Under the pieces are notes generated by a model. It made no database searches. It saw only the letters and a program-made list of their open reading frames with translations, and was not told the origin of the DNA. The position numbers were made by a program, and so were the translations under genes. From Hyaloraphidium curvatum SAG 235-1 (lineage: Eukaryota; Fungi; Monoblepharomycota), in contig JAIVFI010000003.1 in the NCBI GenBank assembly GCA_025558095.1, positions 1 to 64,000 on the forward strand: DNA of 64,000 bases, given 5' to 3'. Positions 1-64,000 of this stretch are shown piece by piece. How positions within the stretch are numbered: the first letter of the stretch is position 1; each line of letters opens with the position of its first letter.

Positions 1-716
1 AGTGGACGGGCTGGAGCCGCCGGGGGAGGCCCGTGCCCGCTCGGGCTCGCTGCCTTCCTTGAGCAGCCTCTCCGCGTTGTCGGCATACATCCTGGAGAGC
101 GCATCGCGGTCCGCTGCCGACCAGCCGGGCAAATCAGCGGTGTTGACGCCGTTGGAGGCCATCGCGGCGAGGAGGGCGGTGGGACGCCTCCCCTCGCCGT
201 ACACGCTGGAAGTTCCCTCGAGGAAGGCCTTCTCGATCGTCTGCCGGTGAACCAGAGGGGCGTGGAGGTGCGATGAGTCCCAGAAGGCAGAGACGCAGGC
301 AAAGAGGACGTCCGGCGGCGGGTTCCCCCGCGAGGACGGGCGCCAGCCGTCCGTTTGGGACGCCGTCCTCGCGTGGGGTGCGGCCGCGTTCGAGCCCCGA
401 CGGCCCTCGCCGACCAGCGGCAGGGACGACGACGGAACGCCGCCGAGCCATTCGCGAACGCGCCGGCGGCGGCCGCCGGGTTGTGGGGGGACGCACGACC
501 GCCCGGTGCGGCGGCAGCGGGCGCACGTCGGTGAGCCGTTGTCGTATTCACACTTCTTCTGTTAAAGCACGACCCCGGTCAGATTCCGGCAGGAGATTGG
601 CCGGGAAACCGGAAAATTGCCTTCTGAATCCAGCAGGTCGCACATGCCGGCCTGGGCGCCGGGAGCGCAGGCGCGTGCTGCTGCTGCGGGGACAGCGACC
701 CGTCGGAGGAGCCCAT
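1..716 (-). CDS. Zn(II)2Cys6 (GAL4-type) transcription factor, 5' part; runs off the left edge
   Basis: ATG at 716. Joining across a GC-AG intron (620..559) gives ACATCWIQKKKCEYDNGSPTCARCRRTGRSC (C-x2-C-x6-C-x8-C-x2-C-x6-C). This is followed by PPPDVLFACVSAFWDSSHLHAPLVHRQTIEKAF...LLAAMA, typical of the fungal TF middle homology region. The frame stays open to position 1. The ORF track does not show this gene. Confidence 0.9.
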
Positions 717-1329
717 CGCGTGGGCGGTCGGTTTTCGGCCGTCGGTGGCCGGCGGCCGGACGCGGTCGCGATGGCGTATGTGGCTGGGCGGCGCAAGGCC
801 AGACCTCGTCCCCCGGATCTTGGCGGACCGCGACGAAAAGACGAATTCAAGGAACGGAAAGATGGCAGCCAAATGCTGGCAGTGAATCGAACGAAATGAT
901 GCGTCGGATGCACCTGCAGAGTTCGTCTGCCCGGTTCTCGGTCGGAGAGGACACCGCTCAGGGTGCCGACCGGGGTCCATCGTTGGGACAACCCTCGGCG
1001 ACAGCAGAACACGAACTGGCTACCGGCGCCACCGGGATGGCATCTCCTATCATCGCGCTTCTCGACAAATCTGATGTCGGGGTCGGCCATATAAATCGCG
1101 GTGGCGCGGGGAGGGCGGCCGGACGGGGGCTTCTCGGCTGCGCTCAGCCGGAGAGAATTACACCGCATAGCGACGGTGGCCGCCCGTCCGAAGTCCGCCC
1201 GCGGTCCTCAAGTTGCAACGGACCTGCGATTCGGGACTGTGGTCGCTGGAGCAGATGTTGGTCCGGGGTCGCAAGATGGCCGGGCGGTGCAGGCCGTGGT
1301 CCAATCCCCTCCGCTGCGGCGCCTTCTCA

Positions 1330-1535
1330 CATTACGATGTCGGTAGAGGCTCTTTCGGCAGCACCATAATGGCGACAGATCTCTTGCTGGAGACCAGCTC
1401 ATCGCGTAAGCCTCCTGTTCGGACGGGTGCACCGGGGCAGGCGCACGAAGGCCGCAATCTGCTGGGAGCGCTCCGTCCTCGCTGGACTTCCAGCGACGCC
1501 TGCGATTATGCGCTTGGTCATTGTTCCTCTCCGGA
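1330..1535 (+). pseudogene. possible degenerate protein-kinase N-lobe fragment
   Basis: YDVGRGSFGSTIMATDLL resembles the Gly-rich loop. In another frame, ICWERSVLAGLPATPAIMRL resembles alphaC Glu plus the LxHPxIxxL segment. The pieces are frameshifted and there is no catalytic loop. Confidence 0.3.
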
Positions 1536-1653
1536 AAATTGATCAGCACGACAATGTGCGGCACGCGCGGGACGCGCGAGGGCGGCGACTCGCCTCCCGT
1601 CTCCCAAACTGCCACCTGTCCCCGGCGTTTCCGTTCCCTCCCCCACGCCCAAA

Positions 1654-2872
1654 ATGGCACCCTCCAACATCGGCTTCCTCGAGCACGTCAACCTCACCGT
1701 GCCCAAGGGCCCCGAGGCGCACGCCCTCGCGCGGGCCTTCTACTTTGGGGTCCTGGGCTGCGCCGAGGATCCCAGGCCTGTTCAGCTCATGGGCAGGCAC
1801 GGCGGGCTTCTGTGGGCCAATGCGGGCCTCCAGCAGTTCCACCTGCCCGCGGCGGAGCAGGCGCAGGTGCTTCGTGGCCGGATCGTGATCGAGGTGGCGG
1901 ACCTGGACGCGGTGGCGGGCAACGCCGAGCGCGCCATGAGGGACGGCACCTTCCGCCGCACCGAGTTCTCGATGCGGAGGGTGCAGTACGCGCCGCCGCT
2001 CGCTTTCGAGGGGGCCAAGGACGCGCTGCTGCTCACGTGCCCGTGGGGGAACAAAATCGTCGCGGTAGAGGCAGCGCCGGCTGAGGGGCTGGCCGCCGAC
2101 AAGGCCCGTTGGATCAATCCGCACGATGCCGTGAGGAGCAAAGGACACCCCAAGCTCGAGGGCGAGGGGCCCACCCTGGCCAGTGGGTTCCCCCGGCGCC
2201 CGTCTCCCCCTTATCTCACGGCTCGCCCGCCCCCTTTAGCCGGAATCCGTGCCGTAGAGTTCTCCGTCCCCGCGCCCGCCCTCCCCCACATTGCCCGGCA
2301 CTTCCGCGACCTCCTCGGTGCCAAAGTCTCCTCGGTCAACCTCTCCGAGTCGATCCCCGGGGACGGCGGCGAGGAGGTCGGGCGGAGGCTGGGGGTCGTC
2401 GCGTGGGTCGGGCCACGGAACGAGCAGTGGATCTCGTTCGCGGAGCACCCGGGGGCGGAGCGGTGGGCGTACGACGGGCACCACCTCGCGCTGTGGGTCC
2501 TGCGCGCGCCGGGCGGGGCTTTGCTGATGTGCCCCGTGACCGACCCTCCCCTCACTCCGCATTCTCGCGTTCCCCTTCCCTCCCCGCCCTGCCGCGCGGT
2601 TGCCGCCGCCCTCCAGGTACATCGGCGCCTTCGAAGCCTCCCACGATCTCGCCGCCTCCCGGCGCCTCATCTTCGCCGACCACAAGTTCCAGCACCTGGA
2701 CCGCGCCGAGGACTGGGAGAAGGTGCAGCAGTACCGACTCCTCGAGATTTCCGACGGGGAGGGCAAGCGCGCGTGGGAGATCGAGCTGGAGGTCAGGTCG
2801 TTCGCGAACAGGTTCTGCCCGGTGGTCAGGGAGGCGGTGGAGGGAGGGGAGGGCGAGGCGGCGAGACTATGA
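1654..2872 (+). CDS. glyoxalase/VOC-superfamily protein (two VOC-like halves)
   Basis: EHVNLTVP...RAFYFGVLG...LWANAGLQQFHLP and YDGHHLALYI...ELEVRS. Introns 2183-2239 and 2493-2616, both with GTGGGT donors. Stop at 2872. Confidence 0.75.
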
Positions 2873-3013
2873 GGCCGGCGGGTGTCTTTCTTTGGTGGCC
2901 ATTCCTTTCTGCACATATCGTTTGCGTCGCGAAGCAATCGTGTCGTTCGCGACCGACGCGTCAATCGCCCTCGGCACGCACGCCGCCTCATGCCTCCATG
3001 CCTCGGCCGGTCC

Positions 3014-6000
3014 TCACCCAAACAGGTTCCGCCTGTAGCTGTCCACCATCGAGTCGAACCTCGCCTCCTCTCGGTCCTCCCTCCTCGCCTTCTTGGCCGG
3101 CGCCGCCGCCCCCTCCTGCTTCTTCGCCTTGTGCGGGACCTTTGCCTTGGCCGGGGGCTGCGTGGCAGGCTTCGACGCCGGCTTGGCCGCCTTTGCCATG
3201 GCCTTGCTTCCGTCCGCCCCCGCTTTCGCTGCCGGCCCCGCCTTGGCCTTCTTGCCCGGCTTGCCCACCTTCGCCGGCTTCTCAGCCCCGGCACCCCCGT
3301 CGGCCTTGCCCGGCGACCCGTCCTCCAGCTTCCGCTTCTTGGAGCTCTGGTTCCAGCGCTCGTGCCGCTGCTTCTTGCCCTTGCCCGCGGACGGTGCGTC
3401 CTCGGCGCCCTCGCGCTTGCGCTTCCCGGGCGACGCGTCGGGCCTGCCGCCCTTGCCCGCCGCGCCCTTGTCCCCGTCCCCTGCTGGGCCCGCGGCGCCG
3501 CCGGACTTGGCCTTGGCGATCTTGGCCTCCCGCTTCCTGACGATGAGCCGGTTCTCGATGGCGAACTCGACGATCGGCCGCTTCCTCGCCTCGGGGATCG
3601 CCTTGCCCTCCTCGCCGCCCTCCTTCTTCTTCTTCTTGCCAGCGGAGGCCGCGATCTCCCCCTCGGGCCCGCGCTGCAGGAGCTCGCGGTAGCAGTCCGG
3701 GTTGTTGTTGAGCCACCGCAGGCACCTCAGCGCGTCCGCGTGCGCCTCGAACTCGACGAACCCGATCCCCTTGGACCGCGGCTTGCCCGTCGCCAAGTCG
3801 ATCCGGTCCTCCTCCACCAGCAGCTTGGCCTGCTTCACCCTGCCCCCGGCCTGCTCCCCAGCATCCTCGTCCAGCGGCTCCCGCGCGCCGGAGCGGACCT
3901 CGGCGTCGAACGCCCGCACGGCCCCGCGCGCCAGCGCCTTGAGCTCCTTCTCCCCGACCCCGGCCCAGAGGTTGCGCACGCTCAGCCTGGTCTTGCTCAC
4001 GAACAGGTTCGGGTTGGCCTCGAGCTGCCTCCGCCGCTCGTCGTACGACGCCTGCCGCTTGCCCAGCTCCGCCGACGACAGCCCCTCCGCCGCCGGCGTC
4101 CCCGGAAGGACCAGCCCCTCGCGGAGCAGGTACGCGTTGCGCTTGTCCCGCGCGCGCAGCTCCTTCCTCGTCCTGCTCCCCAGCGCCGCCGAGTCCTCCC
4201 GCGAGACGGCGGGGAGCACGTGCAGGAACCTCCCGCGGAGGTGGAACGGGGTCGACAGCGCCGGCTCGGGGACGAGGATCGACCGCGCGGGCTCCTTGTC
4301 CTTGCCCTTGGCGGCGGGGGCGGCGCGGGCGGGGGGTTCGCAGGCGGCGTAGCGCGCGAGGCAGGCGGCGGAGGAAGAGGGGTCGACGAAGCGGACAAAG
4401 GCGGTGCCGCGGGGCTTGCCGGTGGCCTTGTCGAGGACGAGGCGGACGTAGCGCACCCGGCCGAACTGCGCGAACCTAAACAGGGGGGAGAGGAGGTCAG
4501 ATAGCGAAGGCGGTGGAGTCCCGGTGGGTCCCACTTCTCCTTGAGCTCCTCCTCGGTCGTCTCAAAGTCCAGGTTCCGGACAAACAGCGTCGTCCCGTCG
4601 TCCGTGTCCCCCTTCTTGGTCTCCCCGTCGGAGTCCTCCTCGGAGCCCAAAGAGGACGAGCCGTCCTCGCCCTCCGATATCTCCGCGTCCTCGTCGCCGC
4701 TCGCGTCGGACCCGTCCCCGTCCGAGCCGGCGTCCATGCCGTCGACGGTGACCTTGATCCCGTCGTCCGAGTCGGAGCTAGAGTCGGATCCCGACCCGGA
4801 ACCCGAGCTCGACCCCTCCCTGGACCCATCTTCGCCATCGTCCCCGCTCTCCTCCCCACCTTCCCCCTCCCCCTCCTTCGCCCTCACCTCCTCCCACCGC
4901 TCCCTCGGCAGGCTCCAATCCACCGCCACCCGCCTCCCCAGCATCTCCCCCCCGTTAAGGTCCATTCCCCTCACCGCGTCCGCCATGGTGGCGTACTCGA
5001 CGAACCCGAAACCCGCGGGCTTGCCCTCGTGGGTCTTGGAGACGGAGACGGAGACGGGGGCGACCGCGGGCGAGGTGGGGCCCGACGGGCGCGGGGGGAG
5101 GGTGAAGAACTTTATGAGGTGCTTCTCGCCGGCCGAAAAGTGCAGGTTGCGGACGATCAGCCGCGGGCGGGTGACCTCGACGCCGTCCACCGCCACGCGG
5201 ATGTCGCCCTGGGAGGCGGAGGCGCCGGTCGGGAGGGACCAGTCCGCGGGGCGGCCCTTGGGCGGGTGGGGCACTTCGCGGCGGGATTCGAGGGCGACGG
5301 AGATGCGGACGTCGTCGATCTTGTGCTTGTTGAGCCTGAAACGGGCGAGAAGAGGTGAGCTGTTGTGAAGCGACGGGAACGGCAAGCCCACCTTTCGACG
5401 AGGTGGTCCGAGAGCCGCTTCTCCCCCACCCTCTTCCCCTTGTCCTTCTTCTTCTTAGTCACGAACCGGTGCACGTGGTCCGGCACCTCTGCCCTGGCCC
5501 GCGTCGGATCCCCGCCGTACCCCATGACCAAAATGCGGGGGTGGAGGAAATGCTGGTAGTTCTCAGGGATCGTTTTGCGGATCTTCTTGTACAGCCGCTT
5601 GTGGTCAAGGCCGGGGGGGAGGTTGGAGAAGAGGAGGGCGGCGATGGGGACGGTGCGCTTGGAGAGGGCGGCGGCGCGCTCGGCCCTTTTGGCGGCACGG
5701 AGGGCCTTCTTTTCAGGGCCGGCGGGGAGCAGGGAATGGTTCTGTGGAAGGGGGGAGGGGATGAGCTGGGAATCGGCGGCGTCCGGCACGACCCACCACC
5801 TCGAACTTCTCTTTCTTCGCTCTGCCCCCCCCTGCCTCGTCCTCGACGCCCTCCTTCCGCAGGCTCTTGGGTTTGGCGAACTCGACCTTGATCTTGCGCT
5901 CGGCCCCCGCGGCGGCCCTGAAGTTCTTGTTGTGCAGGTCCTCGACCGCCCGCGCGGCGTCCTCGTGGATCGCGAATCTGACGAAACCAATGTCCTTGCC

Positions 6001-6363
6001 GCCCACCACGAACGCGCTCCGGATGGGGCCGATCTCGCCGAAAGAGGCCTCGAGGTCGGCCGAGGTGCAGCCGTCAGGCAGGTTGCGGACGAACAGGGTG
6101 AGCTTGGAGCGCGCGTCGGCGGGGTCGGGGGCGGCGGGGCCGGCGGAGGGGGCAGAGGGGGGAGGGGGGCCGGCCGAAGGAGGGGCGCCGGCAGCAGACG
6201 AAGCGGCCGCGGCCACCCGCGCCGCCTTCTTGGCGGTTTTCGGCTTGGCCTTGACGCCCTTCTTCTCCACGCGGTTCTCAGAAGTCGATGCGCCGGGCAG
6301 CCCCGCAGCGGGCGGCTTCCACGCCTTCTCCGGCCTCCGCTCGATCGGCTTCGGCCGCGCCAT
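3014..6363 (-). CDS. NOP4: nucleolar multi-RRM protein Nop4/RBM28 (60S biogenesis)
   Basis: RRMs: TLFVRNLP..IGFVRFA, RLIVRNL..GFGFVEY, TLFVRNLDF..RGTAFVRF, and NPNLFVSKTRLSVRNL..RSKGIGFVEF..RPIVEFAIEN. Acidic linker and a DKRNAYLLREG motif. Introns approximately 5742-5796, 5336-5391 and 4476-4534. Confidence 0.92.
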
Positions 6364-7117
6364 CGGGGCGAAGAGGCGTGGGGAAGGCGGGCGAACGCCG
6401 GCTCGGCAATGTGGGGTTGTTTGGAAAGGGTTGTGTGCAAGCAGTGCCCCCTTTCAATCTTTCGCGCAGGACGGGCGCGCAACGGCCCCCACGGGGAGCA
6501 CGAGATCGCGCTGGAAAGTCAGCGGGCTCCGGCCGTCCTGCTTGACCATCAGGCTGACGAGGTACTCCTCCATGGTGACGTGGCGGTGCGGCAGGATGCC
6601 TCCTCCGCCGGTGGGTCGCCCGAGAGCGGGTGCCGAGCAGCGAGCTCGAAATGGGAGTGTTCGGCCGCCCAAGGCTCCCGCAGAGGCTGTCGAGAGGTCG
6701 CGCACTAAGCGGTTTCGCTGATTCGCTAGCTGCGGGGGTGCATCTCAGCCGCGGGAGCTCACTGCTCTTCCACCAGAGAGCTAGCCTCCGTCCTCGCCCC
6801 GCGGGCGCGGAGGCTGCTGGGCTCAGTCGATCGGAGCCCGCTCCTTGTGTGCAGAAGTGTGCAGCAGGGACCCCGCTCCGCGCAGGTCGCGGTGGGCTGG
6901 TCAAGCGCCGTGGGGTGCAATGTCGGTCTACTCGGTCGGCCTTCCCGTCCTCCAGCGTGGAAGGCATCCAATTTATTTCTGCCGGAAGATTGTCCTGGTC
7001 GGGTCGGAGCGTCCGGCGGGCTTCCGGTGTGCGGAGTTTGCCTCGTTCTTGGCGGTTTGCCACGCACCCGCCTGTCTCCCAACCGCGCACCTTCCTGCCC
7101 TTCGAACAGCCCCCGCC

Positions 7118-7998
7118 ATGTCCCGCGCGCCGCGGCTCCTCGGCACCGACGGCCGCCCGCGCGTGTGCCTCGTCACGGGCGCGTCCAAGGGCATGGGCCG
7201 CGCGCACTCGCTCGCGCTGGCGCGGGAGGGCGCGCACGTCGTGCTGACGGACCTGTCGTCGCAGACGGCCGCCGGCGAGGCCGTGGCGAAGGAGATCGAG
7301 GCGATCGGCGGCAAAGCCATCTTCCTGCCGCTGGACGTGACCAAGGAGTCGGACTGGGAGCGCGTCATCGTCGAGACCGAGCGGGCGTTCGGCGGGCTGC
7401 ACGTGCTGGTCAACAACGCCGGCGGTGCGTTCCGCGAGGAGACGCCCGAGAACATGGAGTTCGGCGAGGGATCCGCGTGGCGCAAGACGCTGGCGCTCAA
7501 CCTGGACGGCGTGGCGATGGGGACCAAGTGGGGCATGCGGCTGATGAAGAAGACCCAGGGGGCGGATCGCAAGAGCATCATCAACATCAGCTCGCTCGCG
7601 GGGCTCAAGGGGATCATCGGGAGCTACGCCTACGGGGCCGCCAAGGGGGCCGTGAACATCTACTCCAAGGTGCCCCGCCGACGCGATCGCCCCGACCCCT
7701 GCCCGCACCTGATCCCCTTCCCCCGCATCTGCAGTCCGCCGCCATCTACGCCTCCCGCTTCGGCATCAACATCAACACCGTCCACCCCGGCTCCATCCTT
7801 ACCGACTTCCACTCCAACCTCATGGGCACCACCGCCGCCGGCGCCGAGCAGGCCGACAAGATCGCGGCGCGCTCGGCGATCCGCAAGCCGCTCATGCCCG
7901 AGGACGTGAGCGGGCTGATCGTGTACCTGGCGAGCCTGGAGAGCGCGTTCGCGACGGCGACGAGCTACTCCATAGACGCCGGCATGGCCAACATGTGA
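7118..7998 (+). CDS. classical short-chain dehydrogenase/reductase (3-beta/17-beta-HSD / FabG-like)
   Basis: TGASKGMG, NNAG, NISS, YGAAK and INTVHPG motifs. Intron 7670-7734. Confidence 0.92.
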
Positions 7999-8237
7999 GG
8001 GGCGGGCGCGGGCTTCGGGTTGGGTTGGGCAACGCCTGGAGGGGAGGGGGATCGGACATACGTCAGGGCGCGCGTCGGCGTGCCCCGCTTTCGCCCGCGG
8101 ACACGGCGCCGAACGCGTGGAATCCGGGGGCATCAAGGAGAAAGGAAGAACGCGGGGGCCGATTGTGTACGAGCTTTGCGGGTGATTCATTCCCTGCCGT
8201 ATCGGTAGGCCCGCCGCGCCCGGCTCCACGTCGTGCG

Positions 8238-8800
8238 ATGGACGAAGACGCGCTCCCGCCGGCGACGGCAGACGACTTCGGAGACCGAGTCTGGCTGGCC
8301 CCGCCGGAACAGGAAGCGCGCGCGCGGCGAGCCCCGCGGACCTCCCCTTCCTCATACGGAGCACGGGGCCGGTGCTCCGCTGGTCCATGTGGACGTTCGT
8401 CAACGTCGCGCTGCGCTCCAGGCCCGCGGTGCCGTGGTTCCACTACTGCTACGGCCCGGTGACGAGCGCCGCGGTGCATTTTCCTCGCCGTCTACACGTC
8501 GATCATTTCGTCCCTCATGCGCGCCGTGGCCACCGGTTCCTTCGTGCTGATCCGCCTCTGGGGCCGGCTCCAGCTGCGCGCACTCCGAATCGCCCTTGCG
8601 GAGCTCGAAGCCTCGTTCGAGTCGCGCATCCCCCGAGAAGACCGCTGGCCCCTACGCAGCCCCGCCTCCTGACGCCGCGGACCGGCCGGACCTTTACGCA
8701 GTGCTACATGCCAACGCCCTCGGGAGCTGGAACCTCGCGTCGAGCCATGCAGGGTTCGCCCTGTGGCAGATTAGCGCCGACGATTTCCCCCAAAGTGTCC
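8238..8800 (+). pseudogene. frameshifted relic of an unknown, probably membrane, protein
   Basis: Coding-like pieces in shifting frames: MDEDALPPATADDFGDRVWLAP / DLPFLIRSTGP / VLRWSMWTFVNVAL / IISSLMRAVATGSFVLIRLW / PDLYAVLHANALGSWNL. No continuous ORF or plausible spliced model. Confidence 0.35.
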
Positions 8801-9114
8801 GCTCCAGGACGCCGGTGCCCCGGCAGTTCCGATCCCCTATCCTACCCCTATCCCCAGTTCCGTCGCGGTCGGCGACGCCGCGCGGCCGTCAAAACACCCT
8901 ATCCTCGGCGGTGCCCTGAACCGGGTGTCTCCTCCCGCATGAAAATGTGCTTTCGGTGTCGACGCTGAGCCCGAGGGCGTGTGCTGCCGCGGGGTCCGAT
9001 GCGGCCGGCCGGGGACGACGAGGGATCGGAGGGGCCCGATTAAGGCACCCTCGTGCGGCGCCCGCGATCGTACATTCGCGCGGATACCGGCGCGTCCCAA
9101 GCGGATGCGCAGCG

Positions 9115-9147
9115 GATCCGATCCGATCCGATCCGACCCGATCCGAT
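9115..9147. repeat. (GATCC)n pentanucleotide microsatellite, about 6.5 units
   Basis: gatcc gatcc gatcc gatcc gaccc gatcc gat. Confidence 0.9.
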
Positions 9148-9190
9148 GGCCCAGTTCGAGGGAATCAAGGGATGCGAATAAGCTCCGACG

Positions 9191-9200
9191 GTGACGTCAC
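9191..9200. promoter_or_regulatory. CRE/ATF palindrome GTGACGTCAC upstream of secreted-protein copy 1
   Basis: Perfect 10-bp palindrome 220 bp before the ATG at 9411. The same site recurs at 16839-16848 before copy 3. Confidence 0.55.
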
Positions 9201-9410
9201 GGGAACACTCCGGCCGCCCCGCTGCGCGGGCTGCCCGGGCCGCATGCAACCCAGCGATGGGTCGGAAAGCGGCGAGGAGCCTCTCCCCGAGCCGGTGCTG
9301 GTGTGCGCGGGGGCCGGCCGGGTCGTCGGCCCATGACTCGCCGGCCTGGGCAATAGAAAAGGAAGCGCGAGGACCCGCATCCTCACTCAACACCGAGAAC
9401 AACACCAACG

Positions 9411-9983
9411 ATGGCGCCTCCTGCCCGCCACGCCCTCGCCGCCCTCGCCGCCCTCCTCCTTCTCGTAGCCGGCGCCGCCGCCGGCCCGGTCGCGGGCGGC
9501 GCGGCCCTGTTCCGCCGGTCGTGCGCCGACTGCTCCGACGCCGAGTTCTGGTGCGCCGCCGCCCCTGTTGCTTGCCCGCTTCCGATCTGATGGGCGCATT
9601 CTTCCCGTTGCCAGCGAGTTCGCCTACCCCGGCACCCCGGCCGACCACGTCGCCTGCGTCGCCCACTCCTCCGCCAGGAGCCTCTACCGCCGCTACGGTG
9701 CGCCCTCCCTCCACGCGGCCCCGTCCCCGCCCTGACCCTTCCCCCCTTCACAGCCGCCGGCCCCACAACCTGCCCAGGCCGCGGCTGCACCGCAGGCACC
9801 GGCCAAAGCTTCGCCTTCAACGTGGCCACCCCCGCCGCCTGCCTCGCGCTTTGCACGGGGAGCTGCACAGTGGCGGACTGGGAACCGGAAGAAATCTGCA
9901 TTAAGTACGCATCGTGCACCACGTGGGTTGCAAGCGGGGGGTCGGTGGTGTACGTCAAGGCGCCGTCGACGTGTCCCGCCTAG
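9411..9983 (+). CDS. small secreted Cys-rich protein, copy 1 (signal peptide, two RR Kex2-type sites, C-terminal PAN/apple-like Cys domain)
   Basis: Introns 9551-9614 and 9698-9753 give MAPPARHALAALAALLLLVAGAAAGPVAGGAALFRR-SCADCSDAEFCEFAYPGTPADHVACVAHSSARSLYRR-YAAGPTTCPGRGCTAG...ACLALCTGSCTVADWEPEEICIKYASCTTW...VYVKAPSTCPA. Two paralogues share the same intron positions. Confidence 0.85.
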
Positions 9984-10239
9984 CGGAGAGAGGGGCGGCG
10001 CCGAACGAGGGGAATCTGGGAGCATCGAGACGGAAGAATGCAAAGGAACAATGGAAAAAAGGCATCCAGATTCTTTTGCGGGCGATGCATCGGCGGCGCA
10101 AACTGGGTGATGGCCGCGATCTCAGGCACCACGGTTGCGTGGGCAGAAATCCATCCGTTGCCGCCCCGTGGCGAGCCGGAATATTCCCGTCCCGATCCGT
10201 CGCAAGCACGCCGAGGCCAAGGCTTCCAAGCGCGCAGGC

Positions 10240-10426
10240 AGGGGATCCGGACGGCGTCGCCGAAGGGAGCTTCTGCGCCGCGTGCCTGTCGACCTCGAGC
10301 GATCGCGGCCGCGGGATGCAGCGCTATGTGAGGTGCAAGGCCGCGCGGTACAACTCTGAAGATTGTCAAAAGAGCGATTAGCCGAGGCACAAAGGGCTTT
10401 GCGTGTCGAAGGACAGGGGAAAGTGA
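10240..10426 (+). pseudogene. MYND-type zinc-finger relic 1
   Basis: EGSFCAAC...MQRYVRCKAARYNSEDCQKSD*PRHKGLC. TAG at 10379-10381 replaces the conserved Trp, and two Cys positions are lost. Confidence 0.75.
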
Positions 10427-10739
10427 GGCGTCCGAATCAGATCAGACGTAGCTACGCGATCGCACGCTAGCGAGAATGTGATGTAGAGGCTAGAAAGAAA
10501 CTCTGCAAAGGACGTACTTAAGGTCTGAGTGTTCGGCGAGAGACGTGGACACCAAGCGCGGGTGATGGGGTCGTGCGTCCGTGGCTCCCGGCAATTTTCT
10601 CGTTCACCGAGACGCCTGCTGCGGCGCAGGTCCAAGCTCTCTATCTCGCCCTACAATTCTCGCAACGCGCGTTCGCTAATCCGGACCCTCGTTTCTTATC
10701 ATTACGACCCGTCGGAGGCCACGTCGGACGGAAACGCGA

Positions 10740-11406
10740 CGCGATCTTGGCCCACAAAGTCGGTTGCGCCCGCACGGAGTGGACTGCGCTCGCGGTGCAG
10801 GCCCGCACCCCGGAGTATCGGTCTACTCTCCAGATGACCCTAGCCAACACCCAGGATGTGAGCCAAGAAACCGTTGCGATTTGGCTGTGGTCCGACACCG
10901 GGATCGTGGACAAGCAGCTCGACACCATCCTTTCGCTCCCAAACGCTCCCCGTCTAAACAAATGCCAGGAGCGACCATCTGCGTTTGCGGACGACTTTCA
11001 GACTTGCGGTACGATAAGCAGGGTGGGCTCAGAAAGTGGCGCTGCTTCTCCTGCGGTGCAATCAGCTGCGCGCACTTCCTCGCCGTGGCCCCACCGACCC
11101 ACCGCGCCGCCTGCCGCCCGCGGTGCTCATCAAGTGGGATGCCCACGTTTTCCCGCACTGCGATGCACCGGCCTGCCGCAAGCTCGCCGCCGCCGAGGTC
11201 GACAAGTCGACAAGTACGCCCACGGCGTGGTCGAGGGGACCTTCTGCACCGCTTGCCCCTCCAGCTCGACCAATCGCACGAAAGGGATGCAACGCTGCGC
11301 TAGATGCAAGACTGTGCGCTGCTGCTCGGTCGAGTGCCAACGAAAGGACTGACCGAGGCACAAGACCGCGTGCGCGCCGAAGGAGAACGGCAAGGACAGC
11401 AGGTGA
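10740..11406 (+). pseudogene. MYND-type zinc-finger gene relic 2
   Basis: EGTFCTAC...MQRCARCKTVRCCSVECQRKD*PRHKTAC, with TGA at 11350-11352. An 8-nt duplication at 11198-11213 and other frameshifts break the upstream Cys-containing part (CFSCGAISCAHF; HVFPHCDAPAC). The 5' limit is approximate. Confidence 0.75.
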
Positions 11407-11807
11407 CGAGCGAGGGTCACCGTGGACTCGGATGACAGCGAGTGCGCTTAGCAGCGATGTGACGATTCCGATTGGACCGGTAGCGTGGTCTCCAGGTGTC
11501 GATCGAGCCCAAGCCCGGCCACCCGCAACAATTCGGACCATTGCACAGCCACGACCCGTCTTTCGCGCTCCTCGGCCTTCCCCTGGGATCCTTCACCGCG
11601 CCAAGCAGGCAGACTGCCGGGGTGCTGTCCTGCGGCGGCGGCTGCAGTTGACTCTTTTCCGAGGGCGCCGGTGTCCCTGGGGTGCGCTCCGTCGATTTGT
11701 CCTTGTGACCCTCCGCGCTTCCTGGTGCGCGCTTTCCCGTCCTTTGGCGCCTTCTGCGGCTGCCGAGTCTAACCCATGATCACTTTGAAGGGGTCTGAAC
11801 GCGCGCC

Positions 11808-13668
11808 ATGGCCGCCGCCGGGCGTCACGGCCCCCGGGCGGGCGACACAGCCCTCGGTCTCCCGCGCCCGCTCGGTGTCCTCGCCCTCGCGTCGGCCGCC
11901 CTCCTCCTAGCCGGCCCTGCCTCGGGACAGCTCGTCAACCTCACGGAGCTCACCGAAGGCCCGCGGCCCTTCATCCGGATGACCTGCCGGAACGCGCAGC
12001 CGCCCTTTTCCTCAGTGTTCCAGAGCATCAGCAACACGACGTGCGGGGGCTATCTCGTCGATCTTTGGGTCGGTATTCGGCACGATTTCGATATCGAGGT
12101 CTGACGACAGCCTCGGCCATTTGCAGAACCAGATCGCCACCCGCACGCCCAACGGCTTCTTTTCCAACTTCACCATTACCCCCATGGGATCGGCCGACGC
12201 CATCGACGCCCTTTCGGTTGACGTGGGGACAAACACCTCGGAAGCAGACATCGCGCTCGGCTTCACGTCGATCAACGCGCAGCGCCTGGCCGAGTTTGAC
12301 TTTAGCATCGCCTATCTCGAAGGTGAGCCCAATACGCGCCCCAGCTCCCGGAGCCTCACTCCGCTCCCTCCCTCCAGCCGACTTTGGCGTCGTCCTCCGC
12401 CCCACCTCGATCGCCGCCCAGCTGAGCACCGGCAGCGGCACCGCGGCCTTCGTGCAGCTCGTCGTCTCGTCCCTCTTCACCCGTTCCCCCTGGGTCATCT
12501 TCTGCTTCTGCGCCCTGCTTATGCTGTTCCTCGCCGTCGCGATCGTGGTGTTCGAAGGCCGGACGGGGGACCCGCGGTACGAGGGGGGGAGCAGGATCGT
12601 CGCCCTGGCCCACGCGCTGTCGGTGTCGAGCGTCACGATCCTCACCCAGGCGCCCCAGGAGGACATCGTGAGCCTGGTCGTGCGGATGCTGGTCGGTGGG
12701 TGCTTCCTTCCCCCTTCTCGCCCTCGACGCCGGGTTGCTGATCAACTTCCGCTCGTCCAGGCCTGCTGGCAATCATATCTTTCTTCCTCATAATCATCAT
12801 CTCGGCCGTCGTCACCTCGTCTCTCACCGTCACCGGCCTCACCCAGGCCGCCCTGACCATCGACCAGCTCTCCGGGTACAGGATCGCCGTCGTCGCGGCG
12901 TCGACCACCGTCCCCCTGCTCCAGCTGAAGGGCATCCAGACGATCGAGGTGGAGGATTTCCCGTCCGCTGCGCGGGACTTCCTGGCCGGGAAGAGGCCGG
13001 ATCTGGACGGCATCACGAGCAACACCCCGACGCTCAGGTTCCTCTACAACCTCTACGCCTCAACCAGCTTTCCCGCCGTGTTTTCTACCACTTTCACGCA
13101 GAACGGTGCACATCCCCACTCTGCTCGCCACGCCCGGCTCGTCTCACCCCGCTCCGCTCCAGGCACCCGCTCCCTGTTCGCCCTCCCTGTCTCCGAGCTC
13201 TTCGAGCACCGCCCCCTGCTCAACATCATGCTCGAGCAGCTCCGCGCCGACGGCACGATACGCGACCTCAACGCACGGTACATCTCGCAGCCCGCCGAGC
13301 GCCCCCCCGGCGCGCTCCCGGACGTGGAGCAAAGCACCTTGACCGCGTGGCTGATCGCCACGGGGTGTGCGTACGCGGCGGTGCTGCTCGCATTCGGGGC
13401 GTGGGAGTGGTGGGAGCGGCGCCAGCAGCGGAAGCTTCAGGGGGCGAACGGAGGGGCGCAAGACGACGGCAAGGGCGAGTCGGGGCACCGGCACGCTTCG
13501 GCGTCGGTGCTGGACGGCGGATATGCGGGGCATCCGGGCGGGGCGGTGCTCGAGTTCGAGGGGATCGCGGTGCGGGTGCCTGCAAACAGGAGGGAGGCGG
13601 TGCGCAGGATCGTGGAGGGGATCGCGGAGATGTCGGGTGCGTGGGTGGATAAGGGGAGTGCGGGATAG
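11808..13668 (+). CDS. ionotropic glutamate receptor-like ligand-gated ion channel (SP-S1-M1-P-M3-S2-M4, no ATD)
   Basis: Introns 12069-12126, 12323-12377, 12696-12760 and 13106-13162 give one open frame. S1: PPF..GYLVDLWNQIA..DIALGFTSINAQRLAEFDFSIAYL. M1: WVIFCFCALLMLFLAVAIVVFE. Pore: HALSVSSVTILTQ. M3: RMLVGLLAIISFFLIIIISAVVTSSLT. S2: TIDQLSGYRIAVVAASTT..LNIMLEQLRADGTIRDLNARY. M4: LTAWLIATGCAYAAVLLAFGAWEWW. Confidence 0.85.
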
Positions 13669-13724
13669 CTGGATCCCGCGTCAAGTGGCGGATTGCGGAA
13701 ACAAAAGAGCCGGTCGCTGGGGGG

Positions 13725-13837
13725 GGCACCCCCGCGGCGGGGGGCTTCCACGCCTTCTTCGGCTTCCGCACGGACGGCTACGGCCGCGCCATCGCGGAGG
13801 GCCGAGTGTGGGGTTGTTTGGAAAGGATTGCGTGCAA
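13725..13837 (-). pseudogene. duplicated 5' fragment (upstream sequence plus about 23 codons) of NOP4
   Basis: ATG at 13792 reads MARP*PSVRKPKKAWKPPAAGVP versus NOP4 MARPKPIERRPEKAWKPPAAGLP. The upstream tgtggggttgtttggaaagg(a/g)ttg(c/t)gtgcaa is shared with 6410-6440. Confidence 0.85.
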
Positions 13838-13971
13838 TTACTGGCTCTCACCCCGCTCCCAGCTGCCAATTGCACATTGATTGAAACATGTGGGGCCAGA
13901 CTTTGTCTCTGCCTGGCAACCCTTTCGGCTCGATCCCCCGGATACACCGCGTCCCCCTCCTCATCAGAGAG

Positions 13972-14548
13972 CTAAGCGGCGCACGTCGCCGGCGGCGTGA
14001 CGTACGTCGCCCAATCAGGTGACGTAGACCAGCTGCTGCACGTGGCGAAGGTGAAACAGGCTTGAAGAGCCGCCCTGTAGTTTACTCCTATGCAGGTACC
14101 CGTGCACTTCGCGATGCACGCGTCGGAGGTGGCCACGCCCATTACAAGACCCCCGCCACCGGCGCTGGAGCAGCTCAATCCACCGGACGAGCAGAAGGTG
14201 AAGGGGACGTCTGCCGCATTGGATATCAGGTGGGTTCCGTGGCGAATGGGTACGGGGCGCACCGTAGCGGCGGTAGAGGGACCTCGCGGAATTGTGGGCG
14301 ATGCAGGCGACACGGTCGGCGGGAGCGCCGGGATAGGCGAACTCGCTGGAAGTCATGTGGAAGACGTGATCAGTCAGCGTGGAGAGTGCGGGGCGGCAGG
14401 GGGGCGCTGCGGCGCACCAGAAGTCGCCCGCGGAGCAGTCGGCGCAGGAGCGGCGGAAGACGGGCGGTGCCACCGGGTTCGCGGCAGCGCCCGCGACGAG
14501 GGCGAGGAGGACCAGCGCGGCCAGGCTGCGGAAGGCAGGTGGGGCCAT
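13972..14548 (-). CDS. small secreted Cys-rich protein, copy 2
   Basis: Introns 14417-14346 and 14262-14211 give MAPPAFRSLAALVLLALVAGAAANPVAPPVFRR-SCADCSAGDFCEFAYPGAPADRVACIAHNSARSLYRR-YDVPFTFCSSGGLSC...ACIAKCTGTCIGVNYRAALQACFTFATCSSW...YVTPPATCAA. Confidence 0.85.
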
Positions 14549-15389
14549 TCGGATCTGCGAACTGGAGTGATGAGGGGCGAGCTTCAAGGGACGAGGGCAA
14601 TGGACCTCGATCCCTACCTTGTCCCTGTGAGATAGGCAAAAGGCGATCGGCCCTCCACCGTCCGGCTCCCGCCCGACCACGGCTCCGCACACCTGTGCCC
14701 GAAACTCGCTCTATAGGTTGCCTAGCCTCGGCGCCGCGCTCGACCTGCGGGAGGCCGGGCGGCCAGGCTCGGACGAGTGGACCCCTGTTGCCGTCAGCCA
14801 CCAGCCGGATCCCTGGTAAAGGTACAGCCGCCCGTTCACGCTCCGCGCCGCCCGAGGGCCCCGGAGCGAAGGCGGAAGGGCGCGATCGCGCGCAGGGGCG
14901 CGATCGGAGGAGAAGGAGGAGGATGGTTAGTTTGCCACGAGTACACAAGTATTCGGAGGCGCCGGTGCCCTTTCGCGGGCTGTGTCACCCATTTATTCCA
15001 CATGCATTTCATTTTACGCAGCTCGCTCGGCTAGACGTCCGGCGAGGAGCGCATGTAAACCATGTGAACGCGGTGGGCGCGTGATTCGCCAATTAGCCGA
15101 CGGGGTCGTGCGTGCGGCCAAGCATAGCATCTGCCTTCTGTTTCCGGCGCTTACCTCCGACCTCGGGCCACAGCGCGCTCCTCCGCGCCGTACGCAGCGC
15201 AGAGCAAAGTGAGCAGGGTGTGTGATGGGACAAGTGCATCGCAGCGTGCCATTAGTGCGCTGCCACAATCCGTGGCCACCGGCAGGGACGCTCGGGAAGC
15301 CGGACGCCTCGGAAGGTTCGAAATCCAACAGGGAATCGCATGACGCTGATTTCCGCCCCCCATCAAGCATACCCGACACGAGGTAACTG

Positions 15390-15578
15390 CAACCGGCCCC
15401 AGCCCGTCACATGTTGGCCATCCCGGCGGTGTCGATCGAGTAGCTCGTCGCCGTCGCAAGCGCGCTCCCCACGCTCGCCAGGTAGACAACCGGGCGAGCG
15501 GGTTGATCGTCTATGTGGCGAGCGTGGAGAGCGCGTTTGCGACGCCGACGCCGGCCAGCATGTGACGTGTGCCGGTTG
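15390..15578. repeat. imperfect inverted repeat made of two back-to-back copies of the SDR 3' end
   Basis: 15497-15566 (+) matches 7908-7998 (gagcgggctgatcgtgtacctggcgagcctggagagcgcgttcgcgacg...catgtga). 15490-15407 (-) matches the same segment. caaccggc/gccggttg close the arms. Confidence 0.85.
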
Positions 15579-15692
15579 GAATGGGAATGCGCGGCGGGCT
15601 GCCGGCGAAAGAGATTCCCTTTTCGTGGTCGGCCCCCACCATCTGGTCCACCGAACCGACTGCCCAGTTCGCCTCAACGGCGTGTCCTCGCA

Positions 15693-16648
15693 TACGGAAA
15701 CCAATTTCCGCCAAAACAGAACGCTCGGACATTGGTACAGTCGGACATAGAGATTCAGTCCGAACCAGCCATGGGAGCTTCTGGCCGTGGCCTGAGGGCC
15801 CTGTTCCTTGCTGAGCTCGCCTCGTAGAGGCGATTGGCGGCCCTCTCCGGGCACGGAACCCATCCTAGACCCCGCCGGATCTGCAGTTCGCCGGCGCCCC
15901 GCCCTACGCGGCCTCCATGATTGGTTCCAAACGATCCAGAAAGCTTGTGCGGGAGCTTTTGTGGTCTCGAGTCGTGGCGGGGAACGAGGGGCCGTGTATC
16001 GTTGGAGCCGGCGCCTGCGCGAGGCATTCCTCTCCGTGGGGGACGCGTTCTGCATCCGGAAGCGAACGCGCACGATTCATGCCAATATTTGACGCGTGTT
16101 AATGTGTTGGAAGATATCTTTGCTGGCCATTTGCCTCTCTGAGCTTCCCGGGCCACTCTACACGGAGGTTCGGGGACCTCGGTCCCCTCCTCTCACCGGG
16201 ACCAGCGCCGAAGCTCGGACCTCGAGTTCAAAGTGCAGGCTGCAAAGTGAATATATTGGCAACACTGCATTACACGCTCGAAAGTCTGTCCTAGTCCCCT
16301 CCAGTCCTTCCGCGCACGCGTGTCTGAACTCGTCAATCCGCGGTCTGCGTTCTCTCATGTCTTCCTCCAACGCGCAGCATTTCTTGTTACTTGGCAGCGC
16401 GAAATGCGCGTCATAGCCGCCGGGTAGCGGCGCGGTCGGCTGATATCGGCGACCGCCGGGCACATGGCCGGCTGCCGGCCACGAAGGCAGCGCTTCCGTG
16501 CCTTCTCCCGGGCCCAGAAGCTTCCTCAACGCAGCGCGGCAACCGAAAATCATGGAGGCACCCAACCTTGTGGGATCCGCCAGGATGCTCGAGTATCCGA
16601 GTGTCCGAGTGTCCGCGCGTTTTGTTTTGGCGGAAATTGGTTTCCGTA
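15693..16648. mobile_element. non-autonomous TIR DNA transposon (956 bp) with IS3EU-like termini
   Basis: Left end TACGGAAACCAATTTCCGCCAAAACAgAACGCtCGGACA; the right end is its reverse complement (26 bp perfect, about 39 bp with 2 mismatches). Direct repeat CTCGCA at 15687-15692 and 16649-16654. No transposase inside. Confidence 0.9.
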
Positions 16649-16838
16649 CTCGCACGTCTCCGCGGTCCGGCCCGGGGATTCAACCTGCGGTCCGGCTCCG
16701 AGTGGTTTCGCAGCGAAGGACCCCGGCCGATATATCGGCGTTACGGGGTCCCGATAACGATACCGATCTCTTGCTCGAATTTCCGGACCGCCAGCGGTTC
16801 CGGGATGCGATCCGGCTGGCCGAGTGAGCCTAGCGACG

Positions 16839-16848
16839 GTGACGTCAC
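16839..16848. promoter_or_regulatory. CRE/ATF palindrome GTGACGTCAC upstream of secreted-protein copy 3
   Basis: 226 bp before the ATG at 17065. The context gacggtgacgtcacggg is identical to 9187-9203. Confidence 0.55.
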
Positions 16849-17064
16849 GGGGATACCCGGGCGAACCGGCGAACCCGCCGCGGGGCTCCCCGGGCCACCG
16901 CGAGCGACGAGACGCGCCGGAAGGGATAAGAAGCCGTATCATGCACGTGGCCGCGGGTTGCGGTGACTCGCCGGCCGCCTTGGGGAGGGGATGGTGGCAA
17001 GGCTAGGAGCCCAAGGACACTCACAGGTTCTGACTAATCCACACAGCGTTCCGCACCAACGACC

Positions 17065-17641
17065 ATGTCTGCCCCCCACACGCTGACCGCGCTCGTCCTC
17101 CTCGTTCTCGTCGCCGGTGCCGCCTCCGGGCCGGTCCCGGGCGCTGCGCCGGACGCCGTCTTCCGCCGGTCGTGCGCCGACTGCGGGGAAGGCGACTTCT
17201 GGTGCGCAGCCCCGGCCCACGCCCCGCTCCCACGGGCTGATAGCAGCACGTCGAATTGCCAGCGAGTTCGCCTATCCGGGCGCCCCCGCCGACCACGTCG
17301 CCTGCGTCACCCAATCTGCCCCCAAATCCCTGTACCGCCGCTACGGTGCGCTTCGGAGCCATTCGCCCCCAACCGCCCCGGCTGCTGACCGCTTCCCCCC
17401 AGCCTCCGCCTTCACCGCCTGTGCCGTGGACCGCGAGTGCAGCGCGGGCACCAACCCGGGCCAGCCCGAGTCCGTAGGGTCCGCGGCCGCGTGTCTCGCC
17501 CTCTGCACGGGAAGCTGCACCGTGGCTTCCTGGGATTGGTTGGGGACGTGCCGCACCTACGACGCGTGCGCAAGCTGGGGGATCATGATCGGCGGGGGGG
17601 GGCTGGCATACGTGACGGCGCCGTCGACGTGCCCCGCCTAG
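17065..17641 (+). CDS. small secreted Cys-rich protein, copy 3
   Basis: Introns 17202-17262 and 17346-17402 give MSAPHTLTALVLLVLVAGAASGPVPGAAPDAVFRR-SCADCGEGDFCEFAYPGAPADHVACVTQSAPKSLYRR-YASAFTACAVDRECSAG...ACLALCTGSCTVASWDWLGTCRTYDACASW...YVTAPSTCPA. The 3' flank matches that of copy 1. Confidence 0.85.
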
Positions 17642-17879
17642 CGGAAGAGGGGCGGCGCCGAACGAGGGGAATCTGGGAGTATTGGGATGGAGGGAACGAT
17701 GGAAAGAAAGAAGATTCCGGTTCTTTTGCAGGCGATGCATCGCCGACGATATCGACCGCTGCTCACTGGCTGGGCCTAGCGCCGCCGTCCCGCCCGTCGG
17801 AGCTTCAGGTGGCGAACAGGCTGTATGGACGACGGGCCAGACAAGTCCACTCCCATTCCTTCCTTCCCATTCCTCCCAT

Positions 17880-19595
17880 TCACACCCTCTTGCGCACCAC
17901 CCACCCCGCCCTGTCCATCCGCACCCACGCCATCACCACCCCCGACGCCGTCATCATCGTCCCCCCGAACATCTGCACGTACAGGTACGTGTCGGTTCGC
18001 ACCAGGGCGCCCGCGATGGGCGGGCCGGCGAGCGACGCCGCGGCGCCGGCAAAGTACATCAGGCCCATGGCGCTGGCGATCGAGTTGAGGCCGACGATTT
18101 CGGCGAGGGTCGGGGATTGCAGGGATACGAACCCGCCGGAGAAGAAGGCGTAGACCATGCCGAATGCGATGAGGGTGCCGAGTGTTGTCGCGAACGGCCA
18201 GAACAGTAACATGGATAGGCCGGCGAGGAAGATCGAAGACGCAAATGCGGTGAAGGGGCCGATTTTGTCCGACGCGATGCCGATGCCGATCCTGCCGATC
18301 GTGTTGCCGAGGTTCATGAGGCCCACGACGAGGGCGCCGTCCGAGGGCGACAGCCCGATGAAGGCGGCGTAGGTGGAGGCGAAGAAGAGGGGAATGAACA
18401 TCCCGAAGAGCCCGCACATGAAGGCGAACCACATGACGGTGAAGTGCTTGTTGCGGAAGAAGCTGAGGTCGATCACCTTGCGCTGCTTGCCGCGCAGCAC
18501 GCTGTACCGCGCCCGCAGGAGCAGCACGCAGATCCCCACCACGCCGACCTGGATGAGCGCCGTCGCCCGCTGCGCCCACGCCACCGAGTAGCGGTCGATC
18601 ATGTACTGCGTGAACGGCCCGAAGCAAAGCCCCCCCACTCCCGTCCCGCTCACGCACAACCCGATGGCCAGGCCGCGTCGCCGGCCGAACCACTGCGGTA
18701 TGGCGCTCATGTACGGGAACCAGGCGAAGCTCTGGCCCGTGCCGAAGAGGAACCCCTGCGTTATGGCGAGCTGCCACACCTCGGTGCAGAACGAGGCCGC
18801 GAGGAAGGAGGCGCCCAGGATCACCGCGCCGGCGGCGCAGACGATGCGGCCGCCAAAGAGGTCCGTCAGCCGGCCGGAGACGGGGCCCCACAGCGGGCAG
18901 CATGCCGAGGAGAGGGCGCCAATGAGCGAGACCGTGGTCACGGTGGCGCCCGGGATCGCGGAAGTGAAGTAGCGTTGGTACACTCCGAACGCCCATTGGG
19001 GCCCGAAGACGACAAAATGCAGGAAAAAGCACGCGAGGACGAGCCACCATCCGTAGCCGCCGTCCGGCGGGGGTCCCGGGTCGTCGTCCTCCAGGTCCTC
19101 TCCCGACGCGGGAGCAGCGAACTGCGCATCCGGATCGTCCCCTTTCCGGGCGGCGAGCTGCGACTCCGGATCGCCCCCTTTCCGGGCAGCGAGCTGCGAC
19201 TCCGGATCGCCCCCTTTTCCGGCAGCGAGCTGCGCGTCATCCAGATCGTCCCCTTTGCGCAAAGCGTCGCCCTTCTGCGGGTCTCCCTTTGCCGGGTCCG
19301 GTCCGTCGCAGAGCCGATGGTCCGTTGCCCCGCCCCCCCTCTCCCCGCCCCCCCTCTCCAAGTCCGTCGAATCTCCGCCGTCTGCAGGCATTTTGGGTAT
19401 CGCACCGTATCCGCCACCGCCCGCCACGGAGCTTTCCGTCCCTCCGTCCGCCGCAGCGTCGTCCGGGCGAAGCGGGGCCGGCGCCACCTCCGCGCCCCCC
19501 GCGTCCACGACGGAGCCCGCGGGCGCCCCGCCCTCCCCGGCCGTGCGCGGCGACCCCGCCGTCGAGTCCGACGCCGCGTCGTCGGGCGGGTCCAT
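17880..19595 (-). CDS. MFS monocarboxylate-porter family (MCT/MCH-like) transporter, intronless
   Basis: PPDGGYGWWLVLACF N-terminal signature, WFGRRRGLAIGL, GRIGIGIASDKIG, and about 12 hydrophobic segments. Confidence 0.93.
   Translation of the reverse strand: MDPPDDAASDSTAGSPRTAGEGGAPAGSVVDAGGAEVAPAPLRPDDAAADGGTESSVAGGGGYGAIPKMPADGGDSTDLERGGGERGGGATDHRLCDGPDPAKGDPQKGDALRKGDDLDDAQLAAGKGGDPESQLAARKGGDPESQLAARKGDDPDAQFAAPASGEDLEDDDPGPPPDGGYGWWLVLACFFLHFVVFGPQWAFGVYQRYFTSAIPGATVTTVSLIGALSSACCPLWGPVSGRLTDLFGGRIVCAAGAVILGASFLAASFCTEVWQLAITQGFLFGTGQSFAWFPYMSAIPQWFGRRRGLAIGLCVSGTGVGGLCFGPFTQYMIDRYSVAWAQRATALIQVGVVGICVLLLRARYSVLRGKQRKVIDLSFFRNKHFTVMWFAFMCGLFGMFIPLFFASTYAAFIGLSPSDGALVVGLMNLGNTIGRIGIGIASDKIGPFTAFASSIFLAGLSMLLFWPFATTLGTLIAFGMVYAFFSGGFVSLQSPTLAEIVGLNSIASAMGLMYFAGAAASLAGPPIAGALVRTDTYLYVQMFGGTMMTASGVVMAWVRMDRAGWVVRKRV
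19112..19240. repeat. 36-nt in-frame tandem repeat, about 3.5 copies, in the MFS N-terminal tail (KGGDPESQLAAR)
   Basis: The unit ggcagcgagctgcgactccggatcgccccctttccg is repeated with few substitutions. Confidence 0.85.
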
Positions 19596-19757
19596 CAGTC
19601 CGGAGGGTCTGTCGGAAACGGTGGAGGCGGACGGAGACAGCGGGTGGCCAAGTAGCCCGCGGGCTCACTCTGTTCACCTCGAGGCTCAACGCACCACCAT
19701 TGCGACAACTCGATCCACAAACAACCGCAACGCAACTACACGACTGCAACGATCCGA

Positions 19758-22119
19758 TCACTGCGGCTGGTACCTGCAACCCCCCCGGGCGCACATCCCC
19801 AGCACCGCCCTCCACCGCTCCATCTCGGCCTGCAGCCCCGCCGCCTCCCGCTCGAGCGCCTCGTTCTCGCGGAGCGTCTCCTCGTGCGCGGTCTGGAGGC
19901 GCTCGAGCTGCTCCTTCTTTTTCTGGCGGCACTTCATCGCCGCTGCACCGTCGCTCGTCAGCTGCCGTGTGCCGGGCGGCGAAAGGAGACCCACCGATCC
20001 TGTTCCTCTCCAAGAACTGGCTCCTCTTCCCATCCCCCTTCCTCCCCCCCTCCTCCTCCTCCTTGACCCTCCTCCCCCCCCTCCCCCCCGCCTCCGCCGG
20101 CTCGGCCGGCGGCTGCGCCCCCTGCGGGGCAAAGTAGTCCGCCTGCGCCGCGGCCTGCACCAGCGGCGTCAGCCTGTCGTCCGGCTGTGCAGCGGCGGGC
20201 AGCCCGGGTGGCGGCAGCGCGACGTGCGTGGGGCGTTCTACCGCGTGCGCGTGCGCGGGGGCCTGCGCGGTGGGCTGCGCGGGCTGCGGGGCGGGGGGCT
20301 GCTCCGGGTACGTGGTGGGGTACCAGTACGGCTGCTGTGCCGGGGCCGGCGGGTATGCCTGCGGAGGGCGGTATCCGTAGTCGCTGGGGTAGGGGTAGTA
20401 CTGGTTCGGCGGGTAGTAAGGAGGCTGCGACTGGAACCCCGGGAAGGGCGGCTGCGGGGGCAGCGAGAAGGGCGGCGCGCCGCCGGGGTACCCCTGCTGC
20501 GCCTGCAGCGAGCCGGGGTACAGCGCGGCCTGCTGCGCGGCGAATGCGGCCTGCTGCGCGCCGAAGGTGGCCTGCTGCCCCGGGGGGAAGCCCTGCTGCT
20601 GCTGGACAAAGGCGCCCTGCTGCACTCCGAACCCGGCCGGCAGCCCGCCGAAACCGCCCTGATGCCCCGCGAACCCCCCCTGCTGCCCTCCAAACAGCCC
20701 CGCGCCGAACGCCGGCGGCTGCGAGCCGAACGACGGCAGCCCGTACGCATCCTGCTGCTGCTGCTGCTGCTGCCCCCCCTGCGCGGCCCCGGCGTACGCG
20801 TTGTACCCCGCAGCGAGGTACGCCGGCTCGCCCTCCGCGATCCTTGCGAGCTGCGCGGGGGCGAGGATCGACGAGCCCGCGCGGCCGGCGGGCAGCTGCG
20901 GCGTCTGCGACTGCGCGTGCAGCACGCCGCTCGGGGCGCGCGAAAAGGCGGCCTGCACCGCGCCGCTGCCCTGCGTGGTACCTGCCGCGTGGACGCCGGG
21001 GAGGGAGGCCTGGATGGCGCCGCTCCCGTGCAGCGCGCCGCTGGCGTGCACGCCGATCGCGACGTTGGTGTACGGGGAGGCGCCGAAGAGGCCGCCGGCG
21101 GGGAGGACGGGGGTCTGCGCGGGCTCCTCGAGGAGGGCAGGGGCGCCGCCGGCGCCGGGGTCCGCGAGGGAGGAGAAGGGGTTGCTGGCGAGGGAGGAGC
21201 GGCGGTGTGCGGGGGGAGGCGGGTGCAGCTCGAAGGGAGGGTTGGCGGGGGGCAGGGCGGTGGACGTCTCGGGGCCGGCGGCGGGGGTGGTCTGCCGCAC
21301 GTCGGGCGAGACGGATGCCGGCTGCGGGGATGCGCGCAGTGCAGCCGCGGCGAGTCCAGCGCCGAGCCCCGCCCCCGAGTTGGACGCCCCAAGCCCCCAC
21401 GGGAACGAGCTCGGCGGATCGCTGAGCACCCTCGGCGACGGCGTCGGCGGCGGCAGCTGCACTCTTCCAAGCAGCGGATTGGGCAGCCCCGGCAGCTCTC
21501 CCGGCGTGCCCGGCGCCCCTCCGGGTGTCAGCCCGCTTGGCGTAAGCGACGCCGCGCCTCCGGGGGTCCACGCTCCCCACCCTCCCGGCGTCCACCGCGC
21601 CGTCGGCATCCGCGCGTGCGTGCCCATGGCAGCGTTGAGCTGCCCGTTGAGCCATGCGGTGGGCGTCATGGAGCCGGGTCCGGTGCCGGGGGTGCCCGAA
21701 GCGCCCCAGCTGATGGCGTCCGAGGGGGTGGCGGGGCCGTCGGAGCGGCGGAAGGACATTTCGAAGGGGTTGGGCTCGTCCCGGCCCGTGCCGGTGGAGC
21801 CGGTGTAGCCCGAATTGCCGGTGGTCGCGCCGCCGGGGCCGAAGCCCGTCGGAGTGGGCAGGCCGTAGCCCGTCGGGGTGGGCAGACCGGGCAGGCCGTA
21901 TCCGTTGGGAGTCGGCAAGCCGTAGCCGGGCGGCGGAAGGCCATATCCCTGCTGCGGGACCGGCGGGGCGGCTAGCGCGGCGGAGGCGAGGATCGGGTCC
22001 GAGGTCGGGTTGGCGAGGTGCGGCAGCGGCGGCGCGGGAACGGCGAAGGAGGGGGAGGCCAGCTCGCCCGACGACTGCGGCTCCGTGGGGCCCACGGGGC
22101 CGGCGACCGCGGCGGCCAT
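19758..22119 (-). CDS. Atf1/Sko1/CREB-type bZIP transcription factor
   Basis: EPNPFEMSF (Atf1 OSA-like) and several LTP/LPTP motifs. Intron 19994-19943 joins KRSQFLERNRI-AAMKCRQKKKEQLERLQ to a leucine zipper. Confidence 0.88.
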
Positions 22120-22426
22120 TTTCGCCCGAGTTCAGAGGTGTTCAGCAACTTGAGGAAAAGTCCAGAAGCCAGAAACAAGCGAGGCGGGAATCGCAGCCGA
22201 GGTTCCCGATAGGAGCGGCAGACGGACCGCCCAGTCCGCAGAGGGTTTGCGATACGGGCCCCGCCCGATGCCGGCGGCTAGAAACAATCAAGAGACGCCC
22301 GCGGGTGGTAGGAGCGGCCGGTCGGCAGCCCGATGCCGCGGCGGGCTTCGGCGTCCGGTTCCGGCCGGCCCGGCAGAAAACCGTATCGCCGCCGTCGGCC
22401 GGCTCGGAAGCCGTATCGGCGGGCTC

Positions 22427-22462
22427 TTAAGACGTCTTAAATCGCCAGTGCGGCGATTTAAG
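22427..22462. promoter_or_regulatory. overlapping palindrome and hairpin upstream of the bZIP gene
   Basis: TTAAGACGTCTTAA (22427-22440) is a perfect 14-bp palindrome. It overlaps the stem CTTAAATCGCC-agtgc-GGCGATTTAAG (22436-22462). Confidence 0.4.
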
Positions 22463-23028
22463 GGGCGCGGAGGGCGCGCGGATGTGCGGCACCCGGGCTC
22501 AGCGGCCCGGCCGGGCGGGCGCGGCGGCGGATGCGGTCCCGCGCGCGGCACGGCTCGGCGCCCGCTGCGCGCACTCGACGCCAACTAACCGCCCGCGGGC
22601 GCTGAGACCGCGCGGAGGGGCCCGCGGCGGGGCGGGGCGATGACGGTTTCGTCAGCGGGGCGGCGACGTAGCGAAGGCGGCGCCAGGGGCCTGACGCAAT
22701 CGCCACACCAACCGATCGGCGGGATCGTCGGGCGGCAGGACGTGTGAGGAAAGAGGCACTGCAAGATACACGAAGCGCACTGAACAAGAATTTGCTTTGG
22801 GCGCTGGATGGGGCCGCGGTTGGGGCCCGCCCCCACCCGTGACGCTGACGACACCATGACGACAGGCTCCCCGCCCCGTCCCCAGGTGCGGCCCGGGAAC
22901 CACTACGCCGGCGGCAGATGAAGCATCCATATGTGCCATCAGTTAGATCTGAGGCCAAGGGAGGCACAGTTCGCCCCATTCGTCGTTCTTGTATTTCGAG
23001 TCACTATCACTCGGAGCGGACGCCAACG

Positions 23029-24868
23029 TCACCGCCTCCTCGACGTGGTCCTCCGGCGGCTCGTCGACCTACTCCGGGTGGTCGTCCGCCTTCTCGGCGT
23101 AGTGTGCCGCCGGCTCGTCGTCCGCCGCCTGCCGGTCGTCCGCCTCCGGCTCGACGTCCTCCTCCGGCTGGTCGATCTCCTCCGGCTGCTCGACTTCCTC
23201 GCCGTGCTGGCAAGGACGCGCGTCGTGGGGCGCACAGCTGCCGTGGTCGGGATGATCTGCAAAGAGGAGGAGGTAAACAGGGCGGAAACCTCCGCCAGCG
23301 TCCAACGTCGCGCCCACCTTCGTCGCCGCCGACGTCCCCCCCGTCCACCTCCCCGCCGCCCTCGTCACCATCCCGTTCGCCGTCGCCCCCCGCGGCATCG
23401 ACGCCATCACCCCCCCTTCCCAGGCGGGGAAGTCCGGCACCGGCTCCACCAGCACCGCCTCGCCCGCGTTGAACGCATTGTCCCTGACGAGCTGCGCCGC
23501 GTTGCACGACGGGTTGTCGTCCCAGCACCCCGCCGTGGCGGGGTCTTCCCCCACGCCCAAGCGTTTCCCGGGGGGCCCGTTGCGCACCGCGTTCCCCCTC
23601 ACGACGAGCCCGTCGTCGCTCCGCACGGGCGACGGGATGTTGGTCCCTCCGGGGGCGTCCATGGGCGGGAACACGGCAAGGTGCGTCCACATGCTCTCGT
23701 CGGGCGGTTCGTTGACGATCCGGTTGTTGATCACGTACACGTTGCGGCACGGCACGGGCGCGTTGCCCATGTGCGGCCCGTCGATCCGGTCCGCGGGGCC
23801 CCACCCGCCCGCGGCGTTGCGGGAGGCGCATCGGGCGGCGTTGGCGGGGTTGCAGTTGCGCATGCCCGGGACGAACTCGAGGAGGTGCGAGCGGTTGCCC
23901 GTGCCGCGGCACTCGTTGAACGCGAACAGAGAGTACGCGCACCCGTTACAGCCGAAACAGGCTCCGAAAACGTCGTGAACGTGGTTGTTGGTGAATTTCA
24001 CGTCCACGGCCTCGTAGTAGATGTAGGGCGGCTCCATAAACTCGAACCCGGTGCCCTGCCCCGCGGTGAACCCGCCCGTGAAGCACCCGTGCATCTCGTT
24101 GCCCTCGATCCGCAAATGGGCGCTGCCCCCTTTCACGTACAAGCACCAGTCGCCCGCGGAGCGGAACTCGGAGCCCAGGACGTGCCCGTGCTGCACCGCG
24201 ACGTAGTCCAGCGCCGCCTGGCCCGAGCCGGCAAAGGTGCAGTTCTCGACGTACAGGTGCGTGCACTGGTTCGCCTTGAGCGTCTCCTGCCCTTGCCCGT
24301 GGGCGTCCGCGTCCACGCCGCGGAGCAGCACGTAGTGGCACTTTTCAAAGTGCAGGGCCTCGGAGCGGGTCGAGACGGTGAGGTCGACGAGGTAGAGGAA
24401 GCGGCAGTTGTAGATGTTCAGGAACTGCTCGATGACCACCGTCCCCGGGCCATCGGCGGCCTGCAGCACCACGGGGAAGGCGTGCGTCCCGTGCGCGTTC
24501 TCGAACCAGTACGGCACCGTCGCCTCCGCGTACGTGCCCGGCAGCAGCACGATGCGGTGCCCCGTGGTCAGCCCCGCATCGCTGCCCGTCCGCGGGATCA
24601 GCTCGCCCCACGCGCGGTGGAACGTCGTCGGCGCCGCGGCGGTGCGGCCGTCCGCGAGCGGGTCGCCGGCGGGGGAGACGAAGATGTCGCGCAGCACGGG
24701 GGCGCCGACGTCGAACGGGAGCGTGTTGGTCGACGAGAGGGACGGGTCGAGGTACGGCGGCGGGAGGGAGGCATGGCAGCGATGGAGCAAGGGGAGGAGG
24801 AGGAGGAGACGGAGGACGGCCGAGGCGGAGAGGCGGGGCGGATTGGCTAGGCGCTGGCTGGAGGCCAT
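23029..24868 (-). CDS. secreted right-handed beta-helix (pectin-lyase-like) protein with an Arg/Thr/Ser tail
   Basis: Signal peptide; IVLLPGTY, ETLKANQCTHLYVENC, DWCLYVKGGS, VKFTNNHVHD and NVYVINN beta-helix repeats. Intron 23317-23257 joins a final exon of (RRRTTS)-like repeats. Confidence 0.8.
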
Positions 24869-25044
24869 GATACCATCGTGCAGGGAATCATTCTTCCGGC
24901 GGCCCGGAGTTAGGCTCGCTCTTCAAAGTGGGGAGTGGTGTCTGACTCGACGCTGTGTGGGTGTGTGCGAAGGCCCGCCAAGCGTCCCTGGTCGGTCGCC
25001 ATCGGTGCCTCGCTCGGGGAGCATCTGATCGATCGTCGCATGGA

Positions 25045-25959
25045 TTATTCAGACATTAGCCGTCGCAAAACCGCCTGAATTTCCCTCCCTTGGACCGCAA
25101 GCCACGTTTCGATACCGCCCACGCCGGTCGTTGGGTCCTTGTTCTTCGCCTTGGCCTCGAAGCGCGCCACCTTGGCCCAGACCTGCCTAGTGATCTCGGT
25201 TTCCAGGGTGTCCCACAGGCTCTCGGGCGGCCGATTGCGATGCGGCTGGTGCACCCGCGGGAGCACGAAGAGGCCGTCGTCGAGTATTCCCGCCACCCAG
25301 GAGCGGCGGGCGATCCGCTTGCCCTCCTCCGAGTCGACCCAGTAGATCGGCTTAGTAGTCCAGCAGTAGCGAACCCGATGCTCGCCCTCACAGCCGCACT
25401 CTCTGTCCCTAGCACTCGAAACCGTCGCTCTCGAACTCGCTGTCGGAAGGTTCCCATTCGCTGACCCGCTCCTTGTCCTCTTCCTCGTCCCAGATCACGC
25501 GGTCCTTCTCGTACGACGTGCAGCGGAAGTACCAGTCCATTTCCCGCATCACGTTGACGATTTCGTCGGCCGTCTTGCCCCGCTCGTCTTCCTCGTAGCC
25601 CCCAATGAACTCGCGGCACAGCCTGGAATCCTCGCGCAGCGGCAGACCGTACTCGCGCAGCTTCGCAATCAGCAGGCCCTCCCGCCTCGCGTCCCCGCCC
25701 AGATCGTCAAAGGTCGGAGAGGAAATCACGGCGTCCCACAGGGCCTCGTGCGCCAGGGCGAGAGAAGCGAGGTCTCCGGCACTTTCTTCCGGCTCGAATC
25801 GGTCCTCATCGGAGTAGTAGTCGTCGTACTCGTCCTCACTGTTGTCCTCGTCCGAAGGTACAGGAAGCCGATGATGGCGTGGAGAATCTCGGGCGGGAGG
25901 TCGGGCAGGTTCGGAACAATGCGGCGCGGCGCGGGGATCCTGGCGGCACGGGATTTCGG
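25045..25959 (-). pseudogene. F-box-like gene with two frameshifts (or two sequence errors)
   Basis: LPDLPPEILHAIIGFL, then a frameshift near 25860, then PSDEDNSEDEY...LPLREDSRLCREFIGG..IVNVMREMDWYFRCTSY...GFEC, then a frameshift near 25411, then RDRECGCEGEHRVRYCW...RPPESLW...LMSE*. Confidence 0.65.
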
Positions 25960-26439
25960 CATGGCGACGGAATGAGCGGATCGGGGAGGCCTCTGATGGC
26001 TAGTCTTTTGGCCCGCAGATTCAGCTGTCCACTGATTGTGCACCGAGCGATCGATGACGTGGTTCGACAAACTGCTGACCGCCCGGCTGCCGGGAACACA
26101 TCTGGAGCAACTGTTTATTGATCGAACCCATCGAAATCATCAATGCTTTCCATTGACATCCCAATGATGCGCGTCGTTCATGGAGGCTTCTCTTTCGAGT
26201 CGGCGAAGACGCCATTCACGGAGGACTCCGGCAGATCCGCGGTTCATCCAGTCTTCGCCTGCATCTGCTGGGCTTATCGGCTTTCCATCTTGCCTGCGCA
26301 TCCTACTCGGCGCACCTCGAGAATGGTCCGCATCGGCCGACGGCGGCAACTCCAGGCCGGCCCTTGTGGCTGGGCCAGAGCGATCCCTCAACGGAGTTGG
26401 GACGCCCTTCGCGGGCCTGACGACGGCCTCCGCGCCGCG

Positions 26440-29114
26440 ATGCGCCTCCCAGAGACCCTTTTCCTTCCGCTGCTTCTCGCGGCGCCGGTGCTCGCGGTGT
26501 CACAGCTCTCCATTGTCGGCGAGGGATCCGCGTCTGTGGCTGGCCTCTACGAGCAGCTCGGGGCAGTCTACCCGGCCACGCAGCTCTTCCGCAACAAGTA
26601 CACCCTCTTTCCGTATGAGTCTACGAACAGCGAGGAGGCCGCCAGCGCCGTGACGGCCGGCACGGTGGACTGGGGCGCCACCGACCTCCCGCTCACGACC
26701 GGCCAGGTCGCCTCGGGCAGCCGCCTTGTGCCCGTGTTTTTCGGGGGCGTGACCATCATCTACAACATTCCCGAACTCTACGGCTCGCCGTACCCCCTGA
26801 ACCTGACGCGGCAGGCGCTCGTTGGCCTCTTCAACGGGACCGTGGGCTCGTGGGCATCGCCCCTTGTGCTGGGGGCCAACCCGTACCTGGCTTCGAGGAC
26901 GGCCAACGCCTCCTCGCTCGCCCGCCCCCCGTATGTCGTGGTGCGCAACGACACCGGCAGCGGGCAGACCTATACCCTCACCGCCGCCCTCTCCTCCATG
27001 AGCACCGCCTGGAACTCGACCCTGGGCACCTTTGCCAACGGATCCCGCTTCCCCGCGGCCTCGGCCGCCGTCCCCTATGACGAGATCGGCCTCGAGGTGT
27101 GGTCGGCCGACTACTCGCTCTCGTACGCGGAGCTCGCCACGGCGCGGCAGTACAAGCTCCCCACCGCGGCCCTCGAGAACCGCGCCGGGATCTTCGTGCT
27201 TCCCGGCGACGCTTCCTACTCGGCCGCCGGCGCCGCGTTCGCCCCCGCCGCGGGCGCCGCCGACGCCGACAACCTCTTCGTCTCCCTGGCCGACGCCCCC
27301 GGCACCGCCTCGTACCCGGCGACCTCGGTCTCGTACGTCGTGCTGCGAAAGGGCAACCCGGCCGACTGCGCCGAAGCCTACGAGCTGATCCGCTACATCT
27401 GGTGGATCTCGCAGTCGGAGGAGGCCAATGCGATCGCCAAGCTGCAGGGCTTCGTGGTGGCCAAGGAGCTCGACGACAGGGCCGAGGAGGTGCTCTCGCG
27501 GTTCCGGTGCGCGTCGGGGATGAACATACTCGAGGCCGTGCGGAGCGACATTTCCAACGAGCAGGGGGGGGACACCAAGGGCCTCGTGTTCCTCATCTCG
27601 GTGTGCATCATGGGCGGCCTGGTGGCGGGGCTGGCGGCGGTCATGGGGTACCTTTACTGGAAGAAGGAGCGGGAACGGAAGGCGAGGCTGGCGGCGGGGG
27701 AGACGGAGGAGGTGCGGGTGCCCGATACGGTGCGGGAAAAGACCCAGGCCGAGCTGGACGGCACGGTCAACAAGGAGGCCGTGGAAGCGTGGGAGGGCTC
27801 GCCACCGGCGGACGCCAAGCCTTCAGAAAACGGACATGCCGTGGACGGGGCAGCGACGAAGGCTCCCGCAGACGGCGGTGCCAAGCCGAATGGGCAAGAG
27901 GTGATCGCCAGTCCCTACTCCCGCACGACCCTCTTCCGCACCGCCACGGGCGCCGTGCACGCCGTCGTCGGCCCCGCCGTGCACGTGGCCGAGCTCTGGC
28001 GCCCCACCTTCGGCTCGGGCGACTCGCAGCCTGACTCTTGGTGGTCTTGGTTCTCGTGCGCGGGCAAGGAGAAGGACCGCGAGCCCGCATCCAAGGCGGA
28101 GAAGGCCGTCGCCGCCGGGGACGAAGACGACGACGCGGCCCCGCGCCGGATCGCCGAGCCGTTGGCCCTCCGCGCGCCATGGCACCGCAGCTTCCCCGTG
28201 CATGTCTGCTACGCGCTCATCAAGATCATCGTTGACGTCTTCACCATCGCCCTCAACTGGCGGGGCTACACAACCCTCCCCCCTGGCCTGCTTCTCGCCA
28301 GCGTGTACGCGGCGCTGTGCGCCATCGGCAGCGCCTTCGTGTGCATCAACACGCTCGCCACGCTGATGGGGTTGGCGTACCACAAGCGCAATAGGGTGGA
28401 GCTGGACAGCAAGGTCGTTCGGCATCGCAGGCGGGCGTCGGTGGACCAGATGGCCTACATCCAGAGCGAGATTCGGAGGCTGCAGCTTGTGGTGCTGCGG
28501 GAGATGGTGACCAAGGCGTCGATGGTGGGTCGTTGCACTGTGCGGCTTTGATAGCTCCCGGCTGACGACGGACACAGCTCCTGCGCGAGATCCCTCTGAT
28601 CATCGTCACCATCGTCATCATCGACCAGACGATCTTCTCCCAGATCATCGTCGTCCTCGGCCTCGCGGCCAACTGCATCTCCCTGGGCTTCAAGATCCAC
28701 AGCGTCGGCGACGCGGCGAAGCACACGGGGGCGTACATGGACCTGCGGGATTGCCTGGCGGTGCTGGAGCGGCCGCAAGGAGCGTCGCCTGCTGTGACCT
28801 CGTTGGGGAAGCTGGCGATCGGGGGAGCGAAGCCCGAGTTTTCGGTGCACTCGGTGGCGGGCAAGGGTGGGAGCGCGGTGCGGGATGCGCTGATGACGCT
28901 CCAGGGGTCGGAAGGGGAGCAGGCAGTGGTCAAGGCGGACGCGGAGGCGGCGGCGGAGGCCGTGGGGGGCGCGGTTTGGGCGGAGTTCGCGGAGGGACCT
29001 GGTGCAGATAGATCTGCACATCGATCGGACTCGGAACGCGCGGCGCCGGGCGGCATGCCGCCGGGGGCCGCGGTGGCGCTGGCGGCGGCTTCCGGGGCTC
29101 TAGCCAGCGATTAG
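26440..29114 (+). CDS. PstS-like (PBP type II) ectodomain plus TM, linker and about 4-TM C-terminal domain
   Basis: Signal peptide; IVGEGSAS, VDWGATD, GGVTIIYNIP, VVRNDTGSGQT, LSYAEL, ALENRAG and SYPATSVSY. TM LVFLISVCIMGGLVAGLAAVMGYLYW. Intron 28525-28577 leads to LLREIPLIIVTIVII..IIVVLGLAANCISLGFK. Confidence 0.85.
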
Positions 29115-29283
29115 CGAAGAGGAATATGCATATTTCAGCAGAATGGTTATACTCTGAACTCAGGAGGTGACACATGCGTCGGATTCAGCTTGGGATGTGG
29201 CTGGTGCTTCCGTAGGGACCTGACTCTCTCAAACCAATCTGACCACGTCTTACGCCACTGTCGCACACCCGAATCACGCCTTC

Positions 29284-31723
29284 ATGGCAGAGGTACAACT
29301 GTGGGGAGCTGCGCCGCCGTTTGCGGGGTCTCACGAGTCCGCGCAGCCGCAGGCCGGGGAGCCAGCGCTTCTCGCGCTTCCGTTTGAAACCCTCTCCAAG
29401 GTGGTCGCCTTCATGGGCCCCTCCCGCAAAGCGCCGCTGTCGACCCCATCGGAGCTGCTCCGAACGTGCCGCAAGCTGGCAAGGCTTGCCGACGACCCCA
29501 CCACGCGCGCCCAGTTCCTCGTCGCGACTTACGGGATCACGAACGTGCTTGACGGCGCGGGGCGGTGGATCTCGCTCCTCACCCGAGAAGTGCTGGGCAT
29601 CCTCCTGCGGCGCGTGGGCACGGCACCGCGATACCAGCTCCAGAGGCTGTACCAGAGGTTCCACGACTGCGGGCGCCTAGATCTGGCTTCGAAAGTCCTC
29701 GAGCACGCAATGGACAAGTACCCGTCGCCGGCGAGTTCAACCAGATCTGCGACGGCAGAAGGTGTCCCTGCCATCGTCAGGGGGTTTAACATTCGGATTC
29801 ATGATGACGAGGCATTCTTCCGTCTCGTGTCATCGACTCAGCTTCCCGCGGACCTGGCTTACTTGGCCGCCGAGGGAGAAGGAAAGCCCTGGCACGTTCA
29901 AGGCGTTTGTATCTCCCGGCTTTTGGCCCCAATTTGCCACTTATCTATGTTCGGGCGCTCGCAGAACCCCGTTGAGACTGCGCTGTTGACACTCAAAAAC
30001 AAGTATCTTCTTCAGCCAGACTTCAGCATGGCCGGCTCTCTTCCCTCCGTTGTGAGATCTCGTCGCGCTAGCCGCGAATCCCGCACCGTCGGGTTCGAGC
30101 ACCTTCATGGGGCGCACGCAGCCCTCCTTCAAGCCGTCGTCGCCAACAACGTCCAAGCAGTGAAGATCCTGCTGCGCTATGGTGTACGTGCCGCCCCTGA
30201 CCACAACTGCCGCATGAGCCGCTGGATTTCCAAGACTTGGTCTGCAAAACGGACTCAGGGTGCGGACCCACCATCGATACGCAGTCTCACCAACAGGTTC
30301 TTTGGGTTCGAGGCCAACACCACCAACACAGTTGAAGTCACGCGCTTTACGGTGCTCGGGCACGTTGCCACGGCCATCGCGAGCGCTATAGCATCGCCCT
30401 GGTCCTACCCCACGGTCGTCTCCGAGAAGCTGGATCGGACTTGCCCCCTGGACGTTGCGGTGGGGGGCTCGCAGGGCCCCAGAGCCGCCATGATGCGCAT
30501 GATCCTCGACGCTCTTCGGGCCGAGGGCTGGCTTAACACGCGTGCGGGGCACGACTCCCTCAAGAGGTGCCGCCAGGTGAGTCACAATAACAACGTACTG
30601 TGGCCTACGGCTCCCTGATTCCATGGCTCGGCCACGCAAGTTCTGCTACGAGATGTCACTGGCCGAGGCACTGGCAATCATCGGCGAGTACTCTGCCAAT
30701 AAGGTTGGGCAGCTCTGTTCTTGTGTCTCCGCGGAATCGTTAACGAGGCCTATGCACGAAGGATCTGTTAGCCGCTCTGGAAAGGCAAGATGTTCAGGAA
30801 TCCGAACGGCTCTTTAGCCAAGGATTGAAGGTCGAGCGGGAAGACATTGTGGGCAAATTGGTCTAGCTTTTGATCTGCACTGTCTAATTGCGGCCCGCCA
30901 AGCTCCGGCTGCTCCAGAATCCCGACATCATGGCCTCTCACGAACTCATGATCAAGCGTTGCCCAATGACGCTTCTCACCGCCAAGGCCGCTCTTAAGCA
31001 CCTTGCAGGGGCGAGCCCCAGGATGCGGGATCGCCTCCTCGCCCAGCTGCTCATCGAGCAAGATGAACTCCGCAACGGACCGGACGGACAGGCCTGGGTC
31101 GCATCCTTCTTTGAAGACGAACGCCTGGCAAACCTTCATTTCCTCGCACGCACTTTCCTTCCGGAAGCCGCGGCCGGAGTGCAGGTTTTCCCTGCGGTCT
31201 TGAGCTACGATGTTGCCGTCGCCATCAAGGGCAAGCAGTACGACGTGGGGTCTTCCTAAAGCTTTCGGTGGCCAGCATGCTCACATACCTCCAGGTCGCA
31301 AAGGCGTTGCTGGAAATGGGCGCCCCCCGCCTGCAGGCCTCGGATCTTGCCCGAGCAATGAAGGATCGCCAAGGGACAGGGATGGTCCTGGCTGCCTTGA
31401 CCACTTGCGACTCGTACTTGCGGCACGATCTAACAGTCGTACTCCAAAGCGCCATCGCCAATCGCCGGGTGCAGGTGTACAACTTGCTCCTGGCCCTGGA
31501 CCGGGCCACACACCCGCTCATCTCACCCGAGATCATGCGTATCCCGATCAAGTCCAACGTCGGCGCCGATCAGTCCGACCTCTTCCGCAAGTGCCTCGAG
31601 GTGGCGCAGAGGGAACCCAAGATCGCAAATGCATGGGGGCAGACAAGGAAGATGGCCCATAAGAAGGGTGGCGCCTTCGAGGACCCGTTCAGAGCGTACC
31701 TTGCCCGGTACGGCAAGCACTGA
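29284..31723 (+). CDS. multi-exon protein of unknown function (F-box-like N-terminus, ankyrin-like segments)
   Basis: Long ORF 29284-30618 (LLALPFETLSKVVAFM; ALLQAVVANNVQAVKILLRYG) with downstream exon-like ORFs near 30.9-31.25 kb and 31295-31723. The exon structure is only partly resolved. GC is lower than in the neighbours. Confidence 0.55.
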
Positions 31724-32034
31724 AGCGCTCGGACGGAATTTGTACCTGCGGATGATTTTGATAGACTTCGTGACAGCGGCTCGAAGCTGTCTGTCCCTTT
31801 CGAACCTGACTCTGCTGCCGCGTCCACAATCAAGGACATCCGTATTTAGATGGGCTAGCAAACTGCGAGCGTTCAGCGAGGCAGGTGGATGATTAGCCGA
31901 TCAACATGCATTGCTCGTTATCTGTAGACAACCTCAGTTTGAAGCGGACGTCCTCGATCCAGTATATGCTCTTTATTGGCCTCGAGCGCCCCGTCATCAT
32001 GCTGCCACAGCCCTCCCCAACCCTCCAACCAAGC

Positions 32035-32596
32035 ATGCCCGACGAAGCCGTCTCCACCAAGACCTCACTCAAGGTCCTCTCGGACCTCGCCGCGCTGGCC
32101 GCCAAGAAGGACTACCGCGTCCCCGAGGTCTCCGGCGCGCCGACCGAGAAACACAGCGCCATTGCGGAAGCCCAGGGCGCGCTTGCCAGCTATGCCGGAG
32201 CCCGTGCCAAGGTCGGGCAATTTCACAGCGGGGACGGTTTCGCCCGCTGACTTCCTGGATGGTTGGAAGGAACTGGACCCGAGCGGCGACGCGGTGACTC
32301 AGAAGGACGTCATGGCGCTGGCGGTCCCCTCGGAAGGCGACGTCGACCCCCTTGTCGTCGAAACGGAGCTCAAGCAGGAAGTCGAAGCCCGGCGTGAGCA
32401 CCGTGCCATCTCTATCGTGCCCGCGATCGCGCTGACGTGGCCCGCAGTGGACGAGCACCGCCGCACGGGCGAGCCGATCGCCCACGGGTCCCCCACTGCG
32501 CACGTGCAGGCCGCCGCCGCGCACGTGGCGAGGCTCAGGGAGGCGCACGAGGCGGGGAGGGCCAACTTCATCGGGGACACCGAGAGGGGCGATTGA
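32035..32596 (+). CDS. small protein of unknown function
   Basis: MPDEAVSTK...ARAK, intron about 32212-32269, then ELDPSGDAVTQKD...ANFIGDTERGD*. High GC3 codon usage. Confidence 0.6.
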
Positions 32597-32639
32597 ACGA
32601 CCCCGAAGCCAAGGATCACCATTTGGAGCAAACTCTAAT

Positions 32640-33773
32640 TCAATCTTGCTTGGGCAGAACTCGCAGAAGGAAGCGTTCGATGTCCTGGATCTCCTCGAGG
32701 TTGGCGGAGCTGCAACCACCAAATCAGCCGCGACGTCCTTTCCCCGTCCCGCGCACACTCACTGCCCGAGCCCGCGGTACTCCTTCCACTCGGGCTTGAA
32801 CCCCAGCTCCTTGAGCCGGTCCCTGCTCGCCGACCCGCGGAAGTGCGGGACCACAGCGTCGTCGGTGCCGTGGAACATGGCGAGGGGGGTGTCGAGGTTC
32901 GGGTTAGCGGGGGACATGAGCTGCGTCGGGGGAGCAGGGCATCAGCATGGCGCTCGTTGGACGGAAGCGAAGGGTGGGCCTCACCTCGATCGCCTTCTTG
33001 GCCAGCGGAAGGTACCCGCTCATCTGCCGGCATCCCATCCAATCAGCAAAGCCCTCCCGGACGTCGCGGCCGCACGCACCCCAAAGAACCCCGCCAGCTT
33101 GCCGATCCCGCCCTCCTCCTTGCTCCTGCTCAGCACGTCCGTGAGCAGCGCCATCGCGCAGCCCTGCGAGAAGCCGCCGAGGACGATACGCGACTCGGGG
33201 ACGGTCTTGGACTCGTCGATGATCCAGGAGTTGACTTTCTCGGTGCGGTAAGTGACGAGAGAGGACGAGGGGGCGGAGAATGCCCACTTTTGTCGACGGT
33301 CTTCTTCATCCCTGCCTCGTCCTCCTTCTTGTCGATCTGGTCCAGGCTGGGGCGGCGGTTGGTTTCGGCAAGGCAAACGAGGTTCGCGGAGCTCACCTCG
33401 GGATATCGTACCACGCCGGCTGGTAGGTGAGGAGAAAGAGAATCAGCGAAAAGAAAGACAGGCTCCCAAGACTCTGGCGTGGGGACTCCCATCGAAGCGG
33501 GGAGACAGCCGAAAGACGGGTCCCCATTGTTTCGCCTCCTGCCCAAGTAAATCGACCCCGAATGGAACCACAAACCATCGACATCCCGTAGTTGAGCGTG
33601 ACGGCGATGCTAGGCGCGTGCGGCAGCACCCATTTGATCCACGGCAGCTTCGCCGCCAGCATGTCCGCCACGTCGGCCCAGCCGTGGCCCGTGTCGCCGA
33701 GGCCGTGCAGGATGAAGACGGTGGCGGTGTGCTTGCCCGTCGGCGGCACCGTCACCGCGGAGAGCTTCGACAT
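32640..33773 (-). CDS. acyl-protein thioesterase 1 / lysophospholipase (phospholipase-carboxylesterase family)
   Basis: FILHGLGDTGHGW, PAWYDI, RIVLGGFSQG (Ser), HGTDDAVVP (Asp) and YRGLGHS (His). Multiple short introns. Confidence 0.92.
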
Positions 33774-34154
33774 GGCGGTGCGGAGGCCCGCCAGCGGGGG
33801 CGGCGGGGACTCGGCGGGACGGGTGCTGCCCGGGGCGACCGCGGGGGAATCGCGGGCAAGAAAGGCGTACGAGAGCGCCGCAAAGAGCAGGAACGCGAGA
33901 GAACGCGTGATTAGGCCGCTCGACCGGCTTCCGGGAGGGGAATCGGAAGGTGCCAGATTTCGTGCCCGTCGGGTCGATCGTCGGCACGCGAGTCAAGGCC
34001 ATCCCGGGGATCTTCTAGGCCGACATTCTCAACTAAGCTGCTCATGCCGAGCGTTGTCAAGCTGCAGAGCACCAACTACTTGTCTCTGTCCTTGGATTCT
34101 AACTGTTTGACATTTCTATCGAGAGGCCGTGGTTCTGGCGGCATCCGAAATCGG

Positions 34155-34221
34155 AACGATGATGAACTCCGCAAAGAGACGCAATGTAGCTCCGCGACAT
34201 CTCTATCGTGCCTCTGATGTT
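34155..34221 (+). ncRNA. candidate box C/D snoRNA
   Basis: Box C ATGATGA at 34159-34165, box D CTGA at 34214-34217, and a 4-bp terminal stem aacg/tgtt in an AT-richer intergenic stretch. No guide target recognised. Confidence 0.3.
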
Positions 34222-34463
34222 GACAGCTGATCGACGGACCGTGCTGGCCGACGCAGAGTGAGGGGGATGCCTCGCCACAGCCCTCGATCATCGGGCGGGC
34301 GGAACGGGCGCCACGAGATAAATCGCCCTTCAACGGGGAGAACCGCGGCCAGGAAAGCGCCTCGAGCCTTTTCCGTGCTTTTCGTCCCCGGAATCGACCC
34401 CGCGGCCCCGGGCCCGGCCCCTCTTTCCCCCGCCTTTTCCCCCGCCGACCGTCTCCCGCAACA

Positions 34464-36186
34464 ATGGCGCCCTCCGGCGAAGTCGACGGCGCGGCCGACA
34501 AGCTCGCCGCCGCCACGCTCCGCGAGCGCGATGCCAAAGTGCAGCTCTCGTCGTACACAAACCTGTACGTGCTGGAGAAGCAGGGGCCGCAGCTGGTGGC
34601 GACCCGCGGCAAGGGCATCTACGTCTACGACGAGGTGGGCGGCCCGGGCTCCGAACCCACTTCATGGTCTGACGAATCTGCTCCTCCCTGTGTTGTAGGA
34701 CGGGAAGGAGCTCATCGAGGGCATGAGCGGGCTGTGGTGCACCTCCCTCGGCTGGGGCGAGGAGCGGCTCATCGAGGCCGCGACGCAGCAGATGCGGGAC
34801 CTGGCCTTCTACCACAGTTTCACGCTCAAGTCCCACCCCAAGGTCATCGAGCTGTCGGAGATGCTGCTGGAGCGCGCGCCGGTGCCCATGTCCCGCGTGC
34901 TGTTCTGCAACTCGGGCAGCGAGGCCAACGACACGGCCATCAAGATCGTCTGGTGGGCGCCTTTGCGATCGGCAATCGTCGTTTGTCTCACTTTCGCCAA
35001 GGTACTACAACAACGCGCTCGGGCGGACCAAGAAGAAGAAGATCATCTCCCGGCTGCGGGGCTACCACGGCGTCACCGTCGCCGCGGCCTCGCTCACCGG
35101 CCTCCCCGCGAACCACAAGGACTTCGACCTGCCACTGCCCCAGATCAAGCACACGAGCAGCCCGCACTACTACAAGGAGGCCAAGGAGGGCGAGACGGAG
35201 GAGCAGTTCGTGGAGCGGTGCGCCAAGGAGCTCGAGGAGCTGATCGTCAAGGAGGGCGGCGCGGACGAGGTCGCGGCCATGTTTTGCGAGCCGGCGCTCG
35301 GCGCCGGCGGCGTGATCATGCCCCCCAAGGTGGGTTTTCGGGACGCGACGGTGTGGTCGTCCCTTTCAACGTCCTGCTTGCCCACAGGGGTACTACGAGG
35401 CGATCCAGAAGGTGCTCAAGAAGTACGACGTCCTGCTCATCGCCGACGAGGTCATCAACGGCTTCGGGCGGACTGGCAACTTCTGGGGCTCCCAGACCTT
35501 CAACATCGAGCCCGACATGCTGACGTGCGCCAAGGCGCTCAGCAGCGCCTGTGGGTCCTCCGGCGCCCGTTCCGCGACCTCATTCTTGACCACATTCCCA
35601 TCCAGACCTTCCCATCTCGGCACTGATGCTCAACGCCAAGATCCACGGCGTGCTGGTCGACCAGTCGGTCAAGCTCGGCGCGTGGGCCCACGGCTTCACC
35701 TACTCGGGCCACCCCGTCTCGTGCGCCGTCGCCGTCGAGACGCTCAAGATCATGGACGAGCGCGGGATCGTGCAGCACGTGCGGGACCTGGAGCCGCTGT
35801 TTGCGGCCGGGATCAAGAGGTTCGCGGAGCGCAAGTACGTCGGCAACACCAGGAGCGTCGGCCTGCTGGGCGGGATCGAGCTGGTGGCGGACAAGTCGAC
35901 GCGGCCGGGGGCGCCGTTCGACGCCAAGCTGGCGGCGGGGCCCAAGTTCGTCTCGCTGGCGCAGAAGCACGGCGTCATCGTCCGCGTGGTCATGGACACC
36001 ATCGGTGAGTGGAGATGGTGTCGCAGCGCCGCTCACCATAACCGAACCCGATTTGCAGGCGTCTGCCCGCCGCTGATCATCACCGAGGAGCAGCTCAAGG
36101 AGCTGTTCAAGCGGCTGGAGGCGGCGATGGACGAGTTCGAGACCGTCATGGACGAGCACCTCGTCAACAAGGACAAGAAGGAGTGA
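34464..36186 (+). CDS. class-III PLP aminotransferase (omega-amino acid/GABA:pyruvate type)
   Basis: EGMSGLWCTSLG, NSGSEANDT, GYHGVT, DEVINGFGRTG, CAKALSS (PLP Lys) and HGFTYSGHP. Introns 34635-34698, 34953-35001, 35330-35387, 35551-35605 and 36005-36058. Confidence 0.93.
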
Positions 36187-36546
36187 ATGTGTGCCAGCGT
36201 GAATGGTAGATTCTCGTGCGATAAAGCATCGTTGACCGGAGCTACGCTACGTCCTGCTGCCCGTCGGAAGTATTGCCCTGCAAGCCTCCATCTCCTTGGG
36301 GCGCCGCGGTAGCGGCTTGAGGAGGCCGCTCGACGAACCTGAATACTTCCTCCACGGGGTCCCATTCGATGTCGCGGTCGTCTTGGCTGCGTTCGATGCG
36401 ACGACTCAAGGAGCCAGTCAGGTCGATCCTCCTCGATCGCATCAAAAATGCGCTCCCGGTCCTGCAGGTACACGATTGCATGCTCGGATGGGGTCCAAAT
36501 CACCGAGCGAAGTTCGGCGACTGTTCGACGCGCTCCCAAACAAAGA

Positions 36547-37200
36547 ATGATCGTCCTCGTGGACCTCGACGGCACGCTGACGGATCCGGCCCCTGGGATC
36601 ATCTCGTCCATTCGTCATGCGCTCGAAACGCACGGCTATCCCGTGCCGCCGGCGTCGGAGCTCGGCTGGACCATCGGTCCCCCGCTCCGGCAGACCTTTT
36701 CCCGGCTCGTCCGACCCGGAGCGGACGTGGAACAGCTCGTGGCGGCGTACCGGAGCGTGTATGGCGCCGGAGGACTGTTCGATGCGGAGGTGTACTCCGG
36801 GATCGACGCTGCGCTGCGGGACCTGAAGCCCAAGGCGTCGAGGATGCTGGTCTGCACGGCGAAGCCCCTCCCGTTTGCCCGGCGAGTGCTCGAGCATTTC
36901 AAGCTGGACGAACATTTCGATGGGGTCTACGGACCGGACATGGGCGGTGCGCTGGACGACAAGGGTGATTTGATTGAGCACCTGCTCGCCGTCGAGAAGC
37001 TGGAACCCGTCCGCGCGGTCATGATCGGGGACCGCGGAAGCGACGTTTCGGCGGCAAAGAGGCACGGAATCCCGACTGTCGGCGTGCTCTGGGGCTACGG
37101 CAGCAGGGATGAGTTGACGACGGCAGGAGCGGCGAAGCTAGTTGCCGAACCAAAGGACCTGGTGGATGCCGTGGAAGCGGTCCTGCGGACAACCGACTAG
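36547..37200 (+). CDS. HAD-superfamily phosphatase (phosphoglycolate-phosphatase/5'-nucleotidase-like), intronless
   Basis: DLDGTLTDP, IGPPL, CTAKP, K..LI, MIGDRGSD and GVLWGYGS motifs. Confidence 0.9.
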   Translation: MIVLVDLDGTLTDPAPGIISSIRHALETHGYPVPPASELGWTIGPPLRQTFSRLVRPGADVEQLVAAYRSVYGAGGLFDAEVYSGIDAALRDLKPKASRMLVCTAKPLPFARRVLEHFKLDEHFDGVYGPDMGGALDDKGDLIEHLLAVEKLEPVRAVMIGDRGSDVSAAKRHGIPTVGVLWGYGSRDELTTAGAAKLVAEPKDLVDAVEAVLRTTD

Positions 37201-37238
37201 TCGAAGTCGCCAGCAACCGCTGCACTCTATGTAAACCT

Positions 37239-39375
37239 TCAAGGAATGTAGATGGATGCGCCCCTGCCCCTCTGCCTCGACGCGTTCTCCGTCACCAGCG
37301 CCGGCAGCCTCGTCTCCCACACCGTCTCGAGCCAGTCCAGGATCAGCGCCCTCGTGTCCAGCGGGGACACGATCTCCTCCACGTCGAACGCCTCGGCCGA
37401 GCGGACGGGGTTGGAGATGACCTGCAGGTGCCTGGCGATCCGGACCCGCTCGCGCTCGCGCTCGCCGGGGTCCTTGATGGCCTCGAGCTGGCCCTTGAAG
37501 GCCGCTTCCACGCCGCCGGCCAGGGGGAGGGAGCCCCACTCGCCCGAGGGCCTGCAGTCGAGACGTTAGTGATGCTTGTACCTGCTAGGCGCCGATGTAC
37601 CCACCAGGCAACGCGGACGTTGATCTGCGGATCGTCACCCTCACCGCGGGCCACGAGGATGCCGCCTCCGACGCCGTAGGCCCTGGAAGTCGTGAATTAG
37701 CTAACGGCAATTGGCTTGGGATGGACGAAGCTCACTTCCGGGCAACGACGCAGTACTGTGGGCAGTTGAGAACTCGGGTGAGCATCTCATCGAAACGCTC
37801 CCTCGCTCTGCGATCAACCCACCCACGGCACCTTGCTGTCGTAGGAAACAGCCGTCAGCCTCGCACCCGCCCTGATGGTGCCCGACCGCTCGGCCGCCGT
37901 CCCGACCGCAAATCCGGGGCAGTCTGGATATCGACACATGTCAGCTCTGAATGAACCTGCAATCCCCGGAACTTGCTCACCGACGAAGTTGATGATGGGC
38001 AGCGTGAAGGTCGACGCGATGCCGATGGCCCTGCACAGCTTCTCGCACGCCTTGGCGCCCAGCGCCCCACCCGAGAACCTCGGGTCCCCGGCAAAGACGT
38101 AGCACGGCTTCCCCCCGAACCGGGCCAGCACCGTCCGCACCTCGCGGCCCCACTGGATCCCAATCTCGAAGATGCTCCCCTCGTCCGCGAGCAGCCTGAG
38201 GTAGTCCATAGGATCGTACGGCTTGCTGCCGTTTTCCGGGATCACTTTGAGGATCGCGTACGGGTCCTGGTTCGGCTCGGGGTCGCGCGGCGGGGCCAGC
38301 GGGGGCATGGTCCAGCGGTTGGTGGGGAGGTAGGAGAGGAAGCGGCGGATGTGGAGGAGGGCTTCGCGCTCGTCGGCTACGATGTTGTCGACCGTGCCGT
38401 TGGGGCCGTGGATCTGGGTCTGCCATTAGCAACAGATTCGGAGGTACGGCCGCAATGTAGAGCCCACGTTGGGACCGCCCAGCTGCGCCTTGGAAAGGTT
38501 CTCGTCTGGCCATGTCACAGGCGTTCAGAGCACAGGCCGGCGGCATCAATCAACAAGAGACCCACGAGTTGCCGGCAGCACGACCGGCGGTCCGGCCGCA
38601 AACAGCTGCCCGTTCTGCGGCATCACGACAAAGTGCGCCGTCGCCGCCTTGGCCGCGCCCAGCCCGACGGCTGGGCCGAGGCAGGCGGCCGCGACGGGGA
38701 TCTCGTCCAGCATCTTGACGCTCTGGTTGAACCCCGGCATGGAGGTAAGCTTCGAGTAGCCGGACTTGGTGATCACGGCGACGCTGCATGAGTGGCGTGA
38801 GGTGACCGGATCAAATTGTGCAACATCAAGACCGACCTGCCGCCGCCCGAAGAACCGTCCACGAGCCGGATCATCGGCACGCGGAGCTCACGGGCAAGAC
38901 TCTCGGTGAAGATGGCCTTGCGCGCAATTGCACCGTCGGCATGGCCTCCCCTCACGGAAAAGTCATCCGCCCCCACAACCACAGGCCTGCCCTGGATCTT
39001 CCCCTTGCCCGCGACAAAGTTGGCCCGCTGGAAGCCCACCAGCTTCTCGGGATCGTCGGTCCCGTAGGTCGCCGAGCCGGCGACGGACCCGTGCTCGCGG
39101 AACGAGCCCTCGTCGAGCAGGAGCGCCACCCTCTCCCGAACCGTCAACTTCTCTTGCTTGCGCTGTCGAACAATGCCGGGGTCGTTCTCGGGCAGCTTGC
39201 GGGACAGGCTCGCGCGCTCCTGGACCTGGCCGAGGACGACGTTCCAGTTGGTGCCCGCGGGCGGGACCGCCGACGTCGGCGCGTGCACGCCGGCCACGGT
39301 CGCGGGGTCCACGGGGGCCGAGCCCGAGAGGTGCGAAGCGACCGAGGCGACGCGTTTCTCGGCCTGGGAACCCAT
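37239..39375 (-). CDS. biotin-dependent acyl-CoA carboxylase carboxyltransferase (PCC/MCC beta-like)
   Basis: KLTVRERVALLLDEGSF, DDFSVRGG, LFAAGPPVV, LGGP..HGPNGTVD, DCPGFAVG and AWPSGEWG. Several introns. Confidence 0.9.
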
Positions 39376-39513
39376 CGTTCGGCGGGGATGTGCCGGGAGA
39401 CGGTTTCGGTTTGGTCCGACACTGTGGCAAGGGGAGCCCGGCTCCGGTTTCCCCAGACCGACTTCCAATAGAATATCATCGACTACATTAGAGCGACTAC
39501 GGAAGAAGATCCA

Positions 39514-40647
39514 TCAATCGTCCAGCTTCTGGTCCCGCAGCCTCGTGCCGACCTCTTCCACGTCCCCTCCATCCGCCTTGCGATCGCCGCCCTCCGCGTC
39601 CGCCTCCGCCTTGCGGTAGCAGAGCCACCGCAGCTCGATCGGTGGTCTTTCGCCCTCCTTTACCGCAAACACGTCCCATCCCCCCGCCCACTCCTCGAAC
39701 CACGACGTCGGCGGCCAGCTCTCGCCCGGCTGGTGGGCGCGCTCAAACTCCTCCACAGGATCGTCCGACACGAGCGCCAACCCGAGCCCGGCGGCGGCCC
39801 CGTCCAGCTCCTCGCGCGTGAAGAAGGTGCACCAGAAGACCTGCCCGAGCTGGCGCTCGAGATCGGTGGGCTCGTACCCGGGGAGGGCCAGGAAGACGTT
39901 GACGACAAAGGTGCCGCCGGGCCGCAGCCACCTCGCGGCGCTTTCGAAAAGCGTGCGCAGCTGCTCCGCAGTCCGGAAGTGCGGCGTCACCTCGCTGCAG
40001 AGGACGACGGAGAAGGAGCTCTCCTCGAGTTCCAGATTCCCCGAGGCCGCGTCGCCCTCCACGACGGTCAGGGCCAGCTTCGCGTCCGCAGGCTTTTGCC
40101 GGAGCATGTCGGCAAACTTGGGCGTGATCTCGACGGCGGTGACCGGGTGGCCCTTGGCGGCCATCGGCAGCGCGTTGCGCCCCGTCCCGGCGCCAATGTC
40201 GAGGATCGGGTGGTCCCCGGTGGGCTCCAGCGTGCCGGCGACCTGCACCAGCTTCGCGTCCGGGTTCTTGCCGAACAGCGGCTGCTCGTGCGTCTCGTTC
40301 CAGTCATCGTACTGCTCCGCCACCGTGCCAACCTCGTACCAAACCGTGTACTCGACCCCGCCCCCGTCCTTTTCCGGCTCCCACGAGACGTGCAGCTTGC
40401 CGTGCGGGGACACCTTCCACGCCGCGCCGACCCTGACGCGGATCATCTCCTCCATGTCGTCCAGCTCCGACTCGGCGAACGGCTTCCCCATGGCCGCGAA
40501 CATGTCGCCCAGCCGCTTGCGGTAGAGCGGGAGGAGGGCCGGGGCTGCGGGCCACGAGAGCTCGCCCTTTGTCCGCGTGCGGCGGGCCATGCGCCGCTCC
40601 ATCGCCGCCTGGAGCGATTCGCGGGGCGGAAGACGCGCATCGGACAT
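39514..40647 (-). CDS. class I SAM-dependent methyltransferase, intronless, bacterial-type
   Basis: ILDIGAGTGRNA, VTAVE and WLRPGG. N-terminal GELSWPAAPALL and C-terminal WPPTSWFEEWAGGWDVF..PIELRWLCYRK resemble a bacterial family (recognised from memory, not searched). Confidence 0.88.
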   Translation of the reverse strand: MSDARLPPRESLQAAMERRMARRTRTKGELSWPAAPALLPLYRKRLGDMFAAMGKPFAESELDDMEEMIRVRVGAAWKVSPHGKLHVSWEPEKDGGGVEYTVWYEVGTVAEQYDDWNETHEQPLFGKNPDAKLVQVAGTLEPTGDHPILDIGAGTGRNALPMAAKGHPVTAVEITPKFADMLRQKPADAKLALTVVEGDAASGNLELEESSFSVVLCSEVTPHFRTAEQLRTLFESAARWLRPGGTFVVNVFLALPGYEPTDLERQLGQVFWCTFFTREELDGAAAGLGLALVSDDPVEEFERAHQPGESWPPTSWFEEWAGGWDVFAVKEGERPPIELRWLCYRKAEADAEGGDRKADGGDVEEVGTRLRDQKLDD

Positions 40648-40787
40648 GTCCGAGTCCAACTGATGATATTGAAGGCCGAGAACGGCAGAGGAGCGCGTAT
40701 GCAGCCCAATCGGAGATGAAGGACCCTGAGGCGGACGCGTAAACAAACAACGGACGCGCAACCACAGCCTGCCACTAGCTCGACCCG

Positions 40788-42230
40788 ATGGAGCCGCAAA
40801 TGTCGGTCGAAGGCGCACTCGTTGTCGGGGAAGCCGCTCCGCAGGCTGCTCCGGCCGCTCCCCGGCCTCGTCCGTCGACACGCGTCGGCTCGATCCCGGA
40901 GCTCGTGTCGCGCATCCTCGGCCACCTTCCGCGGGACGACGACCGGGACCGGCGACCATACGAACCGCGGAGGACCTTCTTCATTCCCCGCAAGGATGAG
41001 AGGAGGGCGTTCCTGGTGGACTGTCTCAGGGTGTCCCGCCTCTGGTCGGCTTGTGCAGAGGCAGTTCGTCTACGGCAACCTTGCCATTTCTTCTCCGAAA
41101 TCCCTCGGACTGCTTCTGACTGGCCTGGCCCTGCGGAGACAGCGGTTGCGGAACGTGCCGCGCACGAGAGACGTCCTCATGGTCCGCCGGATAGATCTGT
41201 CGGAGTGGCACTCGGTCCGCTACCACGGACTCGCCGCGGTCCCGGGCGAGGAGGGGCAAGACCTGCGCCAGGTCACCATTCTGGACGTTCGCCTCGCCCA
41301 CGGGACCCTGCGTCCAATGCTGGACGCCCAGTTTCGGACCCTCGCCTCGGAGCTCGCTTCGGGGGACACAATCAGGGGCAGGGTGGAGGAGCTTGTCTTT
41401 CCCATCGGGTCTTTCTACGGACAGCTCGCGGAGCTCCATTCAGAGACTGCCCTTCCGGGGTTCGACCTCCGCGAACCGCTGCTGTCGTTGCTGGGCGCCG
41501 GCAGGAGGGACCATGCCGCGTTCCTCGACTTTGAAGCGAGCAGGGTCGATTTCATGTCCCCGGCCACTTTCGCCGCCCTGCTCGGCCACTGCGAGATCCC
41601 GCACCTGGACCTGCCGGCGGACTTTGGCATCTTCCACCTCGCCACGTGCCCAAGCAAGCTGCGCTCCGTCAGGCTCCGCCAGAACATCGCCTACGTCCGG
41701 CTGAGCCCGACTGCGGAAGCACACCCGGGCAGGATCTACGAGGTCATGCCGCCCATGCTCCGGACCCGGCGCGACGCCGAGAGCTTCATCCAGATCCCGA
41801 GCGACCTGCTGAAGGGGACCATGTTCCCCGCGATGGTGAACCTCACCTCGCTCGAGCTTTTGAACCCCTCGCCCCTCGTTTTCGCCCTGGCTGCCGGGCA
41901 CCTGCCCAACCTGCGGCGCCTCGTGAGCGACACCGGCGCCATGAGACCTGAAGGAGGCCGGCCCTACAAAGTTGCCCCGCGCCTCGGCGCCGCGGTCACC
42001 CTCAGACCCGACCTGCTCGGTGCGGCAACGAATGCTCCTGAATCCAGATACACAGAGATCTGTATGGACATGGAGTTTGTTCTTCACGAGGCCAGGGGCC
42101 CTCCAGAAAGGGAGTGTCGCATGGTGACAAAGGCTGATCGCGCGGGACCGCGGGACCAGAGCAACCCAAGTCCAAAAGGGCTTCGGATTCCGGACCCTTT
42201 CCGGCTGTCCGGGAGATACTGCATCTCGGT
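40788..42230 (+). pseudogene. F-box/LRR-like gene with a frameshift near 41055
   Basis: IPELVSRILGHL...LVDCLRVSRLWSACA in one frame continues as RQFVYGNLAISS...LTSLEL..LPNLRRL in another frame. The 3' end is uncertain. Confidence 0.55.
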
Positions 42231-42247
42231 TGGGTCAGCCGCACGCG

Positions 42248-42778
42248 ATGTGGCCGTTCGCCTCGGACTCGGCGCGGCTCCGGGACGCGTGCGCCGCGGG
42301 CAACGCCGCGCGCGTGCGCGAGCTGCTCGCGGGGCGCCGCGCGGACGCCAACGCGGAGGACCGGCACGGCCGCACGGCGTTTTTCATCGCGTGCGAAAAG
42401 GGACGCGCCGACGCGGTCCGGCTGCTGCTCGCCGACGGGCGGGCGAACGCGGACGCGCGCGACCTCGACGGCGAGACGGGCTTCGCCGCCGCGTGCAGGG
42501 AGGGGCACGTCGAGGTGGTCCGGCTGCTGCTCGAGGCGCCGGGGGTCGACATTAATGCAAGGACGGACTACGGGAGCTGCGGGTTCGTGCTCGCGTGCGC
42601 GAACGGGCGCGCCGAGGTCGTGCGGATGCTGCTCGCGGACGGGCGGGCGGACGCGAACGCGAGGAACGCGGACGGATCGACGGGGCTGGCCTGCGCGCGC
42701 AGGGAGGGACACGCGGACGTCGTGCAGCTGCTCCTCGGCGATGCGAAGGTGGACCGCGGCGGGGACGGGGGGGGCTGA
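42248..42778 (+). CDS. ankyrin-repeat protein (about 5 repeats)
   Basis: GRTAFFIACEKGRADAVRLLL, GETGFAAACREGHVEVVRLLL and GSTGLACARREGHADVVQLLL. Confidence 0.85.
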   Translation: MWPFASDSARLRDACAAGNAARVRELLAGRRADANAEDRHGRTAFFIACEKGRADAVRLLLADGRANADARDLDGETGFAAACREGHVEVVRLLLEAPGVDINARTDYGSCGFVLACANGRAEVVRMLLADGRADANARNADGSTGLACARREGHADVVQLLLGDAKVDRGGDGGG

Positions 42779-43483
42779 GCGGCGGCGGACGACGGCGAAC
42801 GAGGCTCGGAGATCGATGGAGGAGTTGGCAGCGTTGCTTGGGTCGTCGGACGCGGAGCTGCACATGGAAATGCCGCCGACGGACGATTTGGCCTGGGGCG
42901 ATCCGTGCTCGCGGATGGACGATGGGGGGTCGTGGCGAGGGGGGCCATGTGCGGCGCACGGATCGTGGTTCCGGGCCTACATCGCGAACAGGAGGAAGGT
43001 CCTCGGCGCGGCTCGAGGAGCTCGAGGGCTCGGGATCGTCGCGTTCGGGAACGGAAGGCTGCGCCGCATGAGGAAGGAGCGGGACGACGTGGACCCGGAC
43101 GCGGCGGTGGAAACGGCCCGGATCGTGCGGCCGAACCAAAAGGCGTCGGACGGCATCTCGGCCTGGATGCCGCCGGATAGTGATGGTGCGTGATGACGAA
43201 TGATCGTCGAGATTGAAAGGCCTTCGCGGCGGATCGGTGCTGGATACCATCGGGGAGCTCGGAATCGCGGTCAAGTTCGGGTCGCTGACGGTTACGCCGA
43301 TCGCGCCGGTGGAGCACGACGCCATGGACCTGGGACGAGGTCATGGAGGAGGCGAGGAGATCGTGGCTGAACCCGGCAGCGCCGGCAGAGAGCTGCAGTG
43401 GATGAGCTCTGTACGTGGGGAGGACGAGACATGGAGCTAGCACCCCGCGTAAGATCGCGCTGCGACCGTACACCGCGCCGCGA

Positions 43484-44539
43484 TCACGTCAGCATTCTCG
43501 CCCCGGGCATGGCCCTCCAGAACGCCCGCTCCTTCTCCTCCCTCGTCACCGCCTCGGCCCTCGGCGCCGGCACCGTGACCGCGAAGCTCTCCAGCCGCGC
43601 CGCCTGCAGCACCGCCCCGACGGCGGCGTACTCGGCCTCGTCCAGCGTCGGGCGGGGGAAGTTGAGCTCGAGCATCTTCAATCCGTCCGGGAGGCCCGAG
43701 AGCAGGCTGCGCGTGGTTATCCCAACGAGCGCGAGCCGTTCGAGGCGGAGCGGGGAGAGGAGCAGGCGGAGGTCCACGTCCGCCGAGCCGAGGTACAACC
43801 AGAGGTCCTTCAGCGCCTTCGGCGCCAGCGCCAGCAGCTCGGGCAGGTCGAATATGGTGACCGCCGTGGACCGCAGCTTCTTGGTGAGCGACGGCAGGCT
43901 CCGCAGGTCGAGGTGGGTCGCGTGCCATATGTTGGAGTAGTCCCAGCTGTCCAGCGCCGCGTGGCGCTCAAAGAGCTGCAAAAGGGAGACGCATCGCGCG
44001 TCGCGTGCGCTCATCTTCATGGTCCGCACGCCCGGCGGGACCGACATGGTGTCCAGAACCGACTCATCGATGGACGGCGAGGTGACGCCGATGGATCGCA
44101 GGCTCCGCACGATGAAGTCGATCTTTCTCAGGCAGGGGCCCCGGCTGCCGGGTCCGAGGACGAGCTGGAGTTGCCCCTCCTCGGTCGGCGACATCGTCAG
44201 GTACTCCAGGTTGCCGACGCACCGCGCCAGGAGCCGCGTTTCGAGGTCGGGATCGGCAAACAGCCGCAGCGAGAGGCGCTTTATGTGGGCGAACTTGGAC
44301 GCCGTGAGGGGCGAATCGGCGAGGAAGTTCTCGGCCCGCGTCCGGTTGAACGCGTCGTAGGAAAAGTCCATCTCGCGAAGCAGACGCGGCAAGACGACGT
44401 CGTAACATACGCGACCAGCGAGGGCCACGTTGAGAAGTGTTCGACGCCACGATCCAGGGACCGCGTCGACGACTTTCAGGAACAGTTCCGTGGGGAGGGC
44501 GGGCGTTTCCAGCTCCGTACAGCCGCCCGGCGAGCTCAT
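43484..44539 (-). CDS. F-box/LRR(RNI)-like protein, intronless
   Basis: LPTELFLKVV..TLLNVALAGR followed by LxxLxL repeats (IKRLSL, LEYLTM, LKDLWL, LERLAL, LKMLEL). Confidence 0.7.
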   Translation of the reverse strand: MSSPGGCTELETPALPTELFLKVVDAVPGSWRRTLLNVALAGRVCYDVVLPRLLREMDFSYDAFNRTRAENFLADSPLTASKFAHIKRLSLRLFADPDLETRLLARCVGNLEYLTMSPTEEGQLQLVLGPGSRGPCLRKIDFIVRSLRSIGVTSPSIDESVLDTMSVPPGVRTMKMSARDARCVSLLQLFERHAALDSWDYSNIWHATHLDLRSLPSLTKKLRSTAVTIFDLPELLALAPKALKDLWLYLGSADVDLRLLLSPLRLERLALVGITTRSLLSGLPDGLKMLELNFPRPTLDEAEYAAVGAVLQAARLESFAVTVPAPRAEAVTREEKERAFWRAMPGARMLT

Positions 44540-44691
44540 CGCCGGACCTGAGAACAAGAAATAAAGATAATCGCCAGCGTGCCTGCGGATTTAGCCAACC
44601 GCTCGGCGTCCCCAAGTAACCCCGAGTGAGCACGCGGAGGGATTTCCACTTTCGCGCCACCGTTTCTCTCTTTCGACGCGTCTTGGCCGAC

Positions 44692-47600
44692 ATGCCATTC
44701 GTGCTATCGCTCGGCCCGCGAGCGCTGCCGCCGCCGCGCCTGGCAAAGCTGCTGGCAGGCCTGGCCGCCGCGGCCTCGCCGGCACCGACCCGCGTCGCGG
44801 CCTACTATGTCCATTTCACGGACTCGAATATGGAGCTCGCGCCGGAATCCATGGACCGGCTGCGCGTTCTTCTTCATTACGGGACGAAGGAGGACAACGA
44901 GCCGGTGCCGAAGGACGATGCCGCCCTGCTTTCGTCCCTCTCGGCCCAGGATGCTCCCTCTCTGCCGGCGGGAAAGATGCTCCTGCTCGTGCTTCCCCGC
45001 GAAGGGACGATCTCGCCCTGGGCATCAAAGGCCACCGATATTGCCAGGTCGTGCGGCCTGCCCGGGATCCATAGGATCGAACGAGGCACGGCGTTCGTGC
45101 TCGATTTCGGGGGTGGCAAGGTGCCGGCCTTGGGCAAGTGGACGGAGCTTCTGCACGACCGGATGACGGAGCGGGTGATCACGTACGAGGAGTGGACGAC
45201 CCACGAGGGCGGTTGGAGCGGGGTCGTCTTCCGCACGGGTGAGCCAGCTCCTCGTATTCCCAGGATTATCGTCTGACCTCTCGCCGGTTCCAGCTTCCCC
45301 TAAGCCCCTCGCCCTCGTTCCATTGTTGCCGCCCGCGACGTCGCCGAAGCTGCCGCCTGAGGAGCTCCAGTCCCTGATCCTCTCCACTCTGACCGCCTAC
45401 AACGCCGCCAACGGCCTCGGCCTCGCACAGCCGGACCTGGACTACCTCGCCGCGCACTACCGCTCCGAGCTCGCGGAGCGGATCGCGCGCGGGGACGCGG
45501 ACCCGGCGGCCCTCGTGGAATCGGACGCGCTGCTGTTCATGTTCTCGCAGGTGCAGTCGGAGCACTGCCGGCACCACGTTTTCCGGGCTTCTTTCTCGTT
45601 TCCCGACAAACCGGGCGGCGCGCCCGTCGCGCGGGAGAAATCCCTTTTCGACATGATCCGGAACACCCACCAGCTCAACCCGGCTGGGACCAAGTCGGCG
45701 TACTCGGACAATGCGGCGGTGCTGGAGGGGCCCGGGGTCGTCGGGGGAAGGATGTGGAGGAAGCAGCCTGCGGCGCCAGGGGACAGGAAGAACGGGCGCG
45801 AGTGGTTCTTCAAGGATGACGAGGGAACAGACGTGGTCTGCAAGGTCAGTTGGAAAATAACTGGCCCTTTGTTCCTTTTGGTGGTCTGGTTGCTGATATT
45901 TGTCTACCAGGTCGAGACACACAACCACCCGACCCTCATCTCCCCCCACCCCGGCGCCTCCACCGGTTCCGGTGGCGAGATCCGCGACGAAGGCGCCGTC
46001 GGCTTCGGCTCGCGCCCCCTCTCTGGCCTCGTCGGCTTCCACACTTCCGACCTCCTGATCCCCGAGCATCGCCAGCCCTGGGAAATGCCCATCGGCAAGC
46101 CCTCCCACGTCGCCTCGGCGCTGGACATCATGCTCGCAGGCCCCATCGGCGCCGCATCGTTCAACAACGAGTTTGGCCGGCCCTGCCTGACGGGCTTCTT
46201 CCGCACCGTCACGCTGCCGGTCCCCGCCCCGGGGGGGAAGGAGGAGATCCGCGGGTACCACAAGCCCGTCATGCTCGCCGGTGGGATCGGCACCATCCGC
46301 CCGGCAATGGTGCACAAGCGGTTCGACGCCATCGGCGAGGGCACCCTGCTGATCGTCCTCGGCGGGCCGGGGATGCTGATCGGCCTTGGCGGCGGCGCCG
46401 CGAGCTCCAACGCGTCGGGATCGGGTGTCGCAGACGCGCAGCTCGACTTTGCCAGCGTGCAGAGGGGGAACCCCGAGATGCAGCGGCGGTGCCAGGAGGT
46501 TTTGGACCACCTTTCGACCTTGGACCCCGAAACGAACCCCGTGTTCTCGGTGCACGACGTCGGCGCGGGCGGTCTGTCTAACGCGCTGACGGAGCTGGTG
46601 GAGGATGCTGGGTGCGGGGGCAGGATCGAGATACGGGACGTCAAGGTGGACGAGGAGGGGATGAGCCCTATGGAGATCTGGTGCAACGAGTCGCAGGAGC
46701 GGTGGGTTGTTGAGATGTCGGTTCCCGGCCACCATTTGCTGACCGCATGTTTGCCAGATATGTCATGGCCCTTGATCCCAAGGGCCTGGAGCTCTTCGAG
46801 GCCATCTGCGCCCGGGAGCGTTGTCCCTTCTCGCTGGTCGGCAAGGCCACCAAGGAGCGGCGCCTCGTCGTCACGGACCGGCTTCTGGGACAGACGGTGA
46901 TTGACGTGGACATGGACGTGCTGTTCGGCAAGACTCCGCGGCGGAAGCGCGATGTCGGCGCAATCGAGTACCCGCTGAGCACCTTCCAGCTTTCGACCTG
47001 CCAACCGGATCAGCTGCCAGCCGAAGTGACCGGCCACCCGCTCATCGCCACCGCTGCTCTCCGCCTCCTTCACCTCCCCGCAATCGCCTCCAAGTCCTTC
47101 CTCGTCACCATCGGCGACCGTTCCGTTTCCGGCCTTGTCTCGCGCGAGCAGATGGTCGGCCCGTGGCAGGTCCCCCTCGCCGACGTGGCCGTCAATGTGC
47201 TCGGTTTCGACACCGTCCTCGGCGAGGCCTTTGCCACGGGAGAACGCCCGCTGGCCGCCATCTCGGACCCCGCCCGCTCGGCTCGCATGGCCGTCTGCGA
47301 ATCCCTGACCAACCTCGCCGCGGCGCACGTTCCTTCGGGCCTGGACCGCGTGCGCCTCTCGTGCAACTGGATGGCCGCCGCGGGCCACGGCGACGAGGCG
47401 CGGCGGCTCTATTTGGCCGTGGAGGCCGTGGGGATGGATCTGTGCCCCAAGCTCGGCGTCAGCGTGCCCGTGGGCAAGGACTCGGTGAGCATGAAGACGG
47501 CGTGGGAGGATCCGGCAAAGGGGCGGATCGAGGTCGTCGGTCCCGTGACGCTCTGCGTGAGCGCGTTCGGCGGGGTCGGCGACGTGCGGCTCACCTGGAC

Positions 47601-49065
47601 GCCCGACATCAAGAGGGCCGAGGGGACCGTGCTTGCGCTTGTGGACCTGGCCGCGGGCAAGAGGCGGCTGGGGGGATCGTGCCTCGCGCAGGTGTTTGGC
47701 AAGGCCGCGGCGGACGCGCCGGACTGCGACGACCCGGCGGCGTTCCGCGCCTGGTTCGCCGGCCTGATGCGCGAGGACGTGAGGAAGGCGGTGCTCGCGT
47801 ACCACGACGTTTCGGACGGCGGGTTGCTCATTGCAGTCGCCGAGATGGCCTTTGCGGGCCACTGCGGCGTGGATGTCGACGTCGCACCTCTCAAGGGCGG
47901 CGACGCTGCTGGATTGGACGCTCTTGCTGGGCTGCTCTTTGCCGAGGAGCTGGGCTGCGTTGTTCAGATCCGCGAGTCGGACCTTGCGCTCCTCAAGGAT
48001 GCTGTGCCCTGCCCGGTCACGGTCATTGGTCGACCTTCTTTCGGCGGCCAGCAGACGATTGCGTTCCGCGACGGGTCTGATGTTCTGCTTTCGGCACCCC
48101 GGGTCGCGCTGCACCGCGCGTGGGCGTCGACTTCGTACTGGATGCAGGCGCTCCGCGACGACCCCACCTGCGCAGCGGAGGAGTTCGACAACCTCCTGGA
48201 CGCCGAGGACCCTGGCCTACATTCCGTCGTCAAGTTCGACATCGCCGCGCCCGTTCCCAAGCCCACCTCGCTGGACGCCCGCCCCTGCGTGGCCATCCTC
48301 CGTGAGCAGGGCGTCAACGGGCACGTCGAGATGGCCGCGGCCTTCCTCTCGGTCGGCTTCGCCGCCGTGGACGTGCACATGAGCGAGATCATGGCCGGCG
48401 ACGTCGAGCTTTCTTCGTTCGTGGGGCTGGCGGCGTGCGGCGGCTTCTCGTACGGCGACGTCCTCGGCGCCGGTGCGGGCTGGGCCAAGAGCATCCTCCT
48501 CAACGAGGTCGCGCGTAAGGAGTTCTCGGACTTTTTCGGCATGCGCAAGGACACCTTCGTCCTCGGCGTCTGCAACGGATGCCAGATGGTGTCGGTGCTC
48601 AAGGACCTCGTCGGCGAGCCGCGCTGGCCAGCTTTTGTCCGCAACAGGTCGGAGCAGTTCGAGGCGCGCACCTCGATGGTCGAGATCGCCGAGGGCAACC
48701 CTTCGATATTCCTGAAGGACATGGGCGGCTCCCGGTTCCCCGTCGCCGTCGCGCACGGCGAGGGCCGCGCCGAGTTCGCCTCGGACGCGGACCTGGAGCA
48801 CTGCGTGACGGGCAACCTCGTCGCGATCCGGTACGTCGACAACCGCGGCCTTCCGACCGAGCAGTACCCGTACAACCCCAACGGCTCCCCGCGCGGCATT
48901 ACCGGCCTGTCGTCGGCGGATGGGAGGGCGCTGATCTTGATGCCGCACCCGGAGCGGTGCGTGCGCGCGGTGAGCAATTCGTGGAGGCCGGACGAGGGGT
49001 GGGGCAAGGACGAGGTGTCGCCGTGGCACAGGATGTTTGCCAACGCGAGACGCTGGGTTGGATGA
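44692..49065 (+). CDS. ADE6: phosphoribosylformylglycinamidine synthase (PurL/PFAS)
   Basis: PREGTISPWASKATDI, SEHCRH, KVETHNHPT, HDVGAGGLSNA, GKDSVSM, GGFSYGD, GVCNGCQ and MPHPER. Introns about 45239-45293, 45845-45910 and 46702-46757. Confidence 0.97.
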
Positions 49066-49427
49066 GGGGACGACGAGGTCGAGCCACGTCGTGTTTATGG
49101 TGCCGGGTCGCGGAAAAGACATAGAGATTGGGAATGAAACAATTATTCCTGGTATCCTGGCTCTGATTCGCCCGTCTTCGTCAAGCAGTATGTCCGTTGG
49201 TCGCTCCAGACCAGATGCTGCCGTCACATTTCCCGTTGTCGTGGGCTTGATCGTGACCCGAGGTGCACGGTCACCGATCTTCGGGCCCCGGAACAACTGA
49301 CCAATGTCCCCTGCTCTGCATGCTTTTGACCATCGAAGGCAACGAGCATTCATCTTTCGACAGTATGCATTGATTCGAACTTCGCTTCAATAGATATCAT
49401 AAAATTCAAACAACAGTGTAGCAAATG

Positions 49428-51612
49428 TCAAGACGCAGTCCGGGTCGAGCCGCTGCGCGTGCGGCTATACGAGTGGGACGGAGCGCCGGAGGAAGATGGG
49501 GCGGCCAAACTGCCACTAGTGCCGTCGGGTGCGGCGGTTGCGGTGGGCTGGAGCTTCTCCAGCTCCTCAACAAGCTCGAGGAAGGACGGCCGGCCTTCCG
49601 GATCCGTGGCCCAGCACTGCTTCATGAGCTTCCACACCGCGTCTGGGGTCCCGTTAGGCCGATTAGGCGTCTTCCCTTTCGTGATCAGAAGCATGATCGG
49701 TGCCGGAGGCAGACCGGGGAAAGGAATGGCTCCCCGACCAAACAGCTCAAACATGACCATGCCAAACGCCCAAACGTCCGATTTCTTGTGCACGTCCATG
49801 CCACGAAAGAGTTCCGGGGCCATGAAAATGGGTGTACCTCCGGCGTTCCCGGGTCTCATGGCAGATGCGCTGAGCCGGACCTGCGAGAGCCCGAAGTCAC
49901 TGATCATCGCGGTGCCCGCGTCATTGACCAAAACGTTCTCCGCCTTGAGGTCGCCGTGCAGACAGTCCTTGAAGTGGAGGTACGACATCCCCATCGCAAT
50001 ATCCAGCAGCAGCTTGGCGGCCAAATTGTGGTCCCAGCAGCGTGCTTCGAGGTACTCGCGAACATTTCCGTTCCGGATCAATTTCGTCACCATGAGCAGC
50101 TTGCCAGGCTCCGCCACGTATGCCATGAGAGGAAGAACTTATAGAGGGAGCCTGATGTGAGCAAATGCAAGGCGACCTCTTTGCGATTGCCGCGAAATCA
50201 CCTTTCGAATGATTTCCGACTCGATCCCAGCTCTTGATCTCCTGCTCAAAAGATTCCATCGCAGTTGACCGTCGTAGAACCTTAACTGCACATTCCTCCG
50301 TGACAAAGTAACGTCCTTCATAGACGTCTCCGAAGGAACCCCCTCCTAGCCATTTGTTTTCATCGTAGCTGACTGCCGACTTGTCAACTTTTCGCATCGA
50401 ACCGGCTTTTTCCATTAGCTCCTTTGCACGCTTCGTCAAGGCGAATTTCACGCGCTCCCGCGTAGGCTCATTGAGGAAATCGAGCCATTCGTCCGCCGTG
50501 TGCGTGCCCTGTCCGGTGAACCTGTCCACCTTTCGGCCATCAACCTCGTCGATCTTCCGCTTCGAGGTCAGGGTGATGTCGATCTTGTCCTGGTGCTGGA
50601 GCAGGAGATCCAGTGTGGATACTTGACCCTTGAATGCGGCGGCAACAAAAGGGGTGGTTCCAGTGTAGTCCCTGGCATTGAAATCGACACGATCACCAGT
50701 GAAGAAACGCTCCACAAGCCGATCTTTCCCCGATGCGCAAGCCATGAACAACGGTGTCGCATGGCTGGAATCCCGGGCATTGACGTCGAGACGCTTGCAT
50801 TCCAAGAGAAGCTCTACAACGGACAGGTGGTCTCCGAGGCACGCCAGATGTAGGCCAGATTGCCCAGAAAAGGCTTCACGTGCGTTCACGTCCACTCTGG
50901 AGCTAGGTTTGAGCAGCTCTGTCACTACTGCACGGTGACCTCTGGCACACGCAATAAGGAAGCCCGTCCGATTTGATCGAAGATCTTTCTCAGGGTTGAA
51001 ACCGTCAACGGCCAAACACTGACGAATGACCTTGATGTTGCCGGTCTCGCAGCCCGTCGTGAAACGCCTCATCAAGTGCCGTTCCTCCTCGGCGGACAGT
51101 TTAGGCTCAGAATCACTCTCCGAATGGTATCCGACGGGAGCAGAGTCCTTGTGGGTGCTTCGATCTCGTGACAACCTTCGTGGAGTCGGATTTGGGTCAA
51201 TCCCCCGTCCTGGGGTATCTTGTCGCGGAAACCGAGCGGCGAGTGGGGAGTCGGGTGGTCCGAAAAGGACCTCTTCAACTCCACTCGGCAAAGACGGCTG
51301 ATGAGAAGGAACATCCCGAGTCCTCTTTTCACGCGGAGACCGATCTGGAGTTGGGTAATCGGCGATGCGAGGACGAACCGGCGTCGAGTGCTCTGACGGC
51401 GCTTGGTGCTCCACGGGCGGTGATGCGGCGGCCAGCCGCGAGGCCGTGGAGAAGTACATGGTCAAGGAACCAAGGAGTGCAGGTACGATCCACGATAGGA
51501 GAGTCCGCACATCGTTCAACGTTGCGGCACGCGACAAGGTCCACAGAACTTGCACCGTGAACGCGGCCGCGATTGCACCTGCGACGAAGTGGACTGCTGA
51601 TCTCGACTGCAT
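49428..51612 (-). CDS. ankyrin-repeat tyrosine-kinase-like (TKL) protein kinase with two N-terminal hydrophobic segments
   Basis: Four to five ankyrin repeats; LGGGSFG, CAVK, HGDLKAENVLV, DFG, GTPIFMAPE and DVWAFG. One intron near 50144-50202. Confidence 0.88.
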
Positions 51613-51810
51613 CGTTTTGAGCGCGCAGCGGTGCCGCCAGAAGGTGCGGCTGCGCCTTGGTGAAGGCGATGGGAGGTGGCGTCGTGACGGGTGTGGCGCT
51701 TTGTTTGTCTCATCGAGATCCCCCGCAGACCTGTCCCTCACTGGCACTTACTGGAATGGAGCGAGTTGTTGTCAAAGAGCGAATCAATTTCAAGTCTGAA
51801 AGCTAATCCT

Positions 51811-53084
<1,274 letters not shown>

Positions 53085-53260
53085 CGTTGCTCGATCGGCG
53101 TCTGTGGAGGGAAGTGGGGCAGTTTTGGAGTGTCCCCCGCGGCGCGCGCGCGCGGCGAATCCTCGTCGTGGCGCTGCCTCGGCTCTATTCGGACCGGGAA
53201 CGCGACAATGGGACCGCAATAACTTGTTTTCAAGATCGACAGAGCGGATAGCCGGCAGAT

Positions 53261-54772
53261 CTAGAGCTTGGCGCCCCCGACGACGAGCGAGTTCATCTGC
53301 CTGATCTGCGCCGCGGCGCCCGAGACCATCTCGTCGATGATCTCCTTGGCGGGCTTGATCGAGTCGATCACGCCGGCGACCTGGCCCATGAGCAGCGGGC
53401 GGGCTGCAGGAAGGCGGGATCAGCGGGGTACGGGGGCCGCCGAAAAGCGCGGGGACCGACCCTCGATCATGAGCTTGGGGTCGACCTCGCCGCCGCCCTC
53501 CTTCTGCATGCGCTCCATGTCGTAGTTGACGGGGATGACGCCCGACGATGTGAGCTTCTTGATCTGGTCCGCCTTGTTCTCCTCCCAGTCGGCGATGTAC
53601 GCGTTCCTGAGCACCCGCATCGGCCTGCCCGTGAAGATGATGGTCCGCACCGTGTCGTGCACGCCCGCGTTGACCACGGCCTGCTTGTGCCGCGGCGGCG
53701 CGCCGGCCTCGACGGAGGCCACGAAGCGGGTGCCGACCCAGACGGCCTGCGCGCCCAGGGCGAGGGCCATGGCCAGGCCGCGGCCGTCGTAGATGCCGCC
53801 GGCGGCGATCACGTAGACGGGCTCGCCGGTGAGGGGGCTCTTGTGGCCCTTGCAGATGTCCACCACTGGGAGGACGTCATGTTAGATTCCGGCCGGTTGG
53901 AAGGGGCAGGTTGACGCACCCTTGGGGATCAGGATGGCGGTGCTGACGTCGCCCGTGTGGCCGCCGCCCTCGCCGCCCTGGGCGCAGATGATGTCGCACC
54001 CGGCCTCGATGGCCTTGAGGGCGTGCTTGGGCGCGCCGATCATGTTCATCACGGGGATCCCCGCCTTGTGCAGCTTGTCCACGGCCCACTTTGGCGGGAT
54101 GCCCACGGCCGACACGAACAGCTTGGCGCCGCCCTCGATGATGATGTCGATCAGCTCGGGGAGCTTGCCGCCCGTGTAGTCGTAGTTGGTCGCGCGGGCG
54201 TTGCCGCCGACCTGGGGGAGCAGCAGGTCCACGCCAAAGGGCGCGTTCTTGTCCACGAGGTTCTCCTTGATCTCGGCGATCTGGCGGCGCAGGAAGTCGG
54301 GGGTGTAGCCGACACCGCCGATGACGCCCATGCCGCCGGCGTTGGTGACGGCGGCGGCGAGCTCGGGGCTGTTTTCCGGGGGGGAGGGGGGTGAGCCGGC
54401 CCGCACGGAGAAATGGGATCGCGGCGGGGCACCAACCCAGCGGCGACGTTCATGCCGGCTGCAAATGGGAGTTTGGTAGGATATCATGGCGGGGGAAACG
54501 TCAGCATGTGCCTTCGTGGCCGCAATGGGAACGCCGGGGCCACGCACCGAGCAGGATGGGGTGCTGCGCGGGCGACACATCGGAAAGCGGGGGGAGCGGG
54601 CGGGCCGTAGGTGACCGCGGTCAGTACATTCCGGGAGCCGCGTCGGGGCGGCGGACCTTGATGCCAAACAGCTGCGGGGACGGCGAGTGAGCGACGCGGA
54701 CGGAACTCCGGCCGGCTATGCCCGGCGGCCCGGCGGACGCACCTTGGTCAGCGGCGTCGTGATGGTGGCCAT
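53261..54772 (-). CDS. nitronate monooxygenase / 2-nitropropane dioxygenase family flavoprotein
   Basis: HPILLAGMNVAAGPELAAAVTNAGGMG, QGGEGGGHTG, IAAGGIYDGRG and WVGTRF. The N-terminus is built from micro-exons. Confidence 0.93.
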
Positions 54773-55269
54773 CGTGAGGTCGGAGTGCGGCGGAAGAGGC
54801 GGGCGGGCGGCGGCAGGGGAGGGCGCGAGGTGCGTTCTTCTCTTTTGGAGCAGGGCCCAGCTCCGCGGCTCAATCACATGCCTCCGACCGGCTCGAAGTC
54901 CCGCCGACCGATCACCTTCGGATGGTCTCCCGCGCATCGGTCTCCTTGTGTCGTCCGGATGAGGCTTGGCTCCTAAACCTCTTCCTGCGTTCTGGATCGA
55001 TTTCGAGCCTTGAATGACCTGATGCACCGACTTGAGGCTGGGGGAAGACCGCCCGCGACGAACCCCAGGCTGCGGACCATATTCCTTCCATCCTTCCATC
55101 CAGGAAGCCTCCGACTCATCATCAGATATCTTGGACTGGTGTGCCGGAACCACAGAGAGGCAGGAACGCGATCGATCGTCGGCCCGAGTGCGCGAGGCAC
55201 CGCGGAAAGGGCGAGAGGACAACCAAACAAAGGTCTCCCACGCGCTCGAACGCGTCCCGTTTCGCGGCG

Positions 55270-56205
55270 ATGAACGAGGATAACCCTTTCTTCACGACGA
55301 TCGCCGGCTTCTCCGCCGGCGTGGTCGGCACCGTCCTCGGCTACCCGTTCGACAACGTCAAGACGCGGCTGCAGCTCCTCGCGGCCTCGTCGGCCCGCGC
55401 CCCCGCGGTCTCGGCCGTCGTGCGGGCGGTGTACCGCGGCGAGGGCGCGGCGGGGTTTTACCGCGGCGTGGCGTCGCCGCTGGTCGCGCTGACGCTGCTG
55501 AACACGGTCAACTTCTCGGCGTACGTGGCGGCGAGGCGGGCGTTTGGCGTGCAGGACGGAATCGTCGATTCGGGCGGGTTCGAGCCGCGCGTGCCGCTGG
55601 CGGGCGCGGCGGTGGGCCTCGTGGCGACGCTCATCTCGACGCCGTTCGAGCTGGTCAAGACACAGATGGTCCAATCCAACAACTCGGTTCGGGCCGGCAG
55701 CTCGGAAGCCCCGCGGTACCGCAACTCCCTGCACGCCGTCCGCCAGATCGCCTCCCGGTACGGCCCCGCGGCCCTGTTCCGCGGGTTCGCGGTCAACACC
55801 GCCCGCGAGGTGGCATTCCTCTCGACCTACTTTGGCGCCTACGAGCACGCCAAGGCGCTCATCTCCCGGGCGGCGGACCGCGCCGACCCGCGCTCGGATT
55901 CCGCCTTGCTGCACCGGATCGGGGTGCCCTTGGCAGGGGGGATCAGCGGGGCGCTGGGCTGGTTCCTCTCGTTCCCGCTGGACTGCGTCAAGTCCCAGAT
56001 CCAGGGCGCGCCGCCGGGGGCGGAGCGCAGATCGGCCGCCGAGATTGCGCGGGGGTTGTGGCGGGCAAAGGGGATCGGGGGGTTCTACTCGGGTGTGGTG
56101 CCGAGCGTGGCCAGGGCGTTTCTGGTGAGCAGCTCGCGGTTCACGGCGTACGAGGGGACGTTGTGGTTGCTGCACCGTTTGTGGGGCGACGGGTGGATGC
56201 GCTGA
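55270..56205 (+). CDS. mitochondrial carrier family protein (carnitine/ornithine/YMC-like), intronless
   Basis: Three PxDxxK motifs (YPFDNVKTRLQ, TPFELVKTQM, FPLDCVKSQIQ) and GFYRGVASPL. Confidence 0.92.
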   Translation: MNEDNPFFTTIAGFSAGVVGTVLGYPFDNVKTRLQLLAASSARAPAVSAVVRAVYRGEGAAGFYRGVASPLVALTLLNTVNFSAYVAARRAFGVQDGIVDSGGFEPRVPLAGAAVGLVATLISTPFELVKTQMVQSNNSVRAGSSEAPRYRNSLHAVRQIASRYGPAALFRGFAVNTAREVAFLSTYFGAYEHAKALISRAADRADPRSDSALLHRIGVPLAGGISGALGWFLSFPLDCVKSQIQGAPPGAERRSAAEIARGLWRAKGIGGFYSGVVPSVARAFLVSSSRFTAYEGTLWLLHRLWGDGWMR

Positions 56206-56710
56206 TCGATTGGACTGACGGTCCGAAGTGTCCATGGATCCCCTTGGGTGCGGCTCGCTTCCCGATCGCGAACAGTGCTTCTTTGCCTGCGGTCGAGGTG
56301 GGCACGGGCGGCAAGCAGGCGCGTCGTTAGCGGCTTGAGGGCTGTGTTTGGCCGACGTCGACCGGTGGGTCGAACGACGGAGGCGAGCCGGGCGGCGATC
56401 GACCCGGCGGACTACGCGTTCCCTGCCGAGTGACGGGCAGTAGCTGGCGGTGGCGGAGGCGGGGGTTGAGGCGTCCCCACGGCGGGAAGACGGGAATCCC
56501 GGGCATCAGCGCCTCGCAAGATACACACTGCCTTCCAGTACCGTGATGCTCGAATCATTCGGCTCTTAGTGGGGATTCCACGCGTTCGGTTGTGTGCCGT
56601 CCATCCCTCCCCTGGGTCCAACGGGCGGCGCCTTCGCGGGTGCAGCCGCGCACCGCGTTCTCCGCGGCCTCAGCGGGTGCACGGAGCCCGCCTTCCGCGC
56701 CACCGGCGCG

Positions 56711-59700
56711 ATGAGAACATTGCGGACGGTGTTCGGGCCGGCGGCGTGGCTGCTCCTCGCGCTGCTGCTGCTCGCCGGCCCGCCGCCCTTTCGGCCCCCC
56801 CGCGGACCCGGGCTCCGCGGTGCCGCCGACAATACCCCGGCCTTCGCACCGATTTTCGCCTATGCGACCAACGATGTCCCATCGAACGACGCCGAGGCCG
56901 CCGCGCTGAAGGCCAAGATCGCCGCGGCGCTCGCCGAGACGGAGCGGCAGCAGGCCGAGCTCGCCGCCAAAGTGAGGGAGGTCATCGCCGACCTGAAGGA
57001 GGCCAAGCAGGAGGCGAAGGAGGCGGGAATCATAGCGCCGCCGTCGCCGACGCCGGTGGAGGGGGAGAGGCCGCACGGGACCGACCCGCCGGAGCCGGAG
57101 CCGGTCGCCGCGCAGACGAGGAAGGCGCCCGCAGCCACGCTGCCCGTCGAACCGGAATCCGGGTCCGCACGGGGGGACGATGAAGAGGGAACCGCACCCT
57201 CGCCGACCCTCGCGGCGGCCAGGCCCACCCTCGCCGCGGGCACTCCCACCTTGGCCGCCGCCAAGCCCACGCTCGCCGCGACGGCCACCCTCGCCGCCGC
57301 CGAAACCCCGCCCCCCGCGGACGACGACGGCAGGACCGCCGCCTCCCCCACGCTCGCCGGCCAGGGCAACCCCACCCTCGCCGCGACACCCTCCCTCGCC
57401 GCCACCGACGCCGCGTCCCCGGTCGGCGGGCAACCCCCCGCGGACGACGACGCCGCGACGGACCGGCCCTCTCCCACCGTCGCCGCAGGGGAGGAAGAGC
57501 AGCCCACGCGGACGGAGGAGGGCGCGGCGGCGACGCTGGCCGGCTTGGACGGACCCATCACGGGCCCGGCGCAGCCGAGCTTGGCTGCGGGCTCGGAGGC
57601 CGCGGGCGGGGAGGCAGGCGGTGCGATTGCGGGGACGGAAGGAGGCGAGGATGCCGGGGATGGCGGGCAGTCTGCGGATGGCGGGCAGCCCGCGGATGGC
57701 GGGCAGCCCGCGGAGCAAGGCGGGCCGGGCTCGGAGGGTGCCGGCGGTTCTGCCGAGGAGGGCGGTGATGCTGCCGAGCAAGCCGGCGCCGGCGGGGACG
57801 ATGCCGGAACCGACGGCGACGAGCCGTCGTCCGGGGACCAGGGATCCGACGCCGGCACCGGGTCGGGGAACGGTCTCGCCGCCGGCGCAACGGACGACGA
57901 CCGCGCACCCACCGAGGACGACGGCCGACCCACCCCTGACGACTCCCGGCCCGATCCAGGCACCGAGGACCGGCAAAACAGCCCGCCGCCCCCGCCGCCC
58001 TTTGTCGACGACGGCAAGGACCGCGGCAAGGACGATTTCGGGTTCGCGCGGCTGGCAGAGGGGCCGGCGAGGCCGGTGTGGAGGCCCTCGTCGTCGTCGT
58101 CTTCTCCCTCGTCGTCGAGCGGGGGGCAGAGGGAGGACGACGGCACGTCGGGCGATCGGAGCTCCTCGGGGGACGATACCGCGGGCGAGCAGACGTCGGG
58201 CGACGACGCGTCGGGCGACCGGACCGGCCTGGAGGAGCAGGCTTCCGGCGAGCAGACCGCCGACCAGGCTCCGGACGAGCAACCTCCCGCGGACGAACAG
58301 GCTTCGGACGACCAGACTTCCGGCGACCAGTCTCCAGGGGAGCAGACTTCGGGCGACCGGACCTCCTCTGGCGAAGAGACTTCGGGCGAGGAGACGTCGG
58401 GCGAGCAAACTCCGGGCGAGCAGCCCTCCTCGGGTGAGGAGACTTCGGGCGATGGAACCACGGGCGAGCAGCTTTCGGGCGAGCAGCCTCCCGCGGACGA
58501 GCAAACCGCCACGGACGGGCAGCCGCCCACGGAAGAACAGCCGCCCGCGGACGAAGAGCCGCCCGCGGACGAAACCGCTGCCGACGGACAGCCGTCCGAA
58601 GAGCAACCTCCTGCCGACGGACAATCATCCGACGACCAGGCCCCCGCGGAAAATCAACCCGCGGACGACCGGCAGGCGGACGACGGGGGCGGTTCCGACG
58701 AGCAGGCCCCCGCGGAGGAGCAACCAGCTGCCGAGGAAACGCCGCCGGCGGAGGAGCAGCCGGTTTCGCAGGATCAGCCACAGGCTGGGGAGCAGTCATC
58801 CGAGGAGCAGCCGTCTTCCGAGGGCCGGTCGCAGGCGGAGGAGCAGCCGCCCGCCGGATCCGCATCGGATCGGGGAACTTCCGCCGCCGCGGGCGGGGAG
58901 CAGCAGCCCGGCGGGAACGGGGAACGGACAGAGGACGGCGCCGCCGGCGACGATTCGGGCTCTGGGGAGCAGCAGACGGGAGAGCAGGATGCCGGGGGGT
59001 CTGCCGCCGCCGAGGAGCCCGCGGAAGAGGCACAACCGCCAAAGGAGAAGCCGCCGGCGACGGAGGAACCGCCACGGGACGACGAGGGCGCGGAGGAGGG
59101 GACCGGGGGCGGTTCGGGCGCCGCGACGGGGGCGCCCGATCGCGATTCCTCGTCGGTCGCCGGCGGAGAGCAAGGCGGGGCGGCTGAGGAGGACCAGGCG
59201 GCGGGGTCGGCAGATGGCGGCGACGATCAAGGGCCGGCGGAGGAGCCGCAGCCGACTGCGACGGAGGACGCATTTGGCGCGGGACAAGACGAAGGACCTG
59301 CGGAAGACTCGCAGCAGCCGGAGGCGGCGCAGCCCACGGTGACGGCGGAGCCAGAGCGACCGGAGCCGGAACCGCAGCGCCGACCTGAGCGGCCTCCGCC
59401 CCTTGCGGACGAGCCCAAGGAGCCGGAGCCGGAACCCACGCAGGCTGCTCAGGTCGAGGAGGCACCGCCGGAACAGGAACAATCCGAGTCCGAGCAGCAG
59501 CCCGAGGAGCATGCGGAAACAGCTGATGAGGTACTTGAACTGCAAACCGAGTACTTGTTTTTGGTGCTGACGGTGCCGCTTCCCAGTCACGGGGCTCCGT
59601 CGTCGTCTCTCCCGACGAGCACGAGGAAGACGAGGAGGGCGTGCCCGAGGATTTGGTGCCCGCGACCAGCAAGCCCGGCGCGCCCGCCTCAACTCAGGCT

Positions 59701-62700
59701 TTCCTCCCGCCTTCGGACGACGTGTCCGATGACGAGGACGACGACCTCGACGAGGAATTCGAGGACGACGACGACGGGGACGACGAGAGCGAGGGTGCAC
59801 CGGAGACCCGGGTGGCGCCGAAGCCGTCCGCTGTCGCCGAGCCTTCCGAGGGAGACGACGCGGCTGCCGTGCCGCCGAAACCGACGGAGCGGCCCAAGAA
59901 GACCCTCATCGAGGAGCTCACCAAGGGGAGCGCGGACGAGGATGACGGCGAGGACGAGCAGCCCTCGAGGAAGGGGAAGGACGAGGAGGCGCCGCAGTCG
60001 ACGGTCGCCAGGAAGGCGAAGCCCTCTTCCGCGGCGGACCCGGACGCAGGAAGCCGGTTTCTCAAACCCGAGGACGACCAGGTCGGGGAGGACGACGGAG
60101 AGGACGACGACGACGACGGCACGGAGGTGGCGGATAAGACGGCGGCGGTCTCGCGGCCTTCGCGGCGACCAAAGAAGCCCAGGCCTTCGCGGAAGTCCGC
60201 CGCGTCGGTCGGCAGCTCGGACGCCGCGTTGGCCCACATCCTGGGCGCCAATGTGGCGAGCGTTCGAACGCTACGGGCTGGCTTCCGCACCAGTGGGGTC
60301 CAGGTGGCCTACTGCCCCTCTGCGGTGGCCGACCTCGTCGGCTTGGAGGTCGAGGACATTGCCGGCGTTTCATCGGCGTGCGCGAGCGTGCTGGACGACG
60401 ACGGCGCGGACAACATGGTTCATGGTGTCGTCTTTGTGCTTCGGGTAAGTCGGAGGAGCTTCGGTTCGCTCGCCCTCTCCTGACGAGGGTTGTGCCCGCC
60501 AAAGGAATCCGCTGCCCTTTCAGCACTCGCCGATCTCCTCCCGGCCAAGGTCATTTCTGCGCTCACCTGTGCGCAGAGCCCTTTCCGCAACGTGTCTCTG
60601 CCGGACAAGGCCAAGATCGTGATTGCCGTCGGCCAAGACCCGGACGCCAGGGCCGTCGTCCAGAACGAAGGCGGTGCGGGAGTGGGCACCGGTTCAGGCT
60701 CTGGCTCGGGGCGGGACGCTCCCGGGAGACTGGCGCCGCGAGCCAGGATCGCAGCTGTCGGTGGTGGTGGGTTTGCTGGCGGCGCGGGACGACATGGCAC
60801 TTACCTTGGGGATCCTGATTCTTTAGCCGTCGCTACGCCGCCGCCTGCTGCAGCCGACGTGGCGAGCACCTTGGCGCCAAGCACATCTCGGACGCTGCGA
60901 AAGAAGGGGCTCGGCAAGAAGAAGAAGAAGTCAGCCACCAAAGCTTCTGCCTCCGCGACGGCGGACCTCACCACCGTCGCTTCGAGGACAGCCAAGTCGA
61001 AGAAACTGAAGCGCTTCAAGAAGTCTTCCCGTGCCAGCCGGACTTCGTCTTCGGTCGCCTTGACGACGACGGCTGCGAGCCTCAGGCGAAAGCGTTCGCA
61101 CGCGCTGTCGAGATCCTTCCGTCGATCCTTCCGTCGATCAAGTCGTCTTTCCTCCGGACATCTCTCTCGCTCTGCTTTTCGAAAACGTCACCGATCCTTG
61201 TCGCTCACGCGTCCCTCCCCGACGCAACTTTCCCTCGCCCGAACCCGGCAGGGGACCCGCAACGGCACCCGCCACCGAACCCGGCACCGCAGTCGATCCT
61301 TCTCGCGGAGCTTCCTTTCGGCCAGCAGGTCCAGGCGGCATCGGAAGACCGCTGCCGCGCCCAAATCGACCGCGCAGCCTGCCTCTTCGGCCGGCAACAC
61401 TTCGGCAGATGGCCACGACGGAGGGACGGAGACGCCGACGAAGAAGAAGGCGGACAGCGAGGGCACTGCCTCCGAGTCTGAATCCTCGTCGGGCGACGAC
61501 GACAACGGCCCCGCGCAGCCCGGTTCTGCTTCGGGGGATGACGCGGGCGAGGGGTCCGACGTGCCGCCGGAAGCTGATGGCGATGGTGGACCTTCCTTGG
61601 ACGAAGGTCCCGCGCAGCCGGATTCCACTTCTGGGGAGGACACGGCCGGGAAACCCGACTCGACGCCAGCTGACGCCGGGACTGAGGGCGGAGCTGGGCC
61701 TTCTGATAACTCGGGCGCGGACGCGAAAGCCGAAACCTCCGGCGACGACACGAAAGCTGCCGATACCGGGGACGATGGGGCATCTTCTTCTGCTGGTCAG
61801 GACGTAGGCGGGGGCGGAGGAAGCGGGAAGGATCAAGACCAGCAGCAAGGCGACGCCACCTCGGGAAGCGCCAACGGCGGCGCCTCGGACGAGGATCAGG
61901 CGGCTTCCGAGGGCGATGCCAGCGCGGATCAGAATGCCGAGGAAGGGGTAGAGGAAGGAGGCCAAAACGGCGGCGACGGTGGCGCTGGACCTTCGGCGGA
62001 GGACCTGCCGGCAACAACGACCGCAACGACCGTTAGAAGTCGTCGCAGGGGCGGTAGCGCCACCCGCACGGCTGCTGTGAAGGCCGAGAAGGACAGCCGC
62101 AAGCCGGTCGAGATTCTCAAGCCGGCGCTGGTGGAGACAGGCAAAGGGATCAGACCTGCTGCCGTTTTCAAGCCTGGCCAAATGGGAGCATCTGGGGACT
62201 CGGTGAGTACTTTTCGCGTGGCCCACTGGTCGCGAGCTTGAGTGATTGATTTCCACGGCCGCCAGACGAACACCAAGGCGAACGTGGGCTCCAAGAAGAC
62301 CGGCAAACAAGCGGCGTCGAACAAGTTCTTCCAAAAGCTGAAGAGCGGGGTTGACATCCCTGTTGTCGGCAAGGTGACCCTGGCTGTCCCGGCGCGCTCA
62401 CGGGCACCGAACTAACAGTCCACCAGGGCATCCTGCTCGGGAAGGTCGACCGGAACAAGATGTTTGCGCTCGCAAAGGAGGCATGGATGGCGGCTCCGAA
62501 GAACAACCAGTGCCCTCCCGGCCAAGAACCCTTTGGTTCCTTGGAGAATGGAGGCTTCTGCTGCGCGGGCCGCGTGTCGGCCGACGGGAAACGGTGCGAC
62601 GGTTCCTTCTGCGGCTTTCCAATCACCCCGAGGCCGGCCGGTGCCAAATGGAGCTACTGCTTGGGAATGACGCGGATCAGCTGTCCTGCGGGGTATTCGG

Positions 62701-64000
62701 CCTACGCAGGTACGTTCCTTTCGAGGCAACACACCATGACCTGCTCACGCGCTCGCACTTGCAGATTTCGAGGGCGGAATGTGCTGCAGAGGGAAGATTC
62801 GCAACAGCGGCACGACCTGCGAGGGGAAAGCTTGTCGGCCGACGGCGGTGAGCACATTTCTTTCGCGTGGTCAACGAAGTGTCTCATTCGCTCTGATCTC
62901 TGCCTTTGCAGAACAACCGGAACTCGGCTGAGCCGACCTGCAACTACGCCGACGCCTCGGATCTCGAGTCGGGAGCGGATTCGCTGGGCACCGTGTTCTC
63001 GTCGCTCCAGCGCGGCGAAAGGACTTCTTCCGGGACGAACTCGAGCTTCGGCCCTATTGATCCGAAGCTGATCACCAACTACGTCTGCCCTTCGGGATCC
63101 GTTCCTTTCGGAAGCGAGACCCGCGGCGGCTTTTGCTGCAGCGGACAGGTTACTGTCGATCGCCTCAAGTGCGTCGGTGGTTCGGTCTGTGCCTTCCCTA
63201 GCAACGGCAAAGCTACGGACACGGGCATCTGTGCGGGTGGCTCTCGCTACACCTGCCCCGTGGGTTCCATCCCGTACGACGACATTGGTGGCGGTTTCTG
63301 CTGCTTTGGCAGCCTCGACCGAAAGCGAGAATGCAGCGGCACTTTCTGTGCTTTCCCCACGAACCCTGCGCCCCGCGGCGTTGCTATCTGCTCGGGCATC
63401 ATCACCAGGGACACGAGCGTGTTGCGGGATCCGTCGGCGACTTCTTTTTCGGCCGTGCAGCACGCTCTTGGGCCGACGACTCCGGACTCCGTCTCTGTCT
63501 CTCCTTTTGACCGGGGCGACATCTCTCTCCGCTGTTCCGGAATCACGGCGGACTTCAGCAGGCGCGTCAGCGTCCGCGTTCCCGGGATCAAGCTTTCTTG
63601 GAATCGGGCCCGCCCGGTGACTAGTTTGCTGCTCGGCGAGGCCGACTTTGATCTGCCGCAGGAGATGGGCAAGCTGCCGGAGATTGCGCACATCCACCAC
63701 GTCGCCATCGACTTTGATCCTCTCCCGAAGCTCGACACGGGACGGGTCATCGCCTCGATTTCGGACATCTCGTTGGACGATGATTTCCAGCTAGTCAATG
63801 TGACCGGGACTGTGTCCTACGACTCGGGAGTGGGCACGTCCTTCGACCTGGCGGGGAGCGGTCTTCTTCCGGTTTTCCGCGGGGGCATCGGCTTCAACAT
63901 GCCTCTCATCTCGGACGCCGACCTCCTGCCGCTCGTCTTCGCGACGCAGCAGCGAATGGTCACCGTCGGATCGTTCCTGTCTGACGTCAAGGCCGATGGC
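56711..64000 (+). CDS. very large, probably secreted protein: signal/anchor, coiled coil, acidic and basic low-complexity blocks, four Cys-rich repeats and a beta-rich region; runs off the right edge
   Basis: MRTLRTVFGPAAWLLLALLLLAG. Splicing at about 59531-59586, 60445-60504, 62203-62265, 62374-62426, 62710-62764 and 62848-62911 keeps one frame open to 64000. Confidence 0.7.
58140..58860 (+). repeat. degenerate 15/18-nt coding repeats (GEQTS / EQPPAD) inside the giant protein
   Basis: Many ggcgagcagacttc / gagcagccgcccgcggac-like units. Confidence 0.75.

Follow-up and report, generated by a model that had tools for sequence, protein, structure and literature searches.

Does the freshwater fungus Hyaloraphidium curvatum encode an ionotropic glutamate receptor (iGluR)-like channel and, if so, how would such a channel work? 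According to a 2023 review, glutamate-receptor channels are absent from archaea and fungi only (PMC11479355), in line with the preliminary description of this DNA, which held that the family is generally regarded as absent from model fungi. A literature search, with most subscription-journal papers outside its scope, found no reports of fungal or chytrid iGluRs. The locus in question lies at 11808-13668 (+) of the window, i.e. the whole 64,000-nucleotide stretch analysed (contig JAIVFI010000003.1, strain SAG 235-1). It is probably an expressed gene of five coding exons for a 541-aa subunit of the iGluR superfamily, a member of a small, so far undescribed and highly divergent subfamily, with the tetramer and gating mechanism proposed below.

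Gene structure and expression

A transcript contig of 2451 nt from a public run (X1) was 100% identical to the window, with zero mismatches, and skipped five GT..AG introns on the plus strand: 11725-11790 in the 5' UTR, intron 1 at 12069-12126 (58 nt), intron 2 at 12323-12377 (55 nt), intron 3 at 12696-12760 (65 nt) and intron 4 at 13106-13162 (57 nt, in frame and stop-free). The 5' UTR exon spans 11533-11724 (+), its start being approximate and taken from the transcript contig offset (record position 68 = 11600; piece end 11723/11724). The transcript joint 11723->11790 takes out an upstream ATG at 11776. The coding sequence begins with the ATG at 11808, with an in-frame TGA upstream at 11796-11798, and yields 541 aa when spliced. 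Four short introns and a protein of about 540 aa had been predicted from the sequence, and RNA-seq had been named as the check on the splices; the transcript removed exactly those four introns, plus the UTR intron, which had gone unnoticed. The predicted exon boundaries also stood overall, except for the end of exon 1, which was corrected to 12068 (between ...DLW and NQIA...).

All five coding exons lie on the plus strand and were delimited with the transcript contig and the profile of the relatives described below. Exon 1 (11808-12068, aa 1-87; HMM positions 15-51), for which hydropathy was also used, encodes the signal peptide (~aa 1-40). S1 also begins in this exon, marked by the family motif C-R-N-A-Q-P-P-F, by another conserved Cys and by Y-L-V-D-L-W. 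Exon 2 (12127-12322, aa 88-153), also matched by SBP_bac_3, carries the S1 ligand arm D-I-A-L-G-F-T-S-I-N-A-Q-R-L..D-F-S. Exon 3 (12378-12695, aa 153-259) holds the end of S1, M1 (~12494-12550), a pore-helix-like stretch with the filter T-Q-A-P-Q-E-D (~12590-12664) and the start of M3 (R-M-L-V-G), again in agreement with hydropathy. Exon 4 (12761-13105, aa 259-374) continues M3 and contains the first S2 half, including A-S-T-T. Exon 5 (13163-13668, aa 374-541 and the stop) completes S2 and adds M4 (~13339-13395), a linker of low complexity, and a cytosolic beta-hairpin and helix conserved in the family (~13543-13629). For exons 4 and 5, an AlphaFold2 (AF2) model of the encoded piece was a further line of evidence.

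The gene is thus intact, spliced and transcribed. A non-fungal or contaminating contig was rejected on the spliceosomal introns, a local GC like that of the surroundings, the 100% identical transcript and a paralogue (G000:C4) that is an NCBI H. curvatum protein. The early-diverging fungal host proposed from the sequence was borne out as the H. curvatum genome.

Layout and topology of the protein

The order of parts is signal peptide, S1, M1, pore helix, M3, S2, M4 and a short cytosolic tail. The hydropathy peak was strong for M1 (3.25), weaker for the pore-helix-like stretch (1.56), 2.78 for M3 and 1.89 for M4 in exon 5; hydropathy also indicated a signal peptide, and four out of four N-glycosylation sequons fell within S1. 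These positions fit the topology. The order up to M4, as the preliminary description had given it, also agreed with the family profile, with the alignment of the relative P0005 to AMPA receptors and its model, and with ESM features.

No amino-terminal (LIVBP-like) domain (ATD) precedes S1, which begins ~20 residues past the signal peptide; residue 39 of P0005 aligns with the start of ATD-deleted AMPA receptor constructs. The predicted M4 is seen in the hydropathy and, when the M3-S2-M4 piece is modelled with AF2, as a helix (190-228); in the P0005 model, M4 is the helix at 388-418. The combination of a missing ATD with a retained M4, first read from the sequence, was thereby upheld. The piece model contained M3, the S2 lobe and M4, and in its tail a hairpin (260-273) followed by a helix (274-290).

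Relationship to ionotropic glutamate receptors

Searches with the gene's own exons gave sparse matches. Of the Pfam families named in the preliminary description, SBP_bac_3 matched exon 2 below threshold (E 0.0097), whereas Lig_chan matched neither any single exon nor the read-through piece. A whole-genome search with the Lig_chan profile (PF00060) did not match this gene, and a PDB sequence search with exons 3 and 4 alone returned no significant match and no glutamate receptor. The M3-S2-M4 piece, a contiguous stretch (12763-13665) that includes 19 intron-coded residues, stood in for this part of the protein in the following searches. Foldseek with its partial model found nothing at E <= 0.001; the S2 lobe alone was matched, with a best E of 0.036. 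This lobe superposed on lobe 2 of amino-acid-binding proteins and of GluR0 (1ii5) at 1.7-2.7 Å. In the ESM-Atlas, the ten best family-bearing matches of the piece all belonged to the Lig_chan family or clan (top score 0.91, 191 shared features). Arthropod Lig_chan clusters were included in the ESM matches.

When the same piece was searched exhaustively with phmmer against 1.84 billion representatives, 17 weak relatives were retrieved (best E 3e-10). The named ones were all Euglenozoa (Apiculatamorpha, Neobodo and Rhabdomonas; kinetoplastids and one euglenid) and the remainder were metagenomic, from environmental eukaryotes. The relatives are collinear with the H. curvatum protein over its whole length, C-terminal motif included, and a profile of them, built without the H. 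curvatum gene, matched all five exons in order (E 5.6e-5, 3.8e-8, 0.038, 2.7e-26 and 4.9e-7 for exons 1-5, Z = 1e6); the match of exon 3, with M1 and the pore, was weak on its own (HMM 130-205, 18.2 bits). The subfamily signature combines, in S1, C-R-x-G-Q-P-P-F with a further Cys; in M3, A-x-I-T-S-x-L-T; in S2, D-G-F/I...T; and at the C-terminus, a hairpin with W-R-G..Y followed by a helix. The H. curvatum protein carries it, with a degenerate C-terminal motif (E-F-E-G-I-A-V) that is predicted to form the same hairpin-helix.

The relatives connect the gene to solved receptors. P0005 passed the Lig_chan cut-off of 30.8 bits with 47.5 bits, and P0004 scored 24.7 bits. Alone, P0005 matched AMPA receptors at 1.9e-14 through S1-M1-pore-M3 and S2; its AF2 model contained M1, the pore helix, M3 and M4, and its best Foldseek matches were AMPA receptor LBD-TMD chains (E 2e-17, ~435 columns). 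Among solved structures, the family profile matched GlnBP (1e-13, in two stretches flanking the insert), GluN2B (1.4e-12), the GluR0 core (2pyy; 1.6e-10), AtGLR3.4 (6e-9) and GluA2 (1e-7), aligning to GluA2 410-622 and to AtGLR3.4 through M1-pore-M3. The SBP_bac_3 matches of the relatives span the membrane insert (~residues 30-370). A class-II solute-binding (SBP_bac_3-type) ligand domain split into S1 and S2 around a channel insert is thus indicated by exon 2, the relatives, the GlnBP match and the superposition of the S2 lobe.

A protein whose own exons give a weak SBP_bac_3 match alone and no Lig_chan match might also be no iGluR relative at all, but a fusion between a solute-binding domain and some unrelated membrane domain, as in a transporter or sensor of the GlnPQ-type SBD-permease kind. 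Such a fusion would set the membrane segments beside the binding domain, whereas here they lie inside it, between S1 and S2, which is the hallmark of iGluRs. The profile alignments through M1-pore-M3, the Lig_chan score and AMPA receptor-like fold of P0005 and the ESM matches of the gene's own piece, to Lig_chan only, also speak against it. A fusion with a transporter was rejected on the insert topology; the explanation as a whole comes close to being refuted, and we consider it highly improbable. The link to iGluRs, although transitive, is solid, and by sequence and model comparison the protein is a very divergent member of the iGluR superfamily.

Putative ligand site, pore and gate

Arg140 (codon 12283-12285, exon 2) aligns with R485 of GluA2 and R75 of GlnBP, in agreement with the S1 motif and its Arg described earlier. 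Asn346 (codon 13021-13023, exon 4, in ITSNTPTL) occupies the position of E705 of GluA2 and D157 of GlnBP, as had also been noticed from the sequence. The S1 Arg and the S-T of the ligand triad are thus kept and the S2 acid is replaced, leaving the triad incomplete. In the relatives this position is occupied by S, T, N or P, with a single instance of E. That the alpha-amino-binding acid has been lost, in this protein as in most of its relatives, argues against a classical amino-acid site. With Asn in place of the residue to which the alpha-amino group binds in classical receptors, the ligand may not be a standard amino acid.

The pore sequence SVTILTQ was present in exon 3 as described, and the filter T-Q-A-P-Q-E-D is not of the TVGYG type. 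In a gapless alignment via P0005 to GluA2, Thr takes the Q/R-site position and Gln follows at +1, and the acidic +4 filter residue is displaced by one position. The M3 end, given in the preliminary description as ISAVVTSSLT, was found in exon 4 as I-I-S-A-V-V-T-S-S-L-T (12796-12828), at the position of SYTANLAAFLT. Only Ala and Leu-Thr coincide, so the gate motif SYTANLAAF is degenerate; the family consensus for this region is A-x-I-T-S-x-L-T.

These features led us to consider a protein of the same fold and family that is not a conducting ligand-gated channel. It might be a receptor or scaffold, largely as vertebrate delta receptors are, or an obligate partner subunit dependent on a co-receptor, and might signal via the cytosolic hairpin-helix. 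The degenerate M3 gate and atypical filter, the weak conservation of the pore exon, the lost alpha-amino-binding acid and the family-wide conservation of the cytosolic module would all suit such a role, and two other Lig_chan genes in the genome could supply partners. However, M1, the pore helix, M3 and M4 are each present and spaced as in iGluRs, gap-free against GluA2. A comparison of 17 sequences showed no variation at T18, S19 and T22 of the M3 motif, which suggests selection on the gate region, and the other two Lig_chan genes are not detectably related beyond the superfamily. On balance, a non-conducting protein seems quite unlikely.

In fold, architecture and likely mechanism the protein follows a well-known family. 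In the favoured reading as a channel, the subunits would assemble as a tetramer, and a small carboxylate-bearing ligand would bind between the two lobes, S1 and S2, with Arg140 and the Ser/Thr that opens the S2 helix holding it in place. Closure of the clamshell would pull on M3 and so open a cation pore that is not K+-selective. The layout would include a predicted re-entrant pore helix and a cytosolic tail ending in the conserved hairpin-helix.

Distribution and origin

The subfamily is single-copy in the H. curvatum genome, but the gene is not the sole one of its kind, as the paralogue count called for earlier revealed two further Lig_chan genes on other contigs, both above the Pfam cut-off: G000:C4 (P0035, NCBI DFJ74DRAFT_655371, hypothetical protein) and G000:C5. 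They share genome and superfamily with this gene. Unlike it, they keep S-Y-A-A-N-L-T in M3, and among ESM clusters they lie next to receptors of algae and diatoms. An hhalign comparison of the family with P0035 was not significant (probability 0.5%). SBP_bac_3 matches on G000:C8 and C39 were rejected as paralogues, being uninterrupted soluble binding proteins rather than channels. This is a fungus with at least three such genes in two unrelated-looking lineages, the present one transcribed, and the textbook distribution of the family therefore needs correcting.

The gene could have been acquired by horizontal transfer from a euglenozoan-like protist or be an ancestral eukaryotic iGluR that a single fungal lineage has kept, alternatives that concern its origin and not its function. 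In favour of transfer, every named relative is euglenozoan, the subfamily is single-copy in H. curvatum, and three metagenomic relatives lie in same-strand arrays of uninterrupted genes, as in kinetoplastid genomes. Nor was any other named fungus among the 17 matches from the 1.84 billion representatives, although this absence is weakly established because the look-ups may omit records of the own or very near genomes. In the phylogeny proposed earlier as a check, the gene fell outside the kinetoplastid clade (support 88/86), but its placement was left in an unresolved deep polytomy, on a long branch of 1.3 changes/site. The four spliceosomal coding introns, the UTR intron and a GC like that of the surroundings also weigh against transfer; any such event would therefore be old. 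We consider transfer possible but somewhat unlikely. The sparse distribution (Euglenozoa and one fungus) makes the subfamily a clean test case for ancient retention versus inter-kingdom transfer.

A bolder reading, which we regard as speculative and unlikely as a whole, is that of a deep, undescribed eukaryotic lineage of minimal iGluR-type channels, lacking an ATD but equipped with M4 and a cytosolic hairpin-helix module of their own, whose survival is limited to Euglenozoa, some few uncultured eukaryotes and the present fungal lineage. Such a channel would be gated through Arg140, with Asn346 replacing the amino-binding acid, by a carboxylate other than an alpha-amino acid (e.g. an organic acid). 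If true, this would parallel insect IR chemoreception independently and give Fungi their first ligand-gated sensor of the iGluR type.

Comparison with known receptors

With the animal AMPA, kainate, NMDA and delta receptors (GluA2, GluN2B, GluD), the H. curvatum protein shares the S1/S2 clamshell broken by M1, pore helix and M3 and followed by M4, the S1 Arg (GluA2 R485), the Ser/Thr opening the S2 helix and the spacing from pore helix to M3 end. It differs from them in lacking an ATD, in a gate reduced to A..LT, in Thr at the Q/R site, in Asn for E705 and in a short tail with the family-specific hairpin-helix, and direct pairwise searches found no similarity.

Insect IRs lack an ATD and have M4, and their Arg/Thr/acid triad is variably lost, correlating with non-amino-acid ligands. 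The preliminary description had seen an architecture between bacterial and animal receptors; this does not set the protein apart, as ATD-less subunits with M4 are the rule among insect IRs. Insect IRs show no specific sequence relationship to the H. curvatum protein and belong to another taxon, and the Cys pair and C-terminal module are specific to the family described here.

Of the solved structures, the plant receptor AtGLR3.4 was the one that the profile aligned with over the greatest length, S1 to M4 inclusive (profile 92-436 versus chain 560-902, E 6e-9). The M3 end of plant GLRs reads ...L-T-S-I-L-T-V, and that of H. curvatum, ...T-S-x-L-T-V, resembles it. Unlike the H. curvatum protein, plant GLRs possess an ATD and retain S-Y-T-A.

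GluR0 combines a K+-channel filter with the lack of an M4. The H. curvatum protein shares with it the lack of an ATD and a ligand core related to amino-acid-binding proteins, and differs from the GluR0 type (T-x-V-G-Y-G filter) in its filter T-Q-A-P-Q-E-D and in having M4. Being small and without an ATD, the subfamily would lend itself readily to structural work as a minimal eukaryotic receptor, and it should be useful for asking how M4 and cytosolic modules joined a GluR0-like core.

Gene structure and transcription

The gene region has a GC content of about 65% and held no single long open reading frame (ORF) in an ORF reading. A five-exon model was built from reading frames and GT..AG sites and then checked against public reads. 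A 2451-nt contig of X1, the one public sequencing run in which this stretch occurs, aligned to positions 11600–13900 with zero differing letters and skipped five introns, all bounded by GT..AG (11725–11790, 12069–12126, 12323–12377, 12696–12760 and 13106–13162). Only spliced RNA can yield a contig lacking five canonical introns; transcription and the proposed splicing of the gene are therefore established. The four coding introns of the preliminary description were those skipped by the transcript contig, and every motif quoted there was found in the translated exons. The junction of exons 1 and 2 reads ...DLW/NQIA.... The fifth intron (11725–11790) lies in the 5' untranslated region (UTR), and with it an ATG at 11776, which is out of frame, is spliced away. 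The in-frame stop codon TGA (11796–11798) places the start codon at 11808. The coding sequence (forward strand; 11808–12068, 12127–12322, 12378–12695, 12761–13105 and 13163–13668) encodes 541 amino acids.

Intron 4 (13106–13162; 57 nt) is stop-free and in frame. Its retention would add 19 residues to a loop of S2, the second ligand-domain half, and leave the protein unbroken; it was spliced out of the sole transcript contig available. Judging from its size, this 2451-nt contig is expected to extend about 380 nt beyond 13900 (3' stretch from 13669 to about 14284) and would enter a convergent minus-strand ORF (14015–14692). The overrun may reflect an overlapping long 3' UTR, or the assembly may have fused two transcripts.

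Relatives and origin

The gene by itself was out of range of pairwise and Pfam recognition. Exons were queried singly, and the M3-S2-M4 part was represented by a contiguous 301-aa piece (12763–13665); this includes in-frame intron 4 and thereby 19 extra residues. Both SBP_bac_3 and Lig_chan had been proposed as domains to look for; the former matched exon 2 below threshold (E = 0.0097), the sole Pfam match, while the latter matched none of the exons searched singly. The gene also went unmatched when the full 31.9-Mb assembly was scanned in six frames with PF00060; two other loci (contigs C4 and C5) exceeded the cut-off. When PDB sequences were searched with exon 3 or exon 4 by itself, no glutamate receptor came up.

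An exhaustive phmmer screen, run with the 301-aa piece as query against 1.84 billion cluster representatives, yielded only 17 proteins at E ≤ 0.001 (best 3e-10). Named relatives were from the kinetoplastids Apiculatamorpha spiralis and Neobodo designis and the euglenid Rhabdomonas costata; one Neobodo member is titled 'Ionotropic glutamate receptor C-terminal domain-containing protein' in UniRef. The remainder came from metagenomes or Logan assemblies. Three metagenomic members (P0015, P0011 and P0007; metagenome and Logan contigs L010, L014 and L015) lie in long runs of eukaryotic genes that are uninterrupted and all on one strand (SH3, SMC, SET, threonyl-tRNA synthetase). Such runs are the genome organisation typical of kinetoplastids, so much of the 'environmental' portion of the family is probably euglenozoan. 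The contig of one relative, on which the called genes were many short fragments, was read as that of an intron-bearing eukaryote. The relative P0005, encoded on an AT-rich contig of Logan SRR10580902 (L003; 1516 nt, 40.7% GC), was the nearest for exon 1 (55% identity over 40 aa) and alone had an AMPA-like S-L-W-F-S-L-G pore helix.

Exons 1, 2, 4 and 5 were collinear with 460–580-aa relatives over a span that opens with the signal peptide and closes with a conserved C-terminal motif (BLAST, MAFFT). To avoid circularity, an HMM was built from the 17 relatives only, leaving the gene out (E-values at Z = 1e6). The five exons fitted it in order, at model positions 15–51, 61–111, 130–205, 208–321 and 327–462, with E-values of 5.6e-5, 3.8e-8, 0.038, 2.7e-26 and 4.9e-7. 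Exon 3 (M1 and pore), weak alone at 18 bits, filled exactly the gap between exons 2 and 4.

In a maximum-likelihood tree over the M3-to-C-terminus region, the gene was placed outside a kinetoplastid clade (support 88/86), where it joined the euglenid and several environmental sequences in an unresolved, long-branched polytomy. It may be an ancient retention or may stem from an old horizontal transfer from a euglenozoan-like donor. A recent transfer is countered by its introns and host-like GC content.

Membership of the iGluR superfamily

In the relatives, SBP_bac_3 matches ran from residue ~30 to ~370, spanning the membrane insert. P0005 scored 47.5 bits against Lig_chan (cut-off 30.8), and P0004, P0006 and P0011 matched below threshold. 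The family profile A1, which contains the window's exons as rows, matched glutamine-binding proteins (GlnBP; 1e-13) in two stretches either side of the insert, GluN2B (1.4e-12), the GluR0 ligand-binding core (1.6e-10), Arabidopsis GLR3.4 from S1 to M4 (6e-9), and also GluD1 and GluA2. P0005 alone matched AMPA receptors (1.9e-14), with its pore helix (...S-L-W-F-S-L-G...) on the GluA2 M2 helix. Its AF2 model (mean pLDDT 76.7; membrane core 88–95) comprised M1 (151–176), a pore helix (187–204), M3 (214–248), M4 (388–418) and a C-terminal beta-hairpin plus helix, and its best Foldseek matches were LBD-TMD chains of AMPA receptors (E = 2e-17, ~435 columns).

Independently of alignment, protein-language-model features of the 301-aa piece gave the Lig_chan family or clan in 10 of the 10 best family-bearing matches (top score 0.91, 191 shared features). 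The AF2 model of this piece (pLDDT 69) contained M3, an alpha/beta S2 lobe, M4 and the hairpin-helix as in P0005. The S2 lobe superposed on lobe 2 of amino-acid-binding proteins and GluR0 at 1.7–2.7 Å, with E-values that were non-significant because only ~70 residues align. These data place the family as a branch within the iGluR superfamily. The gene is genuine, intact and expressed, and it adds a very divergent new member to a known family, in a kingdom where none was expected.

Architecture and key residues

Hydropathy indicated a signal peptide, M1 (peak 3.25), a less strongly hydrophobic helix (1.56), M3 (2.78) and M4 (1.89), the last also present in the AF2 models. S1 starts about 20 residues past the signal peptide, leaving no amino-terminal domain (ATD). 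All four N-x-S/T sequons fall within S1, consistent with an extracellular ligand domain.

Residues were mapped via P0005 to GluA2 and via the profile to GlnBP. By alignment, the S1 carboxylate binder is Arg140 (GluA2 R485, GlnBP R75), an Arg in 10 of 11 aligned relatives. The S2 helix starts A-S-T-T (GluA2 G-S-T), and the alpha-amino binder position (GluA2 E705, GlnBP D157) holds Asn346; relatives have S, T, N or P there, and E once. The pore helix and filter read ...S-V-T-I-L-T-Q-A-P-Q-E-D, with Thr at the Q/R site, Gln at +1 and Glu-Asp at +5/+6, and the K+ signature was absent from every aligned row of the family. M3 ends I-I-S-A-V-V-T-S-S-L-T, at equal spacing to S-Y-T-A-N-L-A-A-F-L-T; T, S and the final T are invariant in 17 sequences. 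The S1 Arg, the S2 Asn in place of an acid, the pore lacking the K+ signature and the layout with M4 and without an ATD all agreed with the preliminary description.

Two features were family-specific: a conserved S1 Cys pair (C-R-x-G-Q-P-P-F ... C-x-G) and a cytosolic hairpin-helix at the extreme C-terminus (window 13543–13629; P0005 residues 441–476). The latter (consensus W-R/K-G-x-x-Y ... L-D-x-I) is kept from Euglenozoa to H. curvatum and was predicted in both AF2 models.

Other glutamate-receptor-type genes

Genome searches with the family alignment or P0005 matched this gene only. Two further genes exceeded the Pfam cut-off for Lig_chan, on C4 (608519–611866; 39.5 bits) and C5 (905425–908709; 31.2 bits). 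Both retain more of the M3 motif (S-Y-A-A-N-L-T) than the gene in the window does, and both resemble receptor clusters from algae and diatoms. The product of the C4 paralogue matches an NCBI entry identically, and this entry, 'hypothetical protein DFJ74DRAFT_655371 [Hyaloraphidium curvatum]', is its sole annotation. The nearest ESM clusters of the C4 gene were algal and diatom receptors; profile comparison found no similarity between it and the subfamily. Since the C4 and C5 genes lack profile similarity to the single-copy subfamily, H. curvatum has three or more iGluR-type genes, representing two lineages.

Two SBP_bac_3 proteins of the kind found in bacterial periplasm, encoded without interruption on C8 (820398–821015) and C39 (465830–466213), were rejected as channel paralogues; they have no membrane insert and are soluble binding proteins. 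One of them is the C-terminal half of a 527-aa ORF.

Proposed function and comparison with known receptors

By homology, the product would assemble as a tetramer. Arg140 and the S-T helix cap would hold a small ligand with a carboxylate group between S1 and S2, and M3 would be drawn open as the lobes close. The predicted pore has no K+ signature and carries acidic residues beneath its filter, features that point to a non-selective cation or Ca2+ path. Possibly, the product is instead a non-conducting receptor or an obligate partner subunit. For the putative receptor, the missing alpha-amino-binding acid points to a ligand that is not a classical amino acid. Acid-sensing insect ionotropic receptors (IRs) have comparable losses of binding residues.

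The literature searched contained no description of an iGluR from a fungus or chytrid. The sections consulted of a 2024 eukaryote-wide phylogeny mention a clade from Amoebozoa and Discoba and no fungal receptors; that this clade corresponds to the present subfamily is only a lead.

The preliminary description had placed the architecture between bacterial and animal receptors. Insect IRs likewise lack an ATD and have M4, so the layout is not specially intermediate. What is new here is the taxon and the subfamily, not the architecture.
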